64,000 nt of DNA from Spirochaetia bacterium (GTDB lineage: Bacteria; Spirochaetota; Spirochaetia; SZUA-6; Bin103), in the NCBI GenBank assembly GCA_965208575.1, contig CBDBOV010000004.1, positions 448,001 to 512,000 of the forward strand, read 5' to 3'. Under the pieces are notes generated by a model, which did no database searches, was not told where the DNA came from, and saw nothing but the letters and a program-made list of their open reading frames with translations. Positions within the stretch are counted from its first letter, which is position 1; each line of letters opens with the position of its first letter. Positions 1 through 64,000 of the stretch are shown piece after piece. The translations under genes were made by a program, and so were the position numbers.

Positions 1-377
1 TAGTCGTAATTGTGAACCATGATGTACGCGGTGTCGGCCTTGGGCGTGAAACGGATGCGCTCGTCGTTGTCTTCGGCATTGGTCGACCGGGCCAGTGCGT
101 CGCGCAGAAAGGACGCGTCGGAGCCCTTGTAGTACAGGTCCAGGTCCACGGCAAGGCCGGTCAGATCGATGCCGTACTCGACGCCCGGTTCCACCTGCGC
201 CGCGAAGTACTTTCGTTCGTGGTCGGCGTCCATCGCCCCGGCGTACTCCTGGTCCACGGCGAGCACTATGGGATCGGTCTTGTCGTAGCCTTGATTCTCT
301 TGCGCCGAGGCGCAGATCGGCACAAGCGCAGCGACGACGGCGGCGGCGGCGGCAACGAAAATGGAGCGGTAGTTCAT
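1..377 (-). CDS. Secreted protein with PPC-like (pre-peptidase C-terminal) beta domain, partial (runs off window)
   Basis: ATG at 377 with GGAGGA SD at 381-386 on minus. Reads MNYRSIFVAAAAAVVAALVPICASAQ (signal peptide) then YGIDLTGLAVDLDLYY, a PPC-like motif. Not in the ORF track because the stop lies outside the window. Confidence 0.7.
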   Translation of the reverse strand, partial: MNYRSIFVAAAAAVVAALVPICASAQENQGYDKTDPIVLAVDQEYAGAMDADHERKYFAAQVEPGVEYGIDLTGLAVDLDLYYKGSDASFLRDALARSTNAEDNDERIRFTPKADTAYIMVHNYD

Positions 378-559
378 GAATCCTCCGGATTGTTCATCGG
401 TGACACCGGACGCGCACCAGAGCACGTCGAGCGCGGCTCAGAATACGTCGATCCGATCCTCGTACAGGATGTGCAGGATGTGGCCGTCGGGGTCAAGTGG
501 GGTCCCGGAGAGGCGGCCACTGGGCAGACGCTCCGGGTCGGTCTGCCTATGCTTGGCCC

Positions 560-1006
560 ATGAGCTTCGCTGACGATTCCATTGAGAGTTATCTGAAGAC
601 GTTCGAGCGGCTGCGGGCGCGCAAGCGGTGGTCGGTGAACTCGGTGACGTTCCGGTTCGTGGCGCTGAGCCTCGGTGCGGCGGCATCGTCCATCAGCTTC
701 GCCCGGCTGGAGGAGGTGGCCACCGAGTTGCGCAAGCGGGCGCGTTGGACCAGCCCGCTGAAATCGGAGGTGCGCTACGTGGCGGCGGCGATGATCCCGC
801 AGCCGGCGCGTCGCCGCGGGCTGCTCGTCGCTCAACGCGCATCGCGCGCGCCGGCGCGCTCCAGCACCGCGTGCAGCAGGACGTTGGCCCCGGCGGTGCA
901 GTCCTCGCGGTTGGCGTTCTCCCGCTCGCTGTGGCTGATCCCGCCCTCGCACGGAATGAAGATCATGGCGGTGGGTACCCGCGCCGCGAGGTGGCAGGCG
1001 TCGTGA
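560..1006 (+). pseudogene. Truncated DUF4003-like gene (only about the first 80 aa look native)
   Basis: MSFADDSIESYLKTFERLRARKRWSVN...RWTSPLKSEVRYVAAAM resembles DUF4003 N-termini. The remainder is antisense read-through into the convergent hydrolase. Confidence 0.5.
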
Positions 1007-2106
1007 CCGGCGCCGGATACCATCTCCCGCCACGATAGCCCCACTGCCGCCGCGCCGCCGCGCACCGCGGCGATGCAGCCGGGATCGAAGCGCAGCGGCG
1101 GCTGGTGGGCGATTTCCCTCAACTCCAGACCGAGGTTGTGCGCGGCGCAGATCGAAGCCGCTTGCGTTTCCAGGGCGTCCTTCATCGCCGCCTGCCGCGC
1201 ATCGTCCCGGTGGCGCAGGTCGACGGTGAACTCGACCCGGCCGGGAACCGTGTTGCGCGAGTTGGGATGCACGGCCAGCGAGCCCACGGTCGCGCTCGCT
1301 CCCGGCAGGTGGGCATGGCCGATGCGATTTACCGCCGTCACAATGCGCGCCGCTCCGAGCAGCGCATCGCGGCGCTCCGCCATCGGCGTCGGGCCGGCAT
1401 GCGCATCGTGGCCGGTCACGACCAGGTCGAACCAGCGCAGCCCGTTGGCGCCGGTCACCACGCCGATTGTAGTCCGTTCCCGTTCCAGGACCGGTCCCTG
1501 CTCAATGTGCAGCTCGAACCAGGCGGCGAGTTCCGCTACCGAGACCCGGTCGTTGCCACGGTAGCCGATGCGCTCCAACTCCGCCCCGAAAGTGCGCCCC
1601 TCGGAATCGACCGTGGCCGCCATCCGGGCGGCCTCGAACCGGCCGGTGAATATTCCCGAGCCCATCATCGAGGGTGCGAAGCGGCAGCCCTCTTCGTTGG
1701 TCCAGGAGACCACCTCCAGGGGCAGCTCGGTGACCACCCCGTGGTCGTTGAGCGTGCGCACGACCTCCAGGGCGGCCAGCACCCCGAGCGCGCCGTCGAA
1801 GCGCCCGGCCGCGGGCTGGCTGTCCAGGTGGCTGCCGGCCGCCACCGCCGGCGCGCCGCCGCGCCGCCCGGCCCGGCGCGCGAAGATGTTGCCGGCGGCG
1901 TCGACTCTGACGCTGCAGCCGGCCTCGCGGCACCATGAAATGAACAGGTCGCGGGCGGCGCGGTCGCCGTCGGTCAGCGCCTGCCGGTTCACGCCGCCCG
2001 CCGGGGTGGCGCCGATCTCCCCCATCCGCGACAGGCATTCCCACAGCCGGTCGCCGTCTATCCGCAAGTCCCGCACGCGTACAATTGTGCCAACTCCGCG
2101 CGCCAT
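832..2106 (-). CDS. Zn-dependent M20 amidohydrolase (N-carbamoyl-L-amino acid / allantoate amidohydrolase family)
   Basis: Motifs GSHLDSQP..GRFDG, WTNEEGCRF, ELHIEQGPVLE, HAGPTPM, SGAGHDA, GGISHSERE. The true start may be slightly downstream. Confidence 0.92.
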   Translation of the reverse strand: MARGVGTIVRVRDLRIDGDRLWECLSRMGEIGATPAGGVNRQALTDGDRAARDLFISWCREAGCSVRVDAAGNIFARRAGRRGGAPAVAAGSHLDSQPAAGRFDGALGVLAALEVVRTLNDHGVVTELPLEVVSWTNEEGCRFAPSMMGSGIFTGRFEAARMAATVDSEGRTFGAELERIGYRGNDRVSVAELAAWFELHIEQGPVLERERTTIGVVTGANGLRWFDLVVTGHDAHAGPTPMAERRDALLGAARIVTAVNRIGHAHLPGASATVGSLAVHPNSRNTVPGRVEFTVDLRHRDDARQAAMKDALETQAASICAAHNLGLELREIAHQPPLRFDPGCIAAVRGGAAAVGLSWREMVSGAGHDACHLAARVPTAMIFIPCEGGISHSERENANREDCTAGANVLLHAVLERAGARDAR

Positions 2107-3365
2107 CAGCTACCGGAATCGGGGGCCGTGGGGGCCGTGCGAGTCTCCGCGGCGTCCGGGCGGCCGCCAGGTACTCGTGCCGCTTGCCCTTCCGCCGACT
2201 CGACCGCGCGGGAAGCCAGCAGGCGTCCGCCGAGGGTGGAGGGCGAGATCACCTGGTCGACGCCCAGCTTGCGCACCTTCTCGACATTCTCCTCATCCTC
2301 GATGCGGACCAGGATCGCGAACCGCGCGCTCGGCGTGTCGTCGCGCAGATCCTTGGCGTTGACCGCGGCCAGGGTATTCATCGAGTCCGAGTCGTAGCTG
2401 GCGATCACCGCCTGGGCGGTGACCACGTTGGCGTCGAGCAGGGTGTCGCGCAGCGTCGGGTCGCCCTCCAATACGTCATGTCCCTTGGTACGCAGGAGTT
2501 GCGCCACCCGCTCGCGGTCGTCGACGATCACCACCGCCACGTTGCGGTCGCGCAGCTCGTCGACGACGCTGGCCGCCACGCCGCTGTAGCCGCACACAAC
2601 GACGTGGTTGCTGAGCCGTTGGAATCGTTTCATCAGGCTCATCACCCCCTTCATTCGTCCTTCGACAATCGGACCAAGTGTCACCGACAACGCCGTGATG
2701 AACAGCGTAACCCCGATCAAAAACAGCGACACCACGAACCAGCGCGCATCACTGCCGACCGGGTACATCTCGGCGACATCGTAGTCGTAGCCGAGCGTGC
2801 TGTAGGCTATCAATGCGAAGTATGAGGCGTCCGTCCAGCCGTCGATGCCGTGAAACTGATCGCGCAACAGGTAGGATCCGACGATCCCGTACGCCACGGC
2901 CAGGGCCACCGCGATCCCCGCGACCGCCTGCCCATAGCTGATCCGTCGTGCCGGGCGCACCGAGAAGGTGCGGTGGAACGCCAGCAGCGCGACGATCATC
3001 AGCACGGTGGCTACCAGCGCGACCATGCCCTGGCCGCCGATCCAGTGCTGCGCGTTGGTGATCACCACCACCGCCAGCAGGACCAGCGAGGCTATCCAGG
3101 CGCGGCGGCGACGTTCCAACAGGCCCTTGGCGAGCAGCACGAGCAGGATGCCGACCAGGATTCGCGCCAGGCCGGACACCTCGTCGCCGCTGTCGTTCTG
3201 GATCAGCACCACGTCGGGCGCCACCAGCCGTGCCACGCCCAGCGTCAACTGCAGGAGGCCGTGGATCGCGATCACCAGCGCGAACCACGCGGAGGCGTGC
3301 GCCAGCCGCAAGCGCCGGCGCCCAGGGATGTCGTCGGTTCGGTTCACTGACTCGCGGCCGGTCAC
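2106..3365 (-). CDS. Potassium channel family protein (Kch-like TM region plus TrkA-N/RCK domain)
   Basis: TM helices, pore segment DASYFALIAYSTLGY, RCK motifs HVVVCGYSGVA and GVDQVISP. Confidence 0.85.
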   Translation of the reverse strand: MTGRESVNRTDDIPGRRRLRLAHASAWFALVIAIHGLLQLTLGVARLVAPDVVLIQNDSGDEVSGLARILVGILLVLLAKGLLERRRRAWIASLVLLAVVVITNAQHWIGGQGMVALVATVLMIVALLAFHRTFSVRPARRISYGQAVAGIAVALAVAYGIVGSYLLRDQFHGIDGWTDASYFALIAYSTLGYDYDVAEMYPVGSDARWFVVSLFLIGVTLFITALSVTLGPIVEGRMKGVMSLMKRFQRLSNHVVVCGYSGVAASVVDELRDRNVAVVIVDDRERVAQLLRTKGHDVLEGDPTLRDTLLDANVVTAQAVIASYDSDSMNTLAAVNAKDLRDDTPSARFAILVRIEDEENVEKVRKLGVDQVISPSTLGGRLLASRAVESAEGQAARVPGGRPDAAETRTAPTAPDSGS

Positions 3366-3485
3366 GACGATTCCTCGGCAACCAGCCGCCGGACGCCCGG
3401 CGGACCCGCCACGCGGGTGCCATGGACGTGGGACCGGATGACGCAGATCATCACGGACAAGGTATGCCGGTAGCGGCGTCGCCCG

Positions 3486-4502
3486 CTACCCCGCATGACT
3501 CGCCGTACGAGGAACATGCAGCCATCGACCGACGGCCCAGGAACGCCGACCCGGTGCTTGCTGCCGCGTGGCGCCGGCACCGAGCACGACGTGCGCCGCC
3601 ACGGCGGCCTGCTCGCCGATCGCGGCCAGCACGCGAGCGGCGATGCGGGCGTCGCGGCACACCAGGAAGCAGGCGCCGCCGCCGCCGGCACCGCTGAGCT
3701 TGCCGCCCGAGGCACCGGCGGCGCGGCCCGCGTGCAGCAGCCGCTCTTGCGTGCGGTCGCCCAGGCCGAGCTCGGCGAGCATCCACTGCGCCCGGTCCGC
3801 CACCGCGCCCAGGTCGTTCGCGGACGGCCCTGGTTCAAGCAGAAGCGCCCGCGCCTCGGTGCTGCACCGCCCGAGACGGCGCAGCGTGTCCCGGGTCGCG
3901 GTGTCGCCGGCGCGCATTCGTTGCGCCACCGCCGCGATGTGCGCCCGCGTATCGCCACGCCGCGGCACGGCGGCTACCACCAGGTGCAATTCGGCGGCCG
4001 GCAGCGGATGGTAACGCGGCAGCGCACCGCTGCTTTCCCAGGTCAGGTACCCTGCTCCGGCTAGCGCCGCGAGCCCGGTGTCCGCGCCGGACGGCGTGCC
4101 GTGGAACACCCGCTCCCGCTCGTGGGCGCCGCGCCACGCCGCCGCGGCGGAGCGATGCGGCGCTACGGCGCCGGCAAGCGCACGTTCGGCGGCGACGCAC
4201 AGCGCGGCACTGGATCCGAACCCGAGCGCACTCGGAATCTGCGACCGAATTTCGACGACGGCGTGCATGCCGGGCGTGCCGAGTATCGCCCTGAGCTGCT
4301 CCGGAAGCGGCGGAGGCGTGGCGCTGTCGTGGCGCGAGTCGGCCCGGCCGGTCTCCGCCACGGGGCTGATCTTCAGCTCCAGCCGCCACGGCAGGCTGAT
4401 GCCCAGGGCCGGATGGCCGTACACGGCGGCGTGCTCGCCGAACAGCAGCAACTTGCCGGTGGCGTGCCCGGTCCGCTCAGCTACGCTCGGGTGCGCCGGC
4501 AC
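3486..4502 (-). CDS. mvk: Mevalonate kinase
   Basis: GKLLLFGEHAAVYGHPA, GHMP motif IPSALGFGSSAA, HGTPSGAD, KLSGAGGGG. GTG at 4502 with AGGAG SD. Confidence 0.9.
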   Translation of the reverse strand: MPAHPSVAERTGHATGKLLLFGEHAAVYGHPALGISLPWRLELKISPVAETGRADSRHDSATPPPLPEQLRAILGTPGMHAVVEIRSQIPSALGFGSSAALCVAAERALAGAVAPHRSAAAAWRGAHERERVFHGTPSGADTGLAALAGAGYLTWESSGALPRYHPLPAAELHLVVAAVPRRGDTRAHIAAVAQRMRAGDTATRDTLRRLGRCSTEARALLLEPGPSANDLGAVADRAQWMLAELGLGDRTQERLLHAGRAAGASGGKLSGAGGGGACFLVCRDARIAARVLAAIGEQAAVAAHVVLGAGATRQQAPGRRSWAVGRWLHVPRTASHAG

Positions 4503-5652
4503 GGCCACTCCTTGACACCGGAGAGGATGAACGCGGCGCGCCGGCGCCGCCCGCCGGCGGCCTGTTTCGGACCAGCCAGCGCAATCCGTCCGCTGCCGGA
4601 CGCAGCCTGGGCGAGGCCGGCGCGTCCGGCGGGTCCGGCGGCCCGGTGCCGGCCGGCGATGCGGCGATGCCCAACTCGCCGCCGGCCCCGACCGGCTTGG
4701 CCACCCAACCGCGGGCGCGAAATCGGTCCAGGCGGGCGCGCAGGTCGGGAGGTTCCACCGCGACGCCGATCCGTGCCCCAAGCCAGCGAGTCAGCTTGCC
4801 TCCGGCCTCGATCGCGGCGCAGCAGGCGGCGGCGTCGCGCGCTGCGAGAAAGTGCTCCACCAGCGCGCGCGATCGCTCGCGAAACCGGTCCGCGGCCTCC
4901 GGCTCACGCTGCCGCCACTGCTCGTAGCGCGCTACCGCGGCGGCAGTCGCCAGCGGCATGGTCCCTTGCACCAGGCGGAGTGCCGGCAACTCCGGCGGCC
5001 GGAGGGAAGCAACGGACGGCGTGCTGCCGCCGCGGAAGGTCACCACCCCGCCCCACACCGAGGTGGCCACGTCGTAGCCGCTGCCGCGCCCACCCTGAAC
5101 CGCCCGGTGGGCGGCCAGTGCCGCGGCGAACACGCGCCGCCGCACCGACTCCCGAACGGCATCGGCGCCCGCGGACAGATCGCCATGCGGCACTTGCCGG
5201 CCTGCCTCAAAACGATCGCACGCGACTGCAGCCGTGTCCGGCGCCGCGCCTGCGCAATCCGCCTCGCCCACCCGCTCGTCCTCGCGCTCGCCCGCCCGCG
5301 GCGGCGCCACCAGGAGCGCGGCGACGGCCACCGCCACGGCGGCGCTTGACCCCAGCCCCAACTTGCCATGCGGCCCGGCGAACTCGGTAGAGTCCACGGT
5401 TATCGTTCCGGCGGGCGGCCCGTACTCGGCCACCAGGGCCGCGAATATCGGCGCGTCGCAACGCTTCGGCGTCCAGCCGAATGTCCGTGCTCCCATGCGG
5501 CCTGAGATGCACGGCGCACCGCCGGGCTCGAGCGTGGCGTGCACCTCGGGTTGGATCGCCATCGCTACTCCGGGAGCGTCCGGCTCGGTAACGGCGTACT
5601 CGCCGAGCAGCAGTACGCTGCCCGGCACCGCCACGGTGCACTTCTCAACCAA
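4477..5652 (-). CDS. Phosphomevalonate kinase (GHMP family)
   Basis: VPGSVLLLGEYAV, KLGLGSSAAV, AHRAVQGGRGSGYDVATS, KPVGAGGE; operon context. Confidence 0.85.
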   Translation of the reverse strand: MVEKCTVAVPGSVLLLGEYAVTEPDAPGVAMAIQPEVHATLEPGGAPCISGRMGARTFGWTPKRCDAPIFAALVAEYGPPAGTITVDSTEFAGPHGKLGLGSSAAVAVAVAALLVAPPRAGEREDERVGEADCAGAAPDTAAVACDRFEAGRQVPHGDLSAGADAVRESVRRRVFAAALAAHRAVQGGRGSGYDVATSVWGGVVTFRGGSTPSVASLRPPELPALRLVQGTMPLATAAAVARYEQWRQREPEAADRFRERSRALVEHFLAARDAAACCAAIEAGGKLTRWLGARIGVAVEPPDLRARLDRFRARGWVAKPVGAGGELGIAASPAGTGPPDPPDAPASPRLRPAADGLRWLVRNRPPAGGAGAPRSSSPVSRSGRAGAPERS

Positions 5653-6658
5653 CGATGCGGGGGCCCGGGCCGGGGGCCGTCTCGATCAGGTCGGCGGGAG
5701 CTAGTCCTGTTTTGGCGATCAGCGCGCCGCGGATGCGCTCCACGTCGGCTGCGAGACAGGCGATCTTGACCTGCGGGCCGGCGTCCATGGTCTCCCAGGC
5801 GTCGATGCCGGCGTCGCGCAACTGCTCCAGCACCTCCAGGACCCGCAACGACCGTGCACGCAGGTAGTTGATCGGCGGGTCCGCGGCCAGCATGGTGCCG
5901 AACATGCGCAGGTAGCTGACCCGCATGAGCGGGCCGAGCTGGCCCAGGTTGCGGCTGCGCACCGCCTCCAGCGCCGCCCGGTAAGTCCCGTCCGCGGCGG
6001 CCACCCAGGCGTCGTAGTAAGGCGAGGTCGCCGCCACGAGGTTCATTGCCTCGCGCGACGGGACCGGCTTGCGGCACCGCGAGGTGACGGCCACCAGCAG
6101 GCGCAGGTCGGGCCAGTGGTCGGGCGGGAATGCGCTCGCGCCGGCCTCGGCACCCGCTTCCAGGACGCTGAACCCGCCCCACACCGCGCGCGCCGCCGAC
6201 GCGGATCCGACGCGCGCCAGCGCCGACGCCCGGGATCGCCAGCTGCCCGAGTCGTGCAACCCGGCCATCCGTCCGCATCCCACCGCCAGTGCTGCGAACA
6301 GAGAAGCAGAACTCGCGAGTCCGGCGCCGCCGGGGAAATTGTTGCACGCCTCCGCCCGGTAGCCGGTGGTCGACCCCAAAGCGGAGCGCGCCGCATCGAA
6401 GAACGGACTATGCCGCTCGGCTGGCACCGCCACGCCGTCGACGGTAAGGTGGTCGTCGCCGGCGGCCTCGCACATTCGGACTTCCGTCTCAAGCCCCGTG
6501 ACGGTGACCGCCACGCTGGACGTGGCCGGCAGGTTGCGCCGGCGGTCGCTCTTGCCCCAGTACTTGACCAGCGCCAGCGACGGCGCCGCCCGCACCACGA
6601 CTTTCCCCGTGTCACCCACCGCTACGAGCAGCCGCCAAGCGCGGGTCTCCCACTGCAT
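5645..6658 (-). CDS. mvaD: Diphosphomevalonate decarboxylase
   Basis: ALVKYWGK..NLPATSS, NNFPGGAGLASSAS, GSASAAR, TMDAGPQVK. Confidence 0.93.
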   Translation of the reverse strand: MQWETRAWRLLVAVGDTGKVVVRAAPSLALVKYWGKSDRRRNLPATSSVAVTVTGLETEVRMCEAAGDDHLTVDGVAVPAERHSPFFDAARSALGSTTGYRAEACNNFPGGAGLASSASLFAALAVGCGRMAGLHDSGSWRSRASALARVGSASAARAVWGGFSVLEAGAEAGASAFPPDHWPDLRLLVAVTSRCRKPVPSREAMNLVAATSPYYDAWVAAADGTYRAALEAVRSRNLGQLGPLMRVSYLRMFGTMLAADPPINYLRARSLRVLEVLEQLRDAGIDAWETMDAGPQVKIACLAADVERIRGALIAKTGLAPADLIETAPGPGPRIVG

Positions 6659-6739
6659 CCAACATCGGCCACGTCATTCTGCCACCCCTGAATCGAGCGA
6701 TTCAATTCGGGCTCGTACCTTGCGGACGGTAGTTGTAGT

Positions 6740-6940
6740 ATCAACGGGGTCGCCGATGGCTTGGTGAGCTTCAATTTGCGACACTTTGGGGGGCCCGCAA
6801 AGAGATTCGGGATTCCGGTGCTCTGGTCCGAAACAGCCGGCTGGTGGGCGATGCTCGGGCATCGGTTTTCATCGTCTTCCCTGTCACGGAGTGAACGTTC
6901 AGACTCACCCCAGCAGGCGCTGAGGAGGATATCCGCGTGA
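6740..6940 (+). pseudogene. C-terminal remnant of a PIN-domain toxin with an in-frame 81-bp insertion
   Basis: Frame from 6740 reads INGVADGLVSFNLRHFGGPAKRFGIPVL-[27 aa]-SPQQALRRISA*. Its TGA overlaps the GTG of the antitoxin. In-frame stop at 6689-6691; no N-terminus. Confidence 0.7.
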
Positions 6941-7188
6941 AGAAGCAGATCAGTACATTTCCACTCAGGTTGCCTGCCTCATTGAAAGCCACCGTCGCCG
7001 CAATCAGTCGTGAGGAAGGTACGAGCATCAACCAGTGCGTGGCGATGGCGGTCGCCGAGAAAGTGTCGGCCATGAAGACGGCGGAGTTCTTCGCCGAGCG
7101 TCTCGAAGGTGCCGATATCGAAGCGGCGCGACGCCTGCTCCGACGTACCGGCGGATCACCTCCGCGACCCGAGGACCAGGCGCAGTAG
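6937..7188 (+). CDS. HicB-like ribbon-helix-helix antitoxin (orphan)
   Basis: STFPLRLPASLK...EEGTSINQ.VAMAVAEKVSA...FFAER...PPRPED; GAGGAGG SD upstream. Confidence 0.85.
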   Translation: MKKQISTFPLRLPASLKATVAAISREEGTSINQCVAMAVAEKVSAMKTAEFFAERLEGADIEAARRLLRRTGGSPPRPEDQAQ

Positions 7189-7209
7189 CACCTCCCTCTC
7201 GGCTCCATG

Positions 7210-8493
7210 TCATGCCGGGTGCGAGGCGCGCCGGATGCGGAGGAGGTCGCGGGCGGTGGCGATGTCCATCTTCCCTGCTTCCGCCAGTGCGGCGGCGATT
7301 TCGGCGATCTCGACGCCGCGCGCGCCGGCGTCGTATGCCAGGCGCTCGGCGTGCAGGCGCATGTGGCCGTGCTGGATGCCCTCCGACACCAGTGCGCGCA
7401 GCGCGGCCAGGTTCTGTGCCAGCCCGACGGCGGCGGCGATGGCGGCCAGGCGGCGGCTGCCGGGGCTGCCGAGAATGCGCAGCGCGAGGCGGCTGACCGG
7501 GTGCACGCCCATGGCGCCGCCCACGGTGCCGAGCGGCAGTGGGCACTCCAGCCGGCAGTGCAACACGCCGGCGGCAACCCGGTAACCGGTGAGCGGACCG
7601 TAGCCGCTACCGGAGGCGGCCCAGCCGTGGGCAGCGGCCTCGACCGCCCGGGTGTCGTTGCCGGTCGCCTGGGCGAGCGCGGCGATGCCGTTCAGCACGC
7701 CCTTGTTGTGCGTCACGGCCCGGTCATGGTCGGCGGCGGCGATGGCGGCGGCGCGCACGATGCGCCCGGCCACTTCGGCGCCGGAGTAGCCGCCGCGCCC
7801 CAGCCGCGAGCATGGCACCTGCCCCGTTGCGCGGACCAGCGCGCGGCGGCTGGCGTTGGTGACGATCGCCATCAGCGTGCGCCCTCCGGTGAGCCGTTCC
7901 AGCAGGGGGCGTACGGCTTCGCCGGCGGTGTTGACCTTGTTCGCCCCCATGGCGTCGCGCACGTCGAGGTGGATCTCCACCTTGAGGGTGTCCCCGACCC
8001 ACTGCACCGTGAGCGCCCGAAAGCCGCCGCCGCGCCGCACCAGGCTTGCAACGGCCTCGTCCACCAGCGAGGCGATCTCCACGCGCGCCTCGCCCACGGT
8101 ATGCTCGGCATCGCCGCGCGCCTGCTCGACAAAGAGTTGTACCGTGGCGATCGGCGGGTCGGCCTCGGTGCGAATGCCGGCGCCACCCTCCCCTTCGGCC
8201 AGCAGCCGCGCGCCGTAGCTGGCGGCGGCGACCACGGAAGCCTCCTCGGTGGCCAGAGGCACGACCAGCTCCTCACCGTCCACCCGAAAACCGGTCGCCA
8301 ACCCCACCGGCAGCGGGAACGCGCCGACCGCATTCTCCACCAGCAGGTCGGCAAGCGCGCTCGTGTCCGCGTCTCCGCACAGGGCGGCCGGCAGTTCGCA
8401 ACCCAACGCGGCAGCCAGCGCGGCCCGGCGCTCGGCCAGCGGCAGCCGGCGGAACCCACGCGGCAGCACGATCGGTGGGACGGACCCGGTCAT
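7210..8493 (-). CDS. mvaA: Class II hydroxymethylglutaryl-CoA reductase
   Basis: ENAVG, ATEEASVVAAAS, DAMGAN, AVTHNKG, GNDTRA, EGIQHGHMRLH. Confidence 0.95.
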   Translation of the reverse strand: MTGSVPPIVLPRGFRRLPLAERRAALAAALGCELPAALCGDADTSALADLLVENAVGAFPLPVGLATGFRVDGEELVVPLATEEASVVAAASYGARLLAEGEGGAGIRTEADPPIATVQLFVEQARGDAEHTVGEARVEIASLVDEAVASLVRRGGGFRALTVQWVGDTLKVEIHLDVRDAMGANKVNTAGEAVRPLLERLTGGRTLMAIVTNASRRALVRATGQVPCSRLGRGGYSGAEVAGRIVRAAAIAAADHDRAVTHNKGVLNGIAALAQATGNDTRAVEAAAHGWAASGSGYGPLTGYRVAAGVLHCRLECPLPLGTVGGAMGVHPVSRLALRILGSPGSRRLAAIAAAVGLAQNLAALRALVSEGIQHGHMRLHAERLAYDAGARGVEIAEIAAALAEAGKMDIATARDLLRIRRASHPA

Positions 8494-8716
8494 CGTCGCG
8501 GGCGCGCCACGGTTACACCGAGACGTGCGCGACCGGCGGATCGGCGCATCCCGGGCACGCGAGGACCATCACCCTCGGACCTCCGCGGCTCCGACCGGCC
8601 GCGCGAGGCCCTTCGCTCTCCACCGGCACTCGCGCCATGGGACACTCGGCTCTGCCACCGTCCGGGGTGCACGGATCGCCGAGCCGGACGTATGCACGGA
8701 GCGATGAGAGAGACCT

Positions 8717-10072
<1,356 letters not shown>

Positions 10073-10225
10073 CGCGACCCGTAGTGTACTGCGCCACGAC
10101 GCCGTTGATAAGCCCGCCACCTCCGATGCTCTGTCCGCCGGCGCAACCGCGCCGACCGCCACGGCGCCCGTCGGCATGGAACAGGGCGCCTGTTGCGATA
10201 TATTGCTCATCCCAGACGGACAACG

Positions 10226-11566
10226 ATGCCGAACACCATCCTCGCAACCATAGACCGGCTCAAACGGGAACTCGACGCGTTGCTGCCGCTGCCGCCGGAG
10301 GTGGCGGGCCGGGTCGAGCAGAAACTGAGAATCGAGTCCAACTATCACTCCAACGCGCTCGAAGGCAACACCCTCACGCTGGCGGAGACCCGCAGCCTGT
10401 TGCTGCACGGCCTTACGGCGCGCGGCAAACCGATGCGCGAACACGTCGACATCGAGGGCTACGACCGGGCAGTCAAGGAACTCACGCGCATGGCCAGCGA
10501 AGGGCAGCCGCTGAGCGAGTCTTTCATCCGCAACCTGCACCGCGTGCTGCTCAAGGAACCCTACGAAGTCGAAACCGTCGCCGACGATGGCAGAAACACG
10601 CGCCGGCCCATCGCCGTCGGCGCTTACAAGAGCGCCGCCAACAACGTCGTGACCTCCACCGGGGAAACCTACTATTTCACGCCGCCGGAACAGGTCCCGT
10701 ACGCGATGCGCGAACTGGTCGACTGGTACCATGCGCAGGAAGCTCAGGGCGAGCATCCGATCATCATCGCGGCGATCTTCCACTACCGGTTCGTCCGCAT
10801 CCATCCGTTCGACGATGGCAATGGTCGCATGGCGCGCCTGCTGATGAACCGGATCCTGCTGGAGCACGGCTATCCCCTTGCCATCGTCCACCGAGACAAC
10901 CGGGACCGCTACCTGCAGGAACTCGAACGCGCCGACCACACCGAAGACCCCGGCCAGTTCATCGACTACATCGCGTCCTGCTGCGAGTATCCCCTCAACC
11001 TCTACCTGCGCGCCGCCCGCGGCGAGCCGATCGAAGACAGCGACGAAATCGACCGCGAGATCGCGATGTTCCGGCAGGCGCTCGTCGATGGTGATGGAAC
11101 CCCGGATCACGTGCATCTGAGGCGGCACGTGACCGACGTCGTGCTGCCGTTCCATTCCTACTGCCGGACGAAGTTCCTGGCACTTACCTGCGACCTGTTC
11201 AGCCCGGGTGCGGAGTCGCTGCCGCAGATTTCCGGACACAACGCCGACGGCCGCCATTTTCGCGTCGCGCGGGCCACGGTGGCCGACCGGGTCCCCGAAC
11301 AGGCATCCGACGCAGCCATCGAATTCGGCTTCTCCTGCGTCGACTTCAAGGACACCGATTGGTCGATTACCACGGTCATCAGGAACACGCTCAGGCGGCG
11401 CCAGTGCGAGTGGGAACTGCTGATCTTCTACGTCTCGCCCGCCGCCAGCGACTTCTCCACGCGGTGCGAGAGCGCCGACCTCGACCAGTTGCGCCATGCA
11501 TTCAACCGGCTGCTGCGAGACATGATGAGAACCATCGACCAATGGGACTCGCAGGCCGAGAGCTGA
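10226..11566 (+). CDS. Fic family protein with C-terminal extension
   Basis: Catalytic HPFDDGNGRMAR; N-terminal autoinhibitory SNALEGN motif. Confidence 0.92.
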   Translation: MPNTILATIDRLKRELDALLPLPPEVAGRVEQKLRIESNYHSNALEGNTLTLAETRSLLLHGLTARGKPMREHVDIEGYDRAVKELTRMASEGQPLSESFIRNLHRVLLKEPYEVETVADDGRNTRRPIAVGAYKSAANNVVTSTGETYYFTPPEQVPYAMRELVDWYHAQEAQGEHPIIIAAIFHYRFVRIHPFDDGNGRMARLLMNRILLEHGYPLAIVHRDNRDRYLQELERADHTEDPGQFIDYIASCCEYPLNLYLRAARGEPIEDSDEIDREIAMFRQALVDGDGTPDHVHLRRHVTDVVLPFHSYCRTKFLALTCDLFSPGAESLPQISGHNADGRHFRVARATVADRVPEQASDAAIEFGFSCVDFKDTDWSITTVIRNTLRRRQCEWELLIFYVSPAASDFSTRCESADLDQLRHAFNRLLRDMMRTIDQWDSQAES

Positions 11567-11577
11567 CCTTCGGAGCG

Positions 11578-12735
11578 CTACTGCGCCAGCGTCCCACGAC
11601 CGAGGCGGCGTACGAACTCGGCGGCGGGGAGGATGTCGATGCCGTCGTCGGTGCGGCGGGCGCGCGGTTCCAGGCAGACGACGATGCGCCGGCGAACGGC
11701 GGGATGCTCTTCGGCGAGCGTGCGCAGACCGCGCAGGTGGTCGCGGGTGATGCGGGCGCTCGCCTTTGCCTCCACCGCCAGCTCCATGTCGCCGAGCACG
11801 AAGTCCACCTCGATGCCGCTCGGCAGCCGCCAGTAGGCCAGGTCGAGGTCCCAATCGTGGTACTCGATACCGGCGGACAGCTCGTGAAAGACCCAGTTCT
11901 CGAACGCCTTCCCGTACAGCGGGGCTCCGGGAGTCAGCTCGCCGCGCCGGGTCAAGCGGTTCACCACCCCCACGTCGGCGAAGTAGAACTTCGGGGCACC
12001 GATCACACGGCGCTTGCGCCGCCGGCGGTATGCGTTCAGCCGGCGCCCGAGCAGCGTGTCTTCCAGAATCTCGAAGTATGCCTTGGCAGTGGGGCTCGAC
12101 ACCCCGCACTCGCGTGCGACGTTGGAGAAGTTGACCATCTCCCCGTCGCTGAGTGCGGCGGCGTCCAGGAAGCCGGAAAACGCCGGCAGGTTGCGGACCA
12201 GACCCTCGGCGGCGACCTCCTCGCGCAGGTAGTCGGCGACGTAGGCGTCGAGCAGCCGGCGCGCGCGAGCCGCCTGGTAGATGCGCGGCAGGTAACCGTG
12301 GTTCAGCATCCGGTCCAGGTCGAAGGCGGCGCCCAGTTCGGCGGCGGTGAGACCGCGCAGCTCGTAGCGTACGGCCCGCCCGCCGAGCAAGTTGGCGGCA
12401 CCGCGGCGCACCTTGCGGGCGCTCGATCCGCACAGGGCAAAGTGGTGACCGCGATTCTCGATCAGCCAGTGCACCTCGTCGAGCAGCGCCGGCACCTTCT
12501 GCACCTCGTCGATCACGACCTGCCGCCCGGCGTGCGCCGGCTCCGATGCCAACTCCTCGCGCAGCAGCTCGGGTCGATCGAGGTACCGGCGGAACACCTC
12601 GCTCTTCAGCAGGTCGACCCAGAGCGCATCGGGGTAGTGGCGCCTGAGCAAGGTGCTCTTGCCGGCCTGCCGCGGCCCCCACAGAAAGAAGGTCTCGCGA
12701 CCCGACTCCGGAAGAATCAGCGATCGTTCGAACAT
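11578..12735 (-). CDS. AAA_14 ATPase with DUF4143 domain
   Basis: Walker A GPRQAGKST, Walker B VIDEVQK, LCGSSA, PKFYFADVG, EVDFV..AVEAK. Confidence 0.92.
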   Translation of the reverse strand: MFERSLILPESGRETFFLWGPRQAGKSTLLRRHYPDALWVDLLKSEVFRRYLDRPELLREELASEPAHAGRQVVIDEVQKVPALLDEVHWLIENRGHHFALCGSSARKVRRGAANLLGGRAVRYELRGLTAAELGAAFDLDRMLNHGYLPRIYQAARARRLLDAYVADYLREEVAAEGLVRNLPAFSGFLDAAALSDGEMVNFSNVARECGVSSPTAKAYFEILEDTLLGRRLNAYRRRRKRRVIGAPKFYFADVGVVNRLTRRGELTPGAPLYGKAFENWVFHELSAGIEYHDWDLDLAYWRLPSGIEVDFVLGDMELAVEAKASARITRDHLRGLRTLAEEHPAVRRRIVVCLEPRARRTDDGIDILPAAEFVRRLGRGTLAQ

Positions 12736-12775
12736 GTACTTTAAGATATCATGATAATTTGAAGTACAACATTGG

Positions 12776-13138
12776 CTAGCGGATGTAGTAGCCGGACACC
12801 CGCCACGCTTCGCTGTCCCACATGACGGTGACGGTCTCCACCGCGTTCTTCTTGTTGGCATAGGAGGCTTCGAAGCGAAGGACCCAGTAGCGGCCATCGG
12901 GAGCACCGGGAAGTGTCTCGTGATACTCGGCCGCTGCCACGGAGCGGGACACAAGCCTGCCCATCGGCTCGAGCGCGCCCCGGAGCGCTTGAGCAAGCTG
13001 CTCCTCGGTCACGGCTCCGCGCATCAGCCCGGCCGCGGTCGACCAGCAGGCCGGGTACCCGCCGGCATCGAGCAGACCCAGCCACGCCTGCGCGGCTCCC
13101 AAGGCCTCGTCCCGCTCAGCCACGGGAACACCACCCAC
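12776..13138 (-). CDS. DUF4019 domain protein
   Basis: AQAWLGLLDAGGY..W, TLPGAPDGRY.VLRFEASYANKKNAVETVT, WRVSGYYIR. Confidence 0.85.
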   Translation of the reverse strand: MGGVPVAERDEALGAAQAWLGLLDAGGYPACWSTAAGLMRGAVTEEQLAQALRGALEPMGRLVSRSVAAAEYHETLPGAPDGRYWVLRFEASYANKKNAVETVTVMWDSEAWRVSGYYIR

Positions 13139-13360
13139 GGCAAGCCTGCCCGTCGCCCCCTGTCATCCCGTGAACAGTCTACCCGATTTGTCCACTTCAC
13201 CGCGCAAGCACAGCCCTCCACGCAGCGCCGGCGATGAATTCAGAACTCATTGGTTCAGGTGGTGGCCGTTCGTGGCCCACAATCCGTATATTGAGACCGT
13301 TCGTTCCAGAAATCGTCCGTCCGAGTACGACGGATCCAACGCAGCAACATGGAGTGACTG

Positions 13361-13897
13361 ATGCCGACCGAACAGAACAAGCTTTACCTCTACGAGGCGC
13401 TGGAGTTGCGGGCCGAATACGACGCCCGCATCAAGACCTTCCGCGACTGCCTGCCGGAGACGCGCAGGAACCGGGACCGCCTCGGCATGTACCGCGGTGA
13501 CGAGGGGCAGCTTCGCGCCGCTGACGACTTCGACGTGGCGGCAGTGCAGAAGTCGCTACATTCGCTGGAGCACAAGCGGCGCAAGCTCAACAACGCCATC
13601 CAGCGCGCCAACTACGCCCACACCGTGAGCGCCGGCGGCGAGACGCTTGACTTGAGCGAAGCACTCGAGTTGCGCAAGGGCCTGTCCGACCGCATCGGTG
13701 AGCTGCACACCCAGGGCGTGCAGTCCGCCTACGTGCGCGTCATCTACAAGGAAGACCGCGACATCGTGGAGCCCAACGAAGACACCTTCGCCGCGAGTAT
13801 CGAGCGCTTGGAGTCGGCGCGCCGGGCATTCCGAGACTTGAACCGTGCCCTGCGCGCGGCAAGCTTCACGGTGGTGGTCGACTTCGCGGACGAGTAG
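13361..13897 (+). CDS. DIP1984-like (DUF6847-type) helical protein
   Basis: Two internal repeat pairs: LYLYEALELRAEYDARI / LDLSEALELRKGLSDRI and KLNNAIQRANY / DLNRALRAASF. GGAG SD upstream. Confidence 0.7.
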   Translation: MPTEQNKLYLYEALELRAEYDARIKTFRDCLPETRRNRDRLGMYRGDEGQLRAADDFDVAAVQKSLHSLEHKRRKLNNAIQRANYAHTVSAGGETLDLSEALELRKGLSDRIGELHTQGVQSAYVRVIYKEDRDIVEPNEDTFAASIERLESARRAFRDLNRALRAASFTVVVDFADE

Positions 13898-13914
13898 CGC
13901 GAGCCAACAAACAA

Positions 13915-14112
13915 GAGCAGGAGACGGGGGAGTAAGTGCGAGTCTCCCGGCGACGGGAGCGTAGCCCAGTGGATCGGCGACTGCGACAGCGATAAACCTG
14001 CGGTTTGAAACGCCATAGTTCCCGGCGAAGCCCGGCAGCCAGGCAGTATCTCAGCGTCACAGCAAGCACAGCCCGACAGCGAGTCAGCATCATGACTCCG
14101 AGTCTCCTGCTC
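13915..14112 (+). ncRNA. Putative structured ncRNA directly downstream of the DIP1984-like gene
   Basis: Perfect 11-bp closing stem GAGCAGGAGAC (13915-13925) / GTCTCCTGCTC (14102-14112), extended by GGAGT/ACTCC. Internal CTCCCG-GCGA-CGGGAG hairpin, five periodic CAGC motifs, T-rich tail. Confidence 0.65.
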
Positions 14113-15172
14113 CTTTCTTGGTACCGCCTCGGCACGATGCAACGAGGTCGGATCGGGAGGCGATCAGCCGCTGCAACCGGTCGCGCACACGCGAGCTGCA
14201 GAACGATGCCCGGACCGCGGCGCAAGTGAACCCGCGCAACTCCGCGGCGGAGAATCCGAGCTTCGCGGCGATCGCGTACTCGCGCCCGATGGTGGTGCAA
14301 GCGCGCACCGGATCGTCGGTACAGATCGCCACCGGTACCCCGCGTTCCACGAACCGGCGTATGGGATGGCACTCGTAGCTCTCCACCGCGCCGAGCACCA
14401 CGTTGCTGGTAAGTGCGCACTCGATGGTCACGCCGCGGGCGGCGATCCGGTCGAGCAGGCGCGGGTCGGCGGAGGCGGCGAGCGCATGGCCGATGCGCGT
14501 CAGGCCGGGCACGTCAAGTGCCTCCGCCAAGTGCAGCGCGCAGAACTCGCCCGCGTGGGCGGCGATGCCCAATCCGGCGTCGCGTGCCCGTCCGGCCCAG
14601 CGGTGTACCACCGACCAGTCTGCCGGTTGGTCGTAGGGCACCGGCAGGATGTTCAGCCCGGCCAGGCCGCTCCGGGCAGCGGCCAGGCAGCGCGGCAACA
14701 AGGTGGCGGCCCACTCGTCGGTAACCGGCGCTACCACTAGCGGTACCGCGTGGAATCGCGGATAGCGGTCACGCACGGCGGCCAGGGACGTCGCGAACTT
14801 GTCAAGGAAGTCGTCGCGCAGGATGGTCCGGGCGCCGAACATCACTTCGACCAGGAGAGCGCCGTCTTTCGCTGCTTCGACCAGGACGCGGCAGATACGG
14901 GTTTCGAGATGGTCCTGGTTGCCGTCCACCTCGTCCACCCAGGAACGGGGATACGGCAGGTCGGGGGTCCACGTCTCCAGGCGTGCCATGCCCGGCGCCC
15001 GGTCGCGCATCAGTTCCCGCGCCTTGACCCGCCAGTCGGTGCCGCGTCGCCCGGTGCGCTGCGCGAGCACCTGCTCCAGGCGCGCGCCCGATTCGGCGTG
15101 CACGTGGATGTCCGCCTTCGGCAACGCCGCGATTGCAGGAGCGATCCGGACATCGGAAAGCGGCTCAATCAT
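14090..15172 (-). CDS. Adenosine deaminase family protein
   Basis: LPKADIHVH, AAHAGE, RIGHA, ECALTSN, HPI, ICTDDP; ATGA coupling with the upstream gene. Confidence 0.88.
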   Translation of the reverse strand: MIEPLSDVRIAPAIAALPKADIHVHAESGARLEQVLAQRTGRRGTDWRVKARELMRDRAPGMARLETWTPDLPYPRSWVDEVDGNQDHLETRICRVLVEAAKDGALLVEVMFGARTILRDDFLDKFATSLAAVRDRYPRFHAVPLVVAPVTDEWAATLLPRCLAAARSGLAGLNILPVPYDQPADWSVVHRWAGRARDAGLGIAAHAGEFCALHLAEALDVPGLTRIGHALAASADPRLLDRIAARGVTIECALTSNVVLGAVESYECHPIRRFVERGVPVAICTDDPVRACTTIGREYAIAAKLGFSAAELRGFTCAAVRASFCSSRVRDRLQRLIASRSDLVASCRGGTKKGAGDSES

Positions 15173-15774
15173 AGGGCCCGGAGCACGCGAGAGCCGAGGG
15201 AGGTCAGAGTGTAGCCGGTGTCGTGGCTGATGGTGAGGCCGAGGGCCTTCAACTTGCGCACGTTGCTCTTGAAGGGAGCAGTTTCCCGCCCAAGCTGCGG
15301 CGCCAGCCGGGAGGCCGCCACCCGGGGATGGGCGTCGATCAGGGCCAGCGTGGCGCCGGTCCACGGGCCCGCGCGGCTGCGGGCGTCCATGTTGCGCAGC
15401 CGGGCCAGCAGGTCTTGCAGCACGTCCTCGGCGACGTCGGCAGACACGTCAGCCACCGGGGTGCGCGGGTCGGGAAGGTAGCGAAACCGAATCTCGAACA
15501 CGGTGTCGGGATGATGACCGGCGCCCGCCGGGGAAAGCTGCCGCAACAGGGCGTCCCGAGACGCGAACCCGGACGCGCGCGCCGCGGCATCGGTGATCTG
15601 CGCCACGGGCGCTTCGCGCACGTGGTCCACCGCGACCACGCCGTCGGCGTTGAGCCGGTACCGGTTGCCCACCTTCACGCGGGCGCGCTTCCAGGCCCGG
15701 TACGTGACAGTGATCGCACCGTTCGCTATCGGTTCGTGAAACGAGTATTTGAAGAGCACGGCGGCTATCGCCAC
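15169..15774 (-). CDS. ASCH/PUA-like domain protein with C-terminal winged helix
   Basis: GAITVTYRAWKRARVKVG, ITDAAARASGF, FKSNVRKLKALGLTIS..GYTLTSLG. Confidence 0.7.
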   Translation of the reverse strand: MAIAAVLFKYSFHEPIANGAITVTYRAWKRARVKVGNRYRLNADGVVAVDHVREAPVAQITDAAARASGFASRDALLRQLSPAGAGHHPDTVFEIRFRYLPDPRTPVADVSADVAEDVLQDLLARLRNMDARSRAGPWTGATLALIDAHPRVAASRLAPQLGRETAPFKSNVRKLKALGLTISHDTGYTLTSLGSRVLRAL

Positions 15775-16148
15775 CGGATCGACCGGAGCCGACCGGCTTG
15801 GCTTCCAGACTCGAATCTTAAGCCATGCCGGCGCGACATGCGAGCGGCGGATGGCGGGACTGGCGGCCGGGTACGAACGCCGAACGCGCTACTTCGGACC
15901 CAAGTGGTTAGCGTGCGAGGCAGCCCCGCGGACCGACAGATCGCGAACAAGAAATCGAAAAAAAATCGTGCGTACCCCTTGACACGATTCTCGGTGCTCG
16001 TGGTGGCTCGCCACGGCGCGCGGCGGCCCCTCCGACGCTCCGAGAGTGACTCGGTCTCCGTGGACGCAACAGCGCCCCGCTCAGCGGCCTTATGGGCGCC
16101 GTTTCAGCGCTGTCGAGGACTCGGAAGATTCGGTTATTTCTAATCCCA

Positions 16149-16157
16149 TGGTATACT
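16149..16157 (+). promoter_or_regulatory. Extended -10 (TGgTATACT) for a probably leaderless HNH gene
   Basis: TATACT at 16152-16157, 6 nt before ATG 16164; no SD. Confidence 0.55.
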
Positions 16158-16163
16158 TACGGT

Positions 16164-17831
16164 ATGGATACCGTGCCCTCTCCCGCCCTCTGGTCCACCG
16201 TCGCCGCGCTCCCCGACTACCTCCTCCTGAGGCAGACTCGGCAGCTCGCCCGGCACGAGCAGGCGCTGCAGATCCTGGTCCTCGACCACCTTCGCGAGAT
16301 CGAGGTGCGCAGCCTGCACCTGACCCGCGGCTACGGGAGCCTGTTCGACTACGTGGTGCACGAACTGGGCTACACCGCGGCCGCCGCCTGGCGGCGCATC
16401 AAGGCGATGCGGTTGTGCAGCCAGACCAGCGGCGCGCGCGAACTGCTGCAGGACGGCTCGCTGAACCTGAGCAACGCGGCCCAACTGCAGAACCTGTTCG
16501 AGCGCAGCGACCGCGGCCACGGCCGCCCGCCGGGCGGTGAGGCAACGGGTAGCGGGCCGGGCGGGGAGCGGCAGAGTGACGGCGCACCGGGGGAACCGGT
16601 GTCGGCGACACCGATGCGCACCGGGGAGCGCGATCCGGCACCGGTAGCCGGACCGGTGCTGGACGCCGCGGCGCGGGAGCAGTTGGTCAAGCAGGCCGCG
16701 GGCAAGAGCACGCGCGAACTGCAGCAGATGCTGGCCGACGTGGATCCGGAGTTGGCGCAGCCGAGCGACCGGATGCGCGCGCTCGGGAGCGGGCGCTGGG
16801 AGCTGAAGGCGACGATCGACGCGGAATGCCGGCATGGGCTGGAGAAGCTGCAGATGTTGCTGTCACACCAGGACCCGCAACTGACGCTGGGTGGGCTGGT
16901 GGCGCGGTTGGTGCGGGACGGCCTGGACCGCTACGACCCGGCGCGTCCGCGGCGCGCGCGGCGCACCGGCGGTCGCGGCTCGGAAGTGGGAGAGCGAACC
17001 GAGAGCACGCCGGCGCGGCACGACACGGCGGCGGTGCAGCGGAGCACGGCCCGCGCGAAGGGAGGCGAAGTCGAACGCCGGAGCGAGGCCGCGCAGGATG
17101 GCGCATCGCCCGCGGCGGCCGTTCCGAATTGCGTGCCCGGTCTCTCGGCGGCGAAGCGGCAGACGGAGAACGAACGCGGCAGCACGAAGTCCACGGCGGT
17201 GCGGGGTCTTGTCCACCGCTCAGATTCGGCGGCGAAGCGCCGCTCGGAAGTTGAGCACGGCAACGCCGCAACCGCGACGTCACCGCGCAGCGGCGGGGAC
17301 ACCGCTTCGCCGGCGAAGCGCCACGGGCAAGCCGAACTCGGCAGCACGTCGCGTGCGCCGGCGCGGGACAGCGGCGGTCGGACCACTTCGGCGGCGAAGC
17401 GTCCTACGGAGGCCGAGCGCGGCAGCACGAAGTCCGCGCCGTGGCGGGACGGCGGCGAGCGCACCACTTCGGCGGCGAAGCGGCTTGCATACGGCGACCA
17501 GTATGGCACAGTTGGGCCGGCGGAGCGTTCGTCGGCCCTGGAGCGGCACCTCGCCGCGTTGAGCTGCTTCAGCACGCTGCCGGGCTCCCGGTCACGGTAT
17601 ATCCCGGCCGCCGTGAGGCGGGAGGTGTGGCGGCGCGACCAGGGTTGTTGCAGCTATGTCGACCGCCACAGCGGCCGGCGCTGCGGTTCTCGCTATCGGC
17701 TGGAGATCGACCACATCGTGCCGTTCGCGCTCGGCGGCGCTACCGAGCTGCTCAATCTCAGGCTCCGCTGCAAAGCCCACCACAGGTTGCGCCACGCTCA
17801 GCGCCACCCCAACGCGGGGAGTGGGCCGTAG
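16164..17831 (+). CDS. HNH endonuclease with DUF222-like N-terminus and repetitive linker
   Basis: HLREIEVRSLHLTRGYGSLFDY..ELGY..AAWRRIKAMRL; SRYIPAAVRREVWRRDQGCCSY..C..LEIDHIVPFALGG..NLRLRCKAHH. Confidence 0.9.
   Translation: MDTVPSPALWSTVAALPDYLLLRQTRQLARHEQALQILVLDHLREIEVRSLHLTRGYGSLFDYVVHELGYTAAAAWRRIKAMRLCSQTSGARELLQDGSLNLSNAAQLQNLFERSDRGHGRPPGGEATGSGPGGERQSDGAPGEPVSATPMRTGERDPAPVAGPVLDAAAREQLVKQAAGKSTRELQQMLADVDPELAQPSDRMRALGSGRWELKATIDAECRHGLEKLQMLLSHQDPQLTLGGLVARLVRDGLDRYDPARPRRARRTGGRGSEVGERTESTPARHDTAAVQRSTARAKGGEVERRSEAAQDGASPAAAVPNCVPGLSAAKRQTENERGSTKSTAVRGLVHRSDSAAKRRSEVEHGNAATATSPRSGGDTASPAKRHGQAELGSTSRAPARDSGGRTTSAAKRPTEAERGSTKSAPWRDGGERTTSAAKRLAYGDQYGTVGPAERSSALERHLAALSCFSTLPGSRSRYIPAAVRREVWRRDQGCCSYVDRHSGRRCGSRYRLEIDHIVPFALGGATELLNLRLRCKAHHRLRHAQRHPNAGSGP
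17145..17482 (+). repeat. Five copies of TCGGCGGCGAAGCG (SAAKR) at an exact 81-bp period inside the HNH gene
   Basis: Starts at 17145, 17226, 17307, 17388, 17469. Copy 3 lies within the perfect palindrome CGCTTCGCCGGCGAAGCG (17303-17320). Confidence 0.9.
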
Positions 17832-17852
17832 CCGAACGCCTGCGGTCGGCCT

Positions 17853-18746
17853 TCACGCTGTCGGTGCCGCTACCGGCGTGCCGTTCCGGCATACGACCGG
17901 GAAGTGGGGGCCGGCGTTGGCCATCGGCTCGCCGACGGCCAGGTCGATGAACGGCCGCATCAGGTGTTCGCGGCCGGTGAACCGCGCCTCGCTGGTCATG
18001 TAGTGGATGGCGAGCGCCCGCCGCCGCCGCGGGGAGTCGTTTTCCGGTGACCCGTGCCAGGTCAGGGAGTGGTGGAAGTGCACCTCGCCGCGTTTGACCG
18101 GGCGCGGCACGGCCACGATGTCGCGGATCCCGGCATCATCCGGAGGAGTGAACCCCTCGCCGATCCGGTCAAAGTCCTCCACGTTGCGCAGGTGGTCGAG
18201 CGAGGAGAGGTACTCGTTCTGGCGGTCCCCCCACCGGTAGGAACCGGGCACCATCCACATGCAGCCGTTCTCGATATCGGCGTCGTCGAACGGCATCCAG
18301 GCCGACACGGGGGTCATGGGATCGATGCTCGGCCACAGCGGCGCGTCCTGGTGCCAGCGGGTGGCGCCACCGGCGCGGGGCGGCTTGTACTGCACCTGGT
18401 CGTGCCACACCTGCAGGTCGGCGAAGCCGGTGAGCTGGCTGATGCCGCGCACGATGACGGGGTGGTGGATCAGCCGCTCGAACAGCGGCGACGCCTCCCA
18501 GATGTTGATGATCTGCCACACCGGCCGCTCCACCTCGAAGGTGCGATACACCACCGGCTGCGGTTCGCCGTCGGCGAAGCCATCGGGACCGACGGCTATG
18601 ATACGGTCCAGCTCCGCCGACAGCTCGTCCAGCTCGGCATCGTCCAGCACGCGCCCGGCGTTGAGAAATCCGTCGCGCTGAAACGCGCTGACCTGTTCGG
18701 GACTGAGACCGGCGCGCGCGGACGACCCGTCGTTCGTTGTTGTCAT
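17853..18746 (-). CDS. Phytanoyl-CoA dioxygenase (PhyH) family 2OG-Fe(II) oxygenase
   Basis: QYKPP..GGATRWHQD, ENGCMWMVPGS, HHSLTWHGSPENDS..RRA. Confidence 0.92.
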   Translation of the reverse strand: MTTTNDGSSARAGLSPEQVSAFQRDGFLNAGRVLDDAELDELSAELDRIIAVGPDGFADGEPQPVVYRTFEVERPVWQIINIWEASPLFERLIHHPVIVRGISQLTGFADLQVWHDQVQYKPPRAGGATRWHQDAPLWPSIDPMTPVSAWMPFDDADIENGCMWMVPGSYRWGDRQNEYLSSLDHLRNVEDFDRIGEGFTPPDDAGIRDIVAVPRPVKRGEVHFHHSLTWHGSPENDSPRRRRALAIHYMTSEARFTGREHLMRPFIDLAVGEPMANAGPHFPVVCRNGTPVAAPTA

Positions 18747-18849
18747 CGTTCACCTCGGTGGCCGGAGTGTGTGGCGTACCGGGCCGCGCGTGCAAGACCT
18801 GCCGACCGCGGCGGAACCGAAGCGGGCAGAACCCGGTCGACCGGTCCAG

Positions 18850-18880
18850 TTGACAGATTGATCGCCCTATGGTTATCAAT
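18850..18880 (+). promoter_or_regulatory. Sigma70-like promoter overlapped by inverted repeat ATTGAT-N12-ATCAAT (candidate operator)
   Basis: TTGACA at 18850-18855; inverted repeat 18857-18862 / 18875-18880 between divergent PhyH and SBP. Confidence 0.5.
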
Positions 18881-18948
18881 TACGAAATTTTGCGGGAGGC
18901 TCCCTTGAGATCGGGGATGACACTGTGCCCGCAGTCATGGAGGATCCT

Positions 18949-20874
18949 ATGAATATTCGATGGTTGATCGCCGTCTCGTTGTTGGCGGTGCCGGCGCTTC
19001 TGTTTGCCGGTGGTGAAGGAGAGGAGAGCGGCGACACCGATACCGCCGCTGCCATGGCATCCGGCGGCAAGTACAGCGAGGCGCCGGAACTGGCCGCCCT
19101 GGTGGCCGCCGGCGAGCTGCCGCCGGTCGAGGAACGGCTGCCGCTCGAGCCGCGCGTGCTCAGCGCGGAGCGCAACGACATTCCCGCCAGGGACCTGAAC
19201 TTCGAGGTCGGCAAGTACGGCGGCATCATGCGCTCGGTGCAGCCGAGCCCGACCTGGAACCCCGACATTTTCGTGATGAACGACGAGTCCCTGCTCGCCG
19301 CGCCCGGCATCCTGGCCGAAGGCATCGGCGGCAACGTCGCTTCGAGCTTCGAGGTCAGCCCCGACAACCAGAGCTTCACGCTCACGCTGCGCGAGGGGAT
19401 CAAGTGGTCGGACGGCGTGCCGGTGACCACCGAGGACGTGCGCTTTACCTACGAGGACTTCCTGCTCAACGAAGACCTGACCAAGGTATTCCCGCGCTGG
19501 ATGCGTTCGGCCAGCAAGACCGACGGCGAGCCGCTGAAGATCGAGATCGTCGACGACTACACCTTCACCATCAGCTTCGCGGAGCGCTACGACGGCTTCC
19601 CGGCCTACCTGTCGATCGTGCAGTGGAAGGGCTACACCGAGTTCGTGAAGCCGGCCCACCACCTCAAGCAGTGGCACGCCGACTACACGCCGCTCGCCGA
19701 CCTGGAAGCGGAGATCGCCGAGGAAGGACTGAGCAAGGGTGAGTGGTGGACGCTGTTCAACAACCGCGACGCCCGCAACTGGGACTTGACCCGGCCCAAG
19801 GCGCTGGACTTCCCGGTACTCAACCCGTGGATTCTGGTGGAGCAGAGCCCCACCACCGCGGTGTACGACCGCAACCCCTACTACTTCAAGGTCGACAGCG
19901 CCGGCCAGCAACTCCCGTACATCAACGGCCTGCGCTCGCAGGTGGTGGCAGACGTGGAAATGTCCAACCTGAAGGTTCTGGCCGGTGAGGTGGACTTCCT
20001 GCGCGAAGACGCCACCCTCGACAAGGTAGACCTCTACAAGGAAAACGAAGACCGCGCCGGATACTCGGTCGTGCTGCTCGACATGCACATCACCCCGACC
20101 GACCCGCGGATCAACCTGACCTACGACGATCCCGCATGGCGCCAGGTCGTGAACGACGTGCGTTTCCGCAAAGCCCTGACCCATGCGATCAACCGTGAGG
20201 AGATTATCGACGCCATCTACTTCGGCTTCGCGTCGCCGTCCACCTTCGTGCCGGCGGCGTTCGATCCCGACATGGCCAACCAACTGCTCGATGAGGTGGG
20301 CATGGACCAGCGTGACGACCAGGGCTTCCGGCTCGGACCGGACGGCGAGACGTTCGAGATCCCGTTCGAGATCGCCATGCACGCCTCCGACATCGTGCCG
20401 GTGACCGAGATGATCATCGAGTACTGGAAGGACGTCGGTCTCAAGGCGACCATGAAGACCATCGAACCGGGACTGCAAAGAACGCGCCGCAATGCCAACG
20501 AGTTGAAGGCTGACGTGCTGTGGCATCACGGCCCCGAATTGTGGTGGGGCGCACTGTGGGACTTCGTGCCGAGCGCCTTTGGCCCCGCCTGGATGACCTG
20601 GTTCAACACCGGGGGCGAGAGTGGCGAGGAGCCGCCCGAAGACGTGAAGGCACTCATGGATGCCATGGACCGTTCCATCGCCCTGTCGGGCGCCGAGCGG
20701 GAAGCGGCGATCGCCGAAGTGCAGGAACGGATGCTCGAATACGTCTACATCATCCTGAACGTCGAAGACGTCAAGCAACCGCTGATCGTCAACAAGAACC
20801 TCGGCAATGTACCTACTGGAGGATTCGCCATCACCGCGAACTTTGCCGCCGAGCAGCTCTTCTTCAAAAACTAG
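18949..20874 (+). CDS. ABC transporter substrate-binding protein, family 5
   Basis: Signal peptide; YSEAPELAALVAAGELPPVEERLP, LREGIKWSDG, RNPYYFKVD..QQLPYI. Confidence 0.95.
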   Translation: MNIRWLIAVSLLAVPALLFAGGEGEESGDTDTAAAMASGGKYSEAPELAALVAAGELPPVEERLPLEPRVLSAERNDIPARDLNFEVGKYGGIMRSVQPSPTWNPDIFVMNDESLLAAPGILAEGIGGNVASSFEVSPDNQSFTLTLREGIKWSDGVPVTTEDVRFTYEDFLLNEDLTKVFPRWMRSASKTDGEPLKIEIVDDYTFTISFAERYDGFPAYLSIVQWKGYTEFVKPAHHLKQWHADYTPLADLEAEIAEEGLSKGEWWTLFNNRDARNWDLTRPKALDFPVLNPWILVEQSPTTAVYDRNPYYFKVDSAGQQLPYINGLRSQVVADVEMSNLKVLAGEVDFLREDATLDKVDLYKENEDRAGYSVVLLDMHITPTDPRINLTYDDPAWRQVVNDVRFRKALTHAINREEIIDAIYFGFASPSTFVPAAFDPDMANQLLDEVGMDQRDDQGFRLGPDGETFEIPFEIAMHASDIVPVTEMIIEYWKDVGLKATMKTIEPGLQRTRRNANELKADVLWHHGPELWWGALWDFVPSAFGPAWMTWFNTGGESGEEPPEDVKALMDAMDRSIALSGAEREAAIAEVQERMLEYVYIILNVEDVKQPLIVNKNLGNVPTGGFAITANFAAEQLFFKN

Positions 20875-20898
20875 GGTTTTCCATTCTGAATTGAAGGC

Positions 20899-20931
20899 GC
20901 CGGGTGCCGGAGCAACGCTCCGGCACCCGGC
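20899..20931 (+). promoter_or_regulatory. Intercistronic 15-bp stem-loop after the SBP gene (mRNA stabiliser or attenuator)
   Basis: GCCGGGTGCCGGAGC-AAC-GCTCCGGCACCCGGC. Confidence 0.75.
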
Positions 20932-20938
20932 TTGATTC

Positions 20939-21937
20939 ATGTTTGACTACATCATCCGGCGGACGCTGCAGATCATTCCGCTGATTATCATCATCTCGGT
21001 GCTCTCGTTCGCGATCATCGAGTTGCCGCCCGGCGACTTCGTGACCATGCGGATCATCGAATTGGAGCAGACCGGCACCCGCGTCGACGACGACGAGATC
21101 GCAAGGCTCACCGAGCAATACGGGCTGGACAAGACGCTGGTGGAGCGCTATGCGCTGTGGGCCTGGAACATCATCAGCCGCGGCCACCTGGGCCGTTCGT
21201 TCCAGTGGGAACAGCCGGTGACCCAGGTGATCGGCGAGCGCATCGCCCTGACCATGTCGATTTCGCTGCTGACGCTGATCTTCATCTGGGTGGTGGCGAT
21301 TCCGATCGGCATCTACGCCGCTACCCACCAATACTCGCTCGGCGACTACGTATTTACCTTCTTCGGCTTCATCGGCATCTCGGTGCCGGGGTTCCTGCTC
21401 GCCCTGGTGGTGATGTACCTGGCGTTCACGCAGCTTGGCGTCAGCGTCACCGGCTTGTTCTCACCCGAGTTCGCCGACGCTCCGTGGAGCTTCGCCAAGC
21501 TGATGGACATGCTGCCGCGACTGTGGGTTCCGATTGTCGTGATCGGGCTCACCGGCACCGCCAGCCTGATCCGGGTGATGCGCAGCATGATGCTGGACGA
21601 GTTGCGCAAGCAGTACGTAGTGACGGCGCGCGCCAAGGGCGTGGCCGAGCGCACCTTGCTGTTCAAGTACCCGGTGCGTATCGCCATCAACCCGCTGATC
21701 AGTACCATCGGCTGGCTGCTGCCGTTCATCGTGTCGGGTGAGGCACTGGTATCGATCGTGCTGAACCTGCCTACCACGGGGCCGGTGCTGCTGCGCGCCC
21801 TGCTATTCCAGGACATGTACCTGGCCGGCAGCCTGGTGATGATCCTGAGCGTCCTCACCGTGGTGGGGACACTGATGTCGGACCTTCTGCTCGCGTGGGT
21901 GGATCCGCGCATCCGCTACCAGGGGGCGACCAGATGA
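20939..21937 (+). CDS. ABC permease (DppB/OppB type)
   Basis: IIELPPGDF, YVVTARAKG, DPRIRY. Confidence 0.95.
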   Translation: MFDYIIRRTLQIIPLIIIISVLSFAIIELPPGDFVTMRIIELEQTGTRVDDDEIARLTEQYGLDKTLVERYALWAWNIISRGHLGRSFQWEQPVTQVIGERIALTMSISLLTLIFIWVVAIPIGIYAATHQYSLGDYVFTFFGFIGISVPGFLLALVVMYLAFTQLGVSVTGLFSPEFADAPWSFAKLMDMLPRLWVPIVVIGLTGTASLIRVMRSMMLDELRKQYVVTARAKGVAERTLLFKYPVRIAINPLISTIGWLLPFIVSGEALVSIVLNLPTTGPVLLRALLFQDMYLAGSLVMILSVLTVVGTLMSDLLLAWVDPRIRYQGATR

Positions 21938-23061
21938 GTACCGTCGAGGCGGTCGAACAGAGCACGCAGGAGACCGCCGCCGCGGAACGCTACTATCTTG
22001 CCTCCCAGTGGCAACTGGTGTGGTGGAAGTTCCGGAAGCACAAGATGGCGCTGGTGGCCGGAATCGTGCTGGCGGTCATGTACTTCATCGCCGCCTTCTG
22101 CGAATTCCTGAGTCCCTATCTGCCCGGCACCCGCTTTTCCGAATACCTGTACGCTCCGCCGCAGCGCGTGCGGCTGCTTGCCAGCGGCGCAGGATTCGGG
22201 CCCCATGTGTACGGCTTGGTGCGCGGCCGCGACCCGGAAACGTTTCGGCGCACCTTTACCATCGACACCGAGCAACGCTTCAACGTGCGCTTCTTCGTGC
22301 GCGCCGAGGAGTATCGGCTGTGGGGGCTGTTCCAGAGCGACATCCACCTGTTTGGATCGGACGAGGGGCCGGTGATGTTGTTCGGCGCCGACCGCCTCGG
22401 GCGCGACGTCTTCACCCGCATCCTGTATGGGGCGCGCATCTCGCTGTCGGTCGGGCTGGTAGGGATATTCTTCACCTTCGTGTTCGGCATGATCCTGGGC
22501 GGGCTGTCCGGCTACCTGGGCGGCATGGTGGACACGATCATCCAGCGGCTGGTGGACCTGCTGATTTCGATTCCCACCATTCCGCTGTGGATGGCGCTGG
22601 CGGCGGCACTGCCGCGCGACTGGCCGCCGGTTCGGATCTACTTCGGCATCGTGATCATCTTCTCCATGATCGGCTGGACCGGCCTGGCGCGGGTGATCCG
22701 CGGCAAGCTGCTGGCCCTGCGCGAGGAAGACTTCGTGATGGCGGGGCGCATTGCCGGCGCCAAGCAGGGCGCCATCATCGCCAAGCACCTGCTGCCCTCG
22801 TTCGCCAGCTACATCATCGTGTCGCTGACCCTGGCCATTCCGCAGACCATCCTGGGCGAGACGGCGCTGAGCTTCCTGGGCCTGGGCCTGCAGCCGCCGG
22901 TGGTGAGCTGGGGCGTGCTGCTGCAGGACGCCCAGAACGTGCAGGCGATCGCCCACCACGGCTGGCTGCTGATCCCCTGCCTGTTCGTGATCGTCACCGT
23001 GCTGATGTTCAACTTCCTCGGCGACGGGCTGCGCGACGCCGCCGACCCCTATACGCGCTAG
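21934..23061 (+). CDS. ABC permease (DppC/OppC type)
   Basis: FGADRLGRD, ETALSFLGLG, GDGLRDAADPY; ATGA coupling. Confidence 0.95.
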   Translation: MSTVEAVEQSTQETAAAERYYLASQWQLVWWKFRKHKMALVAGIVLAVMYFIAAFCEFLSPYLPGTRFSEYLYAPPQRVRLLASGAGFGPHVYGLVRGRDPETFRRTFTIDTEQRFNVRFFVRAEEYRLWGLFQSDIHLFGSDEGPVMLFGADRLGRDVFTRILYGARISLSVGLVGIFFTFVFGMILGGLSGYLGGMVDTIIQRLVDLLISIPTIPLWMALAAALPRDWPPVRIYFGIVIIFSMIGWTGLARVIRGKLLALREEDFVMAGRIAGAKQGAIIAKHLLPSFASYIIVSLTLAIPQTILGETALSFLGLGLQPPVVSWGVLLQDAQNVQAIAHHGWLLIPCLFVIVTVLMFNFLGDGLRDAADPYTR

Positions 23062-23087
23062 GTTCCGCACCAAGGAGATCCGCCGAG

Positions 23088-23402
23088 ATGCAACGATTCG
23101 CCTTTGCCATGAAGCTGCTGCCCGGCTTCGAGGCCGAGTACCAGAAGCGGCACGACGAGATCTGGCCCGAGCTCGCCAGGGAACTGACCGCCGCCGGTGT
23201 CAGCGACTACTCGATCTACCTCGACCCGGATTCGCTGACCCTGTTCGCCGTGCAGAAGCTTAGCGCCGGCAACACTGCGGATGCGCTGCCCGGGTGCGCC
23301 ATCGTCAAGAAGTGGTGGGCCTACATGGCCGACATCATGGAGACCAACCCCGACAGCTCGCCGGTAATGCGCGAGCTGCCGGAAGTGTTCCACCTCGACT
23401 GA
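23088..23402 (+). CDS. rhaM: L-rhamnose mutarotase
   Basis: EYQKRHDEIWPEL, YSIYLD, KKWWAYMADIMETNPD.SP...L.EVFHLD; AAGGAG SD. Confidence 0.93.
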   Translation: MQRFAFAMKLLPGFEAEYQKRHDEIWPELARELTAAGVSDYSIYLDPDSLTLFAVQKLSAGNTADALPGCAIVKKWWAYMADIMETNPDSSPVMRELPEVFHLD

Positions 23403-23431
23403 ACCCCGACTCCCTCTACCAAAGGAAAATC

Positions 23432-26329
23432 ATGTCACTCACCGTTGTCGATCTGGCCGCCGAGCATCGCGGCGCCGGCCCCTTCGTAGCCACCCCGACG
23501 CCGCGTCTTTCCTGGCGCGTGGCCACCAGAACGCCGGGCTGGTACCAAGCCTTCTACGAGATCGAGATCTCCGGAGACCTGGAGTTCCGCGGCGACCCGG
23601 TCGCCTCCGGCGACTCGGTGCTGGTGCCGTGGCCGGCGGCGCCGCTGGCATCGCACCAGAGCGTCGCCTGCCGGGTGCGGGTCACCGGCGCCGACGGGGT
23701 GGCCAGCGACTGGAGCGCGCCGCTGGCGATCCACGCGCCGCTGCTGGACGCGGGCGACTGGTCGGCGCGGTTCATCTCCCCCGCCGGCGCGAGCGCCGCG
23801 ACCGAGTCGGAGCCCTGCCCCTACTTCCGCCGCGAGTTCGCCCTGGATCAACCGTGGCAACGCGCCGTGCTGTCGGTGACCGCGCTGGGCGTGTACCAGG
23901 TGGAGATCAACGGCCGCCGGGTCGGCGACGAGGAGCTGGCGCCTGGCTGGACCAGCTACCGGCACCGCCTGCGTTTCGCCAGCCACGACGTCACCGACCT
24001 GCTGCGCGACGGCGACAACGCCATCGGCGCCATCGTGGGCGACGGCTGGGCGCGCGGGCGCCTCGGGTTCAGCGGCGCACGCAACTTCTACACCGACCGG
24101 CCGGCGCTGCTGGCGCAACTCGACATCACGCTTGCGGACGGCCGCCATGGCCGTCCCGGCACCGTCCGCACCGTAGCCACCGACGGCGCGTGGCGCTCCG
24201 GCGTCGGACCCGAGCGCGGTTCCGACCTGTACGACGGCGAGAGCTACGATGCGCGGCTCGAATTGGGCGGCTGGTCGCGGCCCGGTTACGACGCCGACGG
24301 CTGGCAGCCGGTCGAGGTGATCGAGCACGACCTGGCCACCCTCACGCCGGCGGCGGTACCGCCGGTGCGCGCCGTGCAGGAGGTGGCTCCCGTGTCGATC
24401 TGGCGCGCGCCCTCCGGCGAGACGCTGGTCGACTTCGGTCAGAACCTGGTGGGCCGGGTGCGCATCCGGTTGGGGACGGCGCAGGGCGGGGCCGTGACCG
24501 CGGGCACTGCGGGGCCGGGCACCGGGGTGCTGGCGGGCGCTGAAGTGACCGTTCGCCACGCCGAGGTGCTGGAGAACGGCGAGCTGGGCATGCGCCCGCT
24601 GCGCTCCGCCCAAGCCACCGACCGCTACATCGCCCGCGGCGGCGGGCCCGAGGTGTGGGAGCCGCGTTTCACGTTCCACGGCTTCCGCTACGCCGGCGTA
24701 AGCGGCTGGCCCGGCGAGTTGCGGCCCGAGGAGATCACTGCCGTGGTGTTGCACTCCGACATGGCGCGCACCGGCTGGTTCGAGTGCTCGCATGCGCAGG
24801 TCAACCAACTGCACGAGAACATCGTGTGGGGCATGCGCGGCAACTTCCTGGACGTGCCCACCGACTGCCCGCAGCGCGACGAGCGGCTGGGCTGGACCGG
24901 CGACATCCAGGTGTTCGCCCCCACCGCCACCCTGCTCTACGACACCGCCGCCCTGCTGACCTCGTGGCTGGCCGACCTGGCCGCCGAGCAGGAGCCGAAC
25001 GGCAATGTACCGTTCGTCATTCCCTCCATCCTGCCGTCATCGTTCACGGCCGCCGGCTGGGGAGACGCCGCCACCGCCGTACCGATGACCTTGAGCCGGC
25101 GCTATGCCGACCTGGAGCTGCTGCGCCGCCAATATCCCTCCATGAAGGCGTGGGTCGAGCACGTAGCGGGCGTCTGCGACGAGCGCCGCGTGTGGGGAGA
25201 CGGCTTCCAGTTCGGCGACTGGGTGGACCCGAAGGCACCGCCCGACGCCCCGGCCGACGCGCAGACCGACCCGTCGCTGGTCGGCACCGCCTGGTTCGCG
25301 CGCTCCGCCCGGCTCCTGGCCGAGGCGGCCGAACTGCTCGGCGAGCAGGACGATGCCGCCGCCTACCACCGGCTCGCGGACGAAGTGGCGGCCGGCTTTC
25401 GCGCCGAATTCATGGCCCCGAACGGGCGCGTGGTGAACGACAGCCAGACCGCCCACCTGCTGGCGCTGGCGTTCGACCTGGTCACGCCCGAGCAGCGACC
25501 GGCCACGACACGGCGGCTGCGCAAGCTGATCGAGAAGGAAGGCCACCGGCTCTCCACCGGCTTCCTGGGCACGCCCTGGCTGTGCGAGGTGCTGACCCGC
25601 ATCGGCGACGACGACCTGGCGTACCGGCTGCTGCTGCAGACCGAGCTGCCGTCGTGGCTGTATCCCATCACCATGGGCGCCACCACCATCTGGGAACGCT
25701 GGGACGCGATGCTGCCCGACGGCTCGATCAACCCCGGCGAGATGACTTCGTTCAACCACTACGCCTACGGCGCCGTGGGCGCCTGGCTGTACGAACGCAT
25801 GGCCGGCCTGCGGCAGCACGACCAGGACCGCGGCTGGCGGCGGATCGTGGTGGAGCCGCACCCGGGCGGCGGCCTGCGCCACGCCAGGGCGGTGGTGGAC
25901 ACGCCTTACGGCCGCGCCGAATCGAGCTGGCGCATCGACCGCCGCGCCGGCGCGCCCGCCACATTCACGCTGCGTGCCGTGGTGCCCGCCAACACCACGG
26001 CCGAATTGTGGCTACCAGGCGCCACCGAGGCTGTCGAGGCCGGCTCGGGCACCCACGAGCTGTCGATCGAGTTGAACGAAGTGCAGCGCCGCCGCTACCT
26101 GCCGAGCCGGGAAGGCGCCCGCATGCACCTCGACTCGCCGCTGGCGGAGGTGGTTGCAGACGACGCGGCACGGCAGATTCTGGTCCGCAACCGCGCCTTC
26201 GGCGTGCTGATCCGGATACAGGGCGACGAGATACCCGCGCTCTCGCTGCGCGAAGCGCTCCAGTCGACACCGCACCCGCCCAGCGACAAGCGGCTTGACG
26301 ACCTTGAACAGGACCTGATCCGTTTGTAA
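23432..26329 (+). CDS. Alpha-L-rhamnosidase, GH78
   Basis: LAPGWTSY, DFGQNLVG, FTFHGFRY, PTDCPQRDERLGWTGD, GATTIWERW, MTSFNHYAYG. Confidence 0.95.
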   Translation: MSLTVVDLAAEHRGAGPFVATPTPRLSWRVATRTPGWYQAFYEIEISGDLEFRGDPVASGDSVLVPWPAAPLASHQSVACRVRVTGADGVASDWSAPLAIHAPLLDAGDWSARFISPAGASAATESEPCPYFRREFALDQPWQRAVLSVTALGVYQVEINGRRVGDEELAPGWTSYRHRLRFASHDVTDLLRDGDNAIGAIVGDGWARGRLGFSGARNFYTDRPALLAQLDITLADGRHGRPGTVRTVATDGAWRSGVGPERGSDLYDGESYDARLELGGWSRPGYDADGWQPVEVIEHDLATLTPAAVPPVRAVQEVAPVSIWRAPSGETLVDFGQNLVGRVRIRLGTAQGGAVTAGTAGPGTGVLAGAEVTVRHAEVLENGELGMRPLRSAQATDRYIARGGGPEVWEPRFTFHGFRYAGVSGWPGELRPEEITAVVLHSDMARTGWFECSHAQVNQLHENIVWGMRGNFLDVPTDCPQRDERLGWTGDIQVFAPTATLLYDTAALLTSWLADLAAEQEPNGNVPFVIPSILPSSFTAAGWGDAATAVPMTLSRRYADLELLRRQYPSMKAWVEHVAGVCDERRVWGDGFQFGDWVDPKAPPDAPADAQTDPSLVGTAWFARSARLLAEAAELLGEQDDAAAYHRLADEVAAGFRAEFMAPNGRVVNDSQTAHLLALAFDLVTPEQRPATTRRLRKLIEKEGHRLSTGFLGTPWLCEVLTRIGDDDLAYRLLLQTELPSWLYPITMGATTIWERWDAMLPDGSINPGEMTSFNHYAYGAVGAWLYERMAGLRQHDQDRGWRRIVVEPHPGGGLRHARAVVDTPYGRAESSWRIDRRAGAPATFTLRAVVPANTTAELWLPGATEAVEAGSGTHELSIELNEVQRRRYLPSREGARMHLDSPLAEVVADDAARQILVRNRAFGVLIRIQGDEIPALSLREALQSTPHPPSDKRLDDLEQDLIRL

Positions 26330-26441
26330 GGGGCGCGATGGCGCGGTTCAACGTAGTCGCCCAGCGACAAGCGGCTTGACGACCTTGAACAAGACCTGAT
26401 CCGCCTGTAAGGGGCGCGATGGCGCGGTTCAACGTGGTCGC
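26277..26441 (+). repeat. 81-bp tandem duplication of the GH78 3' end, stop codon and flank
   Basis: Units start at 26277 and 26358 and differ by only a few substitutions. Confidence 0.92.
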
Positions 26442-26782
26442 TGCCCCTGACCCGCCGGGCTGATCGTTGTCTTGCTCCTTACTGATCCTGACACTGGGAC
26501 CAAAGATGTTGGGGTATCGTATGCAGCGAAAGTCAAGGTCAAGGGTCTTCCGATAGTATCTGCCAATAAGCTCACCATACAGCTTGGTTACACCGTACAC
26601 GCTAGCAGGCCGTTGCAGTGTCTCATCGGTGATGGTTTCAGTAGGTATTCCCAGGCTATAGGGCATCATGCTGCTGGTAAACACCACCCGCTTTACCGCG
26701 AACAGTCGCGCCGCTTCCAGGACATTCATTATTCCGGCGACATTCCCTTCACAAACGACCGAGGGGTGTACGAGGGAGCTAG

Positions 26783-28761
26783 ACCGAAGTTCCAGAGCGG
26801 GAATCTTGTTAATTCGTTATTGATCTGAAAATTGCGCTCAACAGCCGATGTCCGTTACTGGCTACACTTGGGCGCTGACCTCCAGGAGATCGAAACAGCG
26901 CTGCTGCAGCGCGGTCGGTTCGCTGTGCATGGTGAACGTGGCGCCGCTATCCACTATCCGCACGCGGTTGGCCGTCAGCGTCCCCAACTCGCTCATCAGG
27001 CTGCGAAAGCTGTGCACCGGCAGACCGTCGTCGGTACGCTTGCTCGCCGCCTTCCGGTGTGCGGCCGGTGAGCGTTCCGCCGGTTGCACCACCGACTCGC
27101 GCAGCGCCTCGCCGGCGGCGCGGTCGTGGTCGTCGAACAGCACCGGCGCCAGCTTGCTGCGCATGTGCCACTCCACGTAGTAGGCCAGCATGCACAGGAA
27201 CACGTGCGCCCGCACCCGGTCAGCACTGCGGTGATAGATCGGTCGCACCTTCAGATCCACCGTTTTCATGCTGCGGAAGGCGCGCTCCACCTTGGCCAGA
27301 TCCTTGTACGCCGTCACCGTCTGCTCGGCGTCGAACAGCTCCGGCTCCACGTTGGAGCGCACGATGTAGAGCCCGTCCAGTTCTTCCTCGGCCGCGATCT
27401 TGTCCAGGTCACGCACGAACGAGAACGAGTCGTCGGTGATGGTGGTGGTGAAATGCTTGCCCACCTTGTAGTGGTTGATCACCTTGCCCACCCGCAGGCC
27501 GATCGCGGCGGCGCCGCGCAGCGGCTTTTTGGCGCGCTGCGTGGCCGTCACGATCGGCGTCAGTTCCTCCTCCGTGGAGGCCAGCAACTTCTGCCTCTTG
27601 CGCTGCCGTTGCTCGGCCAGGATCGGGTTGCGGCACACGATCAGCCGCTCGCCGGGGAACTCGGGTGAGCTGATCTCCGCCAGGTCACGCTCGTCGAACA
27701 TGGTCTGCGCCACTTCGCCGGCCTCGATCAGCTTGCGGATGGTGGGCGCCCGCAGGGTCGTGATCCAGCGCAGGCCGTCGATCCCCTGCAGGTCCTCGCG
27801 GATGCGCGCGCCGGTGAGCATGCCGCGGTCGCCGACCAGCACGACGCGCTGCAAGCCGAAACGGTTGCGAATCTTGTCGACCTGAGCGGCGACCGTCTTG
27901 GGGTCACTGGTGGAGCCCTCGAATACCTCGACGGCGATGGGACAGCCGTCTGCGGTACACAGCAGGCCGAACACGATCTGCAAGGTGCCGCGTTTGCCGT
28001 CGCGGCTGTGACCGCGGCGCGCCAACGGGCAGGTGTGTCCCTCGAAGTAACTGGAAGTCAGGTCGTACAACATGAGCGTGTTGTCATGCAGATGGCGCTT
28101 GGCCAAGCGCTGCTCGATGCCGTGCTGGCGAGCGAGCAGCCAATCCATGGCGGCATACAGCTCATTCTCGTCGACGGCTCCCAACTGCAGCAGGTGGCCG
28201 AGGGAGGAGACGGCGCTTTCGGGGTTCAGGCCGCGAGCGGTGGCGAGTTTGGAGCGAGCGTCGACGACGCGAGCGACGATCATGGCGACGACCAGGTCGC
28301 GTTCACGGGAGGCGGGACGAGCGACGAGGGAATGGAGGGAGAGCTTGCGGAGGGAACCGAGGACGGCGGCGACGTGGCCGTGGGGATAGCTGCGCAAGAT
28401 GGAGAGCAGTTCGTTGGGAGAGCGCAGAGCGATACCGCCGTTGAGGAGGACGCGCAAACCCTCGACGAGGTGATCGGGCCACTTGGAGAGGTTGGCGATG
28501 GTGCGTTTTTTGACCTTGCCGTGCTGGCGGAAGGACTCGCGGAGGAGGACGGCCGGGGGAGAGTTGCGGTTGGGGACGGTGTCGATGTACATGGGCACCC
28601 TACGGAGGGAATGGTAGATCATTTAATAATTACATGTCAACCAGATGAGAGAAAATTAACGCTGAACCACAGGACTATTTACATGGACACGATTTACACC
28701 CATGAACACGCTAATTCCTGTAATAGGAAACAGTTACAAGAACGGCCTCTCAAACCTCGGG
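26783..28761 (-). mobile_element. IS1634-family insertion sequence
   Basis: Flanked by CTAG (26779-26782, 28762-28765); imperfect IRs ACCGAAGTT / AACCTCGGG. Confidence 0.85.
26862..28592 (-). CDS. IS1634 family transposase
   Basis: MYIDTVPNRNSPPAVLLRES, LYDLTSSYFEG, GHSRDGK, VGDRGM, VERAFRSMKTVDLKVRP. Confidence 0.95.
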   Translation of the reverse strand: MYIDTVPNRNSPPAVLLRESFRQHGKVKKRTIANLSKWPDHLVEGLRVLLNGGIALRSPNELLSILRSYPHGHVAAVLGSLRKLSLHSLVARPASRERDLVVAMIVARVVDARSKLATARGLNPESAVSSLGHLLQLGAVDENELYAAMDWLLARQHGIEQRLAKRHLHDNTLMLYDLTSSYFEGHTCPLARRGHSRDGKRGTLQIVFGLLCTADGCPIAVEVFEGSTSDPKTVAAQVDKIRNRFGLQRVVLVGDRGMLTGARIREDLQGIDGLRWITTLRAPTIRKLIEAGEVAQTMFDERDLAEISSPEFPGERLIVCRNPILAEQRQRKRQKLLASTEEELTPIVTATQRAKKPLRGAAAIGLRVGKVINHYKVGKHFTTTITDDSFSFVRDLDKIAAEEELDGLYIVRSNVEPELFDAEQTVTAYKDLAKVERAFRSMKTVDLKVRPIYHRSADRVRAHVFLCMLAYYVEWHMRSKLAPVLFDDHDRAAGEALRESVVQPAERSPAAHRKAASKRTDDGLPVHSFRSLMSELGTLTANRVRIVDSGATFTMHSEPTALQQRCFDLLEVSAQV

Positions 28762-29518
28762 CTAGACCGTGCGCGCCGCCCTGGCCACGGCCCTCGCCGC
28801 CGAGCGGGTATCGTGCCAAGGTGAAATACGCCTTCTACGTTGTTTTCCTTGACAACATTCAACACTTCAGGCCAGATCTTTTGGTCTCCCTGGACAACCT
28901 TTACGTTATTCTTGATATCCGCGACGCGCTCTATTTGCGGAGCGATGTCAAACAATACGACGTCCTCGCCCCTCTCTACCAGTCTATGTGCCAGGCCAGT
29001 ACCAACCCAACCTGTTCCGCCGGTAATAAGTATGGACATCCTTCTTTGCCTCCATATGACCCTATGTGATCGTCCTACAGGTAAGGAACTAACGTCGACC
29101 CCGCAGTACACTTTCTCGAACGATTATGCGCAGCGTCTCGGTCACGGTGTCCAACGGTGCCAACCCTACCGGTCTCAGACCTACCGGCTGACAGCACGCT
29201 GCCGGCGGGTATAAGATGGGGCTCTTCTGGGTTTCGTGTGGGTAGCGCGGTGTTCGACTCCCTGACCGTGTAGGCTCCGGTTAGCTCCCCGAAGCCATGC
29301 GGGATTCGTTGACAGTCTCTACATGGTCGGCGGTGCCGTGGTCGTCCCCGGCGTTGAGCCGTTGGGCCGTTGAGCATTCGGAATCTCTGGTCGCGCCGCT
29401 TCGCCGACGGTTTCGTGGATTACCGGCTGATGAACTGATCCTACTTCGTGGTCACCCCGTTCCGCTTTGCTCAAGCCCTTCTCGGTGATGTCGGTGGTCA
29501 CGCCATCCCTCATTCTAT

Positions 29519-29839
29519 CTATGGGATCGGGACTTCTCTCAGTTCACCGGGGCGTATTTCCTCAAGGGCATTGCGGATGGCTTCCGTTCGCCGCGATATG
29601 CGGGGCCACGCGGTGTTCATCAAGACGACCACGGCCACTCGCCTGTTTGACATGTTCTGTTGGTATCCGATGCCCTGATCGGTGGTGATCAGGACCTCGT
29701 AGCCGGCTTCTTCAGCCCGATCCAGCAAGACCCCGTTGGCCAAGGTGGCCCAGCCGCGCTCCATGGCCGTTTCGATTTCATGGCCGAAGAGCTGGCGGCG
29801 CAACTGCTTGGGCGTCCCGTTATCGAACAGGATGCGCAT
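29519..29839 (-). CDS. DUF5615 PIN-like toxin
   Basis: MRILFDNGTP, GWATLANGVLL..AE..GYEVLITTDQGI.YQQN. Confidence 0.88.
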   Translation of the reverse strand: MRILFDNGTPKQLRRQLFGHEIETAMERGWATLANGVLLDRAEEAGYEVLITTDQGIGYQQNMSNRRVAVVVLMNTAWPRISRRTEAIRNALEEIRPGELREVPIP

Positions 29840-30062
29840 GGGTGACCTTGGCCCGGAGGTCCTGCGCCACGTGCTCCAGCACCGCCTTCACCTCCGATTC
29901 CTCCACCCCCTCGAACCAGTCGATGAAGTCGTATATCGAAGCGCCCTCCGCAAGGTTCTCGAACAGGGCGTACACCGGCAAACGAGTGCCCGTGAACACC
30001 CAGTTGCCGCTCACCTTGCCTGGCACGCTCTCGACTGCCGGGCACTTCTCCCAGTCCGTCAT
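29820..30062 (-). CDS. DUF433 antitoxin
   Basis: PGKVSGNWVFTGTRLPV..LFENLAEGASI.DF..WF. Confidence 0.9.
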   Translation of the reverse strand: MTDWEKCPAVESVPGKVSGNWVFTGTRLPVYALFENLAEGASIYDFIDWFEGVEESEVKAVLEHVAQDLRAKVTHAHPVR

Positions 30063-30349
30063 ACGATCACCTCACTTTCGATTGCCAGGGCTTCTGCCGA
30101 CTCTTCGGCGTCGTAGAGGCCGTGTTTCTCCTTGCCGTTGTTGTCTTGTACGCGGTTGGCAGCGTATGGCGGGCCAAATCCACGATTCGACTATAGCAAC
30201 CACTATCGACGAGTGCAATGGGGCGCATTGACTCATCGAAAATCTAACCGTAGCGAAAGCATGCCTCATCTAAAAATCTAACCGAACGGGCTGGACCTTC
30301 CGGGTCCGGTTGGAGCCTCTCCGAGGGACGTGAGGAGGTTCCGGAGGAG

Positions 30350-31623
30350 ATGGGGTTGAAGATGAGTTCAAGGCGAGAGCTCACCGAGCAGCACGCGCAG
30401 CGGTATCGTCGGGCGGGCAAGAAGGAGAAGGGGCGCATACTCGACGAGTTCGTCGAGTCGACCGGGTACCAGCGCAAGTACGCGATCCATCTGTTGACCT
30501 GGTGGGGACGGACCCGCATGGTGCGAGTCGACGGCACACTGGTGAAGCTGGTGGTCGGGCGTCCGCGGCCTGCCCAGCGCCGCGTGCGACCGCGGCGCTA
30601 CGACCAGGAGGTGCTGGTCGCTCTGAAGCTGATCTGGTACGTGTTCGACTGCATGTGCGGCAAGCGCCTGGTGGTCGTGCTGCGCACCATGCTGCCGACG
30701 CTGGAGTCGTTCGGCGAGATCGAGCTGACCGCAGCGGTGCGCGGCAAGCTGCAGACCATCAGCGCCGCGACCATCGACCGGCTGCTGCAGCAGGAGCGCG
30801 CACGGCTGCGCCTGAAGGGTCGCACGCACACCAAGCCGGGCACCCTCCTGAAGGATCAGATCGCGATCCGAACCTTCGCTGACTGGGACGAGCAGGAGCC
30901 GGGCTTCTTCGAGATCGACTTGGTGGGCCATGAAGGCGGCAACGCGTCAGGCGACTTCTGCCACACGCTCACCATCACCGACGTTGACACCGGCTGGGTC
31001 GACCTGTACGGCGTGCAGAACAAGGCGCAGCGCTGGACCCACGAGGCGATCGACGCTGCCCGGCAGAGCCTGCCGATCGTGATGCGGGGGATCGACACCG
31101 ACAACGGCAGCGAGTTCATCAATCATCATTTGCTGCGCTATTGCGAAGCGCACGGCATCACGTTCACTCGGGGTCGCCCGCATCGCAAGAACGACACCTG
31201 CTACGTCGAGCAGAAGAATGGCCACGTGGTGCGACGGGCGGTCGGCCACCTGCGTTACGACACCGACCGGGAACTGGCTGCCCTCAACGCGATATACCGC
31301 CCGCTGTGCCTGCTGGTGAACTTCTTCTATCCCTCGGTGAAGCTGGTGAAGAAACCCGCACCGGCAGCAAGGTGCGCCGCATCTATGACGACCCGCAGAC
31401 GCCGTATCACCGCATGCTGGCCTCCGAGTCGGTGAGCGAGAAGGTGAAGAACCGCCTCAAGCAGCAGTACGCGACGTTGAATCCGGTCGCCCTCAAGCGC
31501 GAGCTGACCAGGTTGACCGAGGATCTGCTGCAGCTGAACGTCAGCAAGACCGCCAAGGCCGCACCAAGCACGGTGCAAACACCGAGCGAGGAGCGTGGTG
31601 GCAGCGGTCGCACGGCAAAATGA
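30350..31623 (+). pseudogene. rve/DDE integrase-type transposase with one frameshift near 31352
   Basis: EIDLVGH, IDTDNGSEFIN, KNDTCYVEQKN; the C-terminus TRTGSKVRRIYDDPQTPYHR is in another frame. Confidence 0.85.
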
Positions 31624-31765
31624 CCCTCTCAGGCGGGTCTGACGGTCGATAATCGGAGAATGGGCGGTCAGCGATGAGAAAACGTCGCCTCAGCCGCGCT
31701 GTAAGGCCCCTCCACGACACGAGGTGGTGTCTGGATACCCCCGTGTCTATGCATAACCATGCAAT

Positions 31766-33439
31766 TCAGTGCAACTTTATCCGCGACCGTAAGCCGGGTG
31801 GCGGAGTCCCGGTGCCGTCCCTGCAGTGCCTCGGCGAGGCGATTGCGGACCGCTGCCAGCCGGCTGCGTACCCGCCTGATGCTCTTTTCCAGGGCCCGGC
31901 GCACCGGTTCACGACCCGTGCGTCGGGCTCCGGCGGCGCAAGGTCATGGCTCGGCAGCGCGTCAAGGTTGAACTGCTCGCGCAGGTACTTGAAGAAGTTC
32001 TCCTGCGACCAGCGCGAGAACATGGCGCCGGCGACCTGCGCCAACGGCATCTGCGGGTGCGTGGTGATCACCGCCACCTGACGACCGTTGGCCAGACGCC
32101 GCCGGATCTGGCGCACCACCAGCCCGTTGCGCAGCATGATCGGCTGCTCGGCCAGATCAACCGCAGTCGTGCTGGTGCCGGCGGGACCATGGATCGGTAC
32201 CTCGAAGGTGTGGAAGTCTTCCGGCAGCCAGTCCGCGCCGTTGAAGTTCTTGTGCCAGGTGATGCAGGCGATGCCACGCCGGGCCAGGCGCTTGAACAGG
32301 TCCGGGCTCCAGCCCTCGCGGTCGAACACCAGGGTCAGCTGCGGGGTACCGGCCGGTGCTCCGGTCAGGTCGGGGGCCGCTTCGGTCACCACCCCCAGGT
32401 GCTGCAACTGCGGCACCACGTCGTGCTTGATCGCATTCACCGGCTTCGGGTCCAGCGCCTTGTGCAGGCACAGCAGCGGTGCGCCGCCGAGGGCGTTGAT
32501 CCAGTAGCTCACCGACGCCGGCAGACACAGCTTCTGGCGTGCGACGAAGTGTTTCGGCAACCGCCCGTTGCGCCCGGTGTACACCTTCACGTGGCCATCC
32601 ACGGCCAGCGTCGTCCAGTCGTCGTCGTGCTCGCTGGCCCAGGTACGCGCCAGTACCGATTGCCAATCGCGCACGGTGTGCTCGGCGCTGGCCAGCAGCC
32701 TGATCTTGCGGCGCAGCGTCTTGGTCTCCGGACAGCGGTCGAGGCCGAGGATGGCGCCCCACTCGCCGGGTGCCTGGTAGCGCAGGCTCTCGGGGTTGCG
32801 CACCCGGGCCAGGGTCATGCAGGCGACGAACAGGAGGATGGTGGTCAGGCCGTAGAATCCGGCCGGCAGGCGGAACAGGCGGTTGGCGGCGGTGAGCAGG
32901 CCCTCGCGCAGCAGCATCGCCAGTGCGGCCAGCACGCCGCCGCCAGCGACCGCGTGGGCGGGCTCGACGAACGCTGGTGTGGCCTCGGTCAGCAGGCCGG
33001 CTCTGGCGAGCGTGCGGCGTTCCACGTCGCGCGCCGCGCGGCCCATGGGCGCGTGCTTGTCGCGGGCGTCGCGGCTGGCGCGCTCAGTGGCGACCGCCGG
33101 GTCGCTGACCGCGGCGGCGGTGCTGACCGGGTGATCAGTGGTGGTGGCCGCCGGCGCAACCTCGGCGCTGGCGGCGGGCTCCCGGGTGGGATCTGTGATG
33201 ACGCCGGCGCGGCGGTTCTCGTTGAAGGTGCTCACCGGGATGCCGAGTTCGCGAGCGCAGGCTGAGCCGCTCATCCCGGAAGCGAGCAGCTTGGCTGCCT
33301 GGTCCGCCATCTCGGCGTCGTCCACGGTGGCCTCCACGGCACCGCGCCGGCTGACTCCGGTCGGGCTACGCCCTCCGTCCGTCAGCGGGGTACAGCATCT
33401 CCTCCGCCCCGTTCGATCCCGACGGCTCCGGTGTCGCAA
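31766..33439 (-). pseudogene. Degenerate DDE transposase (truncated, frameshift near 31906)
   Basis: LAVDGHVKVYTG, LVFDREGWS, MFSRWSQENFFKY; continuation RRALEKSIRR is in another frame. Confidence 0.8.
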
Positions 33440-34295
33440 CCTCGTCGCCTACCCCGTCCCGGCGGTGGGGAATTGTCATGACCCTGCCCCGGGCAACGCA
33501 CCTCGGTGCAGTTGTCCGGGGCGCCTCGCTCCGTGCGCTCCGCAGCAACCTGCGCGCCGCTCGCGGCGTGGGCGGCATCACCCGGCTCGGCAAATGACTT
33601 CTGAGCGTCTCTGACGCCCGTATATCCGTGAGCCAGACGGTCGGCGTCAAGAAATGTCGCCTCAGCCGCGCTGTAAGGCCTCTCCGCGACACGAGGTGGT
33701 GTCTGGACATCCCCGTGTCACCAGCACCGAAGTCGCCTCCAGACCCGTCCGCCCCCTCTTCGGTCAGCGACACGACACGGCACCGACCACCTCCCTGCCG
33801 TTGACGCCTCCTCATCCGCGCCGACCAACCAGATACGCCCCCGGTCGCGTTGGTGTGCTTGAATCAACCCGGCCGGTCGCCCAGCAGCCTATCCACTTAT
33901 CCACAATTTATGAGTCTCCCCCCTCGCGCTCCCCCCTCGTTCTCCGCCTCCCTTTCGGTTAGATTCTTACGTGAGGCACGCTCACCGTAAGGTTAGATTT
34001 TTACGTGAGGCAATAGGTGGGGCGTAGGCGGCGTAGGCGAGGCGACCACGCAACGATGGGATGGTCTGCCCAATGGACAGTCAACGACCCCACGCCTGAT
34101 GAGGAGCGGCCAACATCAGGTCTCGGCTCATATCGGGTATCGGGCCAGATCCACGCAGATTGTCGAACTGGCAAAGGGAGCACCGTGCGCGAGGATCGTC
34201 GCAAGTACTCACGGGCCGCCGGGGAGCCGGGACCCCCTGAGAGATCGGCGCCGTGCGAAAAATGCCTCTAAAGGGCGCGTTCCTTTATGGCTCTC

Positions 34296-34430
34296 TTACG
34301 CCGACCGGGGGGCATCGGCACCCAGGCGGCCGCCACTACCTCGCAGCCGCGGGTCTAACAGGTCGCGCACCGCGTCGCCGAACATGTTCAGGCGGTAGGC
34401 CACGATGGTCAGGCACAGGCCCGGCCAGAG
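34296..34430 (-). pseudogene. 3' fragment of a DppC-type permease
   Basis: LWPGLCLTI..NMFGDAVRDLLDPRLRGSGGRLG, paralogous to the tails of the 50190 and 57002 genes. Confidence 0.75.
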
Positions 34431-34487
34431 CGCCAGCAGCAATCCGGTGGCACGCCCACAGCCGCAGCAGCGACCCGGCAAGCACCG

Positions 34488-34630
34488 GTGTCGAGCGACG
34501 CCGCACACCGGGAGCGCCGTGCGCTCTGGCGCGAGGTCAAGAAGAACCGCGCCCTGCTCTACCTGATCACGCCCGGCGTGCTCTACTTCGTCATTTCCAC
34601 TACCTGTCGATCTACGCCATCTCGCTCTCC
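34488..34630 (+). pseudogene. 5' fragment of a sugar ABC permease
   Basis: LWREVKKNRALLYLITPGVLYFVI then frameshifted FHYLSIYAI. Confidence 0.5.
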
Positions 34631-34825
34631 GCCCGAGCTGCCGGAGCAGGCGCGCCGATTCGGCCGCAGGCGGTTGTACGCGGCGCGCTGCCGGGCACCC
34701 CACGCCGATTCGCCGAGCCTTCCGGGCCCCTCGATCTCCGTGAGCGATACCATGTAGCCGGTTCGCTGTTCGCCGCGTACGCGGGTTCTACCTCATGCTT
34801 CCCCCAGACACGCCATTTCTGAGGG

Positions 34826-36732
34826 GAGCCAATTGCGCTGTCGGTAAGTTCCAAGCGGGCAGCGAGATAGAAGTGGGCGATTTTTTCTTTACCCCGTGAC
34901 CGAGGCAATTGCGCTTGCTGCAAGCCCGATGCAGGCGATCAGAAACCAGGGGGAGGTATTTCTTACCCCACGACCTGCTGATCCCCTGTACGCGCGTCGG
35001 GAGCGCCGGTCAAGGCCCCGATGATACATCGCAACTGTTTGTCTACAAAATAATTGACGGTTCTCCTGTAACTCGCCATAGTGGCAAGTGAACAGTAATT
35101 CACAACAGGAGAACCGCCGATGGCCACTATACCACATCCGTTTCTGTTCCGCTGGGACAGCGTCGACCAGTTGGGTGATCTCGAACGCCTGACGCTGGTG
35201 CTCGACGCGCTCCCCGACGAGCCGCTGATGCAACTGCTGGAAGCCGGTCGCGGTCGCGGTCGCAACGATTATCCGGTGCGCCCGATGTGGAACTCGCTGA
35301 TCGCCGGCTTCGTGTTCCAGCATCCCAGCATCGCCGCCTTGCGGCGCGAGTTGCTGCGCAACGCGCAGTTGCGAGACCTGTGCGGGTTCGACCCGTTCGA
35401 CGGCGCACGGGCGGTGCCCAGCGAATACGCCTATACCCGCTTCCAGCGCCGGCTGCGCAAGCATCAGGGGCAGATCGATGAGCTGTTCCACAGCACCCTC
35501 GACGAACTCCGGATTGAGCTGCCGGACCTGGGCCAGGTACAGGCGCTGGACGGCAAGGAGCTGCACTCCCTGGCCAACGGTCCGAGCAGCTATCCGGTGC
35601 CGAAGGATAACAAGGAAGACACCGACGGGCGCCGCGACCGCGATGCCGATTGGGGCGTCAAGGGTTCCGGCGAGAAGAAGGGCGAGAAGGGCGAGAAGAA
35701 AGGCAAGAAGAAACACTACTGGTTCGGCTACCTGTTGCACTTGGTCGTGGACGCCACCTACGAGGTGCCGCTGGCGTTCGAGGTCACCAAGGCGTCGACC
35801 GGTGAGCAGCCGCAGGCACAGCGACTGCTTGATCAGATGCAGGATCGTCATCCCGAGCTGCTGCAACGGTGCGATCGCCTGAGCGCCGACAAGGGCTACG
35901 ACGACCAAAAGCTGATCAATCGGCTGTGGCAACAGCATCAGATCAAGCCGGTCATCGACATTCGAAACTGCTGGAAGGACGGAGAGGCGGAGCAGGATGG
36001 CGTCCTCACCAAGCGGGTGAGCGGTCAGGAGAACGTGATCTATACCCACGACGGCCAGGTATCCTGCATGTGCCCGCGGACCGGTGAACTGCACCGCATG
36101 GCCTACGGCGGCTTCGAGCAGGCTCGCGAGTCGCTCAAGTATCGCTGTCCGGCGCGCTACTCGGGGGTCACCTGCAAGGGCATGGATCGGTGCCCGGTGA
36201 GCGACGCGGTGCGCATCCCGCTGGCCGAGGATCGGCGCGTGTTCACGCCGGTGGCGCGGTCCAGCTACCGGTGGCAGGACTTCTACGACCAGCGCGGTGC
36301 CGTGGAGCGGGTCAACAGCCGGTTGGCCGGCGGCTTCGGGTTCGAGCGACCGGGCATCCGCGGGCTGGCGAAGATGCAGCTGCGCGTCACCATGGCGCTG
36401 ACGATCATGCTGGCGATGGCCGTGGGGCGCATCCGCGCCGGCCAACCAGAGAACCTGCGGAGTCTGGTCAAACCCGCCTGACCGACGGCCACTCGCCGGT
36501 CACCAAGAAACCCAATCCCACCGGCTCCTCAGCGAGACCGGTCTGTCCCGATCTGTGCATTGAGCCACGGATGAGGCTTGATCCCACCTCGCGGACCCCA
36601 CTCAGCACACTCGATAGAGCCGTCATTCGGCGCCGGGCGAGCGTCAGCGACGCCGTCAACGTCCCGGGCGCGTGCTCTCTGGTGTGACCGGCTGCTCAAC
36701 GGCCCAAAAAACCGCTACAGCGCAATTGGCTC
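34826..36732 (+). mobile_element. IS5/IS1182-like element, copy 1
   Basis: 16-bp perfect IR GAGCCAATTGCGCTGT / ACAGCGCAATTGGCTC; GAGGG flanks. Confidence 0.92.
35120..36481 (+). CDS. DDE transposase (DUF772-like N-terminus; IS5/IS1182-like)
   Basis: GRNDYP, ALDGK, DADWG, WFGYLLHLVVDA, ADKGYD, RGAVERVNSRL. Confidence 0.92.
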   Translation: MATIPHPFLFRWDSVDQLGDLERLTLVLDALPDEPLMQLLEAGRGRGRNDYPVRPMWNSLIAGFVFQHPSIAALRRELLRNAQLRDLCGFDPFDGARAVPSEYAYTRFQRRLRKHQGQIDELFHSTLDELRIELPDLGQVQALDGKELHSLANGPSSYPVPKDNKEDTDGRRDRDADWGVKGSGEKKGEKGEKKGKKKHYWFGYLLHLVVDATYEVPLAFEVTKASTGEQPQAQRLLDQMQDRHPELLQRCDRLSADKGYDDQKLINRLWQQHQIKPVIDIRNCWKDGEAEQDGVLTKRVSGQENVIYTHDGQVSCMCPRTGELHRMAYGGFEQARESLKYRCPARYSGVTCKGMDRCPVSDAVRIPLAEDRRVFTPVARSSYRWQDFYDQRGAVERVNSRLAGGFGFERPGIRGLAKMQLRVTMALTIMLAMAVGRIRAGQPENLRSLVKPA

Positions 36733-36737
36733 GAGGG

Positions 36738-38644
36738 GAGCCAATTGCGCTGTCGGTAAGTTCCAAGCGGGCAGCGAGATAGAAGTGGGCGATTTTTTCT
36801 TTACCCCGTGACCGAGGCAATTGCGCTTGCTGCAAGCCCGATGCAGGCGATCAGAAACCAGGGGGAGGTATTTCTTACCCCACGACCTGCTGATCCCCTG
36901 TACGCGCGTCGGGAGCGCCGGTCAAGGCCCCGATGATACATCGCAACTGTTTGTCTACAAAATAATTGACGGTTCTCCTGTAACTCGCCATAGTGGCAAG
37001 TGAACAGTAATTCACAACAGGAGAACCGCCGATGGCCACTATACCACATCCGTTTCTGTTCCGCTGGGACAGCGTCGACCAGTTGGGTGATCTCGAACGC
37101 CTGACGCTGGTGCTCGACGCGCTCCCCGACGAGCCGCTGATGCAACTGCTGGAAGCCGGTCGCGGTCGCGGTCGCAACGATTATCCGGTGCGCCCGATGT
37201 GGAACTCGCTGATCGCCGGCTTCGTGTTCCAGCATCCCAGCATCGCCGCCTTGCGGCGCGAGTTGCTGCGCAACGCGCAGTTGCGAGACCTGTGCGGGTT
37301 CGACCCGTTCGACGGCGCACGGGCGGTGCCCAGCGAATACGCCTATACCCGCTTCCAGCGCCGGCTGCGCAAGCATCAGGGGCAGATCGATGAGCTGTTC
37401 CACAGCACCCTCGACGAACTCCGGATTGAGCTGCCGGACCTGGGCCAGGTACAGGCGCTGGACGGCAAGGAGCTGCACTCCCTGGCCAACGGTCCGAGCA
37501 GCTATCCGGTGCCGAAGGATAACAAGGAAGACACCGACGGGCGCCGCGACCGCGATGCCGATTGGGGCGTCAAGGGTTCCGGCGAGAAGAAGGGCGAGAA
37601 GGGCGAGAAGAAAGGCAAGAAGAAACACTACTGGTTCGGCTACCTGTTGCACTTGGTCGTGGACGCCACCTACGAGGTGCCGCTGGCGTTCGAGGTCACC
37701 AAGGCGTCGACCGGTGAGCAGCCGCAGGCACAGCGACTGCTTGATCAGATGCAGGATCGTCATCCCGAGCTGCTGCAACGGTGCGATCGCCTGAGCGCCG
37801 ACAAGGGCTACGACGACCAAAAGCTGATCAATCGGCTGTGGCAACAGCATCAGATCAAGCCGGTCATCGACATTCGAAACTGCTGGAAGGACGGAGAGGC
37901 GGAGCAGGATGGCGTCCTCACCAAGCGGGTGAGCGGTCAGGAGAACGTGATCTATACCCACGACGGCCAGGTATCCTGCATGTGCCCGCGGACCGGTGAA
38001 CTGCACCGCATGGCCTACGGCGGCTTCGAGCAGGCTCGCGAGTCGCTCAAGTATCGCTGTCCGGCGCGCTACTCGGGGGTCACCTGCAAGGGCATGGATC
38101 GGTGCCCGGTGAGCGACGCGGTGCGCATCCCGCTGGCCGAGGATCGGCGCGTGTTCACGCCGGTGGCGCGGTCCAGCTACCGGTGGCAGGACTTCTACGA
38201 CCAGCGCGGTGCCGTGGAGCGGGTCAACAGCCGGTTGGCCGGCGGCTTCGGGTTCGAGCGACCGGGCATCCGCGGGCTGGCGAAGATGCAGCTGCGCGTC
38301 ACCATGGCGCTGACGATCATGCTGGCGATGGCCGTGGGGCGCATCCGCGCCGGCCAACCAGAGAACCTGCGGAGTCTGGTCAAACCCGCCTGACCGACGG
38401 CCACTCGCCGGTCACCAAGAAACCCAATCCCACCGGCTCCTCAGCGAGACCGGTCTGTCCCGATCTGTGCATTGAGCCACGGATGAGGCTTGATCCCACC
38501 TCGCGGACCCCACTCAGCACACTCGATAGAGCCGTCATTCGGCGCCGGGCGAGCGTCAGCGACGCCGTCAACGTCCCGGGCGCGTGCTCTCTGGTGTGAC
38601 CGGCTGCTCAACGGCCCAAAAAACCGCTACAGCGCAATTGGCTC
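36738..38644 (+). mobile_element. IS5/IS1182-like element, copy 2 (tandem)
   Basis: Repeat of copy 1 at a 1912-bp offset; followed by GAGGG at 38645-38649. Confidence 0.92.
37032..38393 (+). CDS. DDE transposase, same protein sequence as 35120-36481
   Basis: Identical translation in the ORF track. Confidence 0.92.
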   Translation: MATIPHPFLFRWDSVDQLGDLERLTLVLDALPDEPLMQLLEAGRGRGRNDYPVRPMWNSLIAGFVFQHPSIAALRRELLRNAQLRDLCGFDPFDGARAVPSEYAYTRFQRRLRKHQGQIDELFHSTLDELRIELPDLGQVQALDGKELHSLANGPSSYPVPKDNKEDTDGRRDRDADWGVKGSGEKKGEKGEKKGKKKHYWFGYLLHLVVDATYEVPLAFEVTKASTGEQPQAQRLLDQMQDRHPELLQRCDRLSADKGYDDQKLINRLWQQHQIKPVIDIRNCWKDGEAEQDGVLTKRVSGQENVIYTHDGQVSCMCPRTGELHRMAYGGFEQARESLKYRCPARYSGVTCKGMDRCPVSDAVRIPLAEDRRVFTPVARSSYRWQDFYDQRGAVERVNSRLAGGFGFERPGIRGLAKMQLRVTMALTIMLAMAVGRIRAGQPENLRSLVKPA

Positions 38645-38918
38645 GAGGGGGTGATCGGTTGACAATGTCGCACCTTGCGTGCCACCCTTGTAGACGCGGT
38701 TCACGCTATCCTCTATGAGTGCCCCTCCTGAACACCAGCACGCTGGCGCTGTCGGGGCATGGAGCAGGCGATCCGGCACTACAAGGCGCCCGGTATACGC
38801 GACTATGGGATCAGAATTGGCATGAGTCAGCACAGTCACTCCGTGACACCCAAGACCATGAAAGCGAACGAAGGCATCGCCAGCCGGCCAGCTTTTTCGG
38901 ACCAGGACCTAGCTAAGC

Positions 38919-39155
38919 ATGGGTGAGCCAGAAGAGAGATTCCGCACATATCCAGGGTATCGCTGGGTCGTCTCCCATCCTGATTTGTTGGGTGGCAGAC
39001 CGACGGTGCGAGGGACGCGGATATCCGTATCGCATGTCTTGGAATGCCTTTCCATCGGGATGACGGCACAAGAGATTGCCGATGATTTTCCTGGTTTCCC
39101 TGCAGAGAGTGTGCCTGAGGTGCTGAGATTCGCTTCAGCCCATGTGGCTGCTTGA
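38919..39155 (+). CDS. DUF433 antitoxin
   Basis: PDLLGGRPTVRGTRISVSHVLECLSIGMTAQEIADDFP. Confidence 0.9.
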   Translation: MGEPEERFRTYPGYRWVVSHPDLLGGRPTVRGTRISVSHVLECLSIGMTAQEIADDFPGFPAESVPEVLRFASAHVAA

Positions 39156-39480
39156 CCACAATCTTCCGAAGCAACTGGTCGGTTCACTGAAGTTCCTCGG
39201 AATCGACTGTGATACGACCGCACATCGGGGTTGGAACGATCTGGATAATGGTGCGCTCGTGGCTGTCGCGAGTCGTGCTGAATTCACCTGTATCCTGACC
39301 AGAGATGTGCTGTTTGCTGAGTCTGCATCGAAGGCCATGGATCGGTTTCCTCAGATGGCTATCGTATTGATTACGATACCTCAGACCAGAGGACAGGAAT
39401 ATGCAGCGCAATTCCTCAAGCACTGGAGACGCTCTCCCATTTCGCCAGAACCACACGGGATGATTCGTTGGCCATCGTAG
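39142..39480 (+). CDS. DUF5615 PIN-like toxin
   Basis: MWLLDHNLP, GWNDLDNG, ILTRD..F; overlaps DUF433. Confidence 0.85.
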   Translation: MWLLDHNLPKQLVGSLKFLGIDCDTTAHRGWNDLDNGALVAVASRAEFTCILTRDVLFAESASKAMDRFPQMAIVLITIPQTRGQEYAAQFLKHWRRSPISPEPHGMIRWPS

Positions 39481-39714
39481 ATCAGGCGGCCCAGCAGATG
39501 TTAGCTTAGCGCACAACGGGCTACTACCCTGGCTCCCGCGTGCCGTCGCGTGCCGTGCTGTGGCAGGTCGGGCTTCCGCGGCCACCACTGCGAGCCACAT
39601 GCCGCCGAGCCAACGCGTTGACAGCAGCGCCGCGCTCGTGCCAGCTTATCTCACGTCAGCCCACGCGCGCTGACGACTACCTGCGCTTCACCGCGAGTGC
39701 ACAAAGGAGCAGAC

Positions 39715-41700
39715 ATGAAGCCGATTTCCCTGATCGTGGGTGTGTTGACCTGCCTTGCCGCGCCGCTTGCCGTTGCCGGGGGCGACGGAGATACCGACGA
39801 CGGCGCCGCCACGGGCGCGGCGTCGGACACGCGCTACAAGGAGGCGCCGATGCTGGCCGCGCTGGTGGCCGCGGGCGAACTGCCGCCGGTCGACGAGAGA
39901 CTCCCGGAGGTTCCGGCACTGTTCGAGCCGCTGGAGGCGGTCGGGAAGTATGGCGGTACACTGAATTCCTTCTCCATGGACGCCAATCCCTGGCACGACC
40001 TGGGCGACGAACCGGAGCGTGGCGGGTACCTGGGCAACTTCGCCGCCGACAACCAGACCGTGGTCGGCAATCTGGCTCAAACCGTGGAATACAGCGACGA
40101 CCGGACAACCATCACCGTGGGGCTGCGGCGTGGCGCCAAGTGGTCCGACGGAGCGCCGTTTACTGCCGACGACATCCTGTTCATGTTTCACGACATGCAC
40201 TGGAACGAAGGGGTCACCACCTGGGGTGGCTCGGCATTCGTCAAGGATGTGCGCAAATTGGACGACTTCACCGTCGTCTACGAGGCCGATCTGGAAAGCC
40301 CTTCACCGATCATGTACTACCAGATGGGGCAGTGGTTTACCAGCGACTGGCAGGGCTACCATCCGAAGCATTACCTGGAGCAATACCACATCGAGTACAA
40401 TCCGGATGCCGACACGCTGGCCAAGGAGCAGGGCTTCGAAGACTGGACCAAACTGCTGCACAGCCACTACTGGTGGAGTCCGATGAACGACGTCGAAAAG
40501 CCGACCATGCAGCCGTGGATGTTCACCCAGATCGATACCACGGTCAAGGTGTTCGAACGCAACCCGTATTACTGGAAGGTCGACGCCGAGGGACAGCAGC
40601 TTCCGTACGTCGACCGGATCCTCAACACGATCATCGACTCGGAGTTGTACGACGTCAAGATCGTCACCGGCGAGGCGGATTTCGCCTGGATGAACACGTC
40701 GTTCGAAAACATCACCCTGTACAAGGAGAGCGAACAAGAGGGCGACTACCGGGTCGTACTGCTACCCGGCTTTCACGGATCGGAAGCGATCTTCGGTATC
40801 AACCTGAACCACTCCGATCCGGTGGAGCGGGAGATCAACAACGACATCAGGTTCCGGCAGGCGCTGTCTCTCGCCATCAACCGCGACGAGATCAACGAAG
40901 TGGTGTACTCCGGGCAGGCTGTGCCGCGGCAGGCGACCATATTGCCGTCGGTCAGCTACTTCAAGCCGGAATGGGCGGAGTCATTCGCCGAGTACGATCC
41001 GGACCGCGCGAATGCTCTGCTCGACGAGATGGGTCTGACCGAGCGCGACAGGAACGGCATCCGCCTGCGTCCGGATGGCAAGCCGGTACACCTGGTCATA
41101 GAGACCGCCGTGAGCGTCGGCGCCACCATATCGAGCAAGCTGTTCGAATTGGTGCAGGAGTACTGGAAGGCGTTGGGTTTCGAAGTCACGATCAAGTTTC
41201 AGGAAGCAGCCTTGTGGACCCAGCGGCGCGACTCGCCCGAACATGGTGTCATGGTGGCTCCGCTGTACTTCTCCACCGAGGTTTTCGCCTACACGGAACC
41301 GTACTACAACGTGAGTCGGCGCCAGAAGGATGTTTCCTGGGGCGTCGAGTGGCGCCGGTGGTTGACCGCGCACTACGCCATCGAAGCGGGCACGGCCACG
41401 CTGGACGATTACGAGGGCGGCAAGATGCCCGGTGAGGAGCCCCCCGACTGGGTAATGGACCTGGAGAATTGGGACCGGGAGTCTCAGAAGCATCTGCTCG
41501 GGTCACCGGAGTACAACTCGTTGCGCCAGAAGGTACACGATTGGCACGCCAGGAACCTGGTGGTCATCGGCACCGTCGGGATGGTCCCCGTTCCGCTGAT
41601 CGCCAAGAACAGCCTCGGCAACGTGCCGACCGAGTTCCTGCCCTGGATGGGCTGGCGCGGTGATCTGAACTACTTCGCCGAGGGGTTGTACTTCAAGTAG
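39715..41700 (+). CDS. ABC substrate-binding protein, family 5
   Basis: YKEAPMLAALVAAGELPPVDERLP, KWSDG, RNPYYWKVD; AAGGAG SD; TTGACA at 39618. Confidence 0.95.
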   Translation: MKPISLIVGVLTCLAAPLAVAGGDGDTDDGAATGAASDTRYKEAPMLAALVAAGELPPVDERLPEVPALFEPLEAVGKYGGTLNSFSMDANPWHDLGDEPERGGYLGNFAADNQTVVGNLAQTVEYSDDRTTITVGLRRGAKWSDGAPFTADDILFMFHDMHWNEGVTTWGGSAFVKDVRKLDDFTVVYEADLESPSPIMYYQMGQWFTSDWQGYHPKHYLEQYHIEYNPDADTLAKEQGFEDWTKLLHSHYWWSPMNDVEKPTMQPWMFTQIDTTVKVFERNPYYWKVDAEGQQLPYVDRILNTIIDSELYDVKIVTGEADFAWMNTSFENITLYKESEQEGDYRVVLLPGFHGSEAIFGINLNHSDPVEREINNDIRFRQALSLAINRDEINEVVYSGQAVPRQATILPSVSYFKPEWAESFAEYDPDRANALLDEMGLTERDRNGIRLRPDGKPVHLVIETAVSVGATISSKLFELVQEYWKALGFEVTIKFQEAALWTQRRDSPEHGVMVAPLYFSTEVFAYTEPYYNVSRRQKDVSWGVEWRRWLTAHYAIEAGTATLDDYEGGKMPGEEPPDWVMDLENWDRESQKHLLGSPEYNSLRQKVHDWHARNLVVIGTVGMVPVPLIAKNSLGNVPTEFLPWMGWRGDLNYFAEGLYFK

Positions 41701-41828
41701 AAGGCTTCACGTAGAGCGCACAGCACTTCAAGTAGAAGCGCAAGCGCAAAGGAAGTCTTCCTGAGAGTGCGAGCTGCGGGCACCGTTCCGGGGTCTGCGG
41801 CTCGCGTCTTTTGGCAGGCAGAGGAACC

Positions 41829-42833
41829 ATGCTGAGTTACATCATTCGTCGCATCATCTACATGATCGTCGTGCTCCTGGTCCTGTCCGTGGTGTCGTTC
41901 TTCATCATCCAGCTTCCTCCGGGTGACTTCCTGACCGCGTTCATCGAGAACATGCGCGCCCAGGGGACGGTGGTGGGCGAAGAACAGATCCTGTTGCTCA
42001 AGACGTACTACGGACTCGATCGGCCGATGTACCTGCAATACCTCAGGTGGCTCGGCAACCTGCTGCAGGGCGACCTGGGGCAATCGTTCCAGTGGAACCA
42101 GCCGGTCACCGAGCTGATCAAGGAGCGCTTGGCGCTCACCGTGACCATCTCCCTGATCTCGCTCGTCCTGACCTATCTGATTGCGATCCCGATCGGCATC
42201 TACTCGGCCACCCACCAATACTCGTTCGGCGACTACGCGTTCACGGTGTTCGGCTTCATGGGGCTGGCAACGCCCAATTTCCTGCTCGCGCTGGTGCTCA
42301 TGTTCCTGCTGTACAAGTACGCCGGGTGGAGCGTCGGCGGGCTGTTCTCGCCGGAGTACGTGGTCGCACCCTGGAGCCTGGGGAAGGTGGTGGATCTGCT
42401 CAAACATCTGCCGATTCCGCTGGTGGTCATCAGCACGGCCGGCACCGCCTGGACGATCCGGGTGATGCGCGGCTGTCTGCTCGACGAGCTGAAGAAACAG
42501 TACGTTATTACCGCCCGCTCCAAGGGCCTTACTGAGCGTTCCCTGCTGATGAAATACCCGATCCGGATCGCCATCAACCCGGTGATCAGCACCATCGGCG
42601 GGTTGCTGCCGACCATCATTTCGGGAGCCACCCTGACCTCGATCGTGATCAGCCTGCCCACCATCGGACCGCTGCTGCTGCGCGCGTTGCGGGCCCAGGA
42701 CATGTTCCTTGCCGGCAGCATGCTGATGCTGCTCAGCGCCCTCGGCATCATCGGCAATCTGATCTCCGACATGCTGCTGGTGGCGATCGACCCCCGCATC
42801 AGGTTCGAGAACCAGGCACAGGTGCGTTCATGA
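41829..42833 (+). CDS. ABC permease (DppB type)
   Basis: IIQLPPGDF, YVITARSKG, DPRIRF. Confidence 0.95.
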   Translation: MLSYIIRRIIYMIVVLLVLSVVSFFIIQLPPGDFLTAFIENMRAQGTVVGEEQILLLKTYYGLDRPMYLQYLRWLGNLLQGDLGQSFQWNQPVTELIKERLALTVTISLISLVLTYLIAIPIGIYSATHQYSFGDYAFTVFGFMGLATPNFLLALVLMFLLYKYAGWSVGGLFSPEYVVAPWSLGKVVDLLKHLPIPLVVISTAGTAWTIRVMRGCLLDELKKQYVITARSKGLTERSLLMKYPIRIAINPVISTIGGLLPTIISGATLTSIVISLPTIGPLLLRALRAQDMFLAGSMLMLLSALGIIGNLISDMLLVAIDPRIRFENQAQVRS

Positions 42834-43957
42834 CCTCGGAGGCCGCCGCGCCCGCATCGGTCGACAACGCCGCGGAAGAAGCCTACTTCACCGCTTCCAG
42901 TTGGGCCCTGATGCGGCGCAACCTGCTCAAGCACCGGCTGGCGATTCTCGGCGGCTCGGTGCTGGCCCTGCTGTACCTGACCGGCGCCATCGCGCCCGGA
43001 TTCTTCTCCGCGTACGATACCCTGCAGCGCAACAACGACTTCATTCTGGCGCCGCCGCAGCGGATCCGCGTACTGCACGAGGGCCGGCCCCACCGTCCGT
43101 TCGTCTACGGCCTCGAAACGACGCGCGATCCGGAGACCTTCCGCCGCATCTACGTCGCCGACAAGGAGGCGGTGTACCCGATCCGTTTCCTGGTGCGGGG
43201 CGCCGACTACAAGCTGTTCGGATTCGTCCCCACCAACATCCGCCTGCTGGGAGTGGCGGAACCCGGCGTATTGTTCCTGTTCGGCACCGACGAGCTGGGC
43301 CGCGACATGTATTCCCGCACGCTCCACGGTGCGCGCATATCGCTGACCATCGGCCTGGTGGGTGTCGCGATCAGCTTCATCCTCGGCTGCCTGCTGGGCG
43401 GCATTTCCGGCTACTTCGGCGGCGCGGCGGACATGTTCATCCAACGCGTAATCGAGTTCTTCAGTTCGATCCCGACGCTACCGCTGTGGATGGCGCTGGC
43501 GGCCGCCGTACCGACCGCGTGGCCGCCGATACGCATCTACTTCATGATCACCGTGATTCTCTCGATAGTCGGGTGGACCGGGTTGGCGCGCGTGGTGCGG
43601 GGCAAGATGCTGCAACTCCGGGAAGAGGACTACGTGCTGTCGGCAAAGATCTCCAACACCGGCGAAATGCGCATCATCGGCAAGCACCTGCTGCCGGGGT
43701 TCATGACCTACCTGATCGTCCACCTGACCCTGGCGGTACCGTCGATGATCCTGGGCGAGACCGCGCTGAGCTTCATCGGCATCGGGCTGCGGCCGCCGGC
43801 GGTGAGTTGGGGCGTGCTGCTGCAGCAGGCGCAGAACATCAGGTCCGTGGCGCTGAGCCCCTGGCTGCTGACTCCCGCCCTGTTCGTGGTGGCGACCGTG
43901 CTGTGCTTCAACTTCCTCGGCGACGGCCTGCGGGACGCGGCGGATCCGTACAAGTAG
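42830..43957 (+). CDS. ABC permease (DppC type)
   Basis: FGTDELGRD, ETALSFIG, GDGLRDAADPY. Confidence 0.95.
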   Translation: MTSEAAAPASVDNAAEEAYFTASSWALMRRNLLKHRLAILGGSVLALLYLTGAIAPGFFSAYDTLQRNNDFILAPPQRIRVLHEGRPHRPFVYGLETTRDPETFRRIYVADKEAVYPIRFLVRGADYKLFGFVPTNIRLLGVAEPGVLFLFGTDELGRDMYSRTLHGARISLTIGLVGVAISFILGCLLGGISGYFGGAADMFIQRVIEFFSSIPTLPLWMALAAAVPTAWPPIRIYFMITVILSIVGWTGLARVVRGKMLQLREEDYVLSAKISNTGEMRIIGKHLLPGFMTYLIVHLTLAVPSMILGETALSFIGIGLRPPAVSWGVLLQQAQNIRSVALSPWLLTPALFVVATVLCFNFLGDGLRDAADPYK

Positions 43958-43973
43958 CCTCCCCTGACCGCGA

Positions 43974-45179
43974 TCAGTCGGCGTACGGGTCTGCCGCATC
44001 ACGGAGCCCATCCCCCACGAAATTGAAGGCGAGAACCGTGGCGATCACGAACAGCCCGGGAATCATCAGCCACGGCGCCAACGCCAGCGTATGGACGTTC
44101 TGGGCCGCCTTCAACAGCACACCCCAGCTAATCGCAGGCGCCTGCATGCCCAGCCCGAGGAAGCTGAGCGACGTCTCGGCCAGAATCATGCCGGGGATGG
44201 TGAGGGTGAGCGCGGCGATGATATGGCTCAAGAACGACGGCACCATGTGAATGAAGATGATCGGCATATCACGCCGACCGGCGATCCGGGCGGCCACCAC
44301 GAAGTCGGATTCGCGCAGCGCCAGGAACTTGCCCCGCACCACGCGCGCCAGAGTGGTCCATCCGAGCAGCGAGAGGATGATGGTAATGGCCAGGTAGGTC
44401 TGTGCCACCGGCCAGCCGCGGGGCAACGCTGCGCTCAGACCCATCCACAGCGGCAAACTGGGAATCGAAATGAGGAGGTCGATGAGGCGGTTCACCACCT
44501 CGTCCACGGTACCGCCGAAGTAGCCGGCCACCCCGCCGATCAGGATGCCCAGGAAGAAGCTGATGGCCACTCCAACCAGCCCGATCGACAGTGAGATCTG
44601 CGCTCCGTGCAGGGTGCGCGCGAGCACGTCGCGGCCCAGAGCGTCGGCCCCGAACAGGTGCACCGGGACCCCCTCGACGCCGGTGCCGAACAGGTGGACC
44701 TGCATCGGGACCAGGCCGAACAGGCGGTAGTCGTATCCCTGGACGAAGAGACGGATCGGGTAGATCCGTGAACGGTCTGCCCGGTACACGGTCTTGTAGG
44801 TCTCGCGGTCCTTTTCCCCGATCAAGGCGTAGACGAAGGGTCCTCGCAGGCGCCCATCCGCGAACAGGCGCACCCGCTGCGGCGGTGCTTCACGGTAGGC
44901 GACGTTCCTCTGCGTGGGGTCGTGCGGGCTCAGGAAGGGGGCGAACAGCGCGGCAAGGTACATCACCACCAGCACCACCGACCCGATGATGGCCAGCCGG
45001 TGCCTGAGGAAGCGACGCCGCATGAGCTGCCACTGCGAGGCGAAGTCGTCCCTGTTTTCTGCTGCCTCGTCCCCGCCGCCCTCCGGGCGAGGCGATACGG
45101 CAGGGGGAAACGGGCGCCGGATGCGCAGTCTTACTTCACGACCCGCCTCGGCGCCTGCCGCGCCGCCGTTCGCGGCCAC
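43974..45179 (-). CDS. ABC permease (DppC type)
   Basis: FGADALGRD, ETSLSFLG, GDGLRDAADPY; GTG at 45179 right after the upstream stop. Confidence 0.92.
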   Translation of the reverse strand: MAANGGAAGAEAGREVRLRIRRPFPPAVSPRPEGGGDEAAENRDDFASQWQLMRRRFLRHRLAIIGSVVLVVMYLAALFAPFLSPHDPTQRNVAYREAPPQRVRLFADGRLRGPFVYALIGEKDRETYKTVYRADRSRIYPIRLFVQGYDYRLFGLVPMQVHLFGTGVEGVPVHLFGADALGRDVLARTLHGAQISLSIGLVGVAISFFLGILIGGVAGYFGGTVDEVVNRLIDLLISIPSLPLWMGLSAALPRGWPVAQTYLAITIILSLLGWTTLARVVRGKFLALRESDFVVAARIAGRRDMPIIFIHMVPSFLSHIIAALTLTIPGMILAETSLSFLGLGMQAPAISWGVLLKAAQNVHTLALAPWLMIPGLFVIATVLAFNFVGDGLRDAADPYAD

Positions 45180-45181
45180 CC

Positions 45182-46177
45182 TCAGGCCGCCTGCTTCGCG
45201 TATCGTATCCGCGGATCGAGCAGCACGAGGAGACAATCGGAAAGCAACGTGCCCACGACGGTGAGGATGCTCAGCAGCATGATGAAACTGCCGGCCAGGA
45301 ACATGTCCTGCGACAGCAGCGCGCCGACCAGGAACGGGCCGGTGGTGGGCAGGTTGAGCACGATGGCGGTGATGGTGGCCCCCGATATCAGCGTCGGCAG
45401 GGTCCAGCCCACGGTGCTGATGAACGGGTTGAGTGCCACGCGGACGGGGTACTTCATGATCAACGTGGTCTCGGTCAGCCCCTTGGCGCGCGCCGTGACG
45501 ACATACTGCTTGCGCAGCTCGTCGAGCAGATTGGCGCGCATGATTCGCACCAACCCGGCGGTGCCCGCCGTGCCGAGCACGACCGTCGGGATCCACAGGT
45601 GCGCGAGCAGGTCCACGACCTTGGCGAACGACCACGGCGCCTCCCGGTACTCGAGCGAGAACAGGCCGCCGATGTCGAGGCCGAGGTAACGAAACGACAC
45701 GTACATCAAGATGAGTGCGAGCAGGAAGTTGGGCGTGGCGAGTCCAATGTAGCTGAAGAACGTGGCGGTATGGTCACCCCATGAGTACTGCCGCACCGCG
45801 GAGTAGATGCCCACCGGAAACGCCACTATCCAGACGAACAGCAGCGACGAGACCGCGATGACGAAGGTCAGGGCAATTCGCTCTCCCACCAGCTCGTTTA
45901 CCGGTGCGTTCCATACGAACGACCTTCCCATGTCGCCCTGCACGAACCTGCTGATCCAGTGGACGTATTGCAGCACGGGCGGCTTGTCGAGTCCGTACTG
46001 CCGCCTGAGTTCATCGACCAGGTCGTCGGTGATTTCGACACCGCGCTGTTCGAGCGCAATAAGCGTGGCGGTCAACAGATCACCCGGGGGAAGCTGGATG
46101 ATGATGAAAGAAACGACAGAGATGAGCCACAACACGATCAACATGTTGATGACTCTTCTGGTCAGCCAACGAATCAT
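45182..46177 (-). CDS. ABC permease (DppB type)
   Basis: IIQLPPGD, YVVTARAKG, DPRIRY. Confidence 0.95.
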   Translation of the reverse strand: MIRWLTRRVINMLIVLWLISVVSFIIIQLPPGDLLTATLIALEQRGVEITDDLVDELRRQYGLDKPPVLQYVHWISRFVQGDMGRSFVWNAPVNELVGERIALTFVIAVSSLLFVWIVAFPVGIYSAVRQYSWGDHTATFFSYIGLATPNFLLALILMYVSFRYLGLDIGGLFSLEYREAPWSFAKVVDLLAHLWIPTVVLGTAGTAGLVRIMRANLLDELRKQYVVTARAKGLTETTLIMKYPVRVALNPFISTVGWTLPTLISGATITAIVLNLPTTGPFLVGALLSQDMFLAGSFIMLLSILTVVGTLLSDCLLVLLDPRIRYAKQAA

Positions 46178-46272
46178 GGCAGTCCCTGCTCAGGAACGAA
46201 ACGAGCCGCACCTCCGAACGAAAGTGCGGCTGCTGCTGACCAGTGCCAAGCGGCGCTGGACGACAGGATAGG

Positions 46273-48333
46273 CTATTCGCGGATGAACCACTGAGCCGGT
46301 GTCGTGTTTACCCAGAGAACGGTTTCCCACGCGAACGGCAGCGTCTCGGGCACATTGTGAATTCTGTTGTTGATCAGGATCGGACGCAGCGCATATCCGA
46401 CCGTGCCGATCACCGGAATGAGCTCCGCCTGCATCGCCCAGTACTCCCTGCCGAACCGGTTGAACTCGGCATCGCTCTGGGCACTGACCCATGCGTTCTT
46501 CGTCTCGACGAATTTCTTCCACTTCTCCGGTGGTTCTTGCCCGCGTGCCGGCTCGTCGCCTTTGCGGCCGGCGTCAACCCAGTACTGGTAGCTCGTCCAG
46601 TCCCGCCAATTCAGCGCGTAGCCGGTTGCACCGGTCGTGAAGTTGCCGGGGACGGAGACCCGCGTCGGCATGTAGCCCTCGGCAACACCGACATGGACAT
46701 CGAGCTGGTTGGCATCGCGCAACTCGCGGTTGAGGTCCGAGGAGATTTGCCGGTAATCGGTCCTGATACCGACTTCCTGCCAATACTCGGCGACCAGCTC
46801 GGTGGTGCTGAAGCCCATGGTTCCCATGACCGATGAAGTATTGATGTTCAACTCGATCAGGAACGGCTCACCGCCGGGGCCTTCGCGGAAACCGTCGCCA
46901 TCGACATCGCGCAGATCCAACTCATCGAGGAGCCGCATCGCGCGCTCGGGATCGTAATCCGCATAGGCTCTGGCCCAGGAGGGATCATAGAACTCCGCTG
47001 CCGAAGTCACGGTGAACTGCTGCGGCGTGGCCAGGCCCTGGAACGCGAACTCATTGATCTCTTCTCGATTGATGGCCAGCGACATGGCGTGCCGGAAACG
47101 ATCGTCCTGGAAAATCGCGGCCTTGACCGGGTCTTCGATGTTGAGGTTGAACCCGTAGACCACGCGGCCCGTCTTCGTATCCTGCCACTCCCGGATGCTG
47201 TAATCGCCAATCCCCTCGTTCTCCTTGTACAGCGGAAAGTCAGCGGGATTCATCAAGCGACCGCCGATATCGATCGAGCCCTGCATCATGTTGAGGATGG
47301 CCACCTCGGAATCCGCGAAGAACTCGGCGTACAGGCTGTCGATGTAGGGAAGCTGGTTGCCTTCCGTGTCGACCGCCCAATAGTAGGGATTGCGCACGTG
47401 CTGAATGCCGGACGAGTCCCGGCTTTCGATGATCCAGGTGGTCATCTCCGGCTGCACGTAGCTCTGGCTGGGCTGGGTATCGATCGCCGCAAGGAACAGC
47501 GCAGGCCAAGATTCATGGCCCTCCTCCTTGGCCAGCTTCTCCACCTCCGGGTTGAATGCCTTGTGGTAATCTTGCGCCCAGTGCGCGGCGGTGAACAGGA
47601 AGGATTGCCGGGTTCTGAACCAATTCAGATGAGACTTCCACAGGGCTGGCGACACCGGCACCGGAAACGTGATGCGCACGGTATGGTCGTCTATCTTGTT
47701 GAACTTTGAAAGTTCTCCCTCGAATGTCCATCCGCGTGTCACCCAATAATTCACATCGGGGTCTGCCATGACATAGGTGTACATGAACATGATGTCGTCG
47801 GCAGTGAACGGCATGCCGTCGGACCACTTCGCACCCTCGCGCAGATAGATGGTCAGCGTTCGGTTGTCGCTCGAAGCCTCGTATCCCTTGGCCAGCGAAG
47901 GAATGATTTCCGCGCTGCTTGGATCGGCTCGGAACAGAAACACGTGCTTGCCGCGGAGCATGTCACCGTAGTCCCTCGGTCCCTTGCGGGCCACCCGCAG
48001 CTCGCCGCCGTACTCACCGATCTCGCTGTACGGACCGATCACCAGGGGATCGTCCGGAAGCCGCTCCTCTACCGGTGGCAGCTCTCCTTGGGCCACCATC
48101 GCCGCCAACATCGGAGCCTCGCTGAACTCGGTGATGCCGAGCTCGGAAGCAGTCGGGGCCTGCAGCCAGTTGGCAGGCCAGGTGAAACGGCCTCCCACCA
48201 GGACGATATCGGTATCGGCGGTCATCGCCGCCGCCTCTTCGGTGGCGCTCTCCTGCTCGGAACCTGCCGCTACAATTGTTGCACCTGCAACGAAAAAGAG
48301 AACCACCAGACACACAACCAACGATTTTTTCAT
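46273..48333 (-). CDS. ABC substrate-binding protein, family 5
   Basis: Signal peptide, FSEAPMLAAMV..GELPPVEERLP, KWSDG, RNPYYW. Confidence 0.95.
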   Translation of the reverse strand: MKKSLVVCLVVLFFVAGATIVAAGSEQESATEEAAAMTADTDIVLVGGRFTWPANWLQAPTASELGITEFSEAPMLAAMVAQGELPPVEERLPDDPLVIGPYSEIGEYGGELRVARKGPRDYGDMLRGKHVFLFRADPSSAEIIPSLAKGYEASSDNRTLTIYLREGAKWSDGMPFTADDIMFMYTYVMADPDVNYWVTRGWTFEGELSKFNKIDDHTVRITFPVPVSPALWKSHLNWFRTRQSFLFTAAHWAQDYHKAFNPEVEKLAKEEGHESWPALFLAAIDTQPSQSYVQPEMTTWIIESRDSSGIQHVRNPYYWAVDTEGNQLPYIDSLYAEFFADSEVAILNMMQGSIDIGGRLMNPADFPLYKENEGIGDYSIREWQDTKTGRVVYGFNLNIEDPVKAAIFQDDRFRHAMSLAINREEINEFAFQGLATPQQFTVTSAAEFYDPSWARAYADYDPERAMRLLDELDLRDVDGDGFREGPGGEPFLIELNINTSSVMGTMGFSTTELVAEYWQEVGIRTDYRQISSDLNRELRDANQLDVHVGVAEGYMPTRVSVPGNFTTGATGYALNWRDWTSYQYWVDAGRKGDEPARGQEPPEKWKKFVETKNAWVSAQSDAEFNRFGREYWAMQAELIPVIGTVGYALRPILINNRIHNVPETLPFAWETVLWVNTTPAQWFIRE

Positions 48334-48403
48334 GGGACACCCTCCCCCTGTGAAATTCCTGCTCCGACCGATTCACACGGCAGACGTCTATCGCAATCCA
48401 CCC

Positions 48404-48432
48404 AGTATCCTCCCCTCCCCCCGGCATGTCAA
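48404..48432 (-). promoter_or_regulatory. Sigma70-like promoter TTGACA-17-GATACT for the SBP operon
   Basis: Plus-strand TGTCAA at 48427-48432 and AGTATC at 48404-48409. Confidence 0.65.
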
Positions 48433-48462
48433 ACTGTCGTCCGATCTGCCATACTGAGGTCC

Positions 48463-50055
48463 ATGCGGTTCTTCAACACCGAGGGACCGGTCGTCGCTCA
48501 GCGGCACTACTGCATCCCGCCGCTGGAGCGGTTCGATCTCGACGAGGTCCTGGCGCTGATCGGGCGCATGCGCTACTTCGTGCTGCACGCGCCGCGGCAG
48601 ACCGGCAAGACCTCGGCCCTGCTCGCCTTGCGTGATCTGCTCAACAGCGGCGCCGCGGGCGACTACCGCTGCGTGTACGTGAACGTCGAGGCGGCCCAGG
48701 CGGTGCGCGAAGACGTGGGCCGCGCGATGCGCGTGATCGTGGGCGGGCTGGCCTCGCGGGCGCGGCTGCTGGGCGACGGATTCCTGTACGATACCTGGTC
48801 CGACATCGTGGCCCACTTCGGCGACGGCGCCCTCGTGGAGGCCTTGACCCGCTGGTGCGAAGCCGATTCGAAACCGCTGGTGCTGCTGATCGACGAGATC
48901 GACACCCTGATCGGCGACACCCTGATATCGGTGCTGCGCCAGTTGCGCTCGGGCTACGACCAGCGTCCCGAGAGCTTCCCGCATAGCGTGGTGCTGTGCG
49001 GCGTGCGCGACGTGCGCGACTACCGCATCCGTTCCAGCGCGGAGCAGGTCACGATCACGGGCGGCAGCGCCTTCAACATCAAGGCGGGCTCATTGCGCTT
49101 GGGAGAGTTCTCGGAGGCCGAGGTGCGCGCGTTGCTGGCGCAGCATACCGCGGAAACCGGACAGCCGTTCACGGCCGACGCGTTGTATACGGTGTGGCGG
49201 CAGACCCAGGGCCAGCCGTGGCTGGTGAACGCCCTGTGCCAGGAAGTCTGTGACCGCACCGCGACCGGCAGCGGCGAGAGCCCCGCGATCACCGGCGACG
49301 CCATCCTCGACGCGCAGGAGCAGCTCATCCTGAACCGGGTGACGCATCTCGATCAGCTCACCGACAAGCTCCAGGAGGCGCGCGTGCGGCGCGTGATCGA
49401 GCCGCTGCTGAGTGGCGCCAGCGTGGACGAGTCGTCGACCCGCGACCTGGAGTACGTGCGCGACCTCGGCCTCGTTGCCCGTGAGGCGCCGCCGCGCATG
49501 GCCAACCCGATCTACGCCGAGGTGGTGCCCCGAGAGCTCACCTATGCCGTCCAGGAGAAGCTGCTGCAGGATCCGGTGTGGTACGTGGACGCAGACGGCG
49601 GCCTCGACCTGGACAAGCTGCTGGCCGACTTCCAGGGCTTCTTCCGCGAGCACTCCGAGCACTGGGTGGCGCGTTTCGACTACGCCGAGGCGGGGCCGCA
49701 GCTCCTGCTGCAGTCGTTCCTGCAACGAATCGTGAACAGCGGCGGGCGCATCGAGCGCGAGTACGGCCTGGGGCGTGGACGCACCGACCTGCTGATCATC
49801 TGGCCGCGACCAGGCGACGCGGGGCCGCACGCCGCGAGCAGATTCGTGATCGAGTGCAAGGTGCTGCACGGGAGCCTGGAGCGCACGATACGCGAGGGGC
49901 TGCTGCAGACCGCCGAATACATGGACCGGTGCGCGGCGCAGGCGGGCCACCTGGTCATCTTCGACCGTGGCGCCGGCAAACGGTGGGAGGACAAGATCTT
50001 CCGCCGCGACGAACGCACCGAGGACGGGCACCGGATCACGGTTTGGGGGATGTGA
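48463..50055 (+). CDS. AAA-type ATPase with C-terminal PD-(D/E)xK-like domain
   Basis: MRFFNTEGP, APRQTGKT, LLIDEID, IEREYGLGRGRTDL..VIECK; CATACT just upstream suggests leaderless translation. Confidence 0.9.
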   Translation: MRFFNTEGPVVAQRHYCIPPLERFDLDEVLALIGRMRYFVLHAPRQTGKTSALLALRDLLNSGAAGDYRCVYVNVEAAQAVREDVGRAMRVIVGGLASRARLLGDGFLYDTWSDIVAHFGDGALVEALTRWCEADSKPLVLLIDEIDTLIGDTLISVLRQLRSGYDQRPESFPHSVVLCGVRDVRDYRIRSSAEQVTITGGSAFNIKAGSLRLGEFSEAEVRALLAQHTAETGQPFTADALYTVWRQTQGQPWLVNALCQEVCDRTATGSGESPAITGDAILDAQEQLILNRVTHLDQLTDKLQEARVRRVIEPLLSGASVDESSTRDLEYVRDLGLVAREAPPRMANPIYAEVVPRELTYAVQEKLLQDPVWYVDADGGLDLDKLLADFQGFFREHSEHWVARFDYAEAGPQLLLQSFLQRIVNSGGRIEREYGLGRGRTDLLIIWPRPGDAGPHAASRFVIECKVLHGSLERTIREGLLQTAEYMDRCAAQAGHLVIFDRGAGKRWEDKIFRRDERTEDGHRITVWGM

Positions 50056-50189
50056 GCGGCCTCGCGCTTCCCGAGACGACCGAGGAGCTCTACCAGGTGC
50101 TCAAGGCGCTCAAGGACCAGGATCCCCGCGACACGGAGGCCACCGCTCATCCGGCGTGGCCCCGGGCGCGGAGCCGCACGCGGGCTCCC

Positions 50190-51110
50190 TTAAACGGACG
50201 TGGCGCCGTCGGCACCCAGACGCCCCCCACCACCCCTGAGCCGCGGGTCGAGCAGGTCCCTGAGGGCGTCGCCAAACATGTTGAAACTGTAAACGGTAAT
50301 AGTCAGGGCAAGACCGGGCCAGATAGCCAGCCACGGCGCCGCCTCCATGTACTTGCGCCCTTCCCGGCTGAGGAGACCTCCCCAGCTAGGAATGTTGACT
50401 GGCAGACCGAATCCCAGGAAGCTCAGAGAGGCCTCGGCAATAATCACCCCCCCGACGCTGATGCTGAATATGATGATCATGACAGGCATAATATTGGGCA
50501 GGACATGCCGCATCAGTGTTGCGGTGCCGCGGCTGCCGATTGCCGGGGCCGCCAGAAAATAGTCATTCTCCTTAATGCCGATCACGGCGCCCCTGACTAC
50601 TCTTGAGGTGCCGATGCCTCCTGATATCCCCAGGACCACGATTATCTGCGGGATACCCCGCCCCACTATCGACATTATGGTCAGCAACAGGATCAGTCCC
50701 GGGAAGGCTATCCAAGCATCAACAAACCTCTGCACTATGATGTCATACTTACCGCCCAAGTATCCCGAAGGGACGCCTATTATTGCGGCGACCACAACAT
50801 TAACAGTGGTCGCTGAAAGACCGACGACTAACGAAAGACGAGCCCCGACGATGATGCGGCTCAATAAGTCTCGCCCCAAATGGTCGGTACCCAGCAGATA
50901 CTGGGCTGATGAGGCCTGCAGCCTGTCTATCGTGTGCACTTCATAATATGGATAAGGAGCCACAGCATCGGCAAAGATACTGACAAGAATCAATATCAAT
51001 ATGATAATCCCGCTGGCAGTACCCAGCCGCTTCTCCCTGACCATCCTGATAGATAAATCAGCCAGCATGGAACGTCTCTTTGGCTCGATTACCGGTGTGT
51101 CATCACTCAT
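50190..51110 (-). CDS. ABC permease (DppC type), lower-GC cassette 1
   Basis: LGTDHLGRD, EASLSFLGFG, GDALRDLLDP. Confidence 0.95.
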   Translation of the reverse strand: MSDDTPVIEPKRRSMLADLSIRMVREKRLGTASGIIILILILVSIFADAVAPYPYYEVHTIDRLQASSAQYLLGTDHLGRDLLSRIIVGARLSLVVGLSATTVNVVVAAIIGVPSGYLGGKYDIIVQRFVDAWIAFPGLILLLTIMSIVGRGIPQIIVVLGISGGIGTSRVVRGAVIGIKENDYFLAAPAIGSRGTATLMRHVLPNIMPVMIIIFSISVGGVIIAEASLSFLGFGLPVNIPSWGGLLSREGRKYMEAAPWLAIWPGLALTITVYSFNMFGDALRDLLDPRLRGGGGRLGADGATSV

Positions 51111-51128
51111 AGTGTCGAATTGTCCCTT

Positions 51129-52136
51129 CTATTTATATCGGATCCTGGGGTCTAAATAGGGATAAATCATGTCGACAAGTAGAAAGTTAAGCATAACGAA
51201 TGCAGATATAAACAGGTTTAGTCCTTGGATCCTCGGATAGTCTCTACTATTGAGGGCGGTCAGAAATAACCTACCTACCCCCGGCAGGTTGAATATATTC
51301 TCCATGATAACGGAGCCGCCTACCAGGATAGGCAACTGCATGCCTATCAACGTAACCACCGGGATGAGAGCATTCTTGACGGCGTGCCTCATAATAACCA
51401 CCCTCTCATGGAGACCCTTGGACCAGGCGGTCCTGACGTAGTCTTGCCTGAGCACCTCCAGCATCATGGTGCGTGTCATCCGCATGGTGCCGGCAGACAT
51501 GGCTGTCCCCAGAATCAGGCTGGGAATGAGGAACATCCCCAGGTTCCCCAGCGGGTCTTCCGTGAAGGGAATCAGCTTCAGCGGTGGCGACCATCCCCAC
51601 CAGATTGCCGGGAAGATCATGACCATCAGGGCCAGCCAGAAGTTAGGCATTGCCATGCCGATGACGGCCGCGGTGCGCCCCACGTAGTCGGCGGCCGTAT
51701 CCTGGCGAATCGCCGAGTAGATGCCCACCGGCAGGGCTATGACGAGCCCGATTACGATTGCCAGGAAACCAAGCTCAAAGGTTACTGGTAGTCTATCTAT
51801 TATATCCTTCTCTATCGAAACAACGCCGCCAAACAGTGATTCGCCAAAGGTGCCCTGGAGGAGACCGTTGTAGTGGGACTCACCGGTAACCCAGTCAGGG
51901 GTAGGCAACACTCCTATCCAGCGTCCGTACTGTACGTGCACAGGCACGTCTAATCCCAGCATACGCTCAAGAGCTTCACGGTCAATCTCGCCATGCCCGC
52001 CGTACTGCGTTGTTCTAGCCACCATTTCGTCTACTATATCGCCGGGGAGAAAGCGGACCGAGAGAAAGACCAGCATGGTAAGGATAAACAGGGTGGGAAT
52101 TATCAGCAATAACCGCCTGATGAGATAGGATCTCAT
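51129..52136 (-). CDS. ABC permease (DppB type), cassette 1
   Basis: MRSYLIRR, LPGD, QDYVRTAWSKG, DPRIRYK. Confidence 0.95.
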   Translation of the reverse strand: MRSYLIRRLLLIIPTLFILTMLVFLSVRFLPGDIVDEMVARTTQYGGHGEIDREALERMLGLDVPVHVQYGRWIGVLPTPDWVTGESHYNGLLQGTFGESLFGGVVSIEKDIIDRLPVTFELGFLAIVIGLVIALPVGIYSAIRQDTAADYVGRTAAVIGMAMPNFWLALMVMIFPAIWWGWSPPLKLIPFTEDPLGNLGMFLIPSLILGTAMSAGTMRMTRTMMLEVLRQDYVRTAWSKGLHERVVIMRHAVKNALIPVVTLIGMQLPILVGGSVIMENIFNLPGVGRLFLTALNSRDYPRIQGLNLFISAFVMLNFLLVDMIYPYLDPRIRYK

Positions 52137-52146
52137 GTGACACACC

Positions 52147-52338
52147 TCATTGCGATTTCCCCCGCCATTTCTTTCGTCATTGCCAACCCTCTTTTGTCAT
52201 TGCGAGCCCCGATTCTATTGTCCCGACTCGGAAGTTCGTTGCATAAATCGCATCGTGTTCTGGAGGGGACCTGTGGTTCGACAGGCTCACCACGAACGGG
52301 AAATCCAGCACTCCGTTCGCCCTGAGCCCGTCGAACGG
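52147..52338. repeat. REP-like cluster: three (G)TCATTGC motifs and an inverted pair GTTCGACAGGCTCACCACGAACGG / CCGTTCGCCCTGAGCCCGTCGAAC
   Basis: Inverted pair 52273-52299 / 52313-52338; absent from the paralogous cassette. Confidence 0.7.
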
Positions 52339-52566
52339 CCGCCGAAGGCTTTCTGTTTGTTAAGCGCACTTCTGAGACCGTAGACTATCGGGGCTTCCTC
52401 AAGTTCCTTCCCTGCCTCTTCACTTGGGTTAAAGCTTCGGTTCAGGACAAGCCTCCTAATGACAGTAATAAAGGCCTCCTCTCATTATTCAATGAGTGAG
52501 GGAGCTGAGAAGCCTGAACCTCCCAGCTCCCTTTTTCCCTGAGCTAAGCCACAAGGGCTGTAACCC

Positions 52567-54408
52567 CTAATGACCCATTGCTTTCTTCAGCTCACTATCA
52601 ATCCAGAGGCGTGGGAAAATAGTAAAGTGTTGCCTTCCTCCCATGCCGGCTTCGCCGTTATAACCTATCACCCACGGCTAGTGCACCTGATACTGCGGGG
52701 ACAAAAGCCCCCAGAGCGCCCAGTGCTGCTCTATCGCGCGCATGCTCATATCTTTCGCCAGCCTCCGCTCCTCCTCCACGGTGATGGTAGCAGCTTGCAG
52801 CGCTTCCCACCCGGCGTCAAATTGCGCGTCGCGGACGGAGGCGTTCCTATTATGGCCGCTCCAATACCATCCCAGCTGATATTGGCTCCTGGCTGGGTTA
52901 CCAAAGGCAGAGTACGTATAGGCGCACGATTCTGATGTTATCTCATAATTTCCAGATACCTCGTCAGCGAACCATTCCGCAGATGGCAGAGCAAAAATAT
53001 CCACATCGACGCCAATCTCACGCCAGTATTCAGCCTGTAATTCTATAAAGCTCGAATCATACACATCCCGGAAGCTGCGCCTGACCTTGAATCTAATGCC
53101 GTCGGCACCGCCAGGATATCCCGCCTCGTCAAGCAGCTTCTCGGCCCCTGCCACGTCATAGGTATAGTATCCCTTGAGCTCTTCGGACCACTCTTCAAAC
53201 GGGACGACATGCTCCTTGAAAACCCTGCCTATAAACCCCTGAGGTATCGTATCCCCAGCACCGTCATATAGGGCACGGTTGATTGTCTCCATGTCAATTG
53301 CCATCTGCAGTGCGCGGCGCACCCGGACGTCGTCAAGGGGCGGCTTGCTCACGTTAATCAAACCACAATTATTGGACCGGTCTAAATACAGATGCGCCAC
53401 GAGTTCCGGGTTGGTCCGCAAGAGGCTCTCTAGCTGGTCTACCTCCCTTAATTGAGAGTCGCCCGCGAAACCTACGAAATCGATCTTAGCCGTGCGCAGT
53501 CCCGCCACCGTTGTTGCCGTTTCCGTGATAGTAAGGGCCTCTACCTCGTCAATATAGGGCAAACGGTTCTCCGGGTATTTTTCGTCGAAGCCCCAGTAGT
53601 TAGGATTCTTGGTATAGGTTATAGAGCTGGCCGCGACGAAGTCAGTTATCGTATAGGGCCCGGTGCCGACCACATTCCTCCAATCCTTCATGTCCCCGTA
53701 TTGCTCGATTACCTCGGGGGGCTGTATAACACCGTTCCACCAGTCCAAGATCCTCTCCAGGACGTGATGCTGTGGCTCCTTTAGCTTAAAGACAACCGTA
53801 TATTTGTCGGTGGCCGTTACCGATTCCCAAGGCAAAGTTGCGAAGTCACCCCACGATTGATTAGGTTCGGCTGCACTGAACTCGGTCCCTGTCAACTTAT
53901 TCCCCAATAAACGGTGAAAGGTATGTTCTACATCATAGGCAGTTAGCTCCCGACCGTTCATCGGTGGCTTATCATGCCATTTAACGCCCTGGCGGATGTT
54001 GACGATATAGGTTGTGTCGTCGGGCTGCTCCCAGCTTTCCGCCAGCGCTCCCCTTATGGCGTTTAGAGGCAGTAAGTCGCCGCTAGCGAAGGAATACGTG
54101 TCCCTATCTATTGCCCAGTCCCCGATGCCCAGTTTCTCTACAACGCCACTGGTGGCGAAAAGTGCACTCGCGGTAAACCAGGCGTCAAAACCAAAAGCGC
54201 TTAAGTCCCATCTAATGACGTGGGTTAATTTCCCGCCGTACTGTGGCGCGGACACCGCCTTGCCGGTGACGGGGTCGGTCACATACCTCTTGTCGGCAGC
54301 GGCTGCCGGTGCCTCTTCCGCCCCAGTGGCCCACAGGCCGGTTGCGGTCAGAATCAGGACCAACGCTACCGCGAAGGTCCTTGTAATTGTATTCTGTACA
54401 AGAATCAT
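52567..54408 (-). pseudogene. Family-5 SBP with in-frame TAG at 52678-52680
   Basis: After the TAG the frame continues PWVIGYNGE...LWIDSELKKAMGH*, matching paralog QPWVIGFNGE...WLDSELKAAMGH*. Confidence 0.85.
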
Positions 54409-55152
54409 ACGTAGCTCCGTATGTAGATTTTTCGAGAGTATTGCGTAGCGGATTGCCGCTCCCTGGCTACTCTCGCGCCCGCAACGCAGACGGCCGGCCA
54501 GACAGAGTCAGATTTGTGAAGCGCGCGGCGTGTGAGTCACCGGGTTCACCCCGGCTCACGCCGCGCGCGCGTGCGGTTCTTTGAGTATCATTCGAACCGC
54601 CTTCTTCTCTAGATCTAGGTCGGGATCTGCGTTCCAATGCCACGCGTGGCGGTGATCTGAGCAGCAGTGAGTCTGAATGGCCGGCAACGCCGGCGGTGGG
54701 TTTTGCGGGCAGTCAGTCGCGGGCAGCGATCCGGGACGGCTGCCCTCGCCGCCGGGAAGGGTGGGGGCGGCCCGCATGCCGGTTCGGCGATGGACGGAGC
54801 CGGTGCCACCGACAGCTACGGCGGTGGTGAAGGCGACGGCGTGCGCGGGGTCGCGTAGGGGGCGATCAGCCCGAGCGGTTAGTTGTTTCTCGGTTCGAAA
54901 AGTAAGGGGGGGTACATCGGCTGCGTCACCGCCAACCCGGTCACGGCGCTGACTGTCGTCGTCACGCTTCTTCCTCATCCATCCAACCCCAAGCGGTGAA
55001 CCGTCGCACGCGGGCGGAAACCTGTCAACGGGTCGGACGTCACTGACCGTCACTGACAAACCGGCCACTGTGCTGACTGTCATGGCGCTTCGTCATCGAT
55101 CCGTCGAACGCCAAGCTAAGCAAGCTTGCTGTGGGCGCGGGCACCCTGTCAA
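54409..55152 (-). repeat. Conserved upstream block, copy A (structured leader, G7 tract, duplicated TTGACA units)
   Basis: Blocks align with 60887-61659. Confidence 0.85.
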
Positions 55153-55735
55153 TAGGGCCGACCCGTGGGACCCCGTGGGACCCGTGCGTGCGCGGCGGAC
55201 CGGCAGCCCCGCGGCGTCACGCCGGATGCGCCCACCCGTGGCTCCGTCCTGGCCCCATGGGTGCGCATGCGCCGTCGGCTGCTCCGGAGGCGCGCCCGGA
55301 ACGCGCCCGACCAGGTCCACGAGCGTCGGGCTGGGTATGGGCGTGAGCTCACCCGTCAGCCCGAAGCAGCGCCTGGGCACCGCGTCACCGCAGACCGAGT
55401 CGCCGAAGTGTACTGAGTTAGGTGGTCCCGTCGGGCTGGCTCCGTAGGGCTGGCTCCGAGAAGCGTGGCCCGGGCGACCGGCGACCCCACCGATCTTGAC
55501 GCTGATTTCTCGTACGTCTCCCATCGGTGCACTTTCAATACTCGTCGTCACAGCGAAGCCGGGCACCAGGTATCTCATCACACGACTGACGCGTCGCCGT
55601 TCGTGGGCCCCGTGACCGGACAGTGCGGGCCATCGGAGAGATGTGGCGCTCTCGGACGAGCGACGCTGACCAAAAACATCGGTCGGTGTCGTTCGCTGGC
55701 GCGACTGCGGACCGCAGGTCGAGGTTGGTCTGCAC

Positions 55736-56100
55736 GGTCCGCAGCTCCTGCTGCAGGCGTTCCTGCAACGGATCGTGAACAGCGGCGGGCGCATCGAGCG
55801 CGAGTACGGCCTGGGGCGCGGGCGCACCGATCTGCTGATCATCTGGCCGCGACCCGGTGGCGCGGGACCGCACGCGGCGGGCAGATTCGTCATCGAGTGC
55901 AAGGTGCTGCACGGGAGCCTGGAGCGCACGATACGCGAAGGGTTGCTGCAGACCGCCGAATACATGGATCGGTGCGCGGCGCAGGCGGGGCACCTGGTCA
56001 TCTTCGACCGCGGCGCAGGCAAGCGGTGGGAGGACAAGATCTTCCGCCGCGACGAACGCACCGATGACCGGCACGGGATCACGGTGTGGGGGATGTGAGC
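55736..56100 (+). pseudogene. 3' fragment duplicate of the AAA/PD-(D/E)xK gene
   Basis: Near-identical to about 49694-50057. Confidence 0.9.
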
Positions 56101-56314
56101 CGCCGAAGTGCCACCGTTGGGGTGGCTGTCTCCGGGGCGGTGACGGTGTAGATTCAGACGTTGCCCGGCGGGCAAAGCGTCAGTTGTCCCCCACTCCGCC
56201 CATTTGGCCGGGCCGCCCACTGCTGGCCCACTTCGACGAAGCCGCGCGGGCCGCGGACGCCGTGCTCGAACGGGTCTTCGGTAGCCTCCATCCAGCGGTG
56301 CAGCCGGCCGGCTT

Positions 56315-56610
56315 TTCGGACCAGGGAACAGTATACGTCGATTGCGTTCGGGCTACGCTGTAAAGAGGCCGCCGTGCGCCCGTCGATGGGTTCAGTGGGC
56401 GATGCGTACGACAATGCAATGTGCGAGAGTTTCTTCGCGACCCTGGAGTGCGAGTTGCTGGAGCGGAACAGATTCCGCAACCGCGACCAAGCGCGGCTGG
56501 CAGTATTCGAGTTCATCGAGGGATTCTACAACCGGCGGCGGCGCCACTCGGCGCTGGGCTACCAGTCGCCAGTCGAGTTCGAGGCCGCTCGCGCAGGAAC
56601 GGCAGCATGA
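56315..56610 (+). pseudogene. IS3-family transposase OrfB C-terminal fragment
   Basis: SDQG..YTS, SMGSVGDAYDNAMCESFFATLECE, YNRRRRHSALGYQSP. Confidence 0.9.
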
Positions 56611-56679
56611 GTTGCGCCGCGGCGCGGATCCTGGCGTCTGGCCCCCTGTCGGGCCGTAATTTGCCGGCCCTGGGCCGTC

Positions 56680-56915
56680 TGTGGCTCGTTCGGTCTTTGA
56701 TTGCCTTGGCGAGAATCCGCTCTGAGCGTCCGGGCCCGAGCGATCTGTCGTCGTACGGGGCGTAGGTGTTGGCGCAGTCGAAGAAGTTGATGCCCCGATC
56801 GATCGCTGCCTCAACGGCAGTCAGCGCCTTCGTCTCGTCGGTCTGCTCGATAAACGACATTCCGAAGCCAATCGACTTACCTTGAAACCGGTCGAGCCAA
56901 ATTGAATCCAGATTA
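56680..56915 (-). pseudogene. Aldo/keto reductase N-terminal fragment
   Basis: FGSTGFKVSRL (frameshift) GFGMSF..AIDRGINFFDCANTY..GRSERILAKAIK. Confidence 0.8.
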
Positions 56916-57001
56916 GCGCGACACCCTGAGGCTGGCACAGCGAACCGAAGGGCATAGCGGCTAGCGGCCGCTCCGGCTCATCCAGCGCCAGTCGTTTCGA
57001 C

Positions 57002-57940
57002 CTAACCGGACTTGGCGACAGCGGCACCCAGCCGGCCCTCACCACCAGCGCCCCTTAGCCTGGGATCAAGCAGGTCGCGCACCCCGTCGCCGAACATGTT
57101 TAGACTGTAAATGGTAATCGTCAGGCAAAGACCAGGCCAGAAAACCAGGTATGGCGCCATCTCCATGTAGAGACGCCCGTCCCGGCTGAGCAGACCTCCC
57201 CACTCAGGAACCGCGGGGGGCAGCCCAAATCCGAGAAAGCTCAGAGAAGCCGCACTCAGGATTACGCCACCGATGTTGATGCTAAATATGATGATGACAG
57301 GCGCCATAATATTGGGCAGGACATGGCGTAACAGGATCAGGCTCGTGGGGGTACCCACAGCCCTGGCTGCCAGAAAATAGTCATTCTCTTTAACACCAAT
57401 AACGGCGCCTCTGACGACTCGGGAGGCACCGATGCCTCCGGCGATCCCCAGGACCACTATGATCTGTGGCACACCCCGCCCCACTATGGACATGATGGTT
57501 AACAACAGGAGCAGTCCCGGGAAAGCAATCCAGGCATCGACAAATCTCTGCACACCCAGGTCCAACTTACCGCCAAGGAATCCTGAGGTGCCGCCGAGCA
57601 GGACGGCGACCAAAACATTGATAGTGGTCGCCGCCAGACCGACAAATAACGAAATACGAGCCCCATGGATCAGGCGGCTCAAGAGGTCTCGCCCCAACCC
57701 GTCGGTACCCAGCAGATACTGTGCTGATGGGCCCTGCAGCCGGTCTATCAGGTGTACTTCATTATATGGATAAGGGGCCAGAACATCAGCAAAGATAGCG
57801 ACTATAATCAATATCAATATGATAATCCCGCTGACAGTACCCAGTCGCTTCTCCTTCCACATCCTGACAAAGAAATCAGCCAGAGCGGCACGTCTCTTTG
57901 GCGCACTGGCTGCTGATGGTGTCTTTGTGGCGTTACTCAT
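57002..57940 (-). CDS. ABC permease (DppC type), cassette 2
   Basis: LGTDGLGRD, SLSFLGFG, GDGVRDLLDP. Confidence 0.95.
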   Translation of the reverse strand: MSNATKTPSAASAPKRRAALADFFVRMWKEKRLGTVSGIIILILIIVAIFADVLAPYPYNEVHLIDRLQGPSAQYLLGTDGLGRDLLSRLIHGARISLFVGLAATTINVLVAVLLGGTSGFLGGKLDLGVQRFVDAWIAFPGLLLLLTIMSIVGRGVPQIIVVLGIAGGIGASRVVRGAVIGVKENDYFLAARAVGTPTSLILLRHVLPNIMAPVIIIFSINIGGVILSAASLSFLGFGLPPAVPEWGGLLSRDGRLYMEMAPYLVFWPGLCLTITIYSLNMFGDGVRDLLDPRLRGAGGEGRLGAAVAKSG

Positions 57941-57955
57941 ACTCGCTGTTTTCCT

Positions 57956-58960
57956 TTATTTATAGCGGACCCTGGGGTCCAAGAAAGCATACATCAGGTC
58001 GATCATGAGATTGATCCCCACAACCGCCGTGGCGAAAAACAGGTTGATCCCGGAGATGATCGGATAGTCTCTGTCAGTCAGGGCATTCACCATGAGCTGA
58101 CCTAGCCCCGGCAGGTTGAAGATGTTCTCCATGATAACGGCGCCACCTACCACGATCGGCAACTGCAGGCCTATGAGGGTGATTACCGGGATGAGTGCAT
58201 TCTTCAGGGCGTGTCTCAGAACGACGACCCTCTCCTTGAGACCCTTGGACCAGGCGGTCCTGATATAGTCCTGCCTGAGCACCTCCAGCATCATGGTACG
58301 CGTCATCCGCATGGTGCTTGCAGCCATGGCTGTCCCCAGAATCAAGCTGGGAATGAGGAACACCCCGAGATTTCCCAGCGGGTCTTCGGTGAAAGGAATC
58401 AGCTTCAGCGGTGGCGACCAACCCCACCAGATTGCCGGGAAGATCATGACCATCATTCCCAGCCAGAAGTTGGGAGTTGCCAGGCCGATGATGGCGATTG
58501 AGCGCCCCAGGTAGTCGGCGGCGGTATCCTGGCGGATCGCCGAGTAGATGCCAACTGGCAGCGCTATCAACAGCCCGATTACGATTGCCAGGACACCGAG
58601 CTCAATGGTTACCGGCAGTCTACCCATTATCAACTCGGCGACCGGCTCCCTGCCGCGAATCATTGAGTGGCCAAGGTTGCCCTGGAGAAGACCTTTGAAG
58701 TGGGACTCACCGCTAACCCAGTCAGGAGTCGGCAACACTCCTATCCAGCGTCCATACTGCACGTAGACAGGCACGTCCAATCCCAGCATACGCTCCAAAG
58801 CTTCACGGTCAATCGTCGCGGCTTGGAAGAATTCCATCTGAGCCACCATCGCGTCTATTATATCGCCGGGGATGTAGCGGACCGAGAAAAAGACCAGGAT
58901 GGTTAGAATGATCAGGGTGGGGATTATGAGCAACAAGCGCCTGATGATATAGGCTCTCAT
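57956..58960 (-). CDS. ABC permease (DppB type), cassette 2
   Basis: MRAYIIRR, QDYIRTAWSKG, DPRVRYK. Confidence 0.95.
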   Translation of the reverse strand: MRAYIIRRLLLIIPTLIILTILVFFSVRYIPGDIIDAMVAQMEFFQAATIDREALERMLGLDVPVYVQYGRWIGVLPTPDWVSGESHFKGLLQGNLGHSMIRGREPVAELIMGRLPVTIELGVLAIVIGLLIALPVGIYSAIRQDTAADYLGRSIAIIGLATPNFWLGMMVMIFPAIWWGWSPPLKLIPFTEDPLGNLGVFLIPSLILGTAMAASTMRMTRTMMLEVLRQDYIRTAWSKGLKERVVVLRHALKNALIPVITLIGLQLPIVVGGAVIMENIFNLPGLGQLMVNALTDRDYPIISGINLFFATAVVGINLMIDLMYAFLDPRVRYK

Positions 58961-59077
58961 GTGACAGTACTGGTCTCTGAGGCAGTCACCCTCTCACTAT
59001 TCAATGAGTAGGGGAACCGAGAGCCTCAAGCCTCCCAGTTCCCCTTTCCCTAAGGTCAGTCACAAGGGGTGAAATCC

Positions 59078-60886
59078 CTAATGACCCATTGCCGCCTTCA
59101 GCTCACTATCAAGCCAGATGCGGGCCGCCATTAACTGACGGTCCACCTGTCCCAGCTCCAGTTCACCGTTAAAACCTATGACCCACGGCTGGAGCACGTT
59201 CATCCGTGGAACTCTAGAACCCCATATATACCAGTGCTTTTCTATAATGTACATATCTATCGGTTTAATCAGCCTCTTCCGCTCCTCAATGGTGGTAGCG
59301 GCTTGGGCATCTGCAACCATGGGGTCATAAACCGGGTCCCGGACGTTGGGGGGGTTGTAAGCAGAGTCCGACGTCTGCTGCATTATGAGCCCCATAGCCG
59401 GGCTATCCTGACCCGAATAAAAACGGATCAGATCAAAATCACCTTCTTCTCTCCTTGCCCTAAGCTCAGAAGATTCAGCCTCCCTAACCTCTACATCAAT
59501 GCCGATCTCAGTCCAGTAGGAGGCAGCTAATTCGTTATACTCTAACAAGGGTGACCCAAACGGGAGGGCCACTTCCAAGACGGTCTTGAATCTAATGCCG
59601 TCGGCGCCGCGCGGATATCCAGCCTCGTCAAGCAACGCTTCTGCCCCTTCCGGGTCATAGGTATAGTATCCCTTGACCTCTTCAGGCCAGTCTGCAAATG
59701 GGGTGACATACCCGACAATTCCTGCCCCTAAATAGCCCTGAGGTGTCGTATCTGCATAACCCTTCCAGTACGTAGCGTTAATTGTGTCAAGGTCCAGTGC
59801 CATCTGCAGTGCGTGGCGTACCCTGACGTCGTCAAAGGGCGGCCTCCTCGAGTTAGCAGTCCAAGACGTCGACGACCGAAATGAAAACGGCTCCAGCACC
59901 AGTTCGGGGTTGGTTTTCCTAAGGCTGTCTACCTGGTCCATGGAACTTAGGGCACTCCAGCCGAGAAACCCAGCCAGTAAATCAATCTTAGCCGAGCGTA
60001 ATGCCGCCACACGTGTTGCCTCTTCTGGCATAACCAGCATCTGTAACCCGTCAAGATAGGGCAAGCGATTCTCCGGGTATTTTTCGTCGTATCCCCAGTA
60101 GTTAGGATTCTTGATCCAGGTCATAGAGCTGCCCTCGACCCAGTCAGTCAGCTCAAAGGGCCCGGTGCCGACCACATTACGCCAATCGGAAAGGTCGCCG
60201 TGTTCCTTGATTACCTCGGGGGGGTATATAAAAGTCATGAAGCTATATAGAATTTCCCCTAGCGCGTTGGGGTCTGGCCTCGTCAGCTTACAAACAACCG
60301 TCCGATCGTCGGTGGCCGTTATCGATTCCCATGGCAGAATAGCGAACGATCCGTGGGCGTACTTGGGATTCGGTTCGGTGTAGCCACTGCCCAGACCCAA
60401 ATAACGGTGCAAGTTATATTCGATATCCTTGGCAGTTAGCTCCCGACCGTTCATCGGTGGCTTATCGTGCCAGTTAACGCCCTGGCGGATGTGCAAGATG
60501 ATCGTTGTATCGTCGGGCGTTTCCCAGCTTTCCGCCAGGTGCCCTCTCCAGACGGGGGCAGCAAATCCTTGTGTTCTATAGTTAAATACGTCCCTATCTA
60601 GTGCCCAGTCCGCGATGGCTAGCCTCTCTACAACCACACCGAGGGCTTCTGCCGCATCGTGATGGATATAGACGTCAGGACTCGGAGGGTTATAACCCTG
60701 CGAATAGGTGATTATCCCGCCATACTCTGGCGCCGTCACCACCTTGCCGGTGCTGGGGTCGGTAACGTACTTCTTGTCGGCAGCGGCTGCCGGCTCCTCT
60801 TCTGCGCCAGCGGCCCAGAGGCCGGTTGCGGTCAGGACCAGAACCAACGCAACCGCGAGGGTCCTGGTAATCTGTACAATATTCAT
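59078..60886 (-). CDS. ABC substrate-binding protein, family 5, cassette 2
   Basis: Signal peptide, APEYGG, LAESWE, GTGPF, KNPNYW..LPYLD. Confidence 0.95.
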   Translation of the reverse strand: MNIVQITRTLAVALVLVLTATGLWAAGAEEEPAAAADKKYVTDPSTGKVVTAPEYGGIITYSQGYNPPSPDVYIHHDAAEALGVVVERLAIADWALDRDVFNYRTQGFAAPVWRGHLAESWETPDDTTIILHIRQGVNWHDKPPMNGRELTAKDIEYNLHRYLGLGSGYTEPNPKYAHGSFAILPWESITATDDRTVVCKLTRPDPNALGEILYSFMTFIYPPEVIKEHGDLSDWRNVVGTGPFELTDWVEGSSMTWIKNPNYWGYDEKYPENRLPYLDGLQMLVMPEEATRVAALRSAKIDLLAGFLGWSALSSMDQVDSLRKTNPELVLEPFSFRSSTSWTANSRRPPFDDVRVRHALQMALDLDTINATYWKGYADTTPQGYLGAGIVGYVTPFADWPEEVKGYYTYDPEGAEALLDEAGYPRGADGIRFKTVLEVALPFGSPLLEYNELAASYWTEIGIDVEVREAESSELRARREEGDFDLIRFYSGQDSPAMGLIMQQTSDSAYNPPNVRDPVYDPMVADAQAATTIEERKRLIKPIDMYIIEKHWYIWGSRVPRMNVLQPWVIGFNGELELGQVDRQLMAARIWLDSELKAAMGH

Positions 60887-61485
60887 ACGTTCCTCCGTAT
60901 GTGGATTCTCGAGAGTATTGCGTAGCGGCTTGCCGCTCCCTGGCTACTCTCGCGCCCGCAACGCAGGCGGCCAGACAGAGTCGAATGGGTGACGCGCGCG
61001 GCGTGTGACTCAGCGGGTTCATACCCGGCTCACGCCGCGCGCGCGTGCGGTTCTTTGAGTATCATTCGAGCCTCCTGTGCGCCGGTAAAACCGGCAAGGT
61101 GTTGTGAATGGAAGAGTCATACGTCGAAGGGTTAGCGACCCACGGCGGCTCCGAGTCATGCGCCGCCGCCCGCGAGGGCGGGGGTGAAGCGTTGACAGGG
61201 GTACGTGCGGGCCGGGTATCAAGCCGCCACGCGTGGCGGTGGTCTGAGCAGCAGTGAGTCTGAATGGCCGCCAACGCCGGCGGTGGGTTTTGCGCGCAGT
61301 TAGTCGCGGGCGGGGATCCGGCACGGTCGCGGTCGCCGACAACGGCATGGGCGGCCCGCATGCCGGTTCGGCTATGGACGGAGCCGGTGCCACCGATAGC
61401 TACGGCGGTAGTGGAGGCGATGGCGTGCGCGGGGGCGCGTAGGGGGCGATCAGCCTGAGCGGTTAATGCTTTTTCTAATAAAGAG

Positions 61486-61543
<58 letters not shown>

Positions 61544-61630
61544 TATGCACCGGTCGCGTCACAGCGAACCGGTCACTGCGCTGCCTGTCACCATGGCGCT
61601 TCATCGGCATCCGTCGACCTCAAGCCAAGT

Positions 61631-61659
61631 ATGATAGCGTGGGCGCGGCGCACTGTCAA
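61631..61659 (-). promoter_or_regulatory. Near-consensus sigma70 promoter TTGACA-17-TATCAT
   Basis: Plus-strand TGTCAA at 61654-61659 and ATGATA at 61631-61636. Confidence 0.75.
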
Positions 61660-61675
61660 CGACTCGGAACTCACG

Positions 61676-63209
61676 GGGTGCATTCCGTCAGTGTGGTAGC
61701 GGTCAGGCAGCCTCAAGCTGGATCTGGTTGGATTCTGGGGTGGGCGATGAGGGCAACAGGCTCTCGAAATCGTCCCAGAAGCGACGGCTCTTCGCCGAAG
61801 CGCGGAGCTGAAGCATCTCCTTGGCTCCGTCCAGCGACCAAGTCATCCCACTCTGCTTCATGCGCTTGGCGACGACGTTCTTGCAGGCTCCCTCGACTAT
61901 ACCGCTGCCGATCGGCAGACCGCACGATCGATACAGCGGGTAGTCCATGCGGTGCTGGTTGGCCGTGAAGTAGTTGATCTCGCCCTGGAGGTCGTAGCAC
62001 TGCTTCTCGCTGTAGCGGCCACTGACGTGCAGTTCCTGCAGTTCCTTGATTACGGCGGCGACGCAGCCCTTGCGCAGCAGGCTGCGCCAGCGCTTGAAGG
62101 ATCTCTTGAACTGCTCGCTGCCCTCGCCGTACAACACCTTGCCGATCTTCCCCAAGTGGTCGCAGGCATGCCAGAAATCGAGGATGTGCCAGACCTTCTG
62201 CCCGGGTTCGGACAGCTGGGAGACCCGGTCCCATATCCAATGCGCTCCATCGCCCAGAATCACCAGCACCAGCGCTGCCAGGTGAGCGCTGCGCCGGCTC
62301 ATTTCCACCTCGATCCGGGGAAAGAACTCATCAGCATGCTCGATCCCGGTGACACAGGAGGTCTTGGTGCAGTGCGCTGCACCCTCCCGGTCCACCTTCA
62401 CCGCTGATACCGTCGCTACCTTGGAGTCCCGAAACACGCGATCGTAACTCTTTTTCCCATCTTCAGTTACCCGCTCGTTCGCGCGTGTCGCCACCTTCCC
62501 CGCGTCGATGCCCACGACCATCGTCCCGGTGATCTCTTCGCGCACCGCCACCGGCTCGTCGGCACGCTCGACAATCTCCCGCTGGCGTTGCTCCGCCAAC
62601 CCGTCAGTAACCGCCCGCACCATCTCGAACGCCTTGTTCATCGACACCAGCTCCCGCCCGTCAGGCCGCAACACCTCGTGGAATTGCGCCAGACCCTGCT
62701 CGTAGGACTGCTCGGCGCACCACCGCGCCATGAAGTACTGGCACCCAGGCGTGTACCCGCCCGCGATACCCAGTTGCTCTGTCAGCGGCACCCACCCCTT
62801 GCCACCGCCACCGAGCGGCGCGTAGTAGGCGCGCACCAAGGTGATCACGCCGAACAGCCCATGCAGCGTCTTCCGCCGTCTCCCGACAAAGCGGTACCGA
62901 ACCTCGCCGCGGGTTGCGCGCGCACCGACATACCCATCACCGACTTGCTCACACCAGCGTTGCATCGCTGCACGTCCCGCAGCCACCAGGCACTTCAGCA
63001 TACCGAGCTCCGCGGCGAGCAGATCCCGTGGTCCGCTGCACGGGTTCAGGTCAATCCCGCACCGGGTCTTGCAAAACCGGAGCAACTCCGTTACCAAGGT
63101 CTCACTCATTTTGGTCCCCTCCCAGAGACAGGTCGATGTTTACCACATCACCGAATCTCTGGTCTCTGGGAGGGTTCCTATTCCGCTACCACAGAGAAAG
63201 AATGCACCC
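61676..63209 (-). mobile_element. ISKra4-family IS with 9-bp target duplication GAACTCACG
   Basis: IRs GGGTGCATTC..TGTGGTAGCGG / CCGCTACCACA..GAATGCACCC; DR at 61667-61675 and 63210-63218. Confidence 0.88.
61703..63109 (-). CDS. ISKra4 (UPF0236) transposase
   Basis: GIDAG, LGDGAHWIW, ILDFWHACDHL, MDYP.YR..GLPIGSGIVEGACK..RMKQSGMTW. Confidence 0.92.
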   Translation of the reverse strand: MSETLVTELLRFCKTRCGIDLNPCSGPRDLLAAELGMLKCLVAAGRAAMQRWCEQVGDGYVGARATRGEVRYRFVGRRRKTLHGLFGVITLVRAYYAPLGGGGKGWVPLTEQLGIAGGYTPGCQYFMARWCAEQSYEQGLAQFHEVLRPDGRELVSMNKAFEMVRAVTDGLAEQRQREIVERADEPVAVREEITGTMVVGIDAGKVATRANERVTEDGKKSYDRVFRDSKVATVSAVKVDREGAAHCTKTSCVTGIEHADEFFPRIEVEMSRRSAHLAALVLVILGDGAHWIWDRVSQLSEPGQKVWHILDFWHACDHLGKIGKVLYGEGSEQFKRSFKRWRSLLRKGCVAAVIKELQELHVSGRYSEKQCYDLQGEINYFTANQHRMDYPLYRSCGLPIGSGIVEGACKNVVAKRMKQSGMTWSLDGAKEMLQLRASAKSRRFWDDFESLLPSSPTPESNQIQLEAA

Positions 63210-63311
63210 GAACTCACGGGTGCGAACGCCGAAAGCGGTAGCAAATCATTGACTCTGAGGCGGAAAAAAGGTCTACCTACCCCACGACACCACACCATGG
63301 GGAGGTAGACC

Positions 63312-64000
63312 ATGAATACGGAAGGACTTATAACGGCCGCCGAGGGCCTTGTCAAGGAGTTGCAAGGGCGCATCAACGGCGGCCGGATGGATCTCCAGGA
63401 GGCGGAAGCCAAGATCCTTGAGATGGTGAACTGGATCGGCGACGAGATGGTGCAGGAAGTGGTAGCCGGACTCGCGGAGCCGACATCCGCCAACCAGATC
63501 ACGGTTGGCGGTGAGGTGGCAGTGTTCGAGCGGGTGCGTAACCTGCGGTTCATCAACCGCTTCGGCGAAGAAGTGGTGCACCCGCGGCGCTGCTACCGGT
63601 ACCGGCACCGGAGCGGAGGCGTGGCGCCGCTGGATGTGAAGCTGGGGATCGACGGGTGCTTCGGATTCTCACCGCTGATGACGTACCTGATCTGCATGCT
63701 GGGCGCGGATGAGTCGTATGCCGGTGCAGCGGCAAAACTGGAGGCGATGCTCGGGTTCAAGGTGAGCTCGACGGCGGTGCAGCGCACTACCGAGAAGACG
63801 GGAGAGCGGATACCCGATACCCCCGACGATCTAATTGATGAGCAGCGTCAGCGGCAGCCATGTTCCCTGATGGTGGTCGAGGTAGACGGAACGACGAGCC
63901 CGCAGATCACGGAGCAGGAAGGGATTACTGGTCTTGCCAGCCTCCGGGCGCCGACCTGTTACAAGGAGTGCAACCTGATAGTCATCGAGAAGCACGATGA
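63312..64000 (+). CDS. Second ISKra4-like transposase, partial
   Basis: GGAGG SD; MNTEGL...RFINRFGE...PLDVKLGI..FSP..VVEVDG..YKECNL; element end GGGTGCG at about 63218. Confidence 0.75.
   Translation, partial: MNTEGLITAAEGLVKELQGRINGGRMDLQEAEAKILEMVNWIGDEMVQEVVAGLAEPTSANQITVGGEVAVFERVRNLRFINRFGEEVVHPRRCYRYRHRSGGVAPLDVKLGIDGCFGFSPLMTYLICMLGADESYAGAAAKLEAMLGFKVSSTAVQRTTEKTGERIPDTPDDLIDEQRQRQPCSLMVVEVDGTTSPQITEQEGITGLASLRAPTCYKECNLIVIEKHD

What the first reader, a model, noticed from the sequence alone, without database searches (positions are those of the whole stretch)
13361..14120. DIP1984-like gene followed by a closed ~200-nt structured RNA with periodic CAGC motifs: candidate undescribed ribonucleoprotein system
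Seen: 17 nt after the stop, a domain is closed by a perfect 11-bp stem (13915-13925 / 14102-14112) extended by GGAGT (13929-13933) / ACTCC (14095-14099). Inside are a GNRA hairpin CTCCCG-GCGA-CGGGAG (13944-13959), a CGTAG/CTGCG stem (13960-13985), AAACC-TGC-GGTTT (13994-14006) and a CCGG..CCGG hairpin (14022-14035). A probably unpaired A/C-rich tract then carries CAGC five times at 8-9 nt spacing (cagcgtca-cagcaagca-cagcccga-cagcgagt-cagcatca, 14052-14092), and a T-rich tail follows. This is far more structure than a terminator needs. Knowledge: DIP1984-family proteins are, as far as I know, uncharacterised helical proteins; this one has two-fold internal repeats that suit oligomerisation. Inference: a stand-alone protein+RNA module in which an oligomer binds the periodic motifs, e.g. 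a type III TA-like or defence/scaffold RNP. I know of no description of it.
Basis: partly seen in the sequence, partly recalled or inferred. Interest (0 to 1): 0.9.

Follow-up and report, generated by a model that had tools for sequence, protein, structure and literature searches.

The report
New structured RNA partnered with DIP1984-fold protein
A small gene of unknown function is always followed by the same elaborately folded ~190-base RNA, carrying a ruler-like row of AGC triplets every 8 bases, in bacteria from many phyla, which looks like an undescribed protein-plus-RNA module.

Summary
The 178-aa gene (13361-13897) has the fold of the uncharacterised C. diphtheriae protein 3KDQ. It is followed after 17 nt by a ~198-nt element (13915-14112).

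The same gene-plus-element pair occurs in all 68 genome loci that hold the gene's 3' end, and in 79 of 80 metagenome loci. These come from many phyla, always on the gene's strand, with one copy per genome.

Across 58 non-redundant copies, 92.8% of cells in 38 proposed pairs are paired, against 30-44% when partners are slid. Double-sided changes occur in 28 pairs.

The conserved architecture has four parts:
- a long-range closing helix;
- a GNRA hairpin;
- two hairpins with pseudoknot-type loop pairings;
- a 59-66-nt A/C-rich loop with AGC on an 8-nt lattice (eight slots; seven filled in the window).

No Rfam family matches. The papers searched hold neither the family names nor the motif terms tried. 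In two runs from two studies (one on record as RNA, one only guessed to be RNA), contigs of 183 and 188 nt coincide with the element.

No neighbouring gene is conserved across all loci. Canonical DUF6847 genes lack the RNA.

Protein binding to the AGC lattice is inferred, not shown, and the function remains unknown.

The parts
13361..13897 (+). 178-aa gene. The protein is built of two copies of helix / beta-hairpin / helix, has the DIP1984 (3KDQ) fold, and is a borderline DUF6847 match.
   Evidence: ORF. Pfam 26.3 bits (cut-off 27) and NCBIfam 30.5 (cut-off 70). AlphaFold2 pLDDT 89.5. Foldseek 3kdq_A E 7.5e-4, TM 0.69/0.79. 639 homologues at about 60% identity across phyla. Internal repeat.
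13898..13914 (+). 17-nt spacer between the stop codon and the RNA, not conserved in sequence.
   Evidence: Across 150 loci the gap from the stop to the model start has a median of 8 nt, and 140 of the 150 fall within 1-23 nt.
13915..14112 (+). The whole structured RNA element. The covariance model hit spans 13917-14110.
   Evidence: Model R1 scores 131.1 bits, E 6e-35. The conserved block has sharp ends in relatives. A 188-nt contig of an RNA-library run covers 13915-14100, and a 183-nt contig of a run only guessed to be RNA covers 13925-14107.
13915..13925 (+). P1, 5' arm of the closing helix (core GGAGAC).
   Evidence: pair I9. Seven of 9 P1 pairs show two-sided changes. A-U changes to G-C between genera g1 and g2.
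14102..14112 (+). P1, 3' arm (core GUCUCC), followed by the T-rich run at 14113-14119.
13929..13933 (+). P1b 5' arm (GGAGU here, GGAGC in most relatives).
   Evidence: 100% of cells are paired and 3 of 5 pairs show two-sided changes.
14095..14099 (+). P1b 3' arm (ACUCC here, GCUCC in most relatives).
13938..13965 (+). P2. The invariant GC/GC pairs (13938-39 with 13964-65) enclose the hairpin 13944-13959, which has a GNRA loop (GCGA).
   Evidence: There are up to 4 pair types per position. Many U-G pairs place the RNA on the + strand.
13967..13993 (+). CAG (13967-69) followed by hairpin P3 (about 13973-78 with 13989-93). The P3 loop holds CUG (13981-83), giving the proposed pseudoknot PK1.
   Evidence: P3 covaries (GC/AU). 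PK1 is paired in 58 of 58 sequences but is almost invariant, so covariation does not prove it. One search lists other possible partners.
14002..14025 (+). GGU (14002-04), then hairpin P4 (about 14007-11 with 14018-22). The P4 loop GCC (14012-14) pairs with GGU, giving the proposed pseudoknot PK2. The invariant CCGG follows at 14022-25.
   Evidence: P4 pairs show 3-4 types. PK2 is 92.5% paired, and one of its pairs has 4 types.
14029..14094 (+). 66-nt A/C-rich loop with AGC on an 8-nt lattice: 14029, 14037, (14045 reads AGT), 14053, 14061, 14070, 14078, 14086.
   Evidence: Family-wide, the loop length is 59-66 nt. AGC is the commonest triplet. Distances between AGC pairs peak at multiples of about 8. 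The mean is 5.21 AGC per loop, against 3.98 +/- 0.11 in 200 dinucleotide shuffles.
14090..15364 (-). Convergent adenosine-deaminase-family ORF whose last codons run into the RNA's 3' arms. It is not part of the module.
   Evidence: the Pfam A_deaminase domain ends at residue 401 of 424. This downstream gene is shared only with G006 among relatives.

Best explanation
This is a previously undescribed two-part module.

Shown:
- A 178-aa protein with the DIP1984 (3KDQ) fold is encoded directly upstream of a ~190-nt RNA on the same strand.
- The pairing is kept wherever the gene's 3' end could be inspected, over many phyla.
- The RNA has a conserved, covarying architecture. A long-range closing helix (P1/P1b) shuts a compact core of about 110 nt and a loop of about 64 nt. 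The core holds a GNRA hairpin and two hairpins with loop pairings. The loop is largely unpaired and A/C-rich, has a fixed length, and carries AGC on an 8-nt lattice.

Inferred:
- Gene and RNA are made as one transcript, because the gap is only about 8 nt and each locus has its own unrelated promoter region.
- The structured 3' part then persists as a discrete ~190-nt RNA.
- The protein, as an oligomer of two-repeat subunits (for example four subunits for eight slots), binds the AGC lattice. The loop would wrap a protein body of fixed size, in the way TRAP or HutP read spaced triplets. The folded core and closing helix would hold the loop in shape and protect the RNA.
- The RNA would thereby titrate, template or hold its own protein in check. 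This is the logic of a sponge RNA or a type III antitoxin, without membership in those families.
- The cellular role is not known.
For: Linkage:
- All 68 genome-contig loci that hold the gene's 3' end have an R1 hit just downstream on the same strand.
- 79 of 80 metagenome loci do too. The 80th has no downstream DNA.
- In 121 genomes of another phylum sample, 16 have the RNA, 17 have the protein or a fragment of it, and 15 have both.
- In 61 relatives of the window's genome the two co-occur.
- There is one copy per genome.

Structure:
- On the MAFFT alignment A3 (40 sequences), 89.8% of cells are paired, against 30-43% when slid. Two-sided changes occur in 23 of 38 pairs, and 0 of 500 shuffles reach this.
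- On A7 (58 non-redundant sequences, fitted to the model), 92.8% are paired and 28 of 38 pairs change on both sides.
- Many U-G and G-U pairs fix the strand.

Lattice:
- Slot occupancy is 85, 50, 29, 74, 50, 53 and 88% at loop positions 0, 15, 22, 30, 39, 47 and 55 in 34 non-redundant sequences, and 6% or less elsewhere except position 34 at 15%.
- Distance peaks fall at 8-9, 15-17, 24-25, 32-33, 40-41, 47-49 and 54-57.
- The loop is predicted to be more unpaired than the rest (0.55 against 0.36). No covarying helix was found within it.

Protein:
- It has a two-fold repeat and many invariant Arg/Lys/Asn/Gln residues.
- 3KDQ has 4 chains of one sequence in its entry.

Natural variants:
- L083 keeps the gene and the AGC loop but has lost the core.
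- L104 has a 93-aa single-repeat protein with an intact RNA.
- Remnants mostly decay together.

Transcript:
- In run X2, an RNA library, a 188-nt contig equals 13915-14100 at depth 23.5, beside a coding-region contig at depth 2.1.
- In run X1, of another study, a 183-nt contig equals 13925-14107.
- DNA-type runs read on across both ends.
Against:
- The protein is near neutral (median pI 6.4, net charge about -1) and has no known RNA-binding domain.
- Intact RNA survives beside a destroyed gene in G041. This could mean the RNA works without the protein.
- PK1 and the junctions are invariant, so their pairing is unproven, and other partners are possible.
- The window copy alone does not fold better than shuffles.
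- Contigs cannot show true RNA ends, strand or level. X1 is only guessed to be RNA, and both contigs come from relatives (10 differences each).
- The sequences are related, so counts across them overstate independence.
Confidence: 0.5

Rival explanations
1. The element is a purely cis-acting 3' UTR device. It would act as a stabiliser against 3' exonucleases and/or a terminator, or as a sensor that controls decay or translation of the upstream gene. The protein would not bind it.
For: - It sits immediately after the stop codon (median gap 8 nt).
- A T-rich run follows P1 in many copies.
- Gene and RNA mostly decay together.
- The invariant junctions and pseudoknots would also suit a ligand-binding RNA.
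Against: - Terminators and stabilisers do not need about 190 nt with sequence nearly invariant from Spirochaetota to Verrucomicrobiota.
- They also do not need a fixed-length loop with an 8-nt triplet lattice.
- The simple terminator scan finds none here, and many copies lack a U-tract.
- Canonical DUF6847 genes do without it.
- The RNA is intact where the gene is gone in G041.
- Contigs in two runs (one RNA library, one only guessed RNA) equal the element rather than the mRNA.
Confidence: 0.2
2. The module is a type III-like toxin-antitoxin or abortive-infection pair. The protein would be harmful when free, and the abundant, stable 3' RNA would neutralise it by binding through the AGC lattice.
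For: - It is a stand-alone two-part module with patchy distribution across phyla and frequent remnants.
- It lies in variable neighbourhoods that hold Fic, HNH, PDDEXK and IS200-type genes.
- RNA survives without the gene in G041. Only one intact gene was seen beside a damaged RNA (L083), and that copy still keeps the lattice.
- The RNA contig is deeper than the coding contig (weak evidence).
Against: - The protein has no nuclease family match or fold match. There is no PADLOC hit.
- The RNA lies downstream, not upstream. It is not an array of ~35-nt repeats, and TRF finds nothing.
- The module was not found in viral contigs.
- Toxicity is untested.
- Protein sequence is strongly conserved across phyla (about 60% identity), which is unusual for fast-evolving defence genes.
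Confidence: 0.15
3. The RNA is the main actor, as a trans-acting or catalytic RNA. It might, for example, cut itself free of the mRNA at its 5' edge, or carry multiple AGC seeds. The protein would only be its chaperone, or an unrelated passenger.
For: - Junction nucleotides are invariant and the fold is pseudoknotted.
- Contig 5' ends fall at the start of P1 even though transcription must start upstream of the gene.
- The RNA is intact without the gene in G041.
Against: - No match to any ribozyme or sRNA family in Rfam.
- The RNA is essentially never found away from the gene or its remnant.
- The protein is as conserved as the RNA.
Confidence: 0.12
4. The element is a DNA-level feature (MITE, recombination site, transposon end) or a chance inverted repeat.
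For: It has terminal inverted repeats of 11 bp, and its boundaries against non-conserved flanks are sharp.
Against: - It is single-copy in each genome tested.
- Covariation keeps pairing through G-U pairs, which work on one strand only.
- It is always in a fixed orientation after one gene.
- It is present in an RNA library.
Confidence: 0.02

Closest known systems
DIP1984 / DUF6847 family (PDB 3KDQ, C. diphtheriae protein of unknown function)
   Same: The fold is the same (Foldseek probability 1.00, TM 0.69/0.79). The Pfam DUF6847 score is borderline. Most homologues carry PF20935 in precomputed annotation.
   Different: This is a longer (177-181 aa) and much more conserved subfamily. It scores below the NCBIfam cut-off (30.5 against 70) and gives only E 0.2 to 3KDQ by profile. 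Canonical members (12 loci) have no such RNA downstream.
Type III toxin-antitoxin systems (ToxIN, CptIN, TenpIN)
   Same: They are a small autonomous protein-plus-noncoding-RNA pair. In them the RNA holds repeated units that bind the protein (abstracts of PMC8860590, PMC3401426 and PMC13682666, seen in the listing).
   Different: There the toxin is an endoribonuclease, and the RNA is an upstream tandem array of repeats cut into units. Here the protein has a different fold, the RNA is a single folded domain downstream, and the repeats are 3-nt motifs on an 8-nt lattice.
TRAP-trp leader and HutP-hut RNA (recalled from general knowledge, no call)
   Same: Regularly spaced triplets with non-conserved spacers are read by identical subunits of a protein oligomer, so that the RNA wraps the protein.
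   Different: There is no homology to TRAP or HutP. The spacing is 8 nt rather than about 5-7. The lattice sits in a closed loop of a large folded RNA at the 3' end of the protein's own mRNA, not in a 5' leader of target genes.
Protein-titrating sRNAs (CsrB/RsmZ with GGA motifs, CrcZ with A-rich motifs; recalled, no call)
   Same: One RNA carries many copies of a short motif, which suits sequestering several copies of one protein.
   Different: Those motifs sit in hairpin loops or at irregular spacing, and the RNAs are separate genes. Here the spacing is a strict lattice and the RNA is fused to the gene of its presumed partner.
3'-UTR-derived bacterial sRNAs (recalled, no call)
   Same: The RNA lies at the 3' end of an mRNA. 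It seems to persist as a shorter species that ends at the mRNA's own 3' structure (weak evidence).
   Different: Known examples are short Hfq-dependent seed RNAs confined to narrow lineages. This one is a 190-nt pseudoknotted domain conserved across phyla.
Large conserved bacterial RNAs with protein partners (OLE RNA with OapA, Y RNA with Rsr; recalled, no call)
   Same: A complex, highly conserved noncoding RNA is genetically tied to a dedicated protein of initially unknown role.
   Different: There is no sequence or model similarity (Rfam scans), and the protein family is different.

Membership tests
Any Rfam 15 family | The covariance model score reaches the family's gathering score, or at least E <= 10. 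| tested here: not met
   - Window 12800-14600 with permissive filters gave only sul1, on the other strand, at 17.1 bits against 36.2, E 3.8.
- Eight diverse loci gave 0 hits at gathering scores.
- The best-scoring member, L049, gave 0 hits at E <= 10.
Pfam DUF6847 (PF20935) | The whole-protein score is at or above the gathering score of 27 bits. | tested here: inconclusive
   The ORF scores 26.3 bits. The six-frame genome search gives 34.6 bits for a stretch that runs upstream through a TGA. Most listed homologues carry precomputed PF20935.3.
NCBIfam DIP1984_fam (NF038048) | The score is at or above the curated cut-off of 70 bits. | tested here: not met
   30.5 bits, and only residues 9-86 match profile positions 74-146.
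DIP1984 fold (3KDQ) | The three-dimensional fold is the same. | tested here: met
   AlphaFold2 model with pLDDT 89.5. Foldseek 3kdq_A E 7.5e-4, probability 1.00, TM 0.69/0.79. The next hits are unrelated coiled coils at E >= 0.27.
Type III toxin-antitoxin | The toxin is a ToxN/AbiQ, CptN or TenpN-type endoribonuclease. | tested here: not met
   No such Pfam, NCBIfam or PADLOC match. The Foldseek PDB list shows no such nuclease.
Type III toxin-antitoxin | The antitoxin is a tandem array of ~35-nt RNA repeats encoded upstream of the toxin. | tested here: not met
   The RNA is downstream. TRF finds no tandem repeat in 13850-14200. The upstream regions are unrelated between loci.
Type III toxin-antitoxin | The free protein is toxic and is neutralised by the RNA. 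| not testable with these tools
   This needs expression assays.
TRAP/HutP-like reading of spaced triplets (mechanism, not homology) | Identical triplets at regular spacing with non-conserved spacers. | tested here: met
   AGC lies on an 8-nt lattice that keeps its register across 34 and 58 non-redundant sequences.
TRAP/HutP-like reading of spaced triplets (mechanism, not homology) | The partner protein is a symmetric oligomer that contacts one triplet per subunit or repeat. | not testable with these tools
Only the internal two-fold repeat is shown.
Dispersed repeat / MITE | Many copies per genome, unlinked to a particular gene. | tested here: not met
   There is one full match in the window's genome; the other 19 rows are matches of 15-34 nt with E >= 0.015. 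There is one R1 hit in each of 5 other genomes.
Intrinsic terminator only | A short GC-rich hairpin directly followed by a U-tract. | tested here: not met
   The scan finds no terminator-like site in 13000-14500. The closing helix spans 176 nt, and U-tracts are absent in many copies.
3'-UTR-derived sRNA | A discrete shorter RNA that shares the mRNA's 3' end. | tested here: inconclusive
   Whole contigs of 188 and 183 nt equal the element in two runs of two studies (one RNA library, one only guessed RNA). Contigs cannot show true ends.

The most novel reading that the evidence does not exclude
This is a new class of autonomous ribonucleoprotein. A closed RNA loop carries an 8-nt AGC 'ruler' that measures out a fixed number of copies of its own DIP1984-fold protein. 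A double-pseudoknot core acts as clamp and shield. The assembled particle, in some lineages serviced by a dedicated AAA+ ATPase encoded next door, acts as a switchable store or antidote of the protein, comparable in logic to type III toxin-antitoxin or defence systems. It would also give the uncharacterised DIP1984/'septicolysin' fold its first molecular function.
Probability: 0.3. Interest if true: 0.9.

Novelty: categorically new. Interest (0 to 1): 0.85.

Why it matters
Widely distributed, complex bacterial RNAs without a known function are rare. Past examples such as OLE, ROOL, GOLLD and raiA (recalled, no call) have each opened a line of research.

This one has an unusually explicit clue to its mechanism: a fixed-length loop with a triplet lattice, next to a two-repeat protein that is always encoded with it. 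That makes binding, stoichiometry and structure directly testable with a 760-bp construct.

It would also give a first handle on the DIP1984/DUF6847 fold. That fold has had a crystal structure since 2009 (the release date of 3KDQ). In the papers searched the family is never discussed: DIP1984, DUF6847 and the family accessions are not mentioned, the two '3kdq' hits are unrelated papers, and only the annotation label 'septicolysin' occurs.

If the RNA proves to neutralise or store the protein, it would extend RNA-antitoxin or RNA-sponge logic to a new protein fold and a new RNA architecture.

Tried and rejected
- **Folding energy of the window copy.** Neither strand beats shuffles (z -1.17 and -1.48). 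Energy alone neither supports nor refutes the structure.
- **Rfam.** Nothing matched.
- **Promoter and terminator consensus scan of 13000-14500.** No sites.
- **Tandem Repeats Finder on 13850-14200.** Nothing. A strict AGC-N5 x4 pattern gave no match, because one slot reads AGT and one gap is 6 nt.
- **Conserved neighbour genes.** ORF clustering over 68 loci found none across taxa. The extra members of the gene's own cluster were linkage noise, not second copies.
- **DUF4143/AAA_14 ATPase next to the module.** It lies near the module in 9 of 160 loci (619 kb in all). The window's genome alone has 44 such genes in 6.5 Mb, so this is chance.
- **146-152-aa ORFs after the RNA in several loci.** They are not homologous across phyla.
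- **Viral contigs.** No relative of the protein.
- **Longer, fused forms of the protein.** None at E <= 1e-5, which is weak evidence by the tool's own note.
- **PADLOC on the protein.** Nothing.
- **PDB by sequence.** Nothing for the single protein. The profile gives only E 0.2 to 3KDQ.
- **R1 on the loci of the unlinked AAA orthologues.** Nothing.
- **Scan for further covarying helices.** It gave only alternative pairings among invariant G-rich and C-rich segments, which cannot be told apart.
- **Idea that the RNA's CUCC-rich 3' arms pair with the gene's own Shine-Dalgarno region.** The upstream regions are unrelated between loci, so I dropped it.
- **Small ORF inside the RNA.** The candidate AUG is not conserved (absent in the window), and conservation has no 3-nt period.
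- **Runs X3 and X6.** They hold the stretch as DNA-type contigs of several related strains. They may include the sample of origin, so they are no independent support.
- **Rows dropped from alignments.** L095, a divergent member scoring 63.3 bits, was left out of the seed alignment A3. L083 and L095 were left out of A7. Sequences above about 92% similarity were removed before A7, which kept 58 of 148 full-length hits.


Full report
**What is in the window**

The ORF 13361-13897 (+) encodes 178 aa. Seventeen bases after its stop lies a perfect 11-bp inverted repeat, 13915-13925 / 14102-14112. It is extended by GGAGT/ACTCC, and inside it is the hairpin CTCCCG-GCGA-CGGGAG.

The 3' third of the enclosed sequence is A/C-rich. 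It carries AGC at 14029, 14037, 14053, 14061, 14070, 14078 and 14086, with AGT in the slot at 14045. The last five sites form a pattern found once in the window and in 0 of 100 shuffles (the pattern was written after the fact).

The window copy does not fold better than shuffled sequence on either strand. No terminator-like or promoter-like site is called. A convergent adenosine-deaminase-family ORF (14090-15364, -) runs with its last codons into the 3' arms.

**The protein**

- Pfam gives DUF6847 at 26.3 bits against a cut-off of 27. NCBIfam gives DIP1984_fam at 30.5 against 70. PADLOC gives nothing, and the PDB gives nothing by sequence.
- A search of 5.8 billion proteins found 639 relatives of similar length. 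They are about 60% identical even in MAGs labelled Chloroflexi or Latescibacteria, and most carry PF20935.
- Invariant residues include two copies of an EALE(L)R motif and many Arg/Lys/Asn/Gln.
- An AlphaFold2 model from 76 sequences (pLDDT 89.5, pTM 0.76) shows two copies of strand / long helix / helix / beta-hairpin. The two halves align with each other.
- Foldseek against the PDB finds only 3KDQ, the C. diphtheriae protein of unknown function (E 7.5e-4, probability 1.00, TM 0.69/0.79). Everything else is at E >= 0.27. A sequence profile reaches 3KDQ only at E 0.2; the entry has four chains of one sequence.
- The family is near neutral (median pI 6.4).
- No longer, fused forms were found, which is weak evidence.

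**The RNA is conserved with the gene**

Close relatives:
- In 61 genomes (the window's own plus 60 relatives), the protein is in 10, one of them holding only a fragment. The downstream DNA is in 11, and these are the same genomes plus one remnant.
- An alignment of nine loci shows a conserved block that starts at the 5' arm and ends at the 3' arm. The flanks are unrelated, and A-U changes to G-C in the closing stem between the two genera.

Genome and metagenome loci:
- A scan of one genome per species returned 80 loci. Their record titles span Latescibacterota, Desulfobacterota-type lineages, Gemmatimonadota, Acidobacteriota, Verrucomicrobiota/Victivallales/Kiritimatiellia, Rokubacteria, Lindowbacteria, Nitrospinota, Binatia, Hydrogenedentota and some archaeal bins on short contigs.
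- Sixty-eight of the 80 loci hold the gene's 3' end. All 68 give a hit to the covariance model R1 just downstream on the gene's strand. Sixty-three are full-length hits of 109 bits or more. Two are cut by contig ends. L095 is divergent (63.3 bits). L039 has an insertion before the RNA. L083 is a deletion form.
- Of 80 metagenome loci, 79 have the RNA. The 80th ends at the gene's last codon.
- The gap from the stop codon to the model start has a median of 8 nt, and 140 of 150 loci fall within 1-23 nt.

Copy number and co-occurrence:
- Each of 5 diverse genomes has exactly one copy, as has the window's genome.
- In a sample of 121 genomes from another phylum, 16 have the RNA and 17 have the protein or a piece of it; 15 have both. 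The one RNA-only case is a weak remnant (59.9 bits). The two protein-only cases are N-terminal fragments.
- Canonical DUF6847 genes in 12 loci of a low-GC genus in the window's phylum have no such RNA.
- Upstream regions are unrelated between loci, each with its own promoter-like and Shine-Dalgarno sequences.
- The conserved unit therefore runs from the start codon to the 3' arm of P1.

**Structure**

RNAalifold on 41 sequences predicted 26 pairs, 17 of them with compensatory changes. I proposed 38 pairs in 7 helices:
- P1 (GGAGAC/GUCUCC, plus variable outer pairs);
- P1b (GGAGC/GCUCC);
- P2 (an invariant GC/GC clamp plus a GNRA-capped hairpin);
- P3 and P4 (short hairpins);
- two loop pairings: PK1 (CAG before P3 with CUG in the P3 loop) and PK2 (GGG before P4 with CCC in the P4 loop).

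Tests of this structure:
- On the structure-blind MAFFT alignment A3 (40 sequences; L095 left out), 89.8% of cells pair, against 30-43% when partners are slid by 1-3 columns. Two-sided changes occur in 23 pairs, and no shuffle out of 500 reaches any of the five measures.
- On A7 (58 sequences kept after removing near-duplicates from 148 full-length hits, fitted to R1), 92.8% pair and 28 pairs change on both sides.
- P1, P1b, P2, P3, P4 and one pair of PK2 show three or four pair types.
- PK1 is paired in 58 of 58 sequences but is nearly invariant, so it stays a proposal. Other partners among the invariant segments are possible.
- Frequent U-G and G-U pairs show that the + strand is the RNA.
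- The junctions (AAGUGCGA, AUAGCCCAG, UCCGGAAAAGC) are almost invariant across phyla.

**The AGC lattice**

- The segment between CCGGAAA and P1b is 59-66 nt long (median 64) in 58 sequences and is 65% A+C.
- AGC is its commonest triplet: 302 occurrences against 203 for the next, GCA.
- The mean is 5.21 AGC per loop, against 3.98 +/- 0.11 in 200 dinucleotide shuffles (maximum 4.36).
- Distances between AGC pairs pile up at 8-9, 15-17, 24-25, 32-33, 40-41, 47-49 and 54-57.
- By model position, AGC occupies 0, 15, 22, 30, 39, 47 and 55 in 85, 50, 29, 74, 50, 53 and 88% of 34 non-redundant sequences, and 6% or less elsewhere apart from 15% at position 34.
- The window's clade fills nearly all eight slots; other clades keep every second one.
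- The spacers are not conserved. There is no 3-nt period and no covarying helix in the loop. It is predicted to be less paired than the rest (0.55 against 0.36 unpaired).
- The sequences are related, so these figures describe conservation in register, not independent events.

**Is it an RNA in nature?**

One index search found two runs holding a small share of the stretch, besides four DNA-type holders from one sample. I then laid X1, X2, X3 and X6 on the window.
- Run X2, a metatranscriptomic library, holds one contig of 188 nt that lies on 13915-14100 with its whole length (depth 23.5). It also holds one 151-nt contig on 13671-13816 of the coding region (depth 2.1).
- Run X1 comes from another study and is only guessed to be RNA. 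It holds one contig of 183 nt on 13925-14107 (depth 17.8).
- Both contigs differ from the window at 10 places, so they come from relatives. The DNA-type runs read on across both ends.

Contigs cannot prove ends, strand or level.

**Context**

- ORF clustering over 68 loci found no gene conserved across taxa besides the gene itself and its antisense shadows.
- The window's neighbours are Fic, AAA_14-DUF4143, DUF4019, an adenosine deaminase, an HNH protein and PhyH. Other loci show DUF2442, HTH, PDDEXK (YhcG), ERCC4, IS200-type transposase, AspRS and other genes.
- The recurring DUF4143 ATPase is explained by its abundance.
- No relative of the protein was found in viral contigs.

One association survives. 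A classical AAA+ ATPase (PF00004, 460-508 aa, 38-60% identical between lineages) lies on the same strand beside the module in 10 of 160 loci, belonging to about four lineages. It is upstream in two of these loci and downstream in eight.
- The window's genome has a 50%-identical orthologue on another contig.
- Among the 61 relatives, the four genomes that have it all have the module or its remnant. Six other genomes with an intact module lack it.
- It matches the anti-phage ATPase models IetA/IteA only weakly, far below their cut-offs.
- This is a lead, not a finding.

**Natural variants**

- G041 keeps an intact RNA (165.5 bits) after a gene reduced to about 12 codons.
- L104 (the same place as G322) has a 93-aa in-frame protein that joins residues 1-43 to 128-178. 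That is one repeat unit instead of two, and the RNA beside it is intact at 124.6 bits.
- L083 has an intact gene followed directly by AAAGC, the AGC loop and the 3' arms, without the core.
- The other remnants are decayed in both parts.

**Reading**

Shown: a new, widespread, single-copy gene-RNA pair with a covarying, pseudoknot-rich RNA, on the gene's strand, absent from Rfam 15. The papers searched do not hold the family names 'DIP1984', 'DUF6847', 'PF20935', 'NF038048' or 'IPR047741'. 'Septicolysin' appears only as an annotation label, and the two '3KDQ' hits are unrelated papers. The three terms 'Latescibacter', 'RNA motif' and 'covariation' never occur together in one paper (listings only).

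Inferred: co-transcription, processing or selective survival of the 3' domain, and binding of an oligomer of the two-repeat protein to the eight-slot lattice. The fixed loop length, the in-register triplets with free spacers, the two-fold repeat, the single-repeat variant and the core-less variant that keeps the lattice all fit that picture. None of them proves it.

Because the stop codon lies 4-13 nt before P1 in most copies, a terminating ribosome would cover the 5' arm of P1. Translation and folding of the RNA are therefore probably coupled. This rests on the usual ribosome footprint, which is recalled, not tested.

I put about 0.5 on a specific protein-RNA particle. Lesser weights go to a pure cis element, a toxin-antitoxin-like pair and an RNA-centred function. 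A DNA-level or chance origin is practically excluded.

**Limits**

- No paper was opened beyond listings.
- Comparisons with TRAP, HutP, CsrB/RsmZ, CrcZ, OLE and Y RNA rest on recalled knowledge.

Noticed in passing
L066:4316-5833, L090:3783-5309, L140/L146 upstream of the gene, L145/L151/L153/L154/L156/L160 downstream; own genome G000:C5:5476-6810 (outside the window): A classical AAA+ ATPase (PF00004, about 460-508 aa, with an N-terminal domain of unknown family) lies on the same strand next to the gene-RNA module in 10 of 160 loci, from about four lineages. An unlinked orthologue at 50% identity exists in the window's genome. Among 61 relatives it occurs in 4 genomes, all of which have the module or its remnant. 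It may be a facultative third component.
   Followed up: partly
L109:2969-3186 (G041:C105): An intact RNA (165.5 bits) is preceded by a promoter-like region, a Shine-Dalgarno sequence and only about 12 codons of the gene (MPDE..KL..). The gene body is deleted but the RNA is kept. An IS66-like ORF start lies about 850 nt downstream (this label is my reading of the sequence, not tested by a call).
   Followed up: partly
L104:2998-3476 (same place as G322:C158): A 93-aa in-frame ORF joins residues 1-43 to 128-178 of the family. This gives a single-repeat version of the protein, followed by an intact RNA (124.6 bits). It could be a working half-size form or a recent deletion.
   Followed up: partly
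L083:2959-3605: The gene is intact, but the RNA lacks the whole 5' core. The stop codon is followed directly by AAAGC, the AGC-lattice loop and the 3' arms of P1b/P1.
   Followed up: partly
window 14090-14160 (- strand): The adenosine-deaminase-family ORF continues 23 residues past its Pfam domain and ends inside the RNA's 3' arms. The overlap is seen only in this genome and G006, and is probably an accident of where the first stop falls.
   Followed up: partly
L039, L139, L161, L082 (between stop codon and RNA): Insertions of 135-187 nt separate the gene from the RNA in four loci. Insertions of 41-58 nt do so in L043, L075, L178 and L197. Their nature was not examined.
   Followed up: no
L049, L050, L051, L054, L062, L065, L096: Nearly identical gene-RNA modules sit on short contigs that were binned into very different taxa, including Bathyarchaeota, Thermoplasmata and Methanophagaceae bins. 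This may reflect mis-binning of an abundant sediment bacterium, or horizontal transfer. The archaeal labels should not be trusted without longer contigs.
   Followed up: no
L085-L093 upstream of the gene (for example L085:2544-2912): The Verrucomicrobiota/Victivallales-type loci share an upstream gene end and a conserved promoter-like stretch (TTGACA ... GGTGTAGGTAGTACAC). In L085 the upstream ORF is an HTH_31/HTH_3 protein. This may be a clade-specific regulator.
   Followed up: partly
L118, L120, L123, L124 downstream of canonical DUF6847 genes: Four canonical DUF6847 loci of the low-GC genus share a ~100-nt stretch bounded by ACGCACGG ... CCGTGCG-type inverted repeats, followed by CTTGGGTGGGCA. 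It is unrelated to R1 and was not examined.
   Followed up: no
window 11578-12996 (-) and own genome: The window's genome holds 44 matches to DUF4143 (AAA_14-DUF4143 ATPases) in 6.5 Mb, a striking expansion. One copy lies just upstream of the module by chance.
   Followed up: partly
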